NCBI GenBank assembly: GCA_951406725.2
Contig: OX597819.1
Coordinates: 20,150,001 to 20,214,000 of the forward strand
Length of the DNA: 64,000 nt
From: Octopus vulgaris
Lineage: Eukaryota
Reading direction: 5' to 3'
The notes beneath the pieces are model-generated. The model was not told where the DNA came from, made no database searches, and saw only the letters and a list, made by a program, of their open reading frames with translations. Below are positions 1 to 64,000 of the stretch, in pieces (positions within the stretch are counted from its first letter, which is position 1; every line of letters begins with the position of its first letter). The position numbers and the translations under genes were made by a program.

Positions 1-338
1 GTAGAGTAGATGAAACCATGGCGACTGAAGAAGGGGTTTTTTCCTTGTGTTATTTGTCCTGTACTCTATTTTTTTGTTGTTTAAGAAAAATATCCAGTTC
101 CTTGGGTTTGTGTCTATGTTTTCGTTTCTCATTGTGTTCGACTTTTTTTGGTGTCCTGTACTCATATATGCGTATATATATACATGTAGAGGTTGGTACG
201 TACATATATGTATATATATATATATAAGCATATGTTTTATTTATTAATATATATATATATGCATATATATAAAGGAAATGAAGAAAATGCTGACAAAATA
301 ATTTAAGTAAGGGAGAGTGTATTTAATTAGGTGAAAGT

Positions 339-378
339 TCTTTTTACCGGTTGCGCATTTGTTATGCATATCAAAAGA
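339..378 (-). ncRNA. Decayed minimal hammerhead ribozyme motif in a (TA)n-flanked insert (about 270-450)
   Basis: Minus strand reads tctt-TTGATAT-gcat-aacaa-atgc-GCAAC-cg-GTA-aaaaga. Stem II and the palindromic ACCGGT stem III are intact, but both core boxes are mutated. Confidence 0.35.
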
Positions 379-448
379 TATTTTTAAAGAGAGACAGAGA
401 TAGAGTTCCTTTCTGATAGATTTTTTTCTCTTATCTGATAGATTTTTT

Positions 449-486
<38 letters not shown>

Positions 487-2835
487 TTAGGCTGAACGTT
501 ACAAGCTGACGACATCCTCATGTTTCATCAGCTGAGCCTTAGAAGTTTACTCAGTAACAACAGCAATACATTATCATTGTAAATGGAATAAAAATCTGGA
601 CAATCTTGAAATTAGATAATGTATATTGCCAGATGTGTGACAGAGAAATACGGTAACTTTTGATTTGACGGTTGTGTCACTAATTAAACGAACACATTAG
701 TATAAATCGATAATATATTGGTGTAGGTAATTTTAGTTGACGAGACGTATGATGAAACGCCGCTGTTTCCGAATCCATTGCGCAAATCATCCGCGGGTGT
801 TATGAACTCACTGTCATCGTAAATGTTTGTTGTACTCCTGTGGCGTTTCGTGCTCAAACTTGCTTGAGTGTTTTAAGAATAAGCATGTGGGATTGCTTCA
901 GGTCTTACTGCATGCGATGTAAATAACAATTTTGCTTTCTTCTGTTGGGAGTTGTAAGTATCATTCAGCAAGAAATTTGTTTTCCGAATTTATAAACAAA
1001 TCTAGTGGCATGTTTATGCCCAAATCGTCCGGCTTATTCTAGTTGACGAAATTAGCACTTTGAAAACACTGGTGTCCCAGAAAACCTTGCGCCGATGAGA
1101 CGAGTGTTTTGTACATACTCTCGTTGTATAAATTCCTCTCTTCTAGCATAGTTTACATCGACAAGCATATTTGGAGCTATACACTGCCTTGACGTATTAA
1201 GCATAAATATATCAATAGTCTTTATAAAATACAAGGGAATTCAAAATGCGCTGTATACATTCTGAATCTTGAATTTTATGTCAAACGGTTGGGAAAAACA
1301 ATTATCTCCGAAACAAGTAAATATTTTATCATGTACCAGATGCGTGATGAAGTTTATGAAGAAAACTCATTAAAGCATCATAGTACGCTTATAACATCGA
1401 CCAACATATTAGCAGATATTTACGCGCACACGCACGTTTTGTATATTAGATACAAGGTTCGTATATTAGATTCTTTCACCGACCTCATTAGGAAATGTAT
1501 ATAAAAAAGAACTTTCTTATAGTTGGCGTTGTTGTGTTGCTATATTTTCGCGCTAAAACATCTAGCGGCATACTTCATATCCCCTTCAGCTATCTCAGTA
1601 CCGCTAGGTATGTCGTGTGTACCACCCTTTTTCTGATAACTACTTCATTAATATGGCACTACCCTCGACTAATTTTGCATGATATCATGTGAAATTAGCC
1701 AGTTTTCTTTTAAAGTGTTCACCTACTCATAATATCGTTTCCTTTACTTCCATCTCGTGGTCTATATTTTTTTATAAATCCAACGGATCTAGTATTGTTT
1801 TCTATTATCGAAAATCCAGTGTTATGCTCAACTGAACAGCTTACTTTCTGAATATACTTGCAATTGAATATCCTACCGACAACCCTAATTTTAACGTAAC
1901 CCTTAGAACGATACAGTTTGTCGTAAATCTCGCCGCTTTATTTAATGATTCAATGAAACCCCGGACATTTGCACAGCTTTAGTCTTCCCAATCTAACTTC
2001 TTTCGACTTGAGGATATAATAGAAATATTCTGGTCGAAGAAAAATTGTGGTGGGAGAAAACTGTGAACACACGATTGGGAAACGAACTTTTTACATGAGG
2101 ACCCAAACCTCTGGATGTAGTATATATTTTCTTAGAAGACAGGTCTGGTGTAGGATAAACATCAGAGACGTGGCTAAATATAACAGCAGCAACACGTTAT
2201 AATATAGATAAGATACATCACTCATTTGTCTCAGGCCGTTATATATAACGTCCCTTTAGGCTTCAAAATGAACAAGATGTATAACGATTTAAATCGTTAT
2301 ATTTTACATCAGTACACGATATAAATTCCTTAATGTCTATGTATATGAATGAGCGCGTGGTTCTTTTGTGGTGAGAGTGTAGATACAAGTTTGTGACAGT
2401 ATCACTACATATATCTTCTCATCTGTGTTTATATAGATATATGTATGAGTCTGTTCTTAGAGCTGTTTCCACAGATTTTACTATATCCCTAACTACAAAT
2501 GAAAAATAAATTGTATAGTTATTTCCTTTAAGACGCCAGTGTGTGTATTGTATTATTTTTTTATTTCTCTGTCACCCTCCGTCTCACCCACTCTCTTTAC
2601 TTTAACAGTTCAAATTCATGATGGGACCGATATCTTGATGCAGATACCTGCCTCTTTATTTAGCAATTCATCAAAATACTTTTTACATTATATTCTATCA
2701 GCATTGCCATTCTACGTTTTAATGGTTTCGGCGTCAGTTGGGTGTTTCATACTTCTTATTTATATTTCTATAAACGTCTACATATGTGTACGTGTGCATG
2801 CGTGACTGTACATATACATACACACTTATACATGT

Positions 2836-3008
<173 letters not shown>

Positions 3009-3844
3009 GTGTGTGAATTTTTCTTGTCTTTTGTATTTGGGTCGTTGCTATTGCTTGTTTTGTTATATTTCCTTATTTTGTTCTATAGTGTAGCTCTTTG
3101 TTACTTCAGCAGGAGAAAACTGGTGTCTGGGAGAGACAGCTCTTCGATCACAGCGGACAGCATCGTATTTCCATTTATCTTTGAAACAATGATAAGTTCT
3201 CAGTCTTGTCAGAAGTGTAAAAGAGTGTTTTGCCAAATTACATACAAAGATTTCCATGAATTGATATGCCTTCAGTTTTATTTATTTTTTTTTTTTTACA
3301 GAGACGCTAAAGAATATGCTTCTGTTTTATCAAACACTGTGTGAAGTATAAGAAAGAATATACACACAAAATAAAATAAAATTGGACTATTAAATTTCGG
3401 TTAAAATAGGTAGCCATAAGTAGATTAGATAGTGTAAAAGTAATATAATACATATATTTAATGCACAAGCTAACCTATCGGAATTGACAGCGGAGGGGGG
3501 GATACAGTGAGAGAGAAAAAGAGAGAACAAACGCAAAGAGAGCTGGGTTCAATAAATATTGGAATTGAACACAAAACTGCAATATTGCTTGTGATTAATA
3601 AGGAAAAATACTTCAAGTCTCTGCAAACAGTATCGATGAGAGCAACTTGTAGGTCTACTGGCCACTTAAAAAAATCATAGTCTTCCGGCAGAATGCATCG
3701 GCTCCGCCCCTTTCTCCACACTTCTTTTTTTTTACCCTTGCTTGTTTCTTATATGTATCTGTGTGCGTTCGTGTGTGTGTGTGTGCGTGAATGTGTGTGC
3801 TTACATAGTCACACACATGCTTATACATACATATATACATATCA

Positions 3845-4096
3845 GAGACCCCCTTCGGTCACGACACAGACCATGGGATTGCACCTAGAAAGTTACCCTC
3901 CTAGACACAAGTCCGGGCGAGGTTGTTTATGGAAGACCAGCAGTCGCCCATGCATACCAGCCTCCCTTCTCCACGCCACCAGTGTTATCCAAGGGAAAGA
4001 CAAAGGTCGATACAGCTTGGCACCAGTGACGTCGCAACTCATTTCTACAGCTGAGTGAACTGGAGCAACGTGAAATAAAGTGCCTTGCTCAAGAAC
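3845..4096 (-). mobile_element. 5'-truncated SINE with CORE-like central domain
   Basis: Minus strand tgttcttgagcaaggcactttatttcacgttgctccagttcactcagctg resembles CORE/V-type SINE domains. GC-richer island bounded by microsatellites. Confidence 0.6.
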
Positions 4097-4101
4097 ATAT
4101 A

Positions 4102-4211
<110 letters not shown>

Positions 4212-4212
4212 T

Positions 4213-4572
4213 AATAAATGAAAGAATGGAGTCGAACGAAGATGTTAACAAAATTCCTTTACTCTCGACACATGTTTCGAAGACATCTTTCCTGATGAGA
4301 AGATTACATAATGCACCCTTTATTCCTTCGGAGTGAAAATATGCTGTCTTCGAAACCTGTGTCGAGAGTAAAGGAATTTTGTTAACATCTTCGTTAGACT
4401 CCATTCTTTCATTTATTCATATACAACACACAAATTTCTACACATGAAGCCGGAGTTTCTACCCTTGACAGGTCGCTTCAACCGTGTTTTCTGACGTGAA
4501 TTTGGTACCCAGATTTCGCTTAAATGAATTTTTCATGCTGACGATAAACATAGGATAATTCATTCACCTACT

Positions 4573-4575
<3 letters not shown>
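4213..4575 (+). mobile_element. HHR-bearing fold-back insert in (TA)n (PLE pLTR / retrozyme-like)
   Basis: 73-bp inverted arms 4213-4285 and 4345-4417 (2 mismatches) around a hammerhead; (TA)n on both sides. Confidence 0.75.
4287..4368 (+). ncRNA. Type I minimal hammerhead ribozyme
   Basis: ctttc-CTGATGA-gaaga...tcttc-GAAAC-ctgt-GTC-gagag. The inverted copy shows the palindromic loop form GAAACATGTGTC. Confidence 0.75.
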
Positions 4576-4631
<56 letters not shown>

Positions 4632-4732
4632 GCATGTATATGTACACACACTCACACACATACATATACATGCATATGTATATGTTTATGTTTATATATA
4701 TGTTTGTATGTATATACGCACACACACATATA

Positions 4733-4795
4733 GATATATGCCAGAAGGTTTGCAAATCCAGCAGACGCCTCAAAAGACATTTTAAGATCCACAAA
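4733..4795 (+). pseudogene. Isolated C2H2 zinc-finger-like fragment, probably a LINE 3' end
   Basis: DICQKVCKSSRRLKRHFKIH; the first Cys is lost into the microsatellite, and no splice context is evident. Confidence 0.35.
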
Positions 4796-4983
4796 GAACA
4801 GAACTTATCTGCAAGTCATTGTGGTTCAAATGAGAGGTGCACTCTGTCTCTGTGGTTTTCTCCTCAGCCACTTCAGATGCCATGATTGTGTGCAGGTTTA
4901 AGTACAGGAAGTGGTCAAACTCTGCATAAGGAGTAGACAAATATCATATATATATATATATATGTATATATATGTATATACTT

Positions 4984-5484
4984 TTAATTAATAAATATAA
5001 GGGTAGCAAAAAACTCTAGAAAAAATTATCCGCTACCAGCGGTCCAGCGAAAAAGAAAATATAGTCAAAGACTATATAATATGCATTCAAAAATATAAGG
5101 AATGGCCATAATAGGACATTCGACTCACTAGAAAGAGCAGCCAAACTCAAACCGCTAATAGTTATAATTCTGAAATTGAAAGAGAATTAAAAACTTTTAC
5201 CTCTTTCATCTCTGGACTATGCATAGTTTCGGCAAACTTTGGTAAACAAATTAATTAAATTAAATTAAATTTATTTACAACTGGCGTGCCTCGTCAGCAG
5301 AGAAGCCAAGGACGAGTATATATCCACGAGACGAGGGTAAGGAAGCCTCTAGTCTACCGCAATCGCGTGGTAAATATAAATTAAATCAGCAGTAAATATA
5401 AACTGCTGATTTAATTTCAAAATTAGCCAAAAAATCATTAATTAATAAATATAAGGGTAGCAAAAAATTCTAGAAAAAATTATC
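4984..5484 (-). mobile_element. 454-bp HHR-bearing monomer plus 47-bp terminal direct repeat, in (TA)n
   Basis: ttaattaataaatataagggtagcaaaaaa(c/t)tctagaaaaaattatc occurs at 4984-5030 and 5438-5484; internal HHR; TA tracts on both sides. Confidence 0.8.
5209..5303 (-). ncRNA. Canonical type I hammerhead ribozyme
   Basis: Minus strand: tctctg-CTGACGA-ggca...tgcc-GAAAC-tatgcata-GTC-cagaga. 6-bp stem I, extended stem II, palindromic stem III (ACTATGCATAGT), all core nucleotides intact. Confidence 0.9.
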
Positions 5485-5523
5485 ATGTATATATATGGGT
5501 ATATATATATATGTGTATATATT

Positions 5524-5610
<87 letters not shown>

Positions 5611-6122
5611 GTGTGTATGTATATATATATATGCTCTAACTTGATGGCATTATCTGAAACACGTTCTGTAGTATTATAATCAATTCAATAGGCAATTGCT
5701 GACGAGTGGTGTCCATTTGTCGGTGCCTTGTCGAGAATTCTTGAAAGAAATTTATCCAGATATTATTTGATCGTAATAAGATCACTTTGTTCTTTGCTTT
5801 CTTTAGGGTAGTGTGGAATAGAGCCTGTCTTGTTCAGAACAAGCAAATGTGTTGCAATGTGGTCATGTGTTTGTGTTGAGCGCCTGAATTGCGTAAATGG
5901 CGTATGTACGAGTCACCAGCCGTTCATGACTTCTGAATTTGTTTTCTCTTGAAGTACACGCTTGATTCTGTGGACTGTCTTATCTAGAAACACTACAATG
6001 TTACATAAGTGCAGTAGTGTCTAGTTGGTCTGCAAAGTTTCAGTTAAGTACGTTCTGAGGTGGAGATAGAAATGAAGGAAAAATCAGACAACTGTGTCAT
6101 ACGAAATTGTTATCATTCATAA

Positions 6123-6710
6123 GGCGGCGAGCTGGCGGAAACGTTAGCATGCCGGGCGAAATGCTTACCGTCTGCCTCTACGTTCTGAGTTCAAATACTG
6201 CCGAAGTCCACTTTGCTTTTAATCCTTTCGGAGTCGATTAAATATGTACCAGTTACGCACTGGAGTCGATATAATCGACTTAGTCCATTTAACTGTCCTT
6301 GTTTGTCCCTTTTTTATTTAGCACCTTGTGGCTAGTAAAGAAATAGGTATTTCGTCTGCTGTTATGTCCTCATTTCAAAATCCGGCGAGGTAGACTTTGC
6401 ATTTCATCATTTAGGGGTCTATTAAATAAGTACCAGTTACGCACTGAGGTCGATATAATCGACTTAATCCGTTTGTCTGTCCTTATTTGTCTCCTCTATG
6501 TTTAGCCCCTTGTGGGTAATAAAGAATTAAGAAACGTTAGCACGCCGGGAGAAATGCTTAGCAGTATTTCGTGTCTTTGCGTTCTGAGTTCAAATCCTGC
6601 CTCTTATTCTTTTGGGGTCGATAAATTAAGTACCAGTTGCGTACTGGCGTCAATCTAATCGAGTACCCACCTCCCCCAAAATTTCAGGCTTTGTACCTAG
6701 TGTACAAAAC
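6123..6710 (+). mobile_element. Composite (three-body) tRNA-derived SINE, family A
   Basis: Head ggcggcgagctggc...gagttcaaat (A/B boxes). The central ctttcatcctttcggggtcgataaattaagtaccag domain (Meta-domain-like) recurs three times. Confidence 0.85.
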
Positions 6711-7696
6711 TATTCACCATTCATATCTTCTCGATACTATTCGGTTTCAAGGTTCAAATACAACCCTCAAATTCATAAAACACGACACGCAGCCACTTCT
6801 ACTACTACTGCAACTGCTGCTTCCACATCTATTCCTGCTGCTGCTGTTAACACCACAACTACAATTAACTTATTAGTTGTCATTCTACTATTACTACTAC
6901 AACAACCTGTCAGTAAAATATTTTGTGCGTCCGTCCATTTCAGTTAGTGTTTAAAATAGGCGCTCTTTTCATAGACCTAGCTGTAAGCATGACATCAACA
7001 ACCAATACGCGAACCAGAGGACACAGCAGCCTGCCAGTGGTCCAGTCAGCCAGCCCAGCAGGCGGTCATTCAACCAGCCAACCGACAAGCTAGCCAACAC
7101 GTCAGCTAGCATTCACATTGTTTGGTATTGTTCCGTTTCTGGACACGAAGATAACACAAATATTAAAACGGCGTCAAAAACGACCATTTATACAGCGATT
7201 CTATTGTGAAGAAAATTTCTTTTCAACTATAATAAATATTTAGTAAAAGTAGTTGGAATTTAATTCCTCCATTTATATTCTTTGTTTTACTCTTTGATGT
7301 TTGGCCGGCACTTAAATGTGATTTTAACTGATAGAGACGTCTTTTAAGTAGGAACAATAACTCGTGTTGGTGATTTATGCGAATATATTTCAGTAAAGTC
7401 ATTTAATGAAGACTGCTAGTGTGCGCGTATGTGTGTGTGTGTTTGTGTGTGTGTGTATGTGTTTGTGTGTGTGCGTGTACTTATGCGTTTCTGTGTGATT
7501 GTGTGTGAATTTTTGTTGTTGTTCTTCAACAAACTTGTATAATAGGAAGATAAAATTCTGCTACCTATTGTGTTTTCACACAGATATTTCACAACGCTTA
7601 TACAATTTTATAATAAAGCTACAAGTCAATATCGAATAGGCTGTCGTTCATGATACTTAGATATATATACTTGATTGCATAATATATATGTATACA

Positions 7697-7751
<55 letters not shown>

Positions 7752-7801
7752 TTCTATGTATGTATTAGCAAGTTTGTGTCTGTGCGCGGGCACACACACA
7801 A

Positions 7802-7843
<42 letters not shown>

Positions 7844-7904
7844 GAAAATAGATAGACTGATAGACAGAGAGAAAGATAAGCAGGCAGACAGACAGAAAAC
7901 ATAC

Positions 7905-7972
<68 letters not shown>

Positions 7973-8120
7973 CGATAGATAGAAAGATACTAATATGCAT
8001 ATACGATTAAGGTATAGTGAGTGTGTGCCTGGTTCGTCTGTGTGTATTTACAGTTTTAATCGTATGATGGCACTTACATCAAAATGTATGTGTGTGTGTA
8101 TGTGTGAGTATATGTATATG

Positions 8121-8184
<64 letters not shown>

Positions 8185-8191
<7 letters not shown>

Positions 8192-8404
8192 TCAATATAG
8201 GGTGGCAAAAAAAATTTTGTAGAATTCTTTTGCCTCCAGCGGCCTAGTGGGAAAAAATTAAATAGTCATAAACCATTTTTAAGTTCAACATTAACAATCA
8301 ATGAACGGCCATAATAGGCCATTCACCCACTAGAAATAACAGCCAAAAGCTTGGCTGTTATTTCTAGTGGGTGAATGGCCTATTATGGCCGTTCCTGATT
8401 GTTA

Positions 8405-8408
<4 letters not shown>
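8185..8408 (-). mobile_element. Truncated relative of the 4984 element ending in a 120-bp palindrome
   Basis: Homologous to about 4984-5145 (same left junction, ccagcgg, ggccataatagg, ctagaaa..cagccaaa). Palindrome 8288-8408 with 4-nt apex aagc; within (TA)n. Confidence 0.75.
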
Positions 8409-8747
<339 letters not shown>

Positions 8748-9140
8748 ATGATGTATATATATACATACATATATCTGACTGATAGTGGATGGGTTCTTAA
8801 AATATGTGTAATTCTTCATATTAGAGAGTCATTTCATACTTTATATGACATAGATGCTGAGAAGCCTCAGTCACAGACTGGCGTACACATATTCACAAAA
8901 ATATAGACACAAATACGCAGACATGTGATGTATGTGTATCAATGTAGAAAAAAATAAATACACCTACTCACAGTAATAAGCATACATTTACGCATATGTT
9001 TGTCGGCACAATTTCAATTTATACACATGCACTTATGTTATACTAGTGTATATATGTAATTAACTACACACTTATCTACATACATGCATGCGTGTGTGTG
9101 TTAACAATATATGTAACCATTCCAAGTGTATTGAATACGA

Positions 9141-9470
9141 AGCATGCTTCCCAACCACATGGTCCGGGTTCAGTACTACTGCGTGGCAGTTTGGGCAAAT
9201 GCCTGCTATTATAGCCCCGGGACGACCAAAGCCTTTCTGAGAAGATTTTGCCGACGGAAGCTGAAAGAAGCCCGTTGCACATATGTGTTAAGTCTGAGGG
9301 TGTCTGTCAATCATCGCACGGCAACCGATGTTGGTGCGTTTACGTCCCCGTAATTTAGTGGTTCGGCGATAAAATAAGTACTAGGTTTACAAAGAGTAAG
9401 TTGTGAGGTTGATATGTTGAAGGCGGTGCTGCTGCATGACAGAAATAAGTAAAAGAATAAAAGAATAACA
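9141..9470 (+). mobile_element. Decayed tRNA/CORE-type SINE, family C
   Basis: Homologous to the copy at 59240-59709 (ccaaccacatggt, gaccaaagcctt, gacggaa.ctgaaagaagcccg). Confidence 0.75.
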
Positions 9471-10034
9471 GAATAAGTACTTCTCTCTCTCACACACACA
9501 CTCTCTCTCTCTTTCTCTCTCTCTCTAACTATCTATTTATATATACATGATGGCTGCCCCCTCGTTATCGAGTATGGCCATTGCACGAAGCTTAACTGCT
9601 GTTGGTGCTGTGATCGAATGTGACTTTTATTTGCTTTTTAAGGCTACAGCCAGCCATTCAATTGAGACTCACAGCACCATCAACAATCATGAACAATGTT
9701 GTTATCGTGCAATGCATGTGCAAGAAGATTTTTATTAAAGTGAGGAAAGGCTGTGCACTGAGTCAATCCCACTCACTGAGCAAAAGCAGCCATAATCCGA
9801 AAAGAAGAACAAGTCAACATCATCGGTAACCACTGAGCCGCAGTTTTATGTCAGAGTTATCCCAGTCACCTGAGTTACCTTCTCCTAGAAGGATGCCCTA
9901 ACAAAGGCTAGGAGTCTTTCACTCCCAATGGTTTAACCGCGCGATCGGGTATTCCGTCCGATTATTTCTCTGTCCCCGCGCATGATACAGCCTTAAGCCT
10001 TAAGAAACAAATAACAAAAAAAAAAACACATTTA

Positions 10035-10209
10035 TTGGATGGCCGTTGACTCTCAAGAGTTCCTCCGCCCTTTGACGGGTTTTGTTTTTCCTCCCACAGA
10101 GTGTCCAATAGACACCATCCCCACCAAGCAAGCTTGGTGGGGTTGCCGGTTTAGTCGCCGACGGCCCTACTATGCAACAGGTTGTACTGGGTTACATGTT
10201 ACCAGTAGC
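10035..10209 (-). mobile_element. Possible 5' UTR fragment of an RTE-type LINE
   Basis: GC-rich island; minus strand ggcgactaaaccggcaacc. A similar ggcgactaaaccgg occurs at about 18527-18540 near the RTE remnant. Confidence 0.3.
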
Positions 10210-10231
10210 ATACATACATATATACATACAT

Positions 10232-10297
<66 letters not shown>

Positions 10298-10394
10298 AAC
10301 CTTCGCCCCTCCTTAATTCTTCTGTCTCTCTGCCTCTGACTTTCTCATTTCTCTTCCCACGTGACCGACATTCGGCCATGCTTGATCTTTCTTG

Positions 10395-11460
10395 GTCTGG
10401 ACGTTGCCCGTGCAAATCGATATTCCTCCCTGTGCCTGTGAAATATTCTGTCCCTCTTGTAAGGCTTTATTCCCACACACGCCAGCTTAATTTAAGTCGT
10501 CCTTACTCGAAAGACACATGTTGTTATGTCCTGTTGTTATTTTTATTGTATTTGTGTAACACTGTCCGTAATTTTCCGTCCTTGATTTTGCATACATTCG
10601 CTGCTTTCTTCCAAGGTCACTAATGCTCTTAGCTTAGTTTTTACTTGAGTTTGTCCAGATTGGAGCAATCTCGAGTGTAATTGGCCGCAGTTCCAAAGAT
10701 AATCTGGTACTTGACTGAGGAAAGAAAACTTCCAATGACCCGTCTTTGGTTTCCTTGTATCGTCTATCTGGATGGTTTGTCTCATTTTTGTATCATCTAG
10801 CTGTCCGGATGTTTTGCGTTCTTGTCGCATTTCGTATTCTATTTTGTATTTGGAATACAAGATAATATAACAGATTTTACATATGAATTTTATGGATTAT
10901 TGCAGAAGAATATCCAAGGAAGTATATATGGATTTAAAGACTCTCATCAAAAGCAGTAATTTTTAATCTATATTTCCAACACCGTTTTATAGTTTTACTT
11001 CAAATTTAAAAAGAGCAGAAGAGGTGTCGATCACGTGGAAAGAGAAGAGAGAAAGGTACAACAAAACATCCAGATAGACGATACAAGGAAAACAAAGACG
11101 GGTCATTCGAAGTTTTCTTTCTTCAGTCAAGCACCAGATTATCCTCGCAATATCGGGTGATTATTCTTGAGATTCCTCCAATCTGGTCATCCCCAAGGAA
11201 AAACTAATCTTAGAGCGTTAGATTCCTTGGAAGAAAGCAGATAATGGATACACAAATCAAGGACGAAGAAAACGGACAATGTTACACAAATATAAATATA
11301 AATACAATAAAAATAATAACAGGACATAACAACAGGTGTCTTTCGAGTAAGGTCGAATTGAATTAAGCTGGCGCGTGTGGAAATGAAGCCTTACGGCAGA
11401 GATACAAAGATTTCACAAACACAGGGAACAATATCGATGTTGCACGGACCACGGTCAGAC
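10395..11460. repeat. Two diverged, inverted copies of an about 400-bp interspersed repeat
   Basis: 10395-10780 (+) matches 11062-11460 (-), e.g. ccttactcgaaagacac / gtgtctttcgagtaagg and ccttgtatcgtctatctggatg / catccagatagacgatacaagg. Confidence 0.8.
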
Positions 11461-11462
11461 AA

Positions 11463-11980
11463 TTTCTCATCGTTTTTCAATAGAAATAAATTACACTCTA
11501 CATCTCTGTCAAACTTCGTCTGTTGGTTTTAACAGAATGAAATAGAATATACAAACCACTGGTCCATTATAAAAAAAAAATGCTGCACCATATAACTGGA
11601 CTTCACCAGTATGCAACATATGGCAGGAAGAAACCTAGGAAATAATTGTATCCAGGGAATACGTGATCAATTTTCACTCTGGGAAGCTCATATCCTGTAG
11701 GCATAGGGACAAAATATCATTCATGGGAACTTTAAATAAAAATTTGAGAAGAATTAATAAATTATTAAATAGTGAAGGAAACCAAATAAATGAAAATCCC
11801 AATGATTCTCACTATAACAACAGCAACATTGAAAAAAATCACCATAAGGAGGATGGTATTAATCCGTTTGCTCAACAAACCCCACTCTATAGCAGCTGAC
11901 CACTAGATGGTTTCAGAATTTATTGAGGAGAGTCGGGTCTTCTATGAAATAGAGCAAAATGAATTACTACCATCCTTACC
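11463..11980 (+). pseudogene. Penelope-like element GIY-YIG endonuclease C-terminal remnant
   Basis: Translates, with stops and frameshifts, to FSSFFNRNKLHSTSLSNFV..HWSII..APYNWTSPVCNI..EIIVSREYVINFHSGKLISCRHRDK. This matches the PLE pattern STxLS.YIW..WSI..PYN..CNLC..E..LNKRSE..CRH. Confidence 0.7.
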
Positions 11981-12587
11981 ACTGGTGAATGAACGACAAT
12001 CCTTGAAATCTATAGAATGTAAAGCAAATAGATCCAACACCACCACGCACATCTCCATCCCCATATTACCACCATTCCTTCCTCTACTCTCATCATCCAC
12101 CTCGACACACCAAGTACATACAGAAATATCCACATAGTGAGATTGGCCTTCATACTGGCAAGAAGAGAAAAAAAAACATTCCTCTGTGATTCATCCAATA
12201 ATGCAGTATCACCTGATGAAATGAACCGATGATGATGATCAACCACAAGCTCAAGGATAATACGAACGATACTGTACTAATGCCAAAGATATGGGCTCTG
12301 ACGTCAAAATCATATGATTTGTGGAAACGTGTGTAGTTATGTATTAAATATTTATAAATTCCATCCTAGAATTACTGTTGTTGTTTTTGTTGTTGTTGTT
12401 GTTTTTGTTGCTGTTGTTGTTGTTGTTGTTCTTCTTCTTCTTCTTCTTCTTCATAGTTTATTTTCATTATAACTTTATTTCAGCTGCCTGAAATTATCAG
12501 ATTGCTTCCATGTAGAATGCTTTCCATAGTATATGGGCTGTACTGGTACTGCCTGGCAATGCATCATATTAATATTTATTATTAATG

Positions 12588-12608
12588 TTGCTGCTGCTGC
12601 TGCTGCTG

Positions 12609-12668
<60 letters not shown>

Positions 12669-12714
12669 TTACTACTACTACTACTACTACTACTACTATT
12701 ATTATTATTACTAC

Positions 12715-12768
<54 letters not shown>

Positions 12769-12776
12769 CATTATTA
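12588..12776. repeat. Compound trinucleotide microsatellite (GCT)n(ACT)n(ATT)n
   Basis: Directly visible. Confidence 0.95.
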
Positions 12777-12961
12777 TATATATATACATATGGGTGTGTG
12801 TATGTATAGAGTATTTAAAATGGTGAACAGATAGCGAATGTTAAGAAGATATATATGTATAAATATTCTTCGTTTTCGAAACCTAGACTTAGGAACACAT
12901 AAAGATATAAGTAATAGCGTATACATAGTGGGTTCAAACCCTCAGAGTAGAAAATGCCGAA

Positions 12962-13025
12962 GGCTGCCCATCGAATTCGAACCCATATCTCCAGTATACA
13001 CGACAAGCGTTCTGCCATTGGTCCA
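12962..13025 (-). mobile_element. tRNA-like SINE head (decayed)
   Basis: Minus strand tggaccaatggcagaacgcttg...atgggttcgaattc has A-box and B-box-like motifs at tRNA spacing, but the acceptor stem does not close. Confidence 0.45.
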
Positions 13026-13126
13026 ATAATTTTCTCGAATTTTGAGAACATGTTCCCTCGAAGTTTAAAATATCTGATGACGGCAACAAGATACAGTAGT
13101 AACTGTTAACGGTATTAAGAGCATGA

Positions 13127-13271
13127 CCGAGGTCGACTTTGCCTTTCATCCTTTCGGGGTCGATAAATTAAGTACCAGTTACGCACTGGGGTCGATGTAA
13201 TCGACTTAATACCTATGTCTGTCCTTGTTTGTCCCCTCTGTGTTTAGCCCCTTGTGGGTAATAAAGAAATA
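13127..13271 (+). mobile_element. Young 5'-truncated family A SINE with 16-bp TSD
   Basis: ggtattaagagcatga duplicated at 13111-13126 and 13272-13287. Confidence 0.9.
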
Positions 13272-14285
13272 GGTATTAAGAGCATGAGACCACAAGTCTT
13301 ATGATGTAATACCAATAACGGAACATATAGTTTTACGTACATGCGCATACAAATGTTAAAACATACACATGCAGACACATACATGCACTTACGCACCTAC
13401 ACACACATATTTGTGAATGTATATGTATTCACATATGCATAACTACGTAGGTGTATACATGAATATCCGTATTGCATGCATTGACTGTCTCAATTCCTTC
13501 GAGTAAATCTCTCTCTCTCCCTCTACGTATATGTGTGTGAGTGTGTGTGTGTGCATCTTACAGACGCGAAAATCTCAGAGTGTACATGCTTATACGTACG
13601 CATGTACACCCCTGTAAACGCATGACTAAAAAAAAAACGTGTGATGTCCTCCTATTGGTTTTCTAATTACACAAAACTACAGAACCTTTCTAATCATATT
13701 CTAAGACACTTTGCAGGCATGTTAGACATAATGCCTCCAACGATATAAATCTGATTCTATTAACAGCACTTGTCAGACTAAATCCTCTTTCTTCAACCAC
13801 TATATCTGTCATTAAAAGGCAGGTGACAGAGAGATCTGGTAATGAAAAACCATTTCAGGTTTCATTAAGAGATCTTAATTCTTTATCACACTGCGACAGA
13901 TCAACTTTGACGTGTAGACTCATTTAATGAACACTACAGGCATCAAATCAGTCTAAATATATACTAAAACCCCACTCAATTATTTCTTGATAATACACGT
14001 ATCAATTTAGCGTTCCAAGTATTGATATAAATGACATGAATGATTTATAAATTTTTGCTGGTTTTCCTTTTATATGTCTCTTTCGTTTTGCTGTTGTAGT
14101 AGTAGTTATTATAATACCATTTGTCAAAGGATTGCGGTCACAGAAAGTATTTTCACATCTAAAATAAGAATAGAATTATTTTGAATTGTCACTTCAAAAT
14201 CAGTCATGGAGTAATAATTCCGTTCCCTATATGGCCCCAAACTCATAAATGTGGGTGTGTATGTGTACGCCCGCGTGTGTATGTA

Positions 14286-14413
<128 letters not shown>

Positions 14414-14619
14414 TACATACATATACACATACATTTATATTTGTTTGTATGTATGTATGTATGTATGTATGTATATGCAGCACGGAATTTTGTCAGTGAA
14501 TAGGTAGTGGTCTCAAAGAGATGGAAATATTTTGACAAATTAAATTTATATGTTGAAGGGAATCTGACGAATTTTGTGTTTTTTTAAATGGCTTATAAAC
14601 ACCTTCCACGCTGCAATTG

Positions 14620-14684
<65 letters not shown>

Positions 14685-15127
14685 TATATATATTTATATA
14701 TAAGTATGGATGTATGTATATATATGCATGCATATATACATGTATATGTGTTGCGACTTTCATAATTGTACACATATACTCTCGCTGCGAATGATATACG
14801 GGGATAAACGAACATGCGTTTTCTGTTCTAAGGTGGTGCTGGACATGCGTTTATCATGTAGGAGAATAAGGATACTATACCGAATATGTCGAATAAATAT
14901 TTTGTGATATATTAAAAAAAAGTTAATAACAGTCCATACATCACTGTGTTCATGAGAATAGAGGTAAGAAGTCTGGAGCTGAATATGAGAATATATACTA
15001 TATATAATAACTTATGTGAGATTGTTTCTGTCCATTGTACATGGATCACTAACAATACTCTCTCTCTCTCTCTCCCTCTCTATTTTCATATTTTATTTAC
15101 TCACACGTGCACACAAACCCATATATC

Positions 15128-15136
15128 TATTTCTTC

Positions 15137-15168
<32 letters not shown>

Positions 15169-15240
15169 CTTCTTCTTCTTCTTCTTCTTCTTCTTCTTCT
15201 TCTTCTTCTTCTTCTTCTTCTCCTTCTTCTTCTTCTTCAC
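15128..15240. repeat. (TTC)n microsatellite
   Basis: Directly visible. Confidence 0.95.
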
Positions 15241-16277
15241 TTTCATCTTCTCGGTTTTGCACCGCCTCTTCCTTCTCCTTCTTCTTGATTCCCCTTCCCC
15301 TACACCTAAATGACCTTCGACATATATACGCCTATTCCTTCGAGCAGCAAACGAAGCGCAAACAACTCTGGATGCAAGCTCTACTGTAGGGCCTTTGTAA
15401 CCTAGAGAGGCTTGAAAATTCGGAAACTGGCCCCTATGAACCTGGCATGGCTCGGGGGGAAAAAAACAACAACATTACTTCTCTTCTTATATATATATAC
15501 TTATAAGTGTGCGTGTGGGCGTAGGTGTCTGATTGTATGTGCTATGTGCGAACGCGTGTGTATGTTTGATTGAATATTTGCCACAGCCAACGTCGATGGA
15601 AGCAATACTTTTCACTTACTAACCGGAAGGTATTCGTTATAACACAAGAAATTCGCTAGTCTAAACAAACAGGTAAATTAATTATTGTGTTATGGAAGAA
15701 AAAACACATTTACCTATGTGGATTTCTCTATTCAGTAACGTTACTTGCAATCCGCAGATAACAACCAAAGTCTTACACGGGAATGTCTTTCTCTTTGTAG
15801 TATACCTTAATTTTCCTCGTAGTTTTCTGCCAAATAAAACATTGAAATGAGGTAACTTTACATAAACTTGTACTGAGTGTATAGTAAAACAATTCATTGG
15901 TGTTAGTAGCATTGCAAAGGAAACATTGTAAGCTATATGAACCATCCGATTCGAAATATTGGCTTAAGGCATTTGCAAACTTTTATTTAGAGTTTGCCAA
16001 AATTCAATTACAAGTAGTTGCGTATTCTAATAAATTTTGTCTCAAACAAAATACGTTTAGTTTCTTGTAAAAATAATTAAAAAAAATAAACAAAGGAATT
16101 TGCGCATAAAATTGTGTTGCAACGCATGGTACAATACCATTATAAAACCATCTTCGCTTGGTTGGGCGAAATGTTTTTCGTTCTGGTGTCTGTGGCCAAC
16201 TATGATTATGAAAAGTTTACACCACTTCAACAGAAAAACATCTCCAAAATTGTCAGAACGTATTTAAAATGACAGTG

Positions 16278-16500
16278 ATCCACTGGGGTCATGGCTTGGG
16301 TTGCTGTTGCTACTGATGGTTGCAAATTACTCTTGGTGATCATTGAAGAAGGAATGAAAGTAAATAGCAGAGATTACTAGCAAAATTTAGACAAAAGAAT
16401 ACTGTCTTGGTTGTCGGCTACATTTAGGATTTACTATGTCTAAGACACGACACACCTAATTTAACGTGGAAATTGTCCAAGAGATAATTTTGTGGGTTTT
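16278..16500 (+). pseudogene. Tc1/mariner (maT/DD37D-like) transposase remnant
   Basis: STGVMAWVAVATDGCKLLLVIIEEGMKVNSRDY*QNLDKRILSWLSATF matches the VMVWAAV.SDG.K.PLVFIE.GVKVN pattern. Confidence 0.65.
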
Positions 16501-16538
16501 GTGAGGTCCATTTATTCTCCATTAAGCATAGAACCATC

Positions 16539-16895
16539 TGTGGTGAAAAGAAAGGGCAGCTGTTTTGGACCGTAAATGTAAGTGAAATATTGCCCGTAAA
16601 TCTAACAACCGACCTTGAACTTTTATTAACAAAAAATTAAAAATCCTATGGGTTTTGTGATGACACACATTAGCGAGCGATGCCTCAAGTGTATCACGCT
16701 GGACAAATGCACTTGAGAGGCTATAGTGCCATATGACCGAAAAGGTGGTGAAGAAGTTATGCACTTTAGGTAAAACAAGATTAAGGGCTGTTGTGAAAGG
16801 AAAGGACATTATTTTGAAATGTATATATAAGCAAAATATTGTCCATAAATCTAACAACCGACCTGCGAACTTTTATTAACAAAAAACTTAAAATT
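16539..16895. repeat. Diverged about 105-bp direct duplication, period about 250
   Basis: taaatctaacaaccgacct..gaacttttattaacaaaaaa occurs at about 16597 and about 16846. Confidence 0.7.
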
Positions 16896-17769
16896 TTACA
16901 TTCTATGATAAGGTGAATAGTTGGTCGATACCTTGGGCCGTAACTGGATGAATTTAAGGGGAAAAAAACAAGGCAATTCCTGAAAATAAAATTTTTAAAA
17001 TCCACTCTACTTATAAATAAAAAGAACGATAATTAACATAAACAGACTTTGACCAATAATTTTCGAGTAAGGCTCATCTTTCGAATTGTGGGGTTTTTTA
17101 ATGCATACATGGAAAGTAAGCTCTCTGACAAGGCTTTGGAGAATAGAAAAAACTTACAAAGACAAATATTTTGGGAAATACCACTTAGCTTTAATGCAAT
17201 TCCCCACAAAACCTCAGGGCTTCGATAATTATTAATGTATAGACATTTATCAGAAAATACAGTGGAATATGTATGCATTCAGAACCATCAATGGGTGAGA
17301 ACTGCTTTGCGAAATTGCGTATTGTCATTCAGATTTATTGTAGTGCAAATTCATTCACACCATTTTGAATTAATCATTCATTATTTCATTATCTCCGAGC
17401 TTCGAGATTTTGAGGTTGCGGTTTTTTTAAACTTTTTAGAATGGTGTTATACTGTTGGTGAAAGACTAAATATGGCCTGTTTGAACATAAAACAAGTAGA
17501 ATATTTTGGATATACTATACTAATCTCAATGCAAAAATGTGTTAAAAGGAGTATGCTAATGAATGTCAATAGTCGGTATTGCTAGATTCAGGACATTTGC
17601 AATATTTATGTGAGATTACAAAGCTTTGCTTCAAAGTCGCTTGACTCGAAAGACAATGTCCTCATATTCCTTGAAGATCGTGCTAAGCGCAGTTAGTGGA
17701 CACGCTGATGAAAGCAACAGGCTGGACAAGGAAAGGATAAACTGAGTGTTAAAAGGCGATCTAACAGTA

Positions 17770-18420
17770 TTTCGCAACAAGCCCCACTCAGCGTTCATCG
17801 AGTCGTTGACGACGCCCTAACTTGACGCTTTTACAAGCTTCATACTTTATGGTCCACCATCCGCTTTAAACCGTAGCAAGAGCTTCCTGATGTGTCGGAG
17901 AAATGTTGCATTTCTGCAGTGTAGCAACATATTTATGCTTCAATTTCATTCCATTTCCTGTAACAGAACTTTGGACTTCGGTCAATTTCTCGTAGAAATC
18001 AATATAGGGAAAGTTGAATGTGGTCATCTTGAACACATGACAAATCCAATGAAGCTGACGTCTAACAATAAGAGATTTGATACTGAAGGTGTTGCAGAGT
18101 TCAAAGATGTTTCTATTGGGAACGATGTATGTCATGAAACGCCGAAGATGTGTTGGAGTCAAATATCTTCAGGTGCTTGCAGTAAACCACCCAGATTTCT
18201 GCTCCATATCAATAAAGCGATGAGCTGACACACATCAAATTTCGTGCGAGTCCTCAGATTCTTGTTGGAGAACTCTCTGGTCTAAAACCCACCGGAAGCT
18301 GCAGACACCTGCTGTATTCACTGTTATATTTCCTCATCATTAGTGTTGTTAGACATGATGGACCCGAGGCAGGTAAACCACGATACAATGTCACTACCAA
18401 TGCGGATTGAGGGTATCTCA
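17770..18420 (-). pseudogene. RTE-clade LINE reverse transcriptase C-terminal remnant
   Basis: WFTCLGSIMSNNTNDEEI..IQQVSAASGG..KNLRTRTKFDV and VPNRNIF..SIKSLIVRRQLHWICHVFKM match the RTE motifs FTYLGS and QLRWAGHV.RM. Confidence 0.75.
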
Positions 18421-19736
18421 TTCAGTGAATTCAGACTACGTTGTTCAAGAATTTTTGCAATCTGATCGGCTTAGGGTTTTACAGTAACCGTGTTGTCCAT
18501 ACCGCCACTCCATGCTCGGGTTTTTGGCGACTAAACCGGTAAGTTCACCAAGTTTATCGGGCTGCAAAGGGCTTCAGAGTTCCTTGCAGTAGATTATGGT
18601 AGAAAAAAAGGAATCACAAAACTGGTGCTGCAATTCCAGAGATCTAAGTGCAAAGCAAATTGATGTTTGCATTATAACACATAATGACTATAATAGTCAA
18701 ACTGTGACTGATGAATCTCGTTGAAAGTTGTTTGAAAAATTGATCGCATGATCGACGAATGGAAATAAAGTGATTTCTTTTTAGTTTTAGATTCTGCTCT
18801 AACGTCTATGACTAAAGTGATACCATCTTTTTTGCCCCCAACCGTTTGATGTTCATAATCCCATTCTTACGAGATAGGTCTGTTATATTCTGTCTGATAC
18901 TATAAAACTATTAGTATGCATATTCTACGTTTTACTTTACTTTTCATTTCAGCTCTTTCTGGAAATAATTTCCTGTCTGCCTAAATTTGATGTTCTTTAT
19001 CATCGGGCAAAATCTCAAACTGTTGAAACCAAAATTTTTGTGTAGGGCATATTTTTTTAAACCAGAATTGTATATTCAGTTTTATCTGTTTCGTGTTTCA
19101 TAAAATAAATTGCTCTGCTTCTTAGACGTATATTGAAATATGCGTTTTAATATAGAAGTATTTCATGCAGAATTTTATTAATGAGGCTGAACTTTTTCTG
19201 TAAGAAGATTGATGCAGTGATTCCGCATATTGCAGTTTATGTGTCTGTGTTGCATTAAAGTGCTTTAAAGAAGAGAGCGAAGGAATATTAACAAAGTTAG
19301 TTACTAAGATACAAAGAACAATCGCCTCAAAGAACTATAGAGAGAAACTAGAGCAATATACAAATTTAATGAAGCTGAAAAACTTCAGTTTCAGAAATTT
19401 CAACAGATACAGCTGTGAAGTTTTCAGAGTTATAAAAAGCAGAAAGGGAAAAAGAGAAAAATATTGCATACAGAAAAAAGTTTAGCAAAAATGGGAGACA
19501 AAAATATGAAAATACTGAGTAGGCGGGACAGAACTGTCAAAAATGTACCATATTTAACAATGTTAAAAATTTATACACACAAAAAAAAAAAAATCAAAAA
19601 AAAAAATCCGAGTCGGTCGTTTCCAAAAATGCTATGGTTGATAGTGTGGGTTTGTAAAAACACAATTCTCAGTTCGTGTTTTTTTTTGTTTAGCAAAATC
19701 ACTTCACTCCCATGAACGAGAACTCTCTCTCTCTCA

Positions 19737-19793
<57 letters not shown>

Positions 19794-19808
19794 CATCTAC
19801 CTATATGC

Positions 19809-19875
<67 letters not shown>

Positions 19876-20181
19876 ATTCAATAAAAATGGTAAATAATTT
19901 TCCTGTGGTTTATCATGTAACCAACAATTATTTACCGGTAAATTTCGGTATGTAAATACGACAAATTAATTGTCAAGACCTTTGTAAGGTTCAGTATATA
20001 GTAAAGAAAAAATAAGAAGGTTAACAGCAGGCTGTTTCACCTCATACCGAAGGAATTAGAAATGGCAGTCAAAGACCGTTTTTCCAATTTCTATAAGTGG
20101 AGAATCCAAAAACGAAGGCCCTTACGGCTCACATACACAAAACCGGAGTGGCAAATATACGAATTCAATCACTTACCGTTA

Positions 20182-20246
20182 ATAGCGGACATATGTTTCT
20201 GGATCGCAAACGTGGAAATCAGTTTGAATTCCGTCATCGGCGCTAT
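20182..20246 (-). ncRNA. Variant type I hammerhead ribozyme (copy 1)
   Basis: Reverse complement of the 20946-21010 motif. Confidence 0.7.
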
Positions 20247-20945
20247 ATTCGATAGTTTTACTAAATGCCACTAGCCCTCACTTCTGACCCAGCGACATCA
20301 GATAGTGGGGGGAAGAGTGCAGATTTTAAAACTAAGTGGCGACTGGGAACGTAAACTTTCCCTCCAAAATTCTGCCATGCGCGCTTTCTGGGTAATCGTA
20401 ATGGAATGAGGAATCCACATGGTAATTCAATAAAAATGGTAAATAATTTTCCTGTGGTTTATCATGTAACCAACAATTATTTACCGGTAAATTTCGGTAT
20501 GTAAATACGACAAATTAATTGTCAAGACCTTTGTAAGGTTCAGTATATAGTAATTGGAAAATAAGAAGTCTTTGACAGCAGGCTGTTTCACCTCATACCG
20601 AAGGAATTAGAAATGGCAGTCAAAGACCGTTTTTCCAATTACTATATACTGAACCTTACAAAGGTCTTGACAATTAATTTGTCGTATTTACATACCGAAA
20701 TTTACCGGTAAATAATTGTTGGTTACATGATAAACCACAGGAAAATTATTTACCATTTTTATTGAATTACCATGTGGATTCCTCATTCCATTACGATTAC
20801 CCAGAAAGCGCGCATGGCAGAATTTTGGAGGGAAAGTTTACGTTCCCAGTCGCCACTTAGTTTTAAAATCTGCACTCTTCCCCCCACTATCTGATGTCGC
20901 TGGGTCAGAAGTGAGGGCTAGTGGCATTTAGTAAAACTATCGAAT

Positions 20946-21010
20946 ATAGCGCCGATGACGGAATTCAAACTGATTTCCACGTTTGCGATCCAGAAACATA
21001 TGTCCGCTAT
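20946..21010 (+). ncRNA. Variant type I hammerhead ribozyme (copy 2)
   Basis: atagcg-CCGATGA-c-gga...tcc-a-GAAAC-atat-GTC-cgctat. 6-bp stem I, palindromic stem III, core U4>C. Confidence 0.7.
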
Positions 21011-21197
21011 TAACGGTAAGTGATTGAATTCGTATATTTGCCACTCCGGTTTTGTGTATGTGAGCCGTAAGGGCCTTCGTTTTTGGATTCTCCACTAATA
21101 GAAATTGGAAAAACGGTCTTTGACTGCCATTTCTAATTCCTTCGGTATGAGGTGAAACAGCCTCCTGATAACCTTCTTATTTTTTCTTTACTATATA

Positions 21198-21262
<65 letters not shown>

Positions 21263-22113
21263 AAACACACATATAAATGTATATATGTGCGTATGATTGT
21301 ATACAAATGAAATGGAAGGATTATTTGAGATATAATGTTACTTTCAAATGAGAAAGCCGAGTGTGATGTAGATGCAAGCATGTTATACGTAATTTATCTC
21401 ATTTGTAAGATTTTGATTTCTAAAATGGATTCTCTTCATTAAATATAAGGAGAGATAACGATATACGCACATACACACACACACACACATGCATATGTAA
21501 ACCTATATACATATGTATATGCATTTATACGACTACTGACAATCCCTACATTCACACACAAACACACAAATATGTTATGTCTGTATAAAACCGTTAACAC
21601 GTCGGTTTGAAGAAGACGGCATTTTGGCTGTGATTGACGTTTTCAGATCCTCATGTTGTGTTGCTTTGCTTTTCCTGTTGGTTCAATCCGCAGGTCCAAT
21701 CAAGCTTTCTAAAAACAGAGTGCATTGAAACTAGCATTATCCCATGCATCCTTCTTTTTTTTAGTACGGTTCAGTTAAGAGATTTGTCACTACGATTTTC
21801 ATAAATCTAAAGATAATCACTTTTATTCACTAACCGGACACCAACTGGAACAGGCAAAAAAAAAAAAAAAATTAGGCATGAATGTATGTAATACGTCTTC
21901 TTTTATGTATTTAAACATAAACATGCTTAATTGGTTACTCGGACTTTGAATAGCTACTTTCATCGCTGTCAGGCGATGGTCGGAAAGAATTCTTTGGAGA
22001 CCATGTGAGCTAGATTTGTGAAATACGTGCCTTAAACATTCCATTGCTATATATGTTGTGTAGAGTAGGCACACTATTTCTTATCTATCTATCTATCTCT
22101 GTCTGTCTGTCAG

Positions 22114-22169
<56 letters not shown>

Positions 22170-22175
<6 letters not shown>

Positions 22176-22396
22176 CTACCCACAAGGGGCTAAACATAGA
22201 AGGGATAAACGAAGACAGACAAACGGATTAATTCGATTACATGAAGCCCAGTGCGAAACTGGTACTTTATTTATCAACCCCGAAAGGATGAAGGGCAAAG
22301 TCGACCTCGGCGGAATTTGAACTCAGAACATAACGGCAGACGAAACGCCGCTAAGCAATTCATCCGGTGCGCTAACATTTCGCCAGTTCGCTGCCT
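22170..22396 (-). mobile_element. Family A SINE
   Basis: Matches the unit of the 23.3-24.6 kb array; inserted among (CT)n/(TA)n. Confidence 0.85.
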
Positions 22397-22505
<109 letters not shown>

Positions 22506-23343
22506 ATATATAGGAGAGAGAGGGAGAGAGAGAGGCAATTGGTGTTGGAGGCAATTGAAACAATAAAGTATATTAGTGTTGGAGATAAAAAACTAACATT
22601 CAATTTCTTTTGCTATGGAACGGCAAAAGAATCTCCATCTATTTTTTATATGAAGGGAATAAAAGCAAGTGACACGAACAAACATCGAATTAAATTATTT
22701 AACGCAAAGCAATTACGTTAACAAAATGACATTTGGTGAGCGCAAATAACTAGATTATCGCAATTATATTCTGGGGAATTTTGCACATGTTATCATTCTT
22801 GGAAGTGTAAACACTGCAGAAATAATACCACGTGGACATTTTCGAAAGCAGACACGCCTCCCTCGACGAATCAGTTTCGTATCTGTGCTTTACGAACTTG
22901 CAATTAGATTTAACCCTCTCCTCTATTGTTACTCAGCTATCTCTGGCGTACACTGAAAGATAACAATATTCTCTCAAAGGATTCAGTAACACTAGCGAGG
23001 GAAAATGCTGAAATCAAATCAAATGACGTGATTCTAAAGGTGCTTAAATTTACCTCTGCTGCATATTTATAGATCTGTAATTTAAACTCCGCTTTTAACA
23101 GATTACGTCATAGTTACACGCAGTCTAAACAACCAGAATACTGTACGTTACAGCTGCTGAAGAAGAGAAAGCCAGCGCAATAAAAATAAAATGTGCAGAA
23201 TATTGGAAAATGAAAATCACCATCTTTTATTTACAGAATACCACCTGTTAGACGGTGTTGCCCATCTAAAAAGCAAATAATTATACAGAATAAGTGAAAC
23301 AGCGTTAGGTAGAATTTAAAAAGAGAACTTTTGAGTAAAAACA

Positions 23344-24580
23344 TATTTGTTTCTTTATTACCGACAAGGGGCTAAACATAGAGGGGACTAAGAAGGACAG
23401 ACAAACGGATTAAGTCGATTACATCGACTCCAGTGCGTAACTGGTACTTAATTTATCGACCCCGAATGGATGAAAGGCAAAGTCGACCTCGGCGTGATTT
23501 GAACTCTGAACGTAACCGCAGACGAAATACGGCTACGCATTTTCCCGGCATGCTAACGGTTCTGCCAGCTCGCCGCCTTACTTCAGTAAAAATATATGTT
23601 TCTTTATTACCCACAAGGGGCTAAACATAGAAGGGACAAACAAGGACAGACAAACGGATTAAATCGATTACATCGACCCCAGTGCTTAACTGGTACTTAA
23701 TTTATCGACCCCGAAAGGATGAAAGGCAAAGTCGACCTCGGCGTGATTTGAACTCTGAACGTAACGGCAGACGAAATACGGCTACGCATTTCGCCCGGCG
23801 TGCTAACGGTTCTGCCAGCTCGCCGCCTTACTTCAGTAAAAATATATCTGTTTCTTTATTACCCAAAAGGGGCTAAACATAGAAGGGACAAATAAGGACA
23901 GACTAACGGATTGAGTCGATTACATCGACCCCAGTGCGTAACTGGTACTTAATTTATCGACCCCGAAAGGATGAAAGGCAAAGTCGACCTCGGCGTGATT
24001 TGAACTCTGAACGTAACGGCAGACGAAATACGGCTACGCATTTCGCCCGGCGTGCTAACGGTTCTGCCAGCTCGCCGATTTACTTCAGTAAAAATATATG
24101 TTTCTTTATTACCCACAAGGGGCTAAACATAGAAGGGACAAACAAGGACAGACAAACGGATTAAATCGATTACATCGACCCCAGTGCTTAACTGGTACTT
24201 AATTTATCGACCCCGAAAGGATGAAAGGCAAAGTCGACCTCGGCGTGATTTGAACTCTGAACGTAACGGCAGACGAAATACGGCTACGCATTTCGCCCGG
24301 CGTGCTAACGGTTCTGCCAGCTCGCCGCCTTACTTCAGTAAAAATATATCTGTTTCTTTATTACCCAAAAGGGGCTAAACATAGAAGGGACAAATAAGGA
24401 CAGACTAACGGATTGAGTCGATTACATCGACCCCAGTGCGTAACTGGTACTTAATTTATCGACCCCGAAAGGATGAAAGGCAAAGTCGACCTCGGCGTGA
24501 TTTGAACTCTGAACGTAACGGCAGACGAAATACGGCTACGCATTTCGCCCGGCGTGCTAACGGTTCTGCCAGCTCGCCGA
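23344..24580 (-). repeat. Head-to-tail array of five full-length family A SINEs
   Basis: Periods 249, 252, 250 and 252 bp; units joined by tacttcagtaaaaatatat. Confidence 0.92.
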
Positions 24581-25684
24581 TTTACTTTAGTTAAAATATA
24601 TCGCTCTCAAACGGGGTTGACTACGGGATAAAGAAAAAATTCCGTCATAGAAAGACGGGAGGTGACAGGGAAATAATTAAGAAGGAATTTGTTTGAGATC
24701 GACGTCTTGTTCATAAAGATATGGTCAGACAAACAATTAGTGTCAAAGAAGAAGGCAGAAGTTAATTCATGTTGCGAAATATGGGGAGGAGAGAATAATT
24801 AAAATAAAGGATAAAAGAGAAAAAGTAAGCTGAATGGGAATTAAAGGAGGATTGCTCCTGTATTGAACCAAAAGTATTCAGTATCATTGGTTCGAAAGTA
24901 AATCAAAAGTCTTGATTGTGAGATTCTAGTATAAACAGCTGACCTTATATCGGAGGAATTTTTATCAATGTTAACCAACAAGTTCTCGACAAACATATCG
25001 TGTTTGTTGGCGCCAGCAGAAGAACAACTAATGTCACAAAAAGAACTACTCGCATCGTAACAAGTGCGGGCTAATTGCATGCACGAATTTCACGTGTAAA
25101 ATGTATACATCCTGTCTGAAACAATTCGACGTGGGTCACTGTGACAATAATATCACAAACATGCAGGAAGGAAGTTGGAAGTTTGGGGTGGAATTATTAA
25201 CGTCTCTTATTGTTCAAAATTAAAACGGGCAGATGCTTAACTTTGATTCAAACATCGTTGAACAACACTCCTCTTCTTTACATCAAGTAACTTCTAAGGT
25301 TCAAATTTAGCTTTTGATCATAAGTTAAATAACAATGATCAGGTTTGCACACCACTTTTCAGGAGGTAATCCTTAATTGATTATTGAGAATAATACCCTG
25401 CAGTTTTGCACAACGGCGAGAAATTATCTGTTTATCAGCAGGACAACAATGCCTCTTTACAAGTAGCAGAGAAAAAGTATGCAGAAAGTTAGAAAGTAGA
25501 GACACAGAAGTTATTAGCAAGTGTCTTTGCGGAAGTTATGAGGCGACAAAAGTTAGCCCAACAAAATTAGGAAATTTTGATTGTTAATACGCATGAATAT
25601 ATAATCAACTGCATCGGCACCATTCTTGGGAAACCTGGCTTCAAAAACAAGAAAGAACAAGGCAAATCAAGATATTGCAAATAT

Positions 25685-26068
25685 TTATTTCTCTATTGCC
25701 CGAATGGGCTAAACATAAAGGGGACAAACAAGTGATGTCAATTACACCTACTCCAAAAAGTAACTGGTACGTATTTAATCCACCCTTAAAGGACTAAAGG
25801 CAAAATCCACCTCGGTAGACGACATACCTATTTCTATTCTATTACTACCCACAAGGGGCTACGCACAGAGAGGACAAACAAGGACAGACAAACGGATTAA
25901 GTCGATTATATCGACCCCAGTGCGTAACAGGTAGTTATTTAATCGACCTCGAAGGGATGAAACTCAAAGTCAACCTCGGCGGAATTTGAACTCAGAACGT
26001 AACGGCAGATGAAATGCGTCCACGCATTTCACCCGGCGTGCTAACGTTTCTGCCAGCTCGCCGCCTAG
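25685..26068 (-). mobile_element. Dimeric family A SINE with 14-bp TSD
   Basis: gatattgcaaatat at 25671-25684 and 26069-26082. Confidence 0.88.
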
Positions 26069-26465
26069 GATATTGCAAATATCAGGCATTAAAACTAATG
26101 TCTAAAGGTTTAAAACATTCACTAGTTATTCAAGTGAAAACTGAATGTAAACGCTTATTGTTATGCAACAAAATGTCTGCATTTGTATAAGTCGAAAGCT
26201 GCAGATCCACTCGCTCAATGACATCTATATAAACACATATATTCAAGTATTGCATATGCATACGTACTGGCATGAAGTCGTTTCTGTATAACTACGGAAA
26301 GAATCTAGAAACTTTTTAAGGAGATGAAATTACAATTACTGCAGTATAATGATTGAAACATATTAAAGATAAAAGACACTTGCACATCCACACACACACT
26401 CACACACACACACACACAAACACATACACAGACACATAGACACATACACAGACACACACACACAT

Positions 26466-26496
<31 letters not shown>

Positions 26497-26497
<1 letters not shown>

Positions 26498-26610
26498 CAC
26501 TGTCACCGTCACCGTCACCGACCACGCTATCAGATGTTGCTACACATCACTGTTCACAATGTGCTTCACATTGTTTTAGCTACCCGCTAGCTATATTGGC
26601 GAGCAGGCCA
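26497..26610 (-). mobile_element. 3' tail fragment of family B SINE
   Basis: Reverse complement of the tail at 52033-52140 (ggcctgctcgc..aacatctgat). Confidence 0.65.
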
Positions 26611-28459
26611 ATATATATATATATACATAATGATATATATATACACTCGTTTGTGTGCAGCCGGGAATGTATATATGTAGTACTATGGCGCTTCTACGAT
26701 TCCATCAAGATACACTTATCACGACAATATAATATATATACCTACATACACGCACACACACACAACCATGGTGTGTGTGTATCTGCATAGGTGTGATGGA
26801 GTGTGTCTGTGTGTGCATGTGTTAAGTGTCTCACACGGTGCGGCTGACTTTGTTCAAATCGGTGTAAATAGGTGCGTAGTTTTAAGTGTAGCTATTTTTT
26901 CACACAACCAGGAATCTTCATATGCTTCCGAGCGTATGTCTGTGTGTATGTATATACATGTTGATATGTATTTTTGCATGTATGTATTTATGTATGTCTG
27001 TACGTGTGTGTATATTGGTGTTTAAGCGCGTGTATATTTACATGTGTGCGTAAACGTAAGATATTTTATCCGTCCAATGGAAGGGGATACATTTGCAACA
27101 CACTTGAGAATTTATCCTAGGTTGTATATGCATGTGTCTGATGGAAGAAGGTGTTGCATGTCTGTGTGACATTGTAGCATGTATGTATGTATATAAATGG
27201 ATAATAGTCAACTCATGTATGAGTGTATTTGTTATGGCAACAGTAACTGGGAGTATCTGTGCGGCTGTGTGTTCGCACGCTCTACTTTTATTTAAGTCTC
27301 AAGCAAGTTTCCAGATTTATTGTCGAACAACCGAAATATTTCAATTAAACTGTCAATCACAGAAGCAAAGTTTGTGGCTGCGCTGCTACTTGGAAAAGTC
27401 CATCTTCATTGAATCTCGTTGGCAACGAAATGTAGACTTGGCATCGCAGACACAGCAGTGGAATCCATGCATAGATTAAACCTAATCAACTATAATACAT
27501 TCCCTTTATATTCTTCAAAGAATATCTTCTGAATTAATTCTTTGAAAGTGGAGTAGATTTATTCGTGGTGCTAGCAGTATGTGTGTGTGTATGTGCGTGT
27601 ATTTGTGTGTGCATGTGTGTGTGTGTGTGTGCGCGTGCGTGTGTGTTTGTGTGTGTGTGTCCATGCATGTGGCAGGAGGAGAGTGGATAGGATGTCCTTT
27701 TTCTCTAAGGAAACTTAAATCCATTTATTCTTGAAGAAGTAGGAGCTGTTCCATTGCAACTGTGAGGAATATTCGGTAGAACAACAACAACAACAACAAC
27801 GACGACGACGACGGCGGCGGCAGCGATAACCAACAGAGGTGGCAGTAATAAGAAGAGCTTTACTGAATACGTAAACGAAAACTAAAGTACAAAACACGCA
27901 GATACACCATACACACAAATATATCTCTATATACTCACACCTATCTATATAAATCTATATATACTCACACCTACGTAAAAGACATACACACAAACGCATT
28001 ACATTTTTGCTTTCATCCTTCGCACTGCTGCCAAGCTGGGGCAACGGTTGCAGTTATTTCCGTCAATTTAATTGATTACATTCACCCTGCTGTAAACGTT
28101 TGGCACGTATCTGATCGGGAAGTATTTAGAAATTATATAAACCCTAGTGATTAGAAATACTCGTGGTTAACATAAGACAATTATTGTCTTATAACGTTTC
28201 ACGCACTGATTTACAGCCTGCCTCGGCCAACTGCGAATTATTCTTCTTTGCCTTCATGGTGGCTGTTTGATATTTACTACAGACAGATTTCCAACACATA
28301 CATACGCACAAGCATTAGAGACAACTACTTATACGCATGTTTTACACACATAAACACACACACACGTGTGTATACAATATATATATATGAATGTAAGATC
28401 TAAGGACTGAAGCGTGGGAAGAAGGTCAGCTTCAAGCAAACCATACAAAATATAAAAAC

Positions 28460-28860
28460 TTTCATGAATATTCGTGGTGTATTGAGGTGGAATATCGTAG
28501 ATTTCTTCTGCGTCGAAGTATGGTGAACAGAAAAAATTTTTTTATATTTAACGGTAGGCAACCAGGGCCGCTAAGGTATGCAAAAATAACAAATACAAGA
28601 TTTAAGTAATAGTGAAGACAATATACGGGATACAAATGGTAGCATACATCTCGCTTGGATATTTACCACTACCGGGGTTCCGCTCGGTATGAAACATATT
28701 ATCTACTCCATATATCAACGGTACAAATTGTGCATAGGGAAACGGGCGAGAATACTAAAGGACTCCATCGACCCAGGAGGGGACATTCTTAACTCCAAAA
28801 CGGAGATTGTCGGACCATGTTTACATTTCAGGAGATTGCTGCTAACGATCTGGAACCCAC
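28460..28860 (+). pseudogene. Penelope-like GIY-YIG C-terminal remnant
   Basis: YKLCIGKRARILK..DILNSKTEIVGPCLHFRRLLL resembles the PLE terminus C.LC..E..IL..LLN.RSEI...C.H..KFLL. Confidence 0.5.
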
Positions 28861-29722
28861 AAGATGGCGGTATAGCCGGAAGTCGATAACCGATGGCCAA
28901 GGGAGAAAATACCCGCTGTTACCTTTGAGTAATGAGGAATTTCCTCCTCCCTATTATTAAGTGGGCTTCGGTCAGCAGGCTTTGTGAAGATCATTCGAAG
29001 AATCTAAAATTAACAAAGGAACCAACAACTTAAAGATTGTAAAATATATTCTATACTGCATAAGTTATTGCTTAACCTCATTATAGCAACTGCTCGTAGC
29101 TCCGTTGTATGTCGTTGAAGACACCAGTTTTCGTTAGATGCCAAAAGGTGGCCTTCAAATTGACCGACCGCTGTTTTATCCAAACATGAGAAGAATATAT
29201 TTCTTAAGAACGGTTCTCTTTTCTTTAACCCAACATTTCCGGCCCTACTCTTAAGCGATTTTTCGACTATCCAACAGAGGCTCCAAGGTCAGTTTTAATC
29301 AATCGGGTTTCTTTGGGTTCATTAGAAAATTGACCCATAATTTTCATTGCTCATCGGAGTGACGCGTGGCAAAATTCCATCAACTTCACATCAAATGTTT
29401 CCCCACTGAATTATTTGGAAGAAATTTTGAGGAATTCAGTGGCTGACGACACGCAGAAGAAACGTTCTTGGTATTGAAAGAAGATTACGCTGTTCTGCGC
29501 GACATCTTCAGCAAAAGAAAGTCTCTCAAATTTACTTTCATTTCATCTTTCAGTTGACAATTTAAGCATGAGAAAGAAGGTAGGGTAACGTTATTACCAT
29601 AAAATTAATGGACCAATAACAGCGCATAAAATGACGTATTACATGAAATCGGTTAAAATTTTCTTCTGAAATATATATGAAATTTAAAAATAACGACTAC
29701 TGCGTGTATATATGTATATGTA

Positions 29723-29780
<58 letters not shown>

Positions 29781-29866
29781 TGTATATATGTATATATGTA
29801 TGTATATATATATATGTGTGTGTGTGTAAATATATATATATAAATATATGGATATATATATATATG

Positions 29867-29948
<82 letters not shown>

Positions 29949-30135
29949 TATACATATATATATACATGGCAATGCAACTGATAGAACATCTGCATAGGCT
30001 AACATATATATCTCTATACATGCACAAATATATGCATTTATATATATATATGTATATATTTATCTCTCTCTTTGTCTCCCCCTCTCTAAAAATCTATCTA
30101 TCTCTCTACACGCTCATATCTACACATACATACAT

Positions 30136-30211
<76 letters not shown>

Positions 30212-30578
30212 ATATATATATACAGAAACTGTGTACAAAGAATACAAAAATAATACATACATGCCAAAAAGAAAGTTATAGAAAAACAGTACGACCAAGT
30301 AAGAAGAACGAAGTTCAAATATACAAGTAAATGCCTCCTTATCACACATGCTTGAGTGGTTTTTCAGCTTGACTTCAATGAAGATCACCTGAAAGAAATA
30401 TATATCGTTGTCACGCCAACTTTCCCATGCATCATGCAGCCTTGCAGAGTGCTGCACAGTATGTGATCCTATTAATAAATAAAGCAACATCTCATTGATG
30501 TAATGTCCTCTACCACTGTTAGCGATAACAGCAGCGGATCTGTTTGTTGCTAATATTAGCCCCTAACTATCATTCACA

Positions 30579-30638
<60 letters not shown>

Positions 30639-30754
30639 ATCACACTCTGTCTTGGCCTTTTTATTGCATACACACACACACATATATATGTATATATACA
30701 TGTATACATAAGTATAGATACAACAATTTATGAGCATGAATATTAAATATATGC

Positions 30755-30802
<48 letters not shown>

Positions 30803-33590
30803 CATGTATACATACATATATATACATATACATATCTCTCTCTATATATATATAGATATACATATTACACATTTGTGTAAATATATATATGTATGTACAT
30901 ATATATGTGTATGTGTGTATTTATAAATGTATACAAGTATATATATATATATAAAATATATATATATATGTATATATACGTATACATATGCATGTGAATA
31001 AATAAATAAATAAATAAATAGATATGAGTGTGTTTATGTGGTGCATGTGTTTGTGTAGTGTGAGAGAGAAACAGAGAGCCTTCCGTAAGTGTGTGTTCAA
31101 ATGGACTGGAGCGTGTAGTATGGCTGTCGAATCTAGTGATAAAAGTAACTTAACACAAGGAGTATATCTGTAATATATTCTGATGATTTACTCTGTCGCT
31201 ACTCGGAGGCTACTGAGAAATTGTGCAGTTGAGTGTATCTTTTACGGAAAATTTGCCTTTTGAGCTGTAAATTCAAAGTAGTACATGTGTAATATTTATA
31301 CTTTGTAGGGGAGGGCTATCTGCCGTAATAAGAAGACAAATTAATCACCATATTTTGCGTTTCGCAGCACAGTTTCGAAATCTCCTTTACTATTTTCAAC
31401 CATTCTTAAATTTTCCTTGAACACCACTTAACCATTTAGGCTTGCATTTAGATATTCATCGAAATAAAAAATGGCATAGTTAGGTCGAGTAGCGCGTTAC
31501 TAAGTGATTGTATGTAAAATTTACGAAGACAAAGATTTCCAATTTAACCGTTACCCTATAATATTAATTCATCAGAACTTTTTGTAATTGTAAGTTAGTC
31601 TGGGCCTTAGCCATTTTTCAATATATTTCTTCTCCATAACCTGAAAACTATTGAACTCTTCATAAGAAATTGTCCATCGAACTCCATATTCTATTATGCA
31701 ATCTAAAATGAAATCTAACTCATTTCTAATGTTTTATATCTATACTATAAATGTCGACCACCTAAATGCCATCATCCAATCTAATTTTTATAGTAGTATA
31801 GTTTTAATGATCATGTATTCCTATATATACAATTTGTTTTCCCTATTATATTTCATTCTTGTGTGCAAGAACCGGGTGTATTTGATCATTAAGTCAGTCT
31901 TATTCCGTTGGCTGAATTATTCCAGGCTGGAGATTCCTGAATTTCCTTATATATTTTGAGATAAGTGTAGAATCTCTGAAAAAGCAACTCTATATAGATG
32001 TCAGCGAGAAAGGATTTGAATATAGACGTGTTCTGGTCCTTGTATAATGGCTTCTTTTCTATTGTTGTGGACAGAATATATTTCCGTTCTATATGGGTGG
32101 ACAATGTAGCATTCTAGCTCAGCATGAAATAGGAAATATATCACAGTGTTGTTGTTATTGTTAAGCCTGATCATGTAGACTTCTCCAGGTATACAGTTTC
32201 CCAATATGTATTTCCCCAAAGGTTTTGGTTCGATGTAGATCTGGCTTTAATTAATAGCTTTTAAATCGCTAATATAGAGGCTTCTTTCTTGCTTCGGTTT
32301 AAAAAAAAGGTTTTAATACTGTGTAAATGTTCACAGCATATTGATGACCCGATCATAGAAAAGCAGAAACCGTTTGTTTCAGAATATGCCCTATAATGCA
32401 TTGCGTTATCTATATTGTGCTGATATTCCCGAAGCAATAAATGTCTACAACATACATGCGTTCATTTTAAGGTCTATACATCTTATGCTAAGTAACATAT
32501 CATGTCAGCGTAAAATAAAAGAAGATTATATGATGTTGTTACTGTGTTCATTGATGATGTGGCTTATGTTGCTGTTGATGTCCTTGGGGATATGGTTGTA
32601 GCCATTACTAACGACGTAGCGTTTGGAGGTGATTCGATGCTGTTGTTTTTGTTGCTGTTATTTTTCATAAAGTTATTTGTTGTTTTCGTAGTTGTTGTTA
32701 TTGATGTGTTTGTTGCTTTTGCAGTTGCTCAATGCGTGGATATTGATGTGGTTGTTGATGTTCAAAAGTCATCTTTACGTACCAGAAATAATACCACTTA
32801 TTTCACTTATGCTTCCTTCTTCCTGTACATGTTACGCCACGTTGTTTCTTCAAGGTCCCTTCTACCATAATATTTCATACTACACTGTCAGTTCAATATC
32901 ACTTGTAGTCCATGAATTACTGTATAACACACAATCTGCCTTACATATATTAAGCATTTTCCTATTCAGAAATATATTACTATTTGCAGATTTTGCCTCT
33001 TTTTTTCCCCCAGTATCTTATTTTTATATGTCTTAAAATTCTCCGTTGATTAATCTCGTGTCAATGGAGATTTCTAATGAAACCGACGTGCACCACTTGC
33101 TCCATAGTTAATTTTCATTTCATTCTCGTATGAGAATGGATTCTATAAAAATATTTTGGTTACTCCATTAAGTTGTTATTTAACAAAGAATACGCGTAAT
33201 TTATTTTTTCTAAATTTAGGTTTCCAACCGACTTTTCTTCCATTGACAAAAAAAAATATCATTAGTTTAAAGCTGGTTTGAAATTTTCTTCAATTTTGTT
33301 TTTTCAATATCAACTCATATTTTCAGGTAATTTCAAATGTCCAAAACAGCGTCTGTTACTAAATAAATGAAACTGTGACACAGGCATTGATAGTTCGATA
33401 ACGTTTTCTTGGAATTTGCTAATTTTATTTTCTGCACAAATTCACCCGTGATTAATCATTTTCCGAGATGGAACCACGGACAAAATATGCAACTCGCGAG
33501 AGTAAAGGAATATATGAATAATTCAACAGTATAATCAAAAATCCCATTATTTACATTTGACGTATACTTGTCCGCATCATGTTTGTTGTT

Positions 33591-33636
33591 AATACAGCGT
33601 TTCGGCTGATATATCCTCCAGCCTTCATCAGGTGTT
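33591..33636 (-). ncRNA. Minimal hammerhead motif (slightly decayed)
   Basis: aacac-CTGATGA-a-ggctg..cagcc-GAAAC-gct-gtatt. Confidence 0.55.
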
Positions 33637-33782
33637 TTGAGGAAATTTCAAACCTGGGTTCTCATTCCTAAGGTATTTTTCGACGTTATTATTATTATAT
33701 TTATATTATTCAGGTCAATGCCAGGAATCGAACTCGGAATCTTGACCGCTACGACATATGCCCGGGTTAGAAATTTCCCCAA

Positions 33783-33828
33783 GACACCTGATGAAGGCTT
33801 GAGGGTAGATCAGCCGAAACGTTGTATT
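33783..33828 (+). ncRNA. Minimal hammerhead motif
   Basis: gacac-CTGATGA-a-ggct..agcc-GAAAC-GTT-gtatt; stem III is reduced to the palindrome AACGTT. Confidence 0.65.
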
Positions 33829-34460
33829 AACATTAAAGAAGATGAGGACAAATATCCGTCAAATGTAAATAATATAAATAATGTACATAATTCCTCATAT
33901 CTTAAATATAGAACTGTAACATCATAAATGAATCATTACAGTTTCGATTATTTATTTATATAACTTTCGCCAATCACATATATACTGTTATACTGGTTAA
34001 CTAATTTCATTATAAGTATAGAATCTCCAAGGAATCTTCAAAGGACAAAGCCGGTATCTATCACTGAGAAGATAAAATTAATCCAAGAAGTAGGTAGCTT
34101 CAAAGTTCAACATTCTTTTCAAGCAAGAATAGAGAGAGAAATGATAATGGGTCACATTGATCGTTTGAAATACATATTAATACCCCTTACTTTGCCAATC
34201 GAATTCACAAAGTATCAACGTCTAGTGAAGCAAACGTGAGCAATACTTTCGGGATTCGATCCTTGTCATGGTGCTATCATATATGTTTCTACCTCGCCAA
34301 ACATTTTTTTCTGTAGTTTCAGATCAGAGCTGCGGCCATGCAGATACACCGCCATTTAGCTATTACTGAGAGCCTCCTCCAATACGTAGCACTCGTTGAA
34401 GAATGGAATTTCATGTAGCTTTCCTCAATTGCACATCTTACCGTGAGGTAGGTTTATCTG

Positions 34461-34651
34461 AAGCTTTTGGCGATCACCATGCAATGACTAATAAAAATAG
34501 TCTAATAAAAGGGCATATAAGCCCTCGACAGAAAAAAAAAACGTTTTCGCATTCGCGTGGATGAGGAAGCCTTCTTTTCTCTGTCGTGGGCTTATATGAC
34601 CATTTATTAGACTATTTCTTTTAGTCATTGAACGGTGATCGCCATAAGCTT
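34461..34651. repeat. Imperfect fold-back (about 75-bp arms, about 40-nt spacer)
   Basis: ggcgatcacc..aatagtctaataaaa..catataagccc.cgacaga mirrored at 34575-34651. Confidence 0.8.
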
Positions 34652-34758
34652 TAAGCTTATAAACATACCATCATTATTATTTACAGGATTGTAAAAACTG
34701 CGCCGTATAAAAAACCATTCGCATCGAAGGTGTATATATATATACGTGTGTGTGTCTG

Positions 34759-34844
<86 letters not shown>

Positions 34845-35330
34845 CATATATATATATATATACATATATGTATATGTATGTTCGTTTTAACCTCATAAAA
34901 CAGCAAAAGAATTAGAGCAAACTCATGTAACATGTGGGCAGAATATATTGTGTGTATACGGATATATAAACACATGTATGTATGTACGTATATATATATA
35001 TATATATATAACTGCGTATATATGTGATGTGTCTATATACATTTGAGCACACACAAACATACAGACGGAAGTCATTATTGTTGTCAGTAATTCCATTTAT
35101 TTATATCATCAATCATCGTAAATTTAATCACAATAAATATAAATGTGGTTTTCGTCCCTCGAGTACTTTATCTTTTTTCTACTCTACGACGTTTGTTTAT
35201 TTGTTTATTCATTTGTTTCCATTTTTATTTGTTTCTTGCTTCTTTTTTTTGCCATTCATCAAACGCTTGTAAGAAGAACTTCTCTATTCATACATATTCA
35301 TTCACTACGATATATATATGCATACGTATA

Positions 35331-35399
<69 letters not shown>

Positions 35400-35450
35400 A
35401 TGTATGTATATATATATATATTTGTATATATATATGTATGTATATATATG

Positions 35451-35489
<39 letters not shown>

Positions 35490-36508
35490 ATTTACTCTAT
35501 TTACGTACCTCATGAAACTTATTGGAACAAACTGACCGAATATTGAATCATCACTTTCCCAACGGAGTCAAATCTTGTTTACATTGATACTTCATTGTCA
35601 AAATGTTTCACAAAATTATCTTAATTTAAGAGATTTCTTGTGACATATAACGGCGAGTGTTATGGCGGAGCTTTTGCATGGCCCTTGTAAGCCGTTTCTC
35701 ATTCGTGATATTCAAAGAGTTCATTTGATGTCGAGCTTAAATGACAGACGTTTGATATTTAAAGAAACAATGTGAACAGATCGCGATTCCATTCGTATGA
35801 TGTTGTCTACCTATTGTTCTTTGCATTGTATTTTTTCTGTCTTTTAACAGGGCATAAGGACAGAACGACGATGAACAGCGTTTCATAGGTGGCAATATAC
35901 TAGTTTTACTTTAAATTACCCTTGATCATTTTATAATAGACTAGAGATTTCGCATCAAACATTCATAAGTGATACGAAAAAAAGGAACTTAATGGGCTGT
36001 AGGCAGGGAGTAGGCCATTCTGTTTTGCAGAAATACGATTAATTATGATAAATGCATAATGAGTAAGAGATATCAATGTACGAGTGTAATACTCGGAATG
36101 AGATGTCTGCCTGCTGAACATATCTGTCTAAGTCGCAAATACTTGTAGTATTTGATTAAAATTTTAAACTTCCGTTTAAAAGAAACAGCAAATGATCAAA
36201 AGCTCAGCAATTCAATTCCGCTATTTTGATTAGAAATAATATAAGTAGGGCAGAGTTACCCGAAATGTATCCGTCGTTTGTGTTTTCTTCTTATGTGTGT
36301 GAATATTAGGTTGTAAATGGATATCATACCGAGGAGCAGTTTTACCGTTGCTTCTATCGATGTTTAGTATCTTCGTAATACATGAGTGTGGGAGATCATG
36401 CGCAAAAATTCCCGACTTTAGTGATGCAGTTTTCATCATGAATATTGTGAACAAAACATGCTCGAAAGCTTGTATATGTATATACCACAATACCTATACA
36501 TATCAGGT

Positions 36509-36608
<100 letters not shown>

Positions 36609-36610
36609 CA

Positions 36611-36697
<87 letters not shown>

Positions 36698-37479
36698 TTA
36701 TATATATAGATAAATATATATATATATATATACATGTATATATATATACATGTATATATATATACATGTATATATATACATATATATATATATACATGTA
36801 TATATATATACATGTATATATATATACATGTATATATATATATGCATATATATATATATCGACAGAGAGAGAGAGAGAAAGTACATATACATATATATAC
36901 ATATCATTGCTTTTGTATGTATGTCTATGAATATGTATATATAAAACATCCGTGTGTGTGTGTTTGTGTGTGTTTAGTGTTTGTATTTGCATATGTACCC
37001 ATGTGTGCGTCCTTTTCTGTGTATTCGAGCATGCAATTGTGTCGACACATGAGTTTATAAGCTTTGCTAGATATATAGCAGAAAATTCTTTCCTCTCGTT
37101 TACCAGGTCAAAAGGATAAATTTTCCACTCGACAGTTCTTAAAGAATAACTGATTATGGCACCTTCCCTGTCAATGGAATTCCTCAGATACTTTCCTATA
37201 ATACGTGACTCACTAGAATCTATGAACGCGTATAGACAACCTGTGTTCTTAGTTGCTTGGCGAAGAAACACACTAGACTGTACAATGGGAATATATGCAG
37301 GCCACGATGCTAAAAGACGTACTGTATCTACTGAGGAATCAGTACATGGGTGTATATATGTATATATATGTCTGTTTACACATACACGCACACACGCATA
37401 TATATATAAATAATATATATATATATATATACATACATACATTTATATGTATATATAGATAGCTAGGCTAAATGAATAT

Positions 37480-37529
37480 ATAATAATAATACTACTAATA
37501 ATAATAATAATTATTATTATTATAACAAT

Positions 37530-37573
<44 letters not shown>

Positions 37574-37610
37574 TAATAATAATGACGACGACAATGATGA
37601 TGATGTTGAT
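37480..37610. repeat. (TAA)n grading into (TGA)n microsatellite
   Basis: Directly visible. Confidence 0.9.
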
Positions 37611-37827
37611 GGTTGGACACAACGATACAGATCGAGGAACTATTGGTGGTAAATGACGATGAGAAATGTTGTAATGCCAAGGTTAAAGTGACTGTAACGG
37701 TATTAATGGGGGAGTCGACAATAGTGGCAGAGACAACAACCGTCTCTACACCTGCTACAATGCAGGTCTCAACACTATTAATTGTAATGTTGCACAAATA
37801 TTTCTTAGGAAGCAAAGAAAGAAACTA

Positions 37828-38134
37828 TATTAGGTTGGCAACTGAGTTTCGACGGTTTTTTTAATTTAAATTTTTGAAAATGTTTAATAAGAAATAACAA
37901 ATAATTGTTCAATAATGTATTCACACTTGTTGTTTACAACTGTTTCCTAACGTTCAACAAGATGTCCAATGCCTCGTTGGTACAACAATTAACAAAATTA
38001 ACTAGAAAAAACAAGATAGATTCAAAAATGATTCAAAAATAGAATTCTCGAGAAAAATAGATTCCAAAATTTAAAAACGCTATAAATTCTAAAATTTAAA
38101 AAACCACGGCGGGAACTTATTTGCCAATCCAATA
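37828..38134 (-). mobile_element. Internally deleted mariner (MITE-like)
   Basis: Diverged TIRs tattaggttggcaactgagttt and aacttatttgccaatccaata. Minus strand encodes the mariner C-terminus YQRGIGHLVER*ETVVNNKCEYII. Confidence 0.7.
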
Positions 38135-38149
38135 CTCGAAATCGCTTGT

Positions 38150-40410
38150 CCTAATGGTTAATCTGGAAGCGCATCCCCCAGGAGAGAGCCAGCCTGGGTT
38201 CGAAATGTCATCCACTGGCACAAACTCTTCTCTGAATACGAACCTGGACGGTGACTTGAATGGGAACTGCTCCAGTTTGAGACCTCAAAGTCCACAACCA
38301 CATCCACCACAGAAAGACAAATATAAGAGGATCAAATGGACCCGAGAACATACAGAAATAATATACGCCTATTACTATGCATTAGGCAGACCATCTGAAG
38401 AGAAGCACACTGCACACTCTTATCAAATATGGAGAACACGAAATTAAGACAGAAGACTATATTTGGAAAAAAGACTATATTTGGAAAATTTCTATATTAG
38501 GAAAAAAAAAAGTTAGCAAATGTTAGGAGGGATATCTTCAAAATTTAATGACTCAAAGATAGTGAAATATCTGCGATCAAGCACGCAGCGGAAAGTGACC
38601 GAAATATAACACAACAAGGAAATGAAGAATCATATGAGGAGAGAAACTCTTCATGAGTCTATTGGAAGCCTGCCTTCCGACCAGAACTCGCAACCGTCTG
38701 GAGAAATGAAATAAATTGTACTGACAATGATAAAGATAGTAAAGAATGTGGTAATATTTGAAGACTACATATTTACTGAAGAACGCAAAGAGCATATGAT
38801 AGAACTGAAACAGAAAATCCTGAATAAAATTGCGGTTGTAAGACACCAATATGCATGATAAAGAACCACTTTATAAGCTCTCAAATGCAATCCAAAATAG
38901 AAAAACATATTAAAACTGGAAACAATGCAACAAAGGCAATTATACAAGAACTAAGATTAAATCTCACTGAATTAAATGAAAATATTTATGCAGCTGCGAA
39001 GACAATTGAAACGAGTTGTATGCCTCCGAAAATGCGAAGAAATACAAACCTGAGAAGAATGCCAAACTTGAAAAATAAAATTAAAAAAGGGGTTGAAATA
39101 ATGAGATGTGAAATATCAATATTGAATGAATTAATCTTTGGAAACGATGTAAAAAACCAGAAAAAGAAGATAAAGTGAAAACATAGATTCTCACCAAGAG
39201 AAGAACTGGATTCGGCAAAAGAACACTGCAAGAAAATGTTCAAGCAAAACCTCAAAGAATACGAAGATTTGAAGAGAATGAAATTTTAGAAGCAAAATAT
39301 GCTGTTCACATCCAATGTGAAAACATTCTACGTTGAAATGGGGAAGGAGAGAATAAGCGTTGACGACCACCCTGCCGCTGAAGAAGGTGAAAACTTCTGG
39401 AAAAATATCTGAAGTGATGAAAAAAACTGACAATGAAAATGTTAAGTGGATTAGATCAGCGCAAGTACGGGAAGACACCACAATAGAAGATATAAGGATG
39501 ACGCTGTTGATGGCTCATAAGTGGAAATCTCCTGGTGCCGAATTTCTGGCTCGCTTCCGTCCCGTGCACCCACGAAATATTAGTCCAGATTTTCAATGAG
39601 ATTATGAGAGATCCTACGAGAACACCTGATTTGTTAGCAAGAAGTCTTACCTACTCCCAAAGATTAATGAAACCGAATTTCCACAAACTTCCCAGTGGAG
39701 AAAACATTCAAATTTATGGAATAGAACGGTATTTTCCACACTGAACAAACAGGCTGCCAACGAGGCTCTTATGGATGCTATGATCCTTGAGAATTGTATA
39801 ACAAACGCAGTGGAGGCGCAATGGCCCAGTGGTTAGGGCAGCGGACTCGCGGTCATAGGATCGCCTTTTCGATTCCCAGACCGGGCGTTGTGAGTGTTTA
39901 TTGAGCGAAAACACCTAAAAGCTCCACGAGGCTCCGGCAGGGGATGGTGGTGATCCCTGCTGTACTCTTTCACCATAACTTACTCTCACTCTTACTTCCT
40001 GTTTCTGTTGTACCTGTATTTCAAAGGGCCGGCCTTGTCACTCTCTGTGTCACGCTGAATATCCCCGAGAACTACGTTAAGGGTACACGTGTCTGTGGAG
40101 TTCTCAGCCACTTACACGTTAATTTCACAAGCAGGCTGTTCCGTTGATTCGGATCGACCGGAACCCTCATCGTCGTAACCGACGGAGTGCTTACATCCAT
40201 AACAAACGCAGAAATATCACTTCTGCATGCTTTGATTATTAAAAGTCCTTCGAGAGCATACCAAATTCCTGGATTTTGAAATCGCTGCCTATCTTAAAAA
40301 TTTCTCCTGTTATTTCAAACGTTCTGAAACACGTCCTGTGTGAAATAAGAATCTCCTGTTATACCACTCCAATGGAGTACCGGCCACAATAAATATTACT
40401 ATCAGTTGTG
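38150..40410 (+). pseudogene. R4/Dong-like non-LTR retrotransposon ORF remnant (N-terminus to early RT)
   Basis: KRIKWTREHTEIIYAYYY, QAKPQRIRRFE, KQNMLFTSNVKTFY, HKWKSPG, EQTGCQRGSYGC and FDY*KSFESIPNSWILKSL; many stops; interrupted by a SINE. Confidence 0.75.
39811..40198 (+). mobile_element. Full-length tRNA-derived SINE, family B, with 13-bp TSD
   Basis: Head ggaggcgcaatggcccagtggttagggcagcggactcgc..ttcgattccc; ataacaaacgcag duplicated at 39798-39810 and 40199-40211. Confidence 0.92.
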
Positions 40411-41582
40411 TTGGGTCTTGACACAGTCATAAAAGAAGGGAATAAATGTGAAATTGAAAATGTATTTCCCCCATACACTGACAGAAGGAAAGAAAAATGC
40501 ATACATACGAACATGTATACATACATTCATCCATTCATAAAACTATGCATATATTGAGCCTTACGTATGTGCAAATTTGACTTTAATTTTTAATTCACAT
40601 ACGTTGATGCAGCTCAGTGAACCAGGAAATATGAAAATGTATCTGATTATTTTTAGCAATTATTTCATTGATTTTCATAATTTTGCACGTGAGAAGTTAA
40701 TCGAGAAGTGGTATCGCGTATATAATACTACGATACGAAATTCATAGTTCTTTCCACGTTTTGATTTACCTTTGTGTGTCCTGTTGATTAAGATAAAATT
40801 AGTTCTCATCCTGTAGCCAAGACAAATCTGCAGCTGAATAGCACATAGATTTCTATTGAGGCAGAATTCTCCGAAAATTTCTTGACGCTCTTTGCTGGTA
40901 TTACATTTAAGAGTTCGAGCTGTAACCGTGCCAAATTTTATGCTATATTTTTGCGGTTATTGTTCCCACCGTTCAGACCCGACATCGGAATGGATGTGTG
41001 CAAGAATTTCGGAATACCAGATTGAGCGCGACCAAAAGGCTCATTCTAGTATCTTCGTAGTTACCTGCGAGTTTTATATAGTTTACTCCGTGGCTACACT
41101 TCTTTATTTCCTAAGCGTATACACACATGCATATGATATGCCTGTATGTTCCTATGTATATATACATCTTAAATATAAAAGGCAATTTCCGTTTGTCGAT
41201 CTGTCTATTACCGTTTTGCTGCCTACTTCAGTGAACTAATCTTGATGACATTTCGTATACATGTTAAATTAATATCCAGTTCAATTATAAGCTAATTACA
41301 GTTAAATAAATCTCTGTAAAGGACGCCTTAGTGAAGTTGGGCTGTTATTTGATAAAAAAAGAAAAGTGTAAGAGAAGTAGTGTGAGAGGAATGTCGTGGC
41401 ATAGTGAGTGTGAATGATATCAGGGTAGGGGAGAACAACACTGTGTAAGCGAGAGATATGCAGTTGCAGTGGGACGTAACGTTAATACAGCTGTATTTTA
41501 AGGATATACACGCGAAACTGCATACATACTTTCGTAAATACATAGATACACGCGTACACAGACACACACTGCACACACACAC

Positions 41583-41620
<38 letters not shown>

Positions 41621-41767
41621 TACATAGATATATATATACATACATGCGTACATATGTCTACTATACATCCTTTTGAAATTCTGATTAACTGTGTGTACGT
41701 TTGTAAATGCTTGTGTGTTTCAGTGTGTGGGTGAGTGTGTGTGCGTATATATACATATATATATATA

Positions 41768-41801
<34 letters not shown>

Positions 41802-42393
41802 TATATATGTGTGTGTGTGTATGTGTGTGTGTGTGTGTGTGTGTGCAGCTCTATAACTGTCTGTCTCCCTACTTTTGTAGGATATTTCCTGTTGCAGTGA
41901 CACATTGTGAAATTTTAGAATTACGTCAAAATTTTCAAGCCTGTTATACTCAAACAATTTTCCACGTTAAATCCGATTTTCTCATTTATTTATTCCAGAA
42001 AAAAACTGCAGGGAAATCTTACTGGGGTTTAATCACTTTTACCTAATCACAAAACAGGATTTGGAAGCTGATATTTTCTACATGATAGCTATCACAAAAT
42101 GAAAGCAAAATCTTTAATAGGAGGAAATTTTATTAAACAAACGAAAACAAAATATTACAACGACGAAAGTTGTAAGAATGTTAAAAAGATAAAAAAAACC
42201 TCAACGAAGTTCTTATGCGAAAAATTGTACAAACCTATCTTCTGATGTTTATTCCTTTTGACCAGTACAAAGGTTGGTTGAGTTGAGCGGGAAGGTATGA
42301 AGGTGATGGAAAGAGAGGAAGAAATAGTAGTTTTATAGGGATGGATATGTGTGTGGCAATGTTGGACTTATTTTGCTATTCAGTGTGCAAATA

Positions 42394-43470
42394 TCAAGGA
42401 TGGGTTGTACTTTGTTCGATCTCATTTATGGCATGATTATCGTCGATGAAGCCTGAAGTAAACAGTTCAGCAAGTACAGTTACTACAGCCATCAGCTTTT
42501 GGGGTTCATTGTCTGAATTGATACATAATTTCTTAGGGTGAATCTTTAATTGTTTCTTGTGGTATAGCGCATAACATGTTAAATATTGGTTTGCTTCTTC
42601 ATTTGTTTGCGATCGTTCTTTGTTCTGTAATTTGCAGCTGATGTTATTTATTTTCAATTTATATTTTCAAATTCCAGAAACGATGCTTTGCTTTTAACGT
42701 TGCATGATCAGATCACATCAGAGTGTCTATTAATCACGTTTTCCCTGGATGTGATGATTTCCAGAGTTTGTTTAAGGCATAAGTTGCACACAAGTGATGT
42801 TCCGTTGTATGGCGCAGAATTTTCCATAATAGACCAGTGAGTTGTTTCTGCCTTCAGACGAAGTTCGACAGTGATGTGCAGTGATTTTATTTATATCGGA
42901 AAATAATGTAAGATGGTTACGGAGACGAAATCTCATGGTAATATACACGCATATCTGTGCACCTGCCTTCACATCACATTTGTAAATTACACTCTTTATC
43001 ATGCAGTTGTTAAATTCGCATTCTTCTTTATGTCTACAGTTACATATGATATAATACGTTTATTTCTCCCAGCGGAGTTACGACTTTCCTCGTCCTTCTT
43101 AATCGTGTTCTCATTCTTATGTATGGATTGGATCGTCAATTGTGTGGTGTTGTTTGGCTCTGTTTTTTTTATGGATGATCTTATCTGTAAATATTCCATC
43201 ATCGTGAACTGTGTTATTAGACACTGTCGCTTTTTTTTCCAGTTTTATTCAATTTAGTTTCCTATTATTTAGTATATGTGATATTCTAGATTGTGAGAGG
43301 TCGCGTATGTTAATTTTCCATAATGTCACTTAATGACTTTGTGATATTTTGAAGATCTTGGGAAGTACCTATCTAATGCTGCGAAGAAATCCTGACCTCT
43401 TTTGAATTTTACGTGTGAAATGAAAATTTTCTTAAACCAAATAATTTCATCACTACATTTTGAATTTCGT
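42394..43470 (-). pseudogene. Penelope-like element remnant (RT thumb/linker plus GIY-YIG endonuclease)
   Basis: EIIWFKKIF..GQDFFAALDRYFPRSSKYHKVIK..KLTYAT, then KSVIYKCDV..VYI..RNHLTLF..TSLSNFV..HWSIMENSAPYNGTSLVCNLCLKQTLEIITSRENVINRHSD. Same family as 11463-11980. Confidence 0.8.
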
Positions 43471-44884
43471 TTAATATATCACTTCTGTTTGTTAATGGAT
43501 TGTTTTTCCTCTCCTTGTACGGCTTTATTATCTTTATTTCTATCGGCGTTTAACGTTGCCCTTCTTTCCACCTTTGGCTGTTCTTTCATGGGTTTTGTTT
43601 TATATCTATTTTTCTTAGTGCTATGTATTTTTTTCTTTCCATTTTGGTCTTTATTATATTTTCTGTTTTCTAAGTTTTCGTATTCTGCGGTTATCATCAT
43701 GGTTATACCCACAATTAATACATAATAATATGTATATATACATATATATTCGTACACGCGCGCGCCCTCGCGACCACACACACACATACACACAAATATA
43801 TACGTATGTATATATACATCCACATACAAACATAGTGAAAGAGGAAGCGGAAACAGGATACACACAGACTTCCTATCGAAAATCTACCGAGTAAGACAAA
43901 AAAAGATGCCGGTGGTATAGATATTCTGAAGAAAGCAATTTGACTATTCTACTTCGAAAATTGTATATTATACGCAAGCACATGTGTGCTTTGCAATTAT
44001 ATACGTGAATAACGTGTTACACGCAAATACATTTAGTATTCGTAATATTTTCATTTTCTTTTAAGGGTAAGATTTCAGATTGGTCGACATTTTAACTCAG
44101 AACTAATATATTATGTACGCCCGTCAATCATCTGTATAAACAGTGTTCTAATTCCATTTCATGTTATACATATCTACCTTCAAATGATTTTAAAAATGCT
44201 GAATAATCAAACAATGCTTGTAGAGAAAATATTTCATAGATGGTGTCATTTTTTTGAAGAATACAGCGAAAAGTACATATTGCACTTTCTGATAAACAGG
44301 AATGCTGAGAGCATCGTTCCTGATTTTCCTTCCGAAATAATAACGACGCAGAACCAAAATCATATCTAATTAACTGATTCGAAGTGCCTGGCACTTAGAG
44401 AAAACGACTCATTAATTGTGTCAAATATTGCATACGTATTCCTGGTAATTTTCGTGAAATGTGTTTCTGAATTAATGTGTGTAAACACACATACATATAT
44501 ACATACATACATGCACGCATACATACGTACATACATACATACATGCATACATACATACACATACAAACAGAGAGACAGAGAAGCATACATAGATATACAT
44601 ATACGTACGCGCATATACACATGTAACCGGCAATTATCTACATCTCCAGACATATATGCGCACACAATATTCCATATATGTGCTGCAGATAATTGTAAGT
44701 TCAAGCTTTCAGCACTATATCAATAGGAAATATTTCCCAAAATGAGATCACGTGATTTAATACTACATTTTTAGTTCTCAGGAGACGAAAATATACGAAT
44801 AAAAAATATATATTTAGGGTGAATGCACGTGCGACTATAGAGATCTTCGCCAACGTATGCATGTTTCTAGGTGTATTTATCTTA

Positions 44885-45090
<206 letters not shown>

Positions 45091-45304
45091 TGGATGCGAT
45101 GGGTAAATTGTCGCCATATTGTACTTATAAATAGTTCGTGCATGTACATTGATTATTTTCGAAATTATCGACTACACAGCATGGTAGGGTCAGCTGGGCA
45201 CCGTTTGAGAAGAACAGCACCACGATTCAATTCATTCTGCCAGAAATTGGGAAACGGCAATACGGAAATGTCAGAGTGCTTAACTATCAAAATGTGGACA
45301 TATC

Positions 45305-45590
45305 CCGGGAGTGATAAATATCAAACATCAAGTCAACATCATGGTGTTTGGAGTGATCGCAAATGACGGCGACGTTATGCCTCCATTCATCTTCTCACAC
45401 AGCCTCAGACTCAACACAGAGGCCTAAATCATGTTCCTGGAGAAGATAGCCTTGCCCTGGGTCAAAACGGTGCTGCCAGAAGACTTTATGTTTGGCAACA
45501 GGATTCTTCACCATGTTACACAACTAAAGGAACCGAATATATGGCTGTCAGACAATTTCAGCAACTACATCACCCCTAACATCGGGCATG
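45305..45590 (+). pseudogene. Tc1/mariner (maT/DD37D-like) transposase remnant
   Basis: [57 protein letters not shown]. Confidence 0.75.
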
Positions 45591-45980
45591 CTACCGCGAC
45601 CCCTGTTCACTGAGAAAATTCCGTGCTGCAGCACGGAAATATTTTGACAAATTAAATTTAAATGTTGAAGTGAATCTAACAGTTTTTGTGTGTTTCTTAT
45701 ATGGATTATACCATTCAAAGTCAATTTTGTCAGGTGACAAACTTTCTTACTCATGTTTTCCTCGCACATGCTGTACAGACTTTTCTTTTGCCATCCTTGG
45801 AGTTTTGACTGTGAGTACTCTAGCAACTGAGAATTGCACTTGTATTGGTTTTCTTGCATCACTTTCTCTCTTTGTTATTTTCCTCTGTTTTGTTTTAAAC
45901 AGTCATACCAGTTCTTGTGTACATGCAACACAAGGCTAAGATTTAATCCTGCAAATATAACAACAAAGCTTTCTGTATTA

Positions 45981-47186
45981 TAAGGTTGTCCTAAAAGTTC
46001 GTAAACACTTGCGAAAATTTGAATTTTCATGCAATTTTTAATTGTTTGTTTGGGTCTATATTGTTATAGTTACCTTCATCTTTATATTCCAGATGTTATC
46101 CAATTGATCAGTTTATTTGCAATCTGTGTTACGCCGAATCTCTCTGCAAACTATTCCAAGGGCATGCAGAAGAGATTTGTGCTGCCGAAAGTGAAGGAAT
46201 AATCGCATATGCGGCGATCTCAAAGTGGTACAAGCGTTTCGATTCTGGCGACATGACTCTTGAAGATAAGCCTCGTTCGGGACGGCCGTTAAAGTTAGAT
46301 GATGGAGACTTACAAACCGGGTTGAACATTACGCCTTCATCGAGTACTCGAGAATTGGCTGATGAGCTTGGAGTTGGCAAATCAACAATACACCGACACT
46401 TGAGGCAACTTGATTTTGTTCATAAAAAGCCGCGCCAAGATCCACACGAACTCACCGAAGCACAAGCCAACAGATGAGTTGAAATTTGCCGTCAATTGCT
46501 CAGCAATCCATTGGACGACTGGTTTTGGAAGCGCATTGTGACTTCGGACGAGAAATGGGTCTATCTGATCCAGCACAATCGAGACAAGCGATGGGTTCAG
46601 AAAGGGCAAGAGACACCGTCGGTTCCAAAGCAAGAAAGTCATGTTGTGCCTTTGGTGGAACTTTGAAGGAATCATGCATTTTGAGTTGGTTCCGAGTGGT
46701 CGTTCCATCAGTGCCGAACTTTACTGTCAGCAACTGGAGCGGGTCTACGAAATGTTGAAGCAAAAGTACCCGGCTCTGATCAACCGAAAGCGCGCTTTGA
46801 TGCAGCAGGACAATGCCAAGCCACACACCACCAGGAAGACGAAAGACAAGTTTGAAGAGATGGCCGGCGTTGAGGTTCTGCCACATTCAGCCTACAGTCC
46901 TGACTGTGCTCCATCAGATTACGGCCTTTTCCGCTCAATGCAACAGTTTCTTAAGGGCCGCCGATTCGACTCGTTTAATGAAGTCGAGGAAGCGTGTCAT
47001 ATATTCTTTGATTCGAAGCCGGCTGAATGGTACTTTGACCTGATTCGACAGCTTGCAGATCGATGGCAGAAAGTCTTGGAAAATAATGGTCTTTATTTTG
47101 AGGAATAATTTTTGTTGTTTTTGTTAGTACTTGGCGAGTAAAAATTCAATTTTAGCAAGTGTTTACGAACTTTTGGGACAACCTAA
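45981..47186 (+). mobile_element. Near full-length mariner DNA transposon (1206 bp)
   Basis: About 45-bp TIRs (taaggttgtcctaaaagttcgtaaacacttgc / gcaagtgtttacgaacttttgggacaacctaa), TA dinucleotide on both sides. Confidence 0.93.
46166..47108 (+). pseudogene. Mariner transposase pseudogene
   Basis: LEDKPRSGRP, IVTSDEKW, QQDNAKPH and YSPDCAPSDYGLF motifs. N-terminus missing, TGA at 46475, frameshift near 46637. Confidence 0.93.
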
Positions 47187-47316
47187 TATTAATCTTAATC
47201 GTTTTGTTTTCACATCTACAAAGAAAAATTCTAGCGCGTTTCAAGGCCTTATGGTGCCATTATGATTTATACGTTCATTTTTAAACGTGTTATCCAAATG
47301 ATCAGTTTATTTGCAA

Positions 47317-47465
47317 TCTGTGTTACGCCGAGTCTCCCTGCAAACTATTCCAAGGGCATGCGTGCTTGAAGTGTGCTCAGCCACTTGTAACTTAATTTCA
47401 CTTCAGCATCAATTCCATTCGGTTGTTCGGATCAATTATAATACGCATCGTCGTAACCGACGAAG
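47317..47465 (+). mobile_element. Decayed 3' part of family B SINE
   Basis: Aligns to about 40044-40185 (tctgtgt.acgc.ga..tccc..aacta..aaggg..gtgctcagccactt..gtcgtaaccgacg). Confidence 0.7.
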
Positions 47466-47769
47466 AACCAAGTTGAGTCTTTGAACCATGCTTCTGCTTC
47501 GTGAAGACTTCTTTGATCACTCTTCCGTATATTCCTAACGTCACTTCTGCACATAGATCTGTGTCGTTGTGGTAAAAAAGAAGAAGAAAATGAAAAAGAA
47601 TATGTAAGAGAACAAGTACAATGATGCGGAAGACAACAGATTGGGAAAATTATGTGTGGAAGGTTGACATCGCTGGAGAATTCGAAACAGATGTAAAGCA
47701 ATAACGATGAGAAAAAATAGAGAAGCAGAGAAGAGACAACAAAGTGGGAAGAGAAAAAGGTGGAGTTCA

Positions 47770-47789
47770 TGTAGTAGTGATGGTAGTGT

Positions 47790-47821
<32 letters not shown>

Positions 47822-47935
47822 GAAAAAGAAGAAGAAACAGAAGAAGAAGAAGAAGAAGAAGAAGAAGAAGAAGAAGAAGAAGAAGAAGAAGAAGAAGAAG
47901 AAGAAGAAGAAGAGGAAGTAGAAGAAGAAGAAGAA
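47770..47935. repeat. (GTA)n(GAA)n microsatellite
   Basis: Directly visible. Confidence 0.95.
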
Positions 47936-48336
47936 CATTGATTATAACAATATTACATATCTGTTTTCTTTCTAAAAAATATTAATTAGAATTTTATTTA
48001 AAATATCTGATTTTTTTAGAGTAATAGCACATCGTTATCTAATGTGTTTTCTTTTTTCTGAATCATATCTTAAATCTTGATAAACCGTTCCAGTGCCATT
48101 TCATTCTAGAACCATTATCTGATGGAATTGACCAAATTTCATTTATCAACCATTATTATTACCTTTATTAATTATTACCCTAATCAATCTTTTAGAACTT
48201 ATTTTCAGAACCATAACGCAGTTAAACAGTAGCCCGTCTTTGTTTATTGAAGATATTCGAGCATTTCGAACACTAAATAATTAGTAAACCATTTTTACAG
48301 TATGTTTATCATAAGATAGCTTAGATGTCATATAAG

Positions 48337-48519
48337 TGGAGGCGCAATGGCTTAGTGTTTAGGGCAGCCGTCTCGCGGGTGTGGGATCGCGGTTTCGATT
48401 CCAAGACCGGGCGCTGTGAGTGTTTATTGAGCGAAAACACCTAAATCTCCACGAGGCTCCACGAGGCTCCGGCAAGGTGTGGTGCGAACCTATTGTATTC
48501 TTTCACCACAACTTTCTCA
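48337..48519 (+). mobile_element. Family B SINE, 5' part
   Basis: Matches 39811-39985; small internal duplication ctccacgagg. Confidence 0.85.
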
Positions 48520-50115
48520 AATTGATTTAATTGGGTAGAGAAACAATTGTAGGTAAAATTGAGTTTAATAATATTCAGAATTATATTATGTTCTAATAAA
48601 TTGATGTATATACGTCATACATACATGTCTAAAAGTCATACACACACATACACACACATATATCAGTTCCGCCTCTTCTCTTGAATAGCAGGCTGACCCC
48701 TCTTGTAAGCAGTCTGACCCCTCTTCAAGGATGCTGGTGGACTGTTTGTAGTGCACCCTGGTAATATCACTATATACATATGTATGCGATATTGGCCCTT
48801 TTAATGTCAGTTATGAATGTTCTGATACAAATGCTCTTAAAGGGATGTCGGCTATGGTAATTAGGAAACATTTTTTTCCCCCTCTGGTAATGTCCATTTA
48901 GAAGTTGTTGTTGAATAGGCACAATTACGTAATGAAAATATTTCATTTACGCAACTGTGGTTCAATATATATAGCATTCTTTTATAACGATTTCTTTATG
49001 TGGTCCTGCGTTGGCCACATTGGGAATGTCTTCATAGGTTACGTGGTCTTAAGGGCAATTTCGATCTATTCAAGTAATATTGTCATTTGACGGGAATCAT
49101 CCAGCTTTATATTTATTTTTACGGTAACCTGTATTTTCATAGACCTGTATTTTTATGTGATGGAGATTAAGGACCAGATATTTGTATTCTCTAGAACAGC
49201 TTTGCCAATTCCATGATTGTTATCAGTCACAATACTACCATCGTTCCTAGTGACACTACTCGTTCTCAAACCAAGATTTCCCTCATTACGATCTACTCCT
49301 GATGCAAGTCATCGTAAGTTTTAAATATTTCAGATGATGAAGACAATATCAACGGCAAAACTAAGGTCATCAGCTCAGTCTGTGATCTGCACGGCATTCC
49401 TCAATCGGGTATATATGAATTGTTGAATATATTCAAATATGATATCACATCCCAGTTGTAGTTTAAATCAATTTAAATATTTTTCTTCTCGTGATCCTAT
49501 GTATTCTATATTGTAAATATAATACCGTTTTATGTTTAATATGGTACCTTTTTAATATTTGCAATGCATACATTTACTGTCTGATAAACGTTTGCCTATC
49601 ATTAAGATTAATATCATAACTACTACAGAATGTTTGTATACATATTAATACGCCATTCGTATTTCATGATAGCGATGTAGTGTTGAAAATTCTTTTGCAT
49701 TTCAAGGAATACATGTGCTATATTTAAATAGTCTAGAGTGATTTTTACGAGCTTTATACTAGTCATTTCGGCACAGGACGCTCTTTCGAATGTAGATTTG
49801 TATAGAAATTTCGTTGACTGAAATTTCTTTTTCTCAAGTTCATTAATGTCATCTATGGAAGTACCTTCTCACTTGAAATCGTTTTGTTCCATTAAAATAT
49901 TTACGAGGGTTTATTTGCTAGGTACCAGGACCTACTTTTTACACAGCATATAGAAGTGAGATGTGACTGTGTGCTAAAGGAAAGATTCTTTCATTTTTCT
50001 TTATGGTGAGAGCACTCTGCAAGAGGATATGAGGACGTATAAATGTAAGAAAGTGAGCGTGCGTGATTCTGTGTTTATCTATGTTTGAATTAAAGACACA
50101 AAAACCATTCAGTGA

Positions 50116-50218
<103 letters not shown>

Positions 50219-51014
50219 CTGTGTGGTTGTATGCTTATACAGACACACGTATATATGAATTAGCACACACACACGCAAATACACATACATATGTGTCTTT
50301 CTATCATTTTGTATTTGTTACTTAGATCAGGTTTTTTTCCAAAACTGAAGACGAATGAAACAGAGAGATAAAGAGAGAGAAGAAGAGATAGAGAGAAAGA
50401 TATATATATATAGAGAGAGAGAAAGTGAAAGTGAAAGAGAGAGAATGGTTGTGCACTAAAACAAATCATGATTCTTTTCCATTTTTGTCCATAGAAAGTA
50501 TACCTTCAGAATTTGCACATACAATTTATCTTAGAAGTAAAAAAAAATACTAATATTATTTTTTTCCTGCTAAAATGACATTACCGTGATCTCTACATAT
50601 TTGTTCCTTCAGGTTTTTCCTGCAGTTGAATACATAACGCATTACTTTTTTTATCTCGATTGGCAACAGCATTCCCTTTTCATAGATAATACCTTACAAT
50701 AAACAAAATATAAATGTTTGGCTATAGAGTGATATATATATATATATGTAGGTATGTATATATTATATCAGAGAGGGAGAGAGAGATAGAGAAAGTATGT
50801 GTACGTGTGTGTGTTTGTGTGCACTAAAACAATCCATGATTATTTTTCATTTTTATCCTTTCGCATTTCACTCTTTTTCTTCCCCAGTTTCTGTGTGTGC
50901 GTTATTGTATATGTTATTTATTCTTTGGACAGCAACCATGGGAAACAATACTCAATATATGCGTTCAATCATTTAGCTCTACCCTATCAATGGTTCCCTT
51001 ATATGCTAATATTG

Positions 51015-51197
51015 TTATAAAATGTTGGTACACAACCAGCAAATTCGGAGGGGGTGGGCCAAAGTCGATTACATCGGCCTCAGTTCTCAACTCGTACTTC
51101 TCTTGATGACCTCGAAAGGATGAAAGGCACAGAACGTAAAAACCGGTGAAACTGTCGTTATCCCGGCGTGCCAACTATCCTACTAGCTCACCGACTT
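51015..51197 (-). mobile_element. Decayed family A SINE
   Basis: aagtcgattacatcg..cgaaaggatgaaaggca..cccggcgtg. Confidence 0.65.
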
Positions 51198-51769
51198 CAC
51201 ATTGGATAGTAATACTGTTTTCCCTTGAAATGAAGTCGGTAATCGGTGTGTCGCTAGAATGGGAGGATTAGCAGTGAAGGTGATTACGGAGAGAACATAT
51301 CAGGGCTTATATTAGTGTGTACGTACACGCAGTGGAAATCAATTTGCGAGCAAGTAAGATCGCTTCAGAAAATCAGTAAGGTCGGGCAAAGGTTCCAAGA
51401 GTCACAACAATTTCCTTTGCGGGGAATTTGTTTCGTGTGGGTAAAGCATTGCAGAACATTGAACCCAATTTTCAGTAAAACAAACTACAAAAGCGGTGGA
51501 GCAGGAGATTAGAAACTAAATTCTCTTCCGTTCTTTATCTTTTTTTGTGTGCAATGTTACATTCTAGAATTCAGTTCTAACGAGAAATAGAGTCCTTCTC
51601 TTCCGGTTGCTAAATAAAACATAACTGGCGCCCTAACACCTGCTTTTTACTCCGGGTCAGATTAAAGCTGGGAGCAATAATAGCTAAGTGCTTGTTCCAC
51701 ATATCTCACAGCTCTAGATCTTCTGTACCAGGGTTCCACTACCGAATGTACTCTAAATTCCTACACAGG

Positions 51770-51844
<75 letters not shown>

Positions 51845-51847
<3 letters not shown>

Positions 51848-52148
51848 AGGCGCAATGGCCTAGTGGTTAGGGCAGCGGACTCGCGGTCGCAGTAACGCGG
51901 TTTCGATTCCCAGACCGGGCGTTGTGAGTGTTTATTGAGCGAAAACACCTATATGCTCCACGAGGCTCCGGCAGGGGGTTGTGATCCCTGCTGTACTCTT
52001 TCACCACTCTTTCTCTCACTCTTTCTTCTGATGGCCTGCTCGCTTAGCCAGCGGGGTGGCGTCATTCGAAGGCTAAAACAATGCGAACGCATAGTGACCA
52101 GCGATGTGTAACAACATCTGATGGTCTGGTCGGTCACGTGATCACGTG
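51845..52148 (+). mobile_element. Family B SINE with alternative 3' tail
   Basis: Same head as 39811, but diverges after ctctcactct into ggcctgctcgcttagccagcgggg..cacgtgatcacgtg. Confidence 0.85.
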
Positions 52149-52194
52149 ATATATATATATATATATATACGTACATATATAACTGTAGACGCGC

Positions 52195-52225
<31 letters not shown>

Positions 52226-52454
52226 TACACACAAACAAACACACACACATACACACACATGTATGTTGCCGAGTTAACACTGATCATTTATAACTGTCAG
52301 CTATCAGATACCATGTGCTTAGAACTCCGTTTAAAGTTGTCCAATGCTGTGGTTAAGAAGATTGGGGGAAGAAAGCCACTTAAAATTCGAAAAGGCACAG
52401 GAGAAATGCGACAATAAAGTCGCTAGCGTTGCAGACGAAATATAATGATGTGCA

Positions 52455-52750
52455 AAAAGAAAAACGAGGCAAACTAGTTGAAATCAATCTCCCTACAGAT
52501 GTCAACAATAGAAACATTTTAGTGAAAAAGGGAAAACATTTGAAGGACTAATAAGACAACATTTTGCATATCATCAGCAATAAAAATTTACATTTCTCCC
52601 AATATTCATTGGGGAAGATGGATACGTAACTACTCTGGTACCAATCTGGAGAAGCTGCAATTCACAAAACCAAAAGCAACATTCGATCGCGAAGAATAGA
52701 TAAAAAATCTGACAAATCTACAGAAAACGTGTAAATATTCATGATATTCA
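52455..52750 (+). pseudogene. Restriction-like endonuclease domain remnant of an R4/Dong-like element
   Basis: KEKRGKLVEINLPTDVN..SEKGKTFEGLIR..KFTFLPIFIGEDGYVT matches the RLE pattern VEIS.P.D.N..EK..Y..L..PIIIGALG.V. Confidence 0.6.
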
Positions 52751-52984
52751 GTCTGTAATATGTAGCTGTCGGACTGGCAGTGTGAAGCGGCTGACCTCCC
52801 TTGTTCGAAGGTTATAATGGATACAGACCGTGTATCAATAGCTATCTTGATGGCGGTGGCCTCATGGAGCTGACCAGCGGCAGCGATTATTCTTATATCT
52901 ATAAGAATGCCATATTAATATGGCGATAACAATTAATTTCCAGTAAACGCTGCCGTAATCTCTTTTATAGAGACTTAGTAATTT

Positions 52985-53040
<56 letters not shown>

Positions 53041-54449
53041 AAGTTAAATATTTTGATTCGGTTCTATTGACAGGCAATTTCGCTGGCCTCTAAGATTAGC
53101 GCGTCTCTTCATGTCTTTATGTTACAAGCAATCTTAAGACTGAAAAGGGCTAATTCATGTCCAACTACCCATGTAACAATATATTTTGAAAATCATACAA
53201 TACTACTACTAGGGTAACTTATAAAACAATAATTATACAAATAATATTTTATTCAGCGTTACGAAATATTTTTTTTCTAAATATACTTCTGAATATATTT
53301 CTAATTTTAGTTTATGGAAATGATTTTAACAATTTTTCTAATAGAAACAAATAATTTAAAATTTGAAAGAAAAATCTTCTGTGATGCGAGTAATGAATGG
53401 TGAAAATAAAGACATACAAAACCCGTTTTCGATGTCAGCTTATCTAATACACTCTTCTGCGTCATATCGGTAATGTTTCATCTATACGACACTGGGATTT
53501 TCAAATCTCTCTTACTGAATGCTAATGAGGTTAAGCAAAGAATGTTACAAACTTTTGCCATGTAATTCTTCAACTGAATTCACCTTCCAGTTTGAAAATT
53601 AACATCTTGTATTTTTTGTGTTGTTAGTTTTTTGTTGTTATTAGGTGTTTAATTTTTTTTCATTTCTACATGTATATATATATATATAAATATTTTTTTT
53701 TTTTTACACAAATCTTAAAATTGCAAGATTGTTTGACATTTCCAAGAAGTCAAACAAATTGTTATAAAACTGAAACGTTGGTATCTGCATATAGCTTCTA
53801 AACATTTTAATATGTTATCACATGCACAACATTTTTATTTACTAAATATTTTTTTCATAGCAACATATCTTACTCTCGGCTTTTTCATTTCAAATAGAAA
53901 CATCGAACAACTATAAGAAAACATAAATCAATATAAATATATATGATATATCGTTAATGATACTTATACATATGATATATCTACAGTGTGTAAAAAGAAA
54001 ATAATAAGAATTTTCGATTTAAAATTCCAAATGCAAAACACTCAGCATATTCTACATTTCTTTACGAAAAACAAGTTGAAATAACTGTTAACCTGGATAC
54101 TTTAAACTTCTCATATTTTCTTATTTATTGACTATTCTGAAGTATATTTCTTCGTTACTTCAATAATTTATGAAATCTTTTATAATTTGTAGATCGTAAA
54201 GATCTACTCTCCATTTATTTTATTTCACAAACTTAGTTCAAACAAAACAGCCAAGGCATTGCGTTCGACGAGTTTTGAAAAACGTATTTGTGTATTTACT
54301 GAAATCTAGATGTAAAATATAAAATTTAACGTAATTGATAGAGGTGTATAATTGAAGACGAATCTAGCAAATGTTGCATGCGTTACAGCAAACTTGTTAA
54401 TATTCATAATGCAATGACTCTCTCATTCATAAAACATAGAACTCTCTCT

Positions 54450-54535
<86 letters not shown>

Positions 54536-54712
54536 TGTGTGCGTGCGTACGTTTGTGCGCGTGCAGGTGTGTGTGTTTATATATATGCATGTATATATAT
54601 ATGTGTGTGTGTGCGTGTATGTGCGCGTGTTTGTGTAAGTGTGTGATTATATAAATATATATATATATATGTGCATGTATATATATGTACATATATATAC
54701 ATACACACACAG

Positions 54713-54745
<33 letters not shown>

Positions 54746-57590
54746 CACGTTATATACACATTCATTTGCGTGTTACATGAAAATAATTGCTCGGCCTAAT
54801 CTATCAAACAGTGTTCTATTGCTCACAAAATAATGTAATGCTTCGGTAAGTTGTATGCTGATTATATAAGCATCTTTTTAAATGCGATGCTTAGAAAATG
54901 CTGATAATGTGTTAATTAATCACTTATGTATCTTCACCTGAGGCCTTCATTGTCACAAAGTGATGTACGTAAAGAGGTCTATATTTTCTTTGTAATTATA
55001 TTGTCATCGATTAGGTGTTAGAGAGTTATTCACGTGTGTACGGCAGAATGATGGAAGATAAAGTCTTAAACGTTTTGATAAGCATACATCGACCATAGAT
55101 TGTCTAAGTCTACCCTTAAGTCTAAAGTCTACGGAAGACTGGATGTATGAAATATATGCATTTCTATGATGCAAAGACGAATATATTTCTCCTGTAATGA
55201 TGGGTATTTGCCAGAGTCAAGTTGAACTCAATTAACCAACTGTTAAGAGATGACACCATACTCGAACCAATTCCTTTTGGAGATACAGCAATGTAAACTA
55301 AAAATTAAAAATTTATGGGAGTTAAAACGTATGGGAAGGTTTATACAGGAGCATAATACAAGTGTGGATTCTAGCCTTGATCTTGGAGGCAGGGGCCAAA
55401 CTGTAACAGGTATATTGTGTCACATGGACATGGACCAAAGAGGTCAGGTCTTGGATTTAAACATGTAGCGGTGACTAAGGAACTTTTCCTGATGAGCCAT
55501 CTTTCCATGTTATAAAGACCGCACTTGCTACTACCGTTGGTATAAGGGTTACACTTTGCTACGATATTCCAGTAAATACTGTAGTTGACATCTAGTTATT
55601 TTAAGAATAACATATAACTGAACTCTTCATTTTTTTCCGTTCTCTCTCAATTTTTTCCGTTTATTCCTTTCTATCGAAGAGTGTACGCTCAGAATATAGT
55701 AAAGTTTTTCATTTTCCTCGAGCGTTAAACTGATATACCTGCTTAATGTTCTTACACCTGCCTTAGTCTTTCGTTTGTTTCATAAATTTGAACTATATAT
55801 TATACGCTCAAGTGGTGATCACAGTTATTTTTTTTTCTTTCCTGCATGCCTAATTATAAATCCTTCCTCGTTTACCACAGCCTGAAAAAAAAAGCACCTT
55901 ACTACACTTTCTTTTTGCTGCTTTCAATCTTCCATTAATCTTTCTCAAATTATTTTTCAAAAAACACGCCTCTGTAATCTCGTTTCTTTCTCCGTAGCTG
56001 ACCTCACCACTACCTCATCTCCAAAGGTCCCCTCCTCCATTTCCATCCTACTTCCATTCTGCCTCTGCCACAATTCCCTACCGCGTAATGCCTACCACCG
56101 TTCGTTCTAATCTCTCCACAGTGCACACCCTAGACGCCTTTTACCTTTCGCTTATTCGAGCATTTTCGCACATTCCACCTTACTCTTCATCCTCCATGTA
56201 AAGCAAATTTTCCTTGACCTTTTCGCTCGCATCCGATTTTCCATGAAATTCATCCCGTCCCACCTGATACCACAATACACTCCCCATCCTCCTCGATCCA
56301 CTCCCCTGCAACTTCATTCCCACCCTTCCGTTACTCCAACTCTCCCATACACCACTTGCTCCCCTCTCTCCTTTCAGTACATGGGCGTCTTTAAAGCGTG
56401 GATACAAACGCCAATGTGGGACACACCGTTCCATGCTTGACTCGTATCATTGCGAATTTTGGCCGGGAAGGATATATGCGAAAAATAGTCGATTTTATAA
56501 GATCCTCGAGTATATTGAAAATTTTCGGTCATGAACTTTTTAAGTAATAAATGTCTGTTTAAGCAATGTTTTGACTGTTATTTCTAGCAACTGCAGTTTG
56601 TTTGCTCGAAGGTTTTAAATAATTAATTTGCTCGCGTTTATGTTTTAATGTCTTTCACCGTTATCTATAATGTTTTGACATGCCTACGCCAACTTCTCTC
56701 TACTATGACAGATGAGGAAAAACGCAGCGAACGTCATGTTTTCTGACGGCCAGAAAAATCTGAAAATGATCAAATTTGCAACTCCTGTATCATTTTCGCA
56801 AAATTTTTGTGGAATAAATTAATAACTAATTCGGATTCAAGGTCGTGAATTACACCTATGTGCTACATTAAAACACATTTTTTTATAAAGATTTCGACAT
56901 GCTGTGACTCAAACCGCAAATATCCCTATATACATACCACACTCATACAGTCATATATAAAATCTGTGAATGAGTGTATGCGTCTGAGTGTATATGTGTC
57001 TATTTGTGTGTATAATAAATATAAAAAATATTAACAGGCAAGGCTTCATTCTGTCCACATGCTACAGAATAATATCTGAGCCATGACCTCTTGTGAATAG
57101 AGAACAAATATGGATACGTTATACATTTGGTGCTATTTGTTGTGCCAATTTCTACGTTTCTGTTGCACTAAGTCACCTTGTTTTCTGGCTGCAGCCTTGC
57201 TTTTCAAGATCGTATATATTTGCAGCCATATTCCATTCTTGCTTCGGTGCATACCGCAATCTTCTTTGTTATATTTCTTTCAACTGTCCTCTTCATAATG
57301 CACTCAATATCTCTTCAAATATCTTTCTACCGTTTTCCGACTCCTCTCTCTAAGACAATATTTTTGTATTATTTGTATTTTTTTTTATTTTTTCTGTCAC
57401 GCATCTGGGTCATGTTAAATATTTCAGTAGATTTGAAATATTGGTTTTAAATTTTGGTACAAGGCCAGCAAATACGTGTGAAGGGGTAAGTCGATCGCAT
57501 GGAATCTACTGCTGAACTGGTATTATATATATATATACGTTTAAATATTTGTTGTGCAAGATTTTTTAGGTGAAGTCGTGTGTTGAAACA

Positions 57591-58057
57591 TATATTATTA
57601 TATTTAGGAATGGTCATATTGCCAGTTTAGCCAATAAAAACACACGCACTATATATTTGGTGTTATTTTGCTTCAGTGATATTTATTTCTTACATTAATC
57701 TTAATCTTATTTCGGCCAAATTACAAGAATGTATATAACCAGAAGATACAAATATTACAGGCATCTCCCCCACACACACACTAAATAAACATAGACGCAC
57801 ATAGAGATATAAGCATGCGCAAATGAAGACATACAATAGAAATACAAAATGGCTGACGGTTAGTAAGGAGAGACACAAGTAAGTGAGAAGAAAACAAAGG
57901 ACCACTGATGCGGTCACAGGAGTGTGACGAAAGAACTTTGGCCGAAATAAGATTAAGATTAATGTAAGAAATAAATATCACTGAAGCAAAATAACACCAA
58001 ATATATAGTGCGTGTGTTTTTATTGGCTAAACTGGCAATATGACCATTCCTAAATAT

Positions 58058-58066
<9 letters not shown>
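57591..58066 (+). mobile_element. Fold-back insert with 130-bp arms and an HHR-like motif, abutting (TA)n
   Basis: Arms 57591-57720 and 57937-58066 (1 mismatch). Confidence 0.8.
57902..57941 (+). ncRNA. Hammerhead-like motif (core A9>C)
   Basis: cca-CTGATGC-g-gtcac-aggagt-gtgac-GAAAG-aa-CTT-tgg. Confidence 0.5.
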
Positions 58067-58130
<64 letters not shown>

Positions 58131-58133
58131 CAC

Positions 58134-58180
<47 letters not shown>

Positions 58181-58247
58181 CATATATATATATACATATA
58201 AATATATATATATGTATATATATATACATATATATATATACATATAC

Positions 58248-58290
<43 letters not shown>

Positions 58291-58293
<3 letters not shown>

Positions 58294-58477
58294 AAAAAAG
58301 CAACAAGAATGGATTAAAATCTCGGTACGATTTTAATCCATTCTTGTTGCTTTTTTCGTATTTGTAATCACCCCACTTGTCGTATGGTTAACACCATATA
58401 GATTTCCGGTGCATCCTAGTTAAGGACCATATTCATGTGAATTCTTTATAATTCACTTGAATCTCAATTACTTAACC

Positions 58478-58480
<3 letters not shown>
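58291..58480. mobile_element. Short insert in (TA)n beginning with a perfect hairpin of 29-bp arms
   Basis: gaaaaaagcaacaagaatggattaaaatc-tcggtac-gattttaatccattcttgttgcttttttc at 58293-58357. Confidence 0.65.
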
Positions 58481-58548
<68 letters not shown>

Positions 58549-58549
58549 C

Positions 58550-58641
<92 letters not shown>

Positions 58642-59239
58642 ATATATTTCGTATGCGGTCGATTTCATTTAATAACATTTGTATTTTAATAGGCAGATAT
58701 TTCCATCAAGATGAATGCCAAAATCGACCTCAGCATTCTGCCCGTCGATGTCAGATACAAAAGTACGGTTTATAGTCATATCAGATTTTAACATCTTCCT
58801 TTACCTTTTTCCATTCGTAACTTAAATCATAGTAGAATAAGGAAATAGGCTAGTGACACATAAAAAAAAAAACTGATTATGGAAATACTTTCAATGAATA
58901 TGCACAGCCGAAAATTTTGGATTTCATAAGCAACTGCAGAGACTCCGAGCATCAGAAAAACGTTTCAGTCATTTTAACAAATTATGCTGTCTCCGCTTCC
59001 TTTCGTATTGTTTTGGACACACACACACACAAACACAAACGCACACACGCATATGTATGTATCGCATATTTCTGCTAAATATATTTGTATTTTGTTTCGG
59101 AACACACATATCTCTCCTTTCAAAATATTTGGAAAATGTATCATATCTATTTCACAAAACCTTCAATATATAACATTTTGAATAACAAAAGTATTTTGTT
59201 GCCGTTTATTCGACAGTCTCTATGGAATATCCCCTTACT

Positions 59240-59454
59240 GTTTACTCTTTTACTCTTTTACTTGTTTCAGTCAATTGACTGCGGCCATGCTGGAGCACCA
59301 CCTTTAATCAAGCAACTCGACACCGGGACTTATTCTTTTTGTAAGCCCAGTACTTATTCTATCGGTCTATTTTGCCGAACCGCTAGATAACGGGGACATA
59401 AACACACCAGCATCGGTTGTCAAGAAATGCTAGGGGACAAACACAGACACACAG

Positions 59455-59490
<36 letters not shown>

Positions 59491-59501
59491 CATTGGCAAA
59501 C

Positions 59502-59548
<47 letters not shown>

Positions 59549-59709
59549 ACGGGCTTCTTTCAGTTTCCGTCTACCAAATCCACTCACAAGGCTTTGGTCG
59601 GCCCGAGGCTATAGTAGAAGACACGTGCCCAAGGTGCCACGCAGTGGGACTGAACGCGGAACCATGTGGTTGGTGGACGAGCTACTTACAACACAGCCAC
59701 TCCTGCGCC
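59240..59709 (-). mobile_element. Full-length family C SINE with internal microsatellite
   Basis: Head ggcgcaggagtggctgtg..gttcagtccc; CORE-like accttgggca.gt; tail ends in gagtaaaa repeats. Confidence 0.85.
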
Positions 59710-60739
59710 TATAATAATTGCTAACTATAATTATTTTTATTTTATTCTATGGGTCCAAACATTTGGGCGTTCGAGAATATAATTTAATGCACACCGTTAT
59801 GTGTCTCAAAATTTTAGGTTCAAATTCCACGAATACCAACTTAATATTTCATCCTTACGTGAACAATATTATGAATCAGATGTTAAATACTGGAGTTGAT
59901 ACTATCGACTATCTTCTGTCCGTGTCATAGATTGTATGCTTATCTAAGGAACAATTTTTATTTACATAATTGGACTGGCAGACTCCTCCAAAATCGGACA
60001 GAATGCTTTACCGTAGATAATGAAGACAATACATCTTCTGATTTTAGGATTTCGTGAGCTCGAATTTGCATTCAACATTCCAGATTTGACAAATAAACAT
60101 AGAAGTCAAGCACTGGTTTCGATATTATTGAACGTTTGTCAGCACCTTCCAAAATATCTATCGTGTGTCTTTTACAGAAACAATTATTCTTGATTTCTAT
60201 GTTCAAATCTATAAATTATCATAGAAGAGAAGCTGCTACCATTATCATGGCCGCTAGTGGTTGGACTGAACCGGATTGGCATATAGAATGACGTCTGGTA
60301 TTTCGTTAAGTGTGTTTTATTTTTAATTTTTCGTTTTAATTGAAACAATGACAGTACCTATTCGTTCTTTTACCATCCTGGATTGATAAAATAACTGAAA
60401 GAAGCCTGATGATCAATGATAAAACATCCCGGTGCACCCTGCCCTTTTAAGATCAATAATTACTTTTCCAAATATAACCGCGATTTTGAAACATAAGGGT
60501 ATGGTTTGAGGGTGTTTAGCTGTTACCTCCAGCGAGTCGAGTGTTCCCGAAGTTTCTCCATCATTGGCAAACATAAGTACCAGATTTAAGTCGATTAATA
60601 ATCGGCAATACTATGCTCCAAAATTGTTAAGCCCTCTACCGAAGTTAGAAATCAATACTAAGTGATGCCAGACAATATTCAAACCCACATACAACGCTGT
60701 ACACAAGCAGCCACCCACACACTCATGCCCCACTGAGCA

Positions 60740-60790
<51 letters not shown>

Positions 60791-61566
60791 ACATCATCAA
60801 GAATATACACACTCACACACATATGGCATGATTGAACATGCAAAATTAAAATACTTTATTCTATTTTTTTCTCGCCGGCCTAAAGTTAGTACATGCACAC
60901 AATGTCACATATAAAGATCGTTTCAGTAGTTCTATTTCCAAAAAAGCCTGCATCTTATCTGAGGCTTGGCAAGAGAACAAGCTGCATTGAATTCTATTGT
61001 TCCTTTGTTATGCTTCGAGAAAATTCTATTAATCGATAATTTATAATTAAAATCATTGTTTTTGACCACCGATCATATAATGGTTTTTAATTAGCGCGTT
61101 GTTGATGTTTCGGCACCTAAATAGTTCTTTAAAAAGTTCGTTTTCTTAATAAATTCCACAACAAAATTCTTTATTTTAGAGTCTTTATTTCTGTGTCAGT
61201 TATTATTTCTTAATTCAAACTGGAAATTGCAACTGATAAAATCGATATTTTACCGATATTCAGAGACTGGCTCCCCCATTTAAAATGATTCCAAACTACA
61301 TATTGATATATGCAGTTTTCTAAAAATTATTCTCTCACAAAATACTGCTTCTTATATGCAAATGTGCCAATTTTTACCAACTTGTAATTATATAGCAAAA
61401 ATATTTCATTCTCTTATTATTAGATAAATAACTGAAATTTCAAACGTACACAATATATCGAATCACATATGTGGTCTGCCATGTGGTTACATACCCCCGC
61501 ATTCTGCATACATCACTGTATTTCTTTTCTCTCTCTTCTCCTCTCTCTCTCCCTCTCTTTCTCTCT

Positions 61567-62085
<519 letters not shown>

Positions 62086-63108
62086 ACATACTTATATAAG
62101 TATATATATGCATATTTTAAAGTCTTTGATAAAACAAGCATCATAACTGATTCAGTATATGAATATGTATTCTTGAATGTATCGCTTTCCTATTCCAATC
62201 TTTGCGCATTTGATTTTACTTCTATTATGAGCTCTTCTCTAGCTCAATGACACGACTAGAAATCTATAACGAAAGACATTAAGAATTTTTATATGTTATC
62301 TTCCTTTGTTAAAATACTAAATATTTTGGGGTACAGTTTATGAAATGCAGTTCTCTTTTTTGAGACGATAGGTTGAGATTTCAGGAAGACTTCACTGAAG
62401 ATTTTATTTGATCAAAAACCTAAACCGTTACTTGTCTAAATCACGTTTTCCTACGTATTTTGAAAACATTTTCTCAGAATACTTAAGTATGTTGCCAAAA
62501 TATGCGTCGCAGTTGCTAAAAAATTAACAAAACCCAGACACCTACGTCCAAAGGAAGAGCAGTGAAGTGAAACCGTGTTTTCTTGCAAAAGGGCGATAAA
62601 TACGTTTTGAATGTATGGTAGGTAGCCATTGACTTGCAGTATAAATACTTGAAAACATTATGCTGGGCATTGCATCATGATTGTGTTTGTTTCAATGTTA
62701 CATTAAACTACATGTTATCCTAAAATGAATTCATGTGTTGAAATTCTACACGTGTTGTGAATATGTTCGTGACTATACATAACAAATACACTCATTTTTC
62801 AGTAGAAATAAAACTTTATTATGAATAATGGATGTTATTCCGGAATGGAAATATATAATTTTTTTATAATCACATTATTATATATCATTCTCTATATACG
62901 AATCCTGTTATACTAGTTAGCAATAGTTACAAACAAGCATTGCCTTTGGAAGGACGAATACATCACTCTCTAGTGAGTTTTCATCTAACTTATGAAATAC
63001 ACACATGTAAACATTTCTGTTATCGACCTGTTATTTATAGTTTTACATTAGCCATCTTATCCTTTCCTTATAGCAACGAAGTGCAATTTAGAGGATAATT
63101 AACAGTTA

Positions 63109-63870
63109 TACGAGGTGGTATCAAAAATTTCCCAAACTAGTTCTATATGCACAAACACAGCACCATTTGGTTACTGTCAACAAACGGTTGATGGCAGCGC
63201 AGTGAGAGCTAGCAGTGTACCGTGTGACATTGCGGAGTTGACTTCGCAAACTGTAAAATCTGCGTTCTTCTGATCACATATATGCTATAGCCTGCCATTT
63301 TGTCCTGGACAAAAAGTTGGAACTAAGAGCCAACGTGAAATTTTGCGTTAAACCTGGTAAGTCTGCTACAGAGACATTAAGCATGCTGTGGCAAAAGTAC
63401 GGCTTCGAGGCAATAAATCGTACGCATGATTTCGGGTGGCACGACATTTCAAAAGCGGAAGAACGCCTTTAGAAAACGATGTGCATTCAGGAAGACCTGC
63501 TATGAACGTGTGGGAAAAATTAATCACTTTGTGCATGAGGATCGTTGGAGAGCAACGAACAAATTTTTTGGTTTTTCGTATGAGTCCGTGCAGGAAATCC
63601 TCACAACTGGATTCTTCTCAAGGACACCTTGCCACCGAACTCTACTCATTTAGCAGTTTCTCGCAAAAGGCATGGTATCGATTCCGCATCCGCCCTACTA
63701 ACCAGATTTGGCACCTGCGGACTTTCATCTCTTCCTTAAGATTAAAAGGTAGTTCAAAGGTCGCCGTTTTAACACCGTTGTGGAGATGAATAACGAGTCG
63801 CAGAAATTCCTCTACTCGCTTATGGAAAACGACGTCTAGACCGGATTCCAAGAGTGTCATGAACAGTGTT
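63109..63870 (+). mobile_element. Decayed, internally deleted mariner
   Basis: TIR-like tacgaggtggtatcaaaaa; ELRANVKFCVKPGKSATETLSML..HFKSGRTPLENDVHSGRP; PHPPY*PDLAPADFHLF. Confidence 0.8.
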
Positions 63871-64000
63871 ATCGTTCTCACTATAACCCTGGAAATGATT
63901 GTTAACTCTTCACACGTAAAAAGGTCCTGTTTCGTTCACATGAAAAGCAGTGGGTGCAGTGATGTCAAAATGTCAGCCATCTGCAAGTAGACGGAGAAGC

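What the first reader, a model, noticed from the sequence alone, without database searches (positions are those of the whole stretch)
4984..5484. 454-bp monomer with a fully intact hammerhead and terminal redundancy (retrozyme-like)
The minus-strand HHR at 5209-5303 has every core nucleotide, a 6-bp stem I, a long AU-rich stem II extension and a 12-nt palindromic stem III. Predicted cleavage is between 5215 and 5214. The insert is 1.1 monomers long (47-bp direct repeat), as expected from reverse transcription of a circular or multimeric RNA.
Basis: partly seen in the sequence, partly recalled or inferred. Interest (0 to 1): 0.75.

Follow-up and report, generated by a model that had tools for sequence, protein, structure and literature searches.

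The report
Penelope-pasted hammerhead retrozyme copy
This is one of hundreds of scattered copies of a small protein-less jumping element that carries a predicted self-cutting RNA; the kind is already known in animals, and its insertion scars suggest it is cut at the predicted site, likely closed into a circle and pasted by Penelope-type enzymes.

Summary
In detail: a complete type I hammerhead motif at 5303-5209 (minus strand) and a 47-bp direct repeat 454 bp apart. The repeat is neither a fixed terminal repeat nor a target-site duplication. It is where this copy happened to stop after one turn: 49 of 163 arms exceed one unit, by 3-353 bp. The usual unit is about 469 nt; 454 reflects a deletion seen only in this copy. 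With one ribozyme, this copy cannot release a monomer itself. The family (at least 197 ribozyme cores) inserts in (TA)n with Penelope-type scars: two fixed 3' ends about 100 nt apart, random 5' stops, head-to-head arms (35 of 36 pair one of each end). Six copies break exactly at the predicted cut, against 6 over five control positions (p about 0.008). One sister-family copy is fused to a truncated Penelope-like element. Verdict: new member of a known kind (animal non-LTR retrozyme). Cleavage, expression and circles are untested, and no parent element sharing its sequence was found. The scan has already reported sibling families with the same scars on other DNA of this genome.

The parts
4984..5484 (-). 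Whole insertion: 1.1 units of a non-coding repeat, single arm, flanked by (TA)-rich DNA
4984..5437 (-). One complete unit (454 nt here; family majority 469 nt)
5438..5484 (-). 47-bp start of a second turn; random 5' stop of the cDNA
   Evidence: 46 of 47 identical to 4984-5030; overlaps of 3-353 bp in 49 of 163 arms
5209..5303 (-). Type I hammerhead motif; predicted cut 5215|5214; palindromic stem III 5227-5216
4984..4995 (-). 3' end A: fixed start of cDNA, 6-8 nt beyond a CCUUAUAUU motif that follows a hairpin
   Evidence: 63 of 163 arms start here
5078..5095 (-). 3' end B: second fixed start in other copies, beyond a second CCUUAUAUU motif; A-to-B stretch (about 100 nt) corresponds to the Penelope 'tail'
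   Evidence: 71 of 163 arms start here
5350..5385 (.). Change seen only in this copy among 26 aligned monomers: about 25 bp lost between two TCTA words and a short rewrite that perfects the hairpin 5375-5419
   Evidence: alignment; no contig covers 5360-5382
4962..4974 (+). Possible 13-bp target-site duplication (second copy 5485-5497); low complexity and offset by 9 bp, so uncertain

Best explanation
This is a dispersed copy of a non-coding hammerhead-bearing repeat (an animal non-LTR retrozyme) that was likely inserted by a Penelope-like reverse transcriptase/endonuclease, likely copying a self-cut and re-joined RNA circle of about 469 nt. Proposed cycle: a locus with two ribozymes in tandem is transcribed (inferred); the ribozymes cut out a unit (cut site supported by genomic breakpoints, not assayed); the unit is ligated (inferred); a Penelope-like endonuclease opens (TA)n DNA and the DNA ends prime copying at two fixed sites A and B (sites shown, enzyme inferred); copying runs round the template and stops at random (shown), giving single arms such as this one or head-to-head A+B pairs (shown).
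For: Family: 2315 candidates, 40 scored, full-length hits 84-89% identical; 197 exact core matches. In 99 loci: 134 of 163 arms start at A or B, 115 of those 134 next to (TA)n; of 36 head-to-head loci with two canonical ends, 35 are A+B, 1 B+B, 0 A+A (p 5e-10 against 0.5). These are the partial tandems, inverted copies and one-sided tail described for Penelope-like elements (PMC8557442, PMC3846280, passages). Clear 15-bp target-site duplications at L047 and L127. Unit junction is templated: identical in 45 of 61 crossings, same length in 58. Arms in one locus are closer than arms of different loci: tandem 4.3% vs 7.1% (28 of 30 pairs), inverted 3.7% vs 7.2% (64 of 69). Ribozyme: 5 substitutions in 660 letters on the CUGANGA core side against 4.9% elsewhere, N7 free to vary; stem II pair G-C 63 / A-U 21 / broken 3. 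Cut site: 6 breaks exactly at it (1 stop, 2 inversion joints, 3 deletions that begin there) against 161 read-throughs; five control positions gave 1, 1, 2, 0, 2 independent breaks (p 0.008); 0 of 46 crossings in loci not chosen by the core pattern have an indel near the cut. Nine arms cross the cut twice. L199: a sister-family arm joined directly to a 5'-truncated GIY-YIG element over a 3-nt microhomology.
Against: No cleavage assay, and no circle or transcript shown. No Penelope-like element sharing sequence with the unit was found in 30 GIY-YIG loci, 11 longer PLE regions or 30 loci of the L199 partner family, apart from neighbouring insertions and the chimera itself. The longest arm in 99 loci is 1.75 units; long arrays were not seen (one diverged sister has about 2.5 units). 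The breakpoint excess rests on 6 events and unequal control patterns. The chimera is one case, in a sister family about 84-86% identical, and a later deletion could make it. The 99 loci are not a random sample. Covarying pairs may each be one subfamily event, and inverted arms can be homogenised after insertion.
Confidence: 0.62

Rival explanations
1. Same element and same enzyme, but the template is linear: uncut read-through transcripts of 1.5-2 unit loci, or cut monomers bridged by the enzyme jumping from one RNA end to the next.
For: No arm over 1.75 units in 99 loci; Penelope-like elements form partial tandems without any known circle (PMC8557442, passages); L199 reads as a template jump; three deletions starting at the cut fit jumps as well as ligation of trimmed RNA.
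Against: Crossings of the cut are seamless (0 of 46 with an indel); copying of linear precursors can only shorten copies, yet several subfamilies keep copies longer than one unit; circles are shown for retrozymes of coral, mussel and axolotl (PMC7229834).
Confidence: 0.24
2. The copies are solo terminal repeats (5'-truncated ends) of an autonomous Penelope-like element whose coding part I did not reach.
For: Same insertion anatomy; most PLE copies are 5'-truncated; non-LTR retrozymes resemble PLE terminal repeats in frogs (bioRxiv 10.64898/2026.07.22.740005).
Against: Every arm long enough runs from the end of the unit straight back into its start (61 crossings); none of 99 loci continues into coding sequence.
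Confidence: 0.07
3. Mobilised by a different non-LTR retrotransposon (LINE type) that also favours (TA)n.
For: The enzyme is not shown; PMC7229834 names LINEs as candidates too.
Against: No poly(A) or simple tail; two fixed 3' ends with a one-sided tail and head-to-head arms are the PLE pattern, seen also in this genome's own PLE family.
Confidence: 0.05
4. Local tandem duplication or satellite-type spread at the DNA level; the hammerhead is a passenger.
For: AT-rich setting; inverted arms could arise by DNA repair.
Against: Dispersal over most chromosomes, fixed 3' ends, target-site duplications, conserved core with compensatory change, breaks at the cut.
Confidence: 0.02

Closest known systems
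Metazoan non-LTR retrozymes (Cervera and de la Pena 2020, PMC7229834; find passages and parts 3-4 of 6 read; supplement not seen)
   Same: Non-coding low-GC unit with one type I hammerhead, tandem-prone, in an animal genome that also holds PLEs; mollusc precedent in mussel (350-390 bp).
   Different: Unit longer (469 nt vs about 170-400); mostly dispersed partial and head-to-head copies, not arrays; long AU-rich stem II and 5-bp-capable palindromic stem III; circles not shown here.
Vertebrate non-LTR retrozymes as PLE derivatives (bioRxiv 10.64898/2026.07.22.740005; parts 1-3 of 5 read, supplements closed)
   Same: Proposed PLE mobilisation; monomers dispersed; unit length inside their range (51-972 bp).
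   Different: Their evidence is co-occurrence and terminal-repeat homology; here it is insertion anatomy and a chimera, and no homologous PLE end was found. By their two-ribozyme criterion this copy is not an active element.
Penelope-like elements, EN+ (Neptune type; PMC8557442, PMC3846280, PMC4209133; passages read)
   Same: Partial tandems, inverted 5'-truncated arm, tail on one end, (TA)n preference, short target-site duplications, type I hammerhead with palindromic helix III.
   Different: No ORF; tail about 100 nt instead of 30-40; full-size instead of minimal hammerhead.

Membership tests
Animal non-LTR retrozyme | Type I hammerhead with complete core in each unit | tested here: met
   (sequence and covariation; Rfam models do not match)
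Animal non-LTR retrozyme | Short non-coding unit, no LTR, low GC | tested here: met
   469-nt unit; no frame of 120 aa or more at the locus
Animal non-LTR retrozyme | Tandem copies with two ribozymes able to release a monomer | tested here: met
   Family level: 9 of 163 arms cross the cut twice, 3 hold two complete ribozymes. This copy has only one.
Animal non-LTR retrozyme | Self-cleavage at the predicted site | tested here: inconclusive
   Indirect only: 6 genomic breaks at the cut vs 6 over five control positions; no assay possible
Animal non-LTR retrozyme | Expressed as linear and circular monomer RNA | not testable with these tools
   No holder on record as RNA; only contigs
Penelope-like element (autonomous) | RT plus GIY-YIG ORF | tested here: not met
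   None in the unit; no arm in 99 loci continues into such a frame
PLE-mobilised non-autonomous element | Partial tandem, inverted arm, one-sided tail, microsatellite target | tested here: met
PLE-mobilised non-autonomous element | Terminal sequence shared with an autonomous PLE | tested here: inconclusive
   None found in 71 PLE loci examined out of thousands of candidates; one chimera (L199)
Plant LTR retrozyme | LTRs each with a type III hammerhead, 4-bp target-site duplication | tested here: not met
   Type I motif, outside the 47-bp repeat; repeat length variable

The most novel reading that the evidence does not exclude
The copies are a fossil record of the unproven retrozyme cycle: a Neptune-type Penelope enzyme primes both ends of one DNA break on a single ribozyme-cut, re-ligated RNA circle at two fixed sites, which would also explain the Penelope tail and inverted arm; rare copies record the cut itself and one records the enzyme switching from its own RNA to the parasite.
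Probability: 0.35. Interest if true: 0.65.

Novelty: new member of a known kind. Interest (0 to 1): 0.4.

Why it matters
Animal retrozymes are known, but which enzyme moves them and whether the circle is the template are stated as hypotheses in the papers read. This family offers countable genomic marks (two fixed priming sites, the A+B rule, breaks at the cut, a chimera with a PLE) and so names a candidate enzyme family and template for a direct test. A search for 'retrozyme' with 'cephalopod' listed only PMC8557442, so the library searched holds no description from this group; most subscription journals are not covered.

Tried and rejected
Rfam: no hammerhead match at either threshold; likely the long stem II, not evidence against the motif. 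RNA evidence: no RNA holder listed; contigs of eight runs (five guessed RNA, three of unknown kind) cover parts of the family but cannot show strand, ends or circles, and the wrap-around joints seen also exist in genomic copies. Parent search: the young 781-aa PLE family also ends in (TA)n but shares no sequence with the unit; L136, L015, L049, L118, L184 are neighbouring PLE insertions separated by (TA)n or other DNA, not fusions. 47 bp as target-site duplication or LTR: rejected. Classical LINE-1 twin priming (recalled model) rejected, because the two arms overlap in sequence. Folding z-score of this copy (-7.9) is inflated by its private hairpin; two other copies give -4.4 and -3.6 on 30 shuffles. 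Conservation of stem III and GAAA was not used as evidence, since most loci were chosen by that pattern. Ten of 109 element loci were dropped before counting: 4 duplicates, 5 from one local cluster, 1 poorly aligned. Empty allele: not testable. Look-up of earlier findings by sequence returned nothing.

Full report
Observation. The minus strand holds a complete type I hammerhead motif at 5303-5209 with the predicted cut at 5215|5214, and the 47-bp repeat at spacing 454 is real. A descriptor scan of both strands of the window found only this motif. Rfam does not recognise it. The hammerhead fold is 2.1 kcal/mol above the local minimum, and the 12-nt palindrome can pair with itself between two ribozymes at -15.9 kcal/mol, which fits the dimeric hammerhead model described in PMC4209133 (passages read). 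The genome is 2.8 Gb with TA microsatellites; 'octopus-like' is the wording of earlier scan notes, not something I established.

Family. A search of the own genome gave 2315 candidates, of which 40 were scored. A 22-nt core pattern has 197 exact matches, control 0; a looser ribozyme pattern has 256, control 1, including sister families. I mapped 109 loci (the 30 best hits and loci around the first 100 of the 197 pattern matches) and counted on 99 after dropping 4 duplicates, 5 members of one local cluster and 1 poor alignment. The sample is therefore not random. The majority unit is 469 nt; this copy lacks about 25 bp and has a rewritten hairpin, seen in no other of 26 aligned monomers.

Anatomy. 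Of 163 arms, 63 start at end A (window 4984-4991), 71 at end B (about 5085) and 29 elsewhere; 115 of the 134 canonical starts touch (TA)n. Both starts lie 6-9 nt beyond a CCUUAUAUU motif that follows a predicted hairpin. The other end is variable: 49 arms exceed one unit by 3-353 bp, and this copy's 47 bp is one such value. Locus types: head-to-head A+B 35, B+B 1, A+A 0, A+other 16, other+other 1; single B 28, single A 7, single other 6; complex 5. L047 and L127 have 15-bp target-site duplications. Partial tandems, an inverted 5'-truncated arm, a one-sided tail and microsatellite targets are the described marks of Penelope-like elements (PMC8557442; PMC3846280; passages only).

Template. The unit junction is identical in 45 of 61 crossings and of equal length in 58, so it is copied, not made anew. 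Overlapping arms within a locus differ less than arms of different loci (tandem 4.3% vs 7.1%, 28 of 30 pairs; inverted 3.7% vs 7.2%, 64 of 69; pairs are not all independent) and often share non-majority letters. This fits one RNA variant per insertion, though conversion between inverted arms could contribute. Nine arms cross the cut twice and three hold two complete ribozymes; these, not this copy, could release a monomer.

Is the ribozyme used? On the CUGANGA side, which the selecting pattern did not cover, the six core positions show 5 substitutions in 660 letters against 4.9% in the rest of the unit, while N7 varies freely. Stem II position 2 is G-C in 63, A-U in 21 and broken in 3 loci; one extension pair is A-U 66, G-C 11, G-U 6, other 8; each may be a single subfamily event. 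Probing for copies that match up to the cut and then diverge gave 12 hits: 3 unrelated, 3 point changes, 6 true breaks (L151 stop; L158, L159 inversion joints; L152, L154, L157 deletions of about 214, 18 and 136 bp beginning exactly at the cut), against 161 read-throughs. Five control positions gave 1, 1, 2, 0 and 2 independent breaks; conditional p = 0.008. One control pattern was narrower, so this is modest evidence. Deletions that begin at the cut are what a cut RNA with a trimmed 3' end would leave after ligation or a template jump. Otherwise the cut is crossed without a trace (0 of 46 with an indel).

Which enzyme? The genome holds many RT-GIY-YIG elements (781-aa frames) with a CX4CXXC linker, the mark given for Neptune/Nematis clades in PMC8557442. 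None examined shares sequence with the unit. At L199 a sister-family arm of 1.4 units is joined, in the same sense and over a 3-nt microhomology, to the last 65 codons and 3' end of a GIY-YIG element; the two outer ends are that element's 3' end and a B start, both in (TA)n. This reads as a switch of template by the PLE enzyme, but it is one case and a later deletion between neighbours would look the same. That PLE family (2346 candidates, 40 scored) shows two 3' ends about 35 nt apart and, by eye, a minimal hammerhead with the U3-A8 core variant described in PMC4209133.

Expression. No run on record as RNA holds the stretch; contigs are uninformative.

Comparison and verdict. It works like, and by the testable features is, an animal non-LTR retrozyme (PMC7229834, passages and parts 3-4 of 6 read), where circles were shown for other animals and PLE mobilisation was proposed; a 2026 preprint argues for PLE origin from homology in frogs (parts 1-3 of 5 read). 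Supplements of these papers were not seen and may list related families. Paper searches listed no cephalopod retrozyme and no report of the A+B rule. Earlier scan notes describe sibling families of 351-590 nt with the same scars; my first reading was stated before seeing them, one prompted wording on a single circle primed twice, and I tested the pattern on this family only. Novelty: new member of a known kind. Shown: motif, family, ends, anatomy. Inferred: cleavage in vivo (modest support), PLE enzyme (good support), circle (plausible, untested). Interest 0.4.

Noticed in passing
window 8185-8419: Diverged relative of the same element (72-80%), a head-to-head A+B pair between (TA)n tracts, truncated before the ribozyme.
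   Followed up: partly
window 4214-4575: Another (TA)n-flanked element with an inverted joint and hammerhead core words on the + strand at about 4286-4368; similar sequence at L146 500-740 has the core pieces in a different order, possibly the rearranged hammerhead of earlier scan notes. Seen by eye only.
   Followed up: no
L143, L144, L146 (about 1270-2820): The young 781-aa RT-GIY-YIG family has a 479-aa open frame upstream that overlaps the main frame; no convincing Pfam match.
   Followed up: partly
L199 3554-4851: Chimera of a sister retrozyme and a truncated PLE; candidate record of a template switch.
   Followed up: yes
L204-L233, 3' UTR: PLE family with a minimal hammerhead-like motif with U3-A8 core and two 3' ends about 35 nt apart; by eye.
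   Followed up: partly
L186 4215-5418: Diverged sister (71%) with about 2.5 units of about 480 nt whose units differ by about 8%.
   Followed up: partly
L008, L013, L018, L023: Four of 16 non-canonical arm starts cluster at unit position 159-163, perhaps a minor third priming site.
   Followed up: no
L098, L099: Local cluster of near-identical B-start copies of one subfamily within about 25 kb, probably segmental duplication.
   Followed up: no
window 6138-6662: Three related 180-200-bp repeats, likely a common short interspersed element.
   Followed up: no

What the first reader, a model, noticed from the sequence alone, without database searches (positions are those of the whole stretch)
19874..21197. 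Young 549-bp ribozyme monomer arranged as 1.4 tandem copies plus exactly one inverted, circularly permuted copy
The tandem period (19874 to 20423) and the inverted arm (actatata at 20641 to actatata at 21190) are both exactly 549 bp but start at different points of the monomer. The roughly 565-bp arms differ at only a few positions. Two permutations of one unit point to a circular or concatemeric template with a strand switch. The inverted arm ends at an internal TATATA that merges with the flanking (TA)n.
Basis: partly seen in the sequence, partly recalled or inferred. Interest (0 to 1): 0.75.

Follow-up and report, generated by a model that had tools for sequence, protein, structure and literature searches.

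The report
Two-armed hammerhead retrozyme insertion
This is one copy of a young, non-coding 549-base jumping repeat that carries a hammerhead ribozyme motif and sits in a TA microsatellite as two back-to-back arms, likely made when a Penelope-type enzyme copied the RNA from both cut DNA ends at two fixed sites; that its inverted arm is one unit long is chance.

Summary
The structure is in the assembly as described: 549-bp period, 558-bp inverted arms with 3 mismatches, (TA)n on both sides. The unit carries a type I hammerhead that Rfam misses but that covaries across subfamilies (6 of 17 pairs compensatory). It is a dispersed family. Of 105 loci mapped, 48 are inverted, all head-to-head. Arm 3' ends fall at two fixed sites (unit positions ~428 and ~547), and where both ends use them, 29 of 31 loci pair one with the other. 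Hydra-like Penelope elements in the same genome show the same long-end/short-end rule (10 of 10). Best reading: a non-LTR retrozyme inserted by a Penelope-type RT/endonuclease that primes both target strands. 'Exactly one monomer' is coincidence (3 of 153 arms within 549±15, 3.5 expected). A circular template is plausible, not shown. This locus's own junction was not found in four public contig sets. Retrozymes, their link to Penelope elements, inverted 5'-truncated copies and one-ended tails are all published; the scan has noted this architecture before on other DNA, including other families in this genome.

The parts
19809..19873 (.). left (TA)n target microsatellite
   Evidence: TRF 19809-19875
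19874..20422 (-). outer full 549-bp unit of the left arm; RNA sense is the minus strand (unit position 1 = 20422, 549 = 19874); its 3' end at 19874 is the 'long' (~547-549) end site
19874..19994 (-). 121-nt 'tail' (unit 429-549): beyond the short end site, present at only this outer end of the insertion
   Evidence: compare one-ended PLE tail in PMC8557442
20182..20246 (-). type I hammerhead, copy 1; predicted cut between 20188 and 20187
20423..20640 (-). inner partial unit of the left arm (unit 549 down to ~332); no hammerhead
20553..20576 (.). mosaic patch in which the loop has been made partly complementary to its other side; polishing artefact or quasi-palindrome correction, unresolved
   Evidence: absent from four contig sets
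20639..20646 (.). head-to-head inversion junction; 8-nt overlap of the two arms with one mismatch
20639..21197 (+). right (inverted) arm, 559 nt: unit 419-549 then 1-428; no tail at its 3' end
20946..21010 (+). type I hammerhead, copy 2; predicted cut after 21004
21192..21197 (+). internal TATATA, the 'short' end site (unit 423-428), merging with the target repeat
21198..21286 (.). right (TA)n target microsatellite
   Evidence: TRF 21192-21286

Best explanation
This is one insertion of a 549-bp non-coding hammerhead repeat (a non-LTR retrozyme) in a (TA)n tract, likely made by a borrowed Penelope-type reverse transcriptase/endonuclease that primed cDNA from both cut target strands at two fixed AT-rich sites of the RNA. 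Shown: family, hammerhead fold, (TA)n target, head-to-head polarity, two fixed 3' end sites used one per arm, variable 5' ends, junction microhomology. Inferred steps: (1) loci with two hammerheads in tandem are transcribed and self-cleave to unit-length RNA, which probably circularises (about 55-60%); (2) the enzyme nicks both strands in (TA)n; one end primes at unit ~547-549, the other at the TATATA at 428; (3) both cDNAs run 5'-ward over the same unit sequence and past the ribozyme cut site, for up to about 3 units; (4) their 3' ends anneal by a few bases and are filled in. This locus has one hammerhead per arm, so it cannot release a full unit; it is likely a dead end that would give a ~560-bp RNA hairpin if read through.
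For: Family: 83 exact copies of an 18-nt hammerhead motif and 548 of a 22-nt unit motif in a 2.8-Gb genome; youngest copies 98-100% alike. Hammerhead: on 15 chosen subfamily representatives all 255 cells pair and 6 of 17 pairs show compensatory change; slid controls reach at most 42% paired. The N7 position varies, helix III changes between palindromic loops, and the oldest subfamily has the U3-A8 core variant described for PLE hammerheads in PMC4209133. Architecture: 48 of 105 loci inverted, 48 head-to-head, 0 tail-to-tail; 24 of 57 in the position-ordered subset. 78 of 96 inverted-arm ends and 51 of 57 single-arm ends are at the two sites; 29 mixed pairs against 2 same-site pairs (binomial 2e-7; 15.6 expected by permutation). 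Arm overlaps of 5 nt or more at 15 of 48 junctions, against 0.6% for random exact matches (the overlaps come from gapped BLAST, so the comparison flatters the effect). Neither arm inside the other in 19 of 45 loci; containment 14 of 27 against 16.8 for shuffled arms; both arms over 560 nt in 7 loci. 16 locus-private substitutions in 11 loci are on both arms, so the arms share a source. Coding PLEs in this genome (RT YRDD, DKT, C-terminal GIY-YIG-like domain) also sit head-to-head in (TA)n with one long-tail and one short end in 10 of 10 inverted loci among 41 examined. A purified PLE protein cuts and extends both strands, starts internally at two sites and is modelled as a dimer (PMC11167929). 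An unrelated sample (X10) holds another opposite-strand joint of this unit at depth 45.5.
Against: No direct autonomous parent was found: the unit matches the sampled PLE family only in hammerhead helix III and a 3' tail motif, significant in 2 of 6 comparisons. The coding elements were identified by motifs read by eye; Pfam and PDB gave no hit. Most private substitutions are in one copy only: 56 against 7 for tandem units, 62 against 16 for arms; two variants are shared by tandem units of one arm but missing from the other arm (L017, L026), which fits two template molecules. The two 5' ends lie within 30 nt of each other in 14 of 48 loci (6.1 expected, P=0.001), as fold-back predicts for a subset. 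5' ends are mildly enriched near the ribozyme cut (10 of 153 at 229-245, 4.7 expected under a uniform null; two exactly at 236), which points to some linear cleaved templates. The long/short rule also holds for coding PLEs, so it is no evidence for a circle. The base of helix II is a C.A or A.A mismatch and this copy has C at U4, so cleavage is not assured. In PMC11167929 initiation needed no RNA-target homology, whereas here both sites resemble (TA)n.
Confidence: 0.72

Rival explanations
1. Self-priming fold-back: one cDNA (or an antisense template) folds on itself and copies itself back to an AT-rich site, as proposed for head-to-head PLE palindromes in PMC3846280.
For: This locus is compatible: the right arm lies inside the left arm with a 91-nt loop. 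26 of 45 loci are of that kind, 8 with offsets of 13 nt or less. 5' ends coincide more often than chance. The loop here is a quasi-palindrome.
Against: 19 of 45 loci have neither arm inside the other; containment is no commoner than for shuffled arms (14 of 27 against 16.8); those loci obey the same long/short rule.
Confidence: 0.12
2. L1-style twin priming on a long linear multimer: the second primer lands at any AT-rich site upstream, and the two arms copy different stretches of one transcript (model recalled; abstract start of PMC2837659 seen).
For: Gives head-to-head polarity and junction microhomology. Tandem units within a locus often differ; two 5' ends lie exactly at the ribozyme cut; arm-specific variants in L017 and L026.
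Against: Predicts about half same-site pairs; 2 of 31 seen, both with an extra jump at the end. Needs transcripts of up to about 4 units, and arrays could only shrink over generations, yet multi-unit arms occur in subfamilies from 78% to 99% identity. An 18-nt duplication is in all three units of L066 and 7 private substitutions fill all tandem units of an arm, which needs a one-unit bottleneck or local duplication.
Confidence: 0.09
3. The inversion at this locus is a fold-back read or assembly artefact.
For: The junction and the central mosaic are in none of four public contig sets (two were read to 76-80%, all may be other individuals, and a hole proves nothing). The mosaic patch and three complement-type substitutions look like consensus noise; some arms elsewhere are deletion-rich (L007, L017).
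Against: Flanks are not mirrored; arms differ in length and end site; 48 of 48 inversions share one polarity and follow an end-site rule; an independent sample shows a like joint. I put about 40% on the 24-nt patch alone being an artefact.
Confidence: 0.04
4. Two independent insertions into one (TA)n tract, or later recombination between copies.
For: (TA)n is a repeated target.
Against: No TA spacer at the junction; strict polarity; private variants shared by both arms, including unit position 67 at this locus.
Confidence: 0.02

Closest known systems
Metazoan non-LTR retrozymes (Cervera & de la Pena 2020, PMC7229834, passages and Discussion seen; Li, Clavereau & Pollet 2026, 10.64898/2026.07.22.740005, part 1 of 5 and passages seen)
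   Same: Non-coding tandem units with one type I hammerhead each, low GC, dispersed, co-existing with PLEs; proposed circRNA template copied into tandem cDNA by a PLE RT.
   Different: Unit 549 bp (150-450 bp in the 2020 paper; 51-972 bp in the 2026 preprint). Word searches found no 'inverted' in the first and one, in a reference title, in the second. Here about 40% of loci are head-to-head with two fixed end sites. RNA expression and circles are shown there, not here.
Insertion units of endonuclease-positive Penelope-like elements, Hydra clade nearest (Craig et al. 2021, PMC8557442, passages and section 11 seen; Arkhipova et al. 2013, PMC3846280, passages seen)
   Same: Partial tandems, an adjacent inverted 5'-truncated copy, head-to-head polarity, a tail often at one end only, (TA)n targets, hammerhead; non-autonomous Chlamys with multicopy head-to-tail insertions are also described.
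   Different: No ORF; tail 121 nt rather than 30-40; both arms can exceed one unit; the one-end tail is near-strict here (29 of 31).
PAc (Poseidon of Anolis) in vitro TPRT (Frangieh et al. 2024, PMC11167929, parts 1-2 of 4 seen)
   Same: Both target strands cut and extended, AT-rich target, two internal start sites that bound the tail, predicted dimer, hammerhead cleavage not required.
   Different: There initiation is in an AC-rich stem-loop without target homology and start site does not differ by strand; here both sites are TA-like and the two arms take different sites.
L1 twin priming (recalled; listing and abstract start of PMC2837659 seen)
   Same: Head-to-head inversion, second primer at an internal target-like site, microhomology at the junction.
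   Different: L1 arms are non-overlapping parts of one RNA with a poly(A) first site; here the arms overlap in sequence and both sites are internal and fixed.

Membership tests
Non-LTR retrozyme | Type I hammerhead in each unit | tested here: met
   Core, three helices and covariation; Rfam no hit; atypical mismatch at the base of helix II
Non-LTR retrozyme | Head-to-tail tandem units of a few hundred bp, dispersed, low GC | tested here: met
   549-bp period; arms up to 3.1 units; 27 of 107 mapped loci hold two full hammerheads in tandem. This locus does not.
Non-LTR retrozyme | No protein coding, no LTR | tested here: met
   Longest stop-free frame 89 aa in the doubled unit; no tblastn match of the PLE protein to the unit. 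PBS and PPT were not looked for.
Non-LTR retrozyme | Self-cleavage of the RNA | not testable with these tools
   Indirect only: two 5' ends exactly at the predicted cut
Non-LTR retrozyme | Expressed as unit-length circular RNA | tested here: inconclusive
   Only contigs were available; they cannot tell a circle from a tandem
PLE-mobilised non-autonomous element | PLE insertion anatomy: partial tandem, inverted head-to-head copy, one-ended tail, (TA)n target | tested here: met
   48 of 48 head-to-head; 29 of 31 mixed ends; same in 10 of 10 inverted coding PLE loci
PLE-mobilised non-autonomous element | Sequence homology to the pLTR or 3' end of an autonomous PLE | tested here: inconclusive
   Shared helix III and tail-end motif; unit 330-549 beat shuffles in 2 of 6 PLE tails, unit 1-330 in 0 of 6; no strong blastn match
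Autonomous Penelope-like element | RT plus GIY-YIG ORF | tested here: not met
   No ORF in the unit; the ORF is in separate elements
Hydra-clade PLE (candidate helper, not the finding) | DKT motif, RWK motif, CxxC and CxH around E and N of a C-terminal EN, CxCX5C linker, canonical hammerhead, (TA)n target | tested here: inconclusive
   DKT, CxxC, CxH, hammerhead and (TA)n present; RWL in place of RWK; no CxCX5C seen; no tree built

The most novel reading that the evidence does not exclude
Each two-armed locus is the footprint of one Penelope-type enzyme dimer holding one 549-nt ribozyme circle, priming both cut target strands at two fixed sites 121 nt apart and rolling both cDNAs round the circle with strand displacement. 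The PLE 'inverted pLTR plus one-ended tail' would then be obligate two-site priming of one RNA, a mechanism distinct from L1 twin priming and from fold-back, and these loci would be direct genomic proof that retrozyme circles are reverse-transcription templates.
Probability: 0.35. Interest if true: 0.7.

Novelty: new member of a known kind. Interest (0 to 1): 0.42.

Why it matters
How Penelope-like elements make their tandem-plus-inverted insertions is named as open in PMC8557442, and mobilisation of retrozymes by PLEs is proposed but not shown (PMC7229834; 10.64898/2026.07.22.740005). This family supplies a short RNA, two mapped start sites and a near-strict pairing rule, so one in vitro reaction can separate dual priming from fold-back and circle from linear template. 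It has also left many near-perfect long inverted repeats in the genome, possible sources of double-stranded RNA. The single locus has no special meaning beyond being a typical member.

Tried and rejected
Rfam at gathering and E-value thresholds: no ribozyme, only hairpin-driven miRNA hits below cut-off. MFE folding of the hammerhead alone: z -1.4, helix I formed, helices II and III not as drawn. Sequencing runs: no RNA holder listed on record; guessed-RNA run X2 has contigs over the unit with a go-back joint, which shows neither expression nor a circle. The junction and mosaic of this locus were not covered by any listed piece in X1, X10, X17, X19; a hole proves nothing. 'One exact round of a circle': no excess of arms near 549. 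Mirror-symmetric variants, which would reveal a linear multimer copied twice: mismatch rates for same-unit inverted, tandem and different-unit inverted pairs were 0.42, 0.55 and 0.75% in young loci and 1.29, 1.24 and 1.73% in the rest; not decisive and inflated by this locus's mosaic. A second hammerhead at unit 370-400: no core or helix I; at most a vestige (read by eye). Search for the autonomous parent through shared motifs: none found. L236 looked like a retrozyme-PLE chimera but the pieces are separate insertions. My working label 'Neptune' for the helper was dropped for Hydra-like after reading PMC8557442 section 11. Pfam and PDB searches of the helper proteins: no hit above cut-off. Earlier findings by sequence: none. 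Literature searches that found no description of paired end sites in retrozymes: (open-access library only; no supplements were read, and Fig. S9 of PMC7229834 and the supplements of PMC8557442 may bear on this).

Full report
Observation. The window holds, between two (TA)n tracts, a 549-bp unit at 19874-20422, a further 0.4 unit to about 20640, and an inverted arm at 20639-21197. The arms are 558 nt with three mismatches. ACTATATA occurs at 20641 and 21190 as stated. The flanks are unrelated to each other.

Ribozyme. Rfam finds none, but a type I hammerhead lies on the minus strand of the unit (core at 20240) and on the plus strand of the inverted arm (20952): a 6-bp helix I, core CCGAUGA...GAAA, a long helix II and a palindromic helix III. 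I number the unit on that strand (1 = 20422); the predicted cut follows position 235. On 15 representatives that I chose from 55 distinct hammerhead sequences, all 255 cells pair and 6 of 17 pairs change on both sides; partners slid by 1-3 columns reach at most 42%. The sequences are related, so these are few independent events. N7 varies, the cut triplet is GUC or GUU, and the oldest subfamily has the U3-A8 core reported for PLE hammerheads (PMC4209133, part 1 of 4 seen). The base of helix II is a mismatch in all subfamilies; a mismatch there is reported in an axolotl hammerhead family (PMC7229834, passage). Cleavage was not tested.

Family. The own genome (2.8 Gb, an animal; a cephalopod by my recall of its repeat make-up, not from any call) gave 872 candidates, of which 40 were scored, 83 exact matches to an 18-nt hammerhead motif and 548 to a 22-nt unit motif. 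I mapped 105 distinct loci against a concatemer of the unit: 48 chosen by best score or hammerhead motif (biased to long, young copies) and 57 taken in genome order from the first 100 of the 548 matches. Dropped before counting: overlapping fetches of one insertion, L193 and L194 (same structure as L089), and separate fragments more than 80 nt away (L025, L076, L163). Loci fetched later were not added to the counts.

Anatomy. 48 of 105 loci are inverted (24 of 57 in the ordered set), all head-to-head with 3' ends outward, none tail-to-tail. 3' ends cluster at unit 416-429 (an internal TATATA) and 539-549(+6): 78 of 96 ends in inverted loci, 51 of 57 in single-arm loci. Where both arms use these sites, 29 loci have one of each and 2 have 428 twice (P = 2e-7; 15.6 same-site pairs expected); both exceptions carry extra unit-derived bases at one end, in L061 from the 549 site. 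5' ends scatter over the unit; arms are 30-1723 nt, 57 of 153 over 560 nt; arms overlap by 5 nt or more at 15 of 48 junctions. The window's locus is typical: left arm ends at 549, right arm at 428, junction 328/419 with an 8-nt overlap and one mismatch. Its 559-nt arm is unremarkable: 3 of 153 arms lie within 549±15, about 3.5 expected. ACTATATA recurs because the junction used the same self-complementary TATA motif as the end site.

Helper. [quoted passage not shown] They fit the Hydra clade of PMC8557442 (section 11) in part; Pfam and PDB are blank. Among 41 such loci, 10 showed both ends, and all 10 are head-to-head with one long-tail and one short end. Homology to the unit is slight: helix III and a tail-end motif, significant in 2 of 6 tests. 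The true parent was not found.

Mechanism. Fold-back copying needs one arm inside the other. That fails in 19 of 45 clean two-piece loci, and containment is at chance level (14 of 27 against 16.8). L1-style twin priming on a multimer predicts about half same-site pairs. Two cDNAs primed from the two target strands at two different fixed sites, then joined at their 3' ends, explains polarity, pairing, overlap and microhomology, and matches a purified PLE that cuts and extends both strands from two internal sites (PMC11167929, parts 1-2 of 4 seen). Sixteen private substitutions shared by both arms in 11 loci show a common source. Against: 5' ends coincide within 30 nt in 14 of 48 loci (P = 0.001), so fold-back, as argued in PMC3846280 (passages), may make a subset; two loci have arm-specific variants.

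Circle or linear. For a circle: arms pass the predicted cut site 148 times (inflated by how half the loci were chosen); multi-unit arms persist from 78% to 99% identity subfamilies, so concatemers are regenerated; L066 has an 18-nt duplication in all three units and 7 private substitutions fill all tandem units of an arm. Against, or neutral: 56 private substitutions are unit-specific; 5' ends are mildly enriched at the cut, two exactly at 236; coding PLEs obey the same end rule; template jumping or local duplication could also regenerate tandems. I put the circle at 55-60%.

Artefact check. No raw reads were on offer. In four contig sets this junction and the patch are absent, which is uninformative for a young insertion in other individuals. 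X10, a separate sample, carries another opposite-strand joint of the unit (20210/20595, depth 45.5) and a unit end followed by (TA)n. With unmirrored flanks and rule-bound polarity across 48 loci, the inversion is very likely real; the patch is undecided.

Known and new. Non-LTR retrozymes and the proposal that PLEs copy their circles are published (PMC7229834, passages and Discussion; 10.64898/2026.07.22.740005, part 1 of 5 and passages), as are inverted 5'-truncated copies, one-ended tails and (TA)n targets of PLEs (PMC8557442). Seven searches found no paper giving paired end sites for retrozymes; the library omits most subscription papers and I read no supplements. The scan's own notes report this architecture for other families here and in other genomes; my reading and counts came first, and those notes are not support. 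Verdict: a real, new family member of a known kind; the useful addition is the quantified two-site rule. Interest 0.42.

Noticed in passing
window 20553-20576; 20024, 20028, 20095 versus the right arm: Loop patch rewritten to match its opposite side, plus three arm differences that are all complement swaps (A/T, C/G, A/T). Polishing noise or quasi-palindrome correction.
   Followed up: partly
window 23334-24602: 5.1 tandem copies of a 252-bp repeat, 95% matches; the same repeat abuts the 5' end of L151. No hammerhead by my pattern scan.
   Followed up: partly
window 46070-47105 and 63430-63786: Broken frames that resemble a mariner-type transposase (recalled likeness).
   Followed up: no
window 43287-43463: Weak tblastn match to the PLE protein P0002, E 2.7e-4; possible old PLE remnant.
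   Followed up: no
L066 (G000:C13:44506200-44510400): Three units with period 565; each has an 18-nt duplication that starts at the ribozyme cut site.
   Followed up: partly
L225:4869-4957 (G000:C1 near 130857870): Only the tail (unit 464-544, 84%) embedded, apparently antisense, in a pyrimidine-rich stretch with a hammerhead-like motif that looks like another PLE's 3' end. Possible clue to the unit's origin.
   Followed up: partly
L189:1420-1680: About 30 nt of the right flank appears in inverted form at the 5' junction.
   Followed up: no
L129, L160, L186: Oldest subfamilies have a U at core position 3; L129 has the U3-A8 pair, L160 and L186 keep G8.
   Followed up: partly
L089, L193, L194: Same 463-nt copy with the same ends on C7 and twice on C31: segmental duplication or redundant assembly.
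   Followed up: no
L084, L110, L111: Abundant Hydra-like PLEs with long asparagine-rich inserts between RT and endonuclease, as described for rotifer PLEs in PMC3846280; no Pfam family recognises them.
   Followed up: partly
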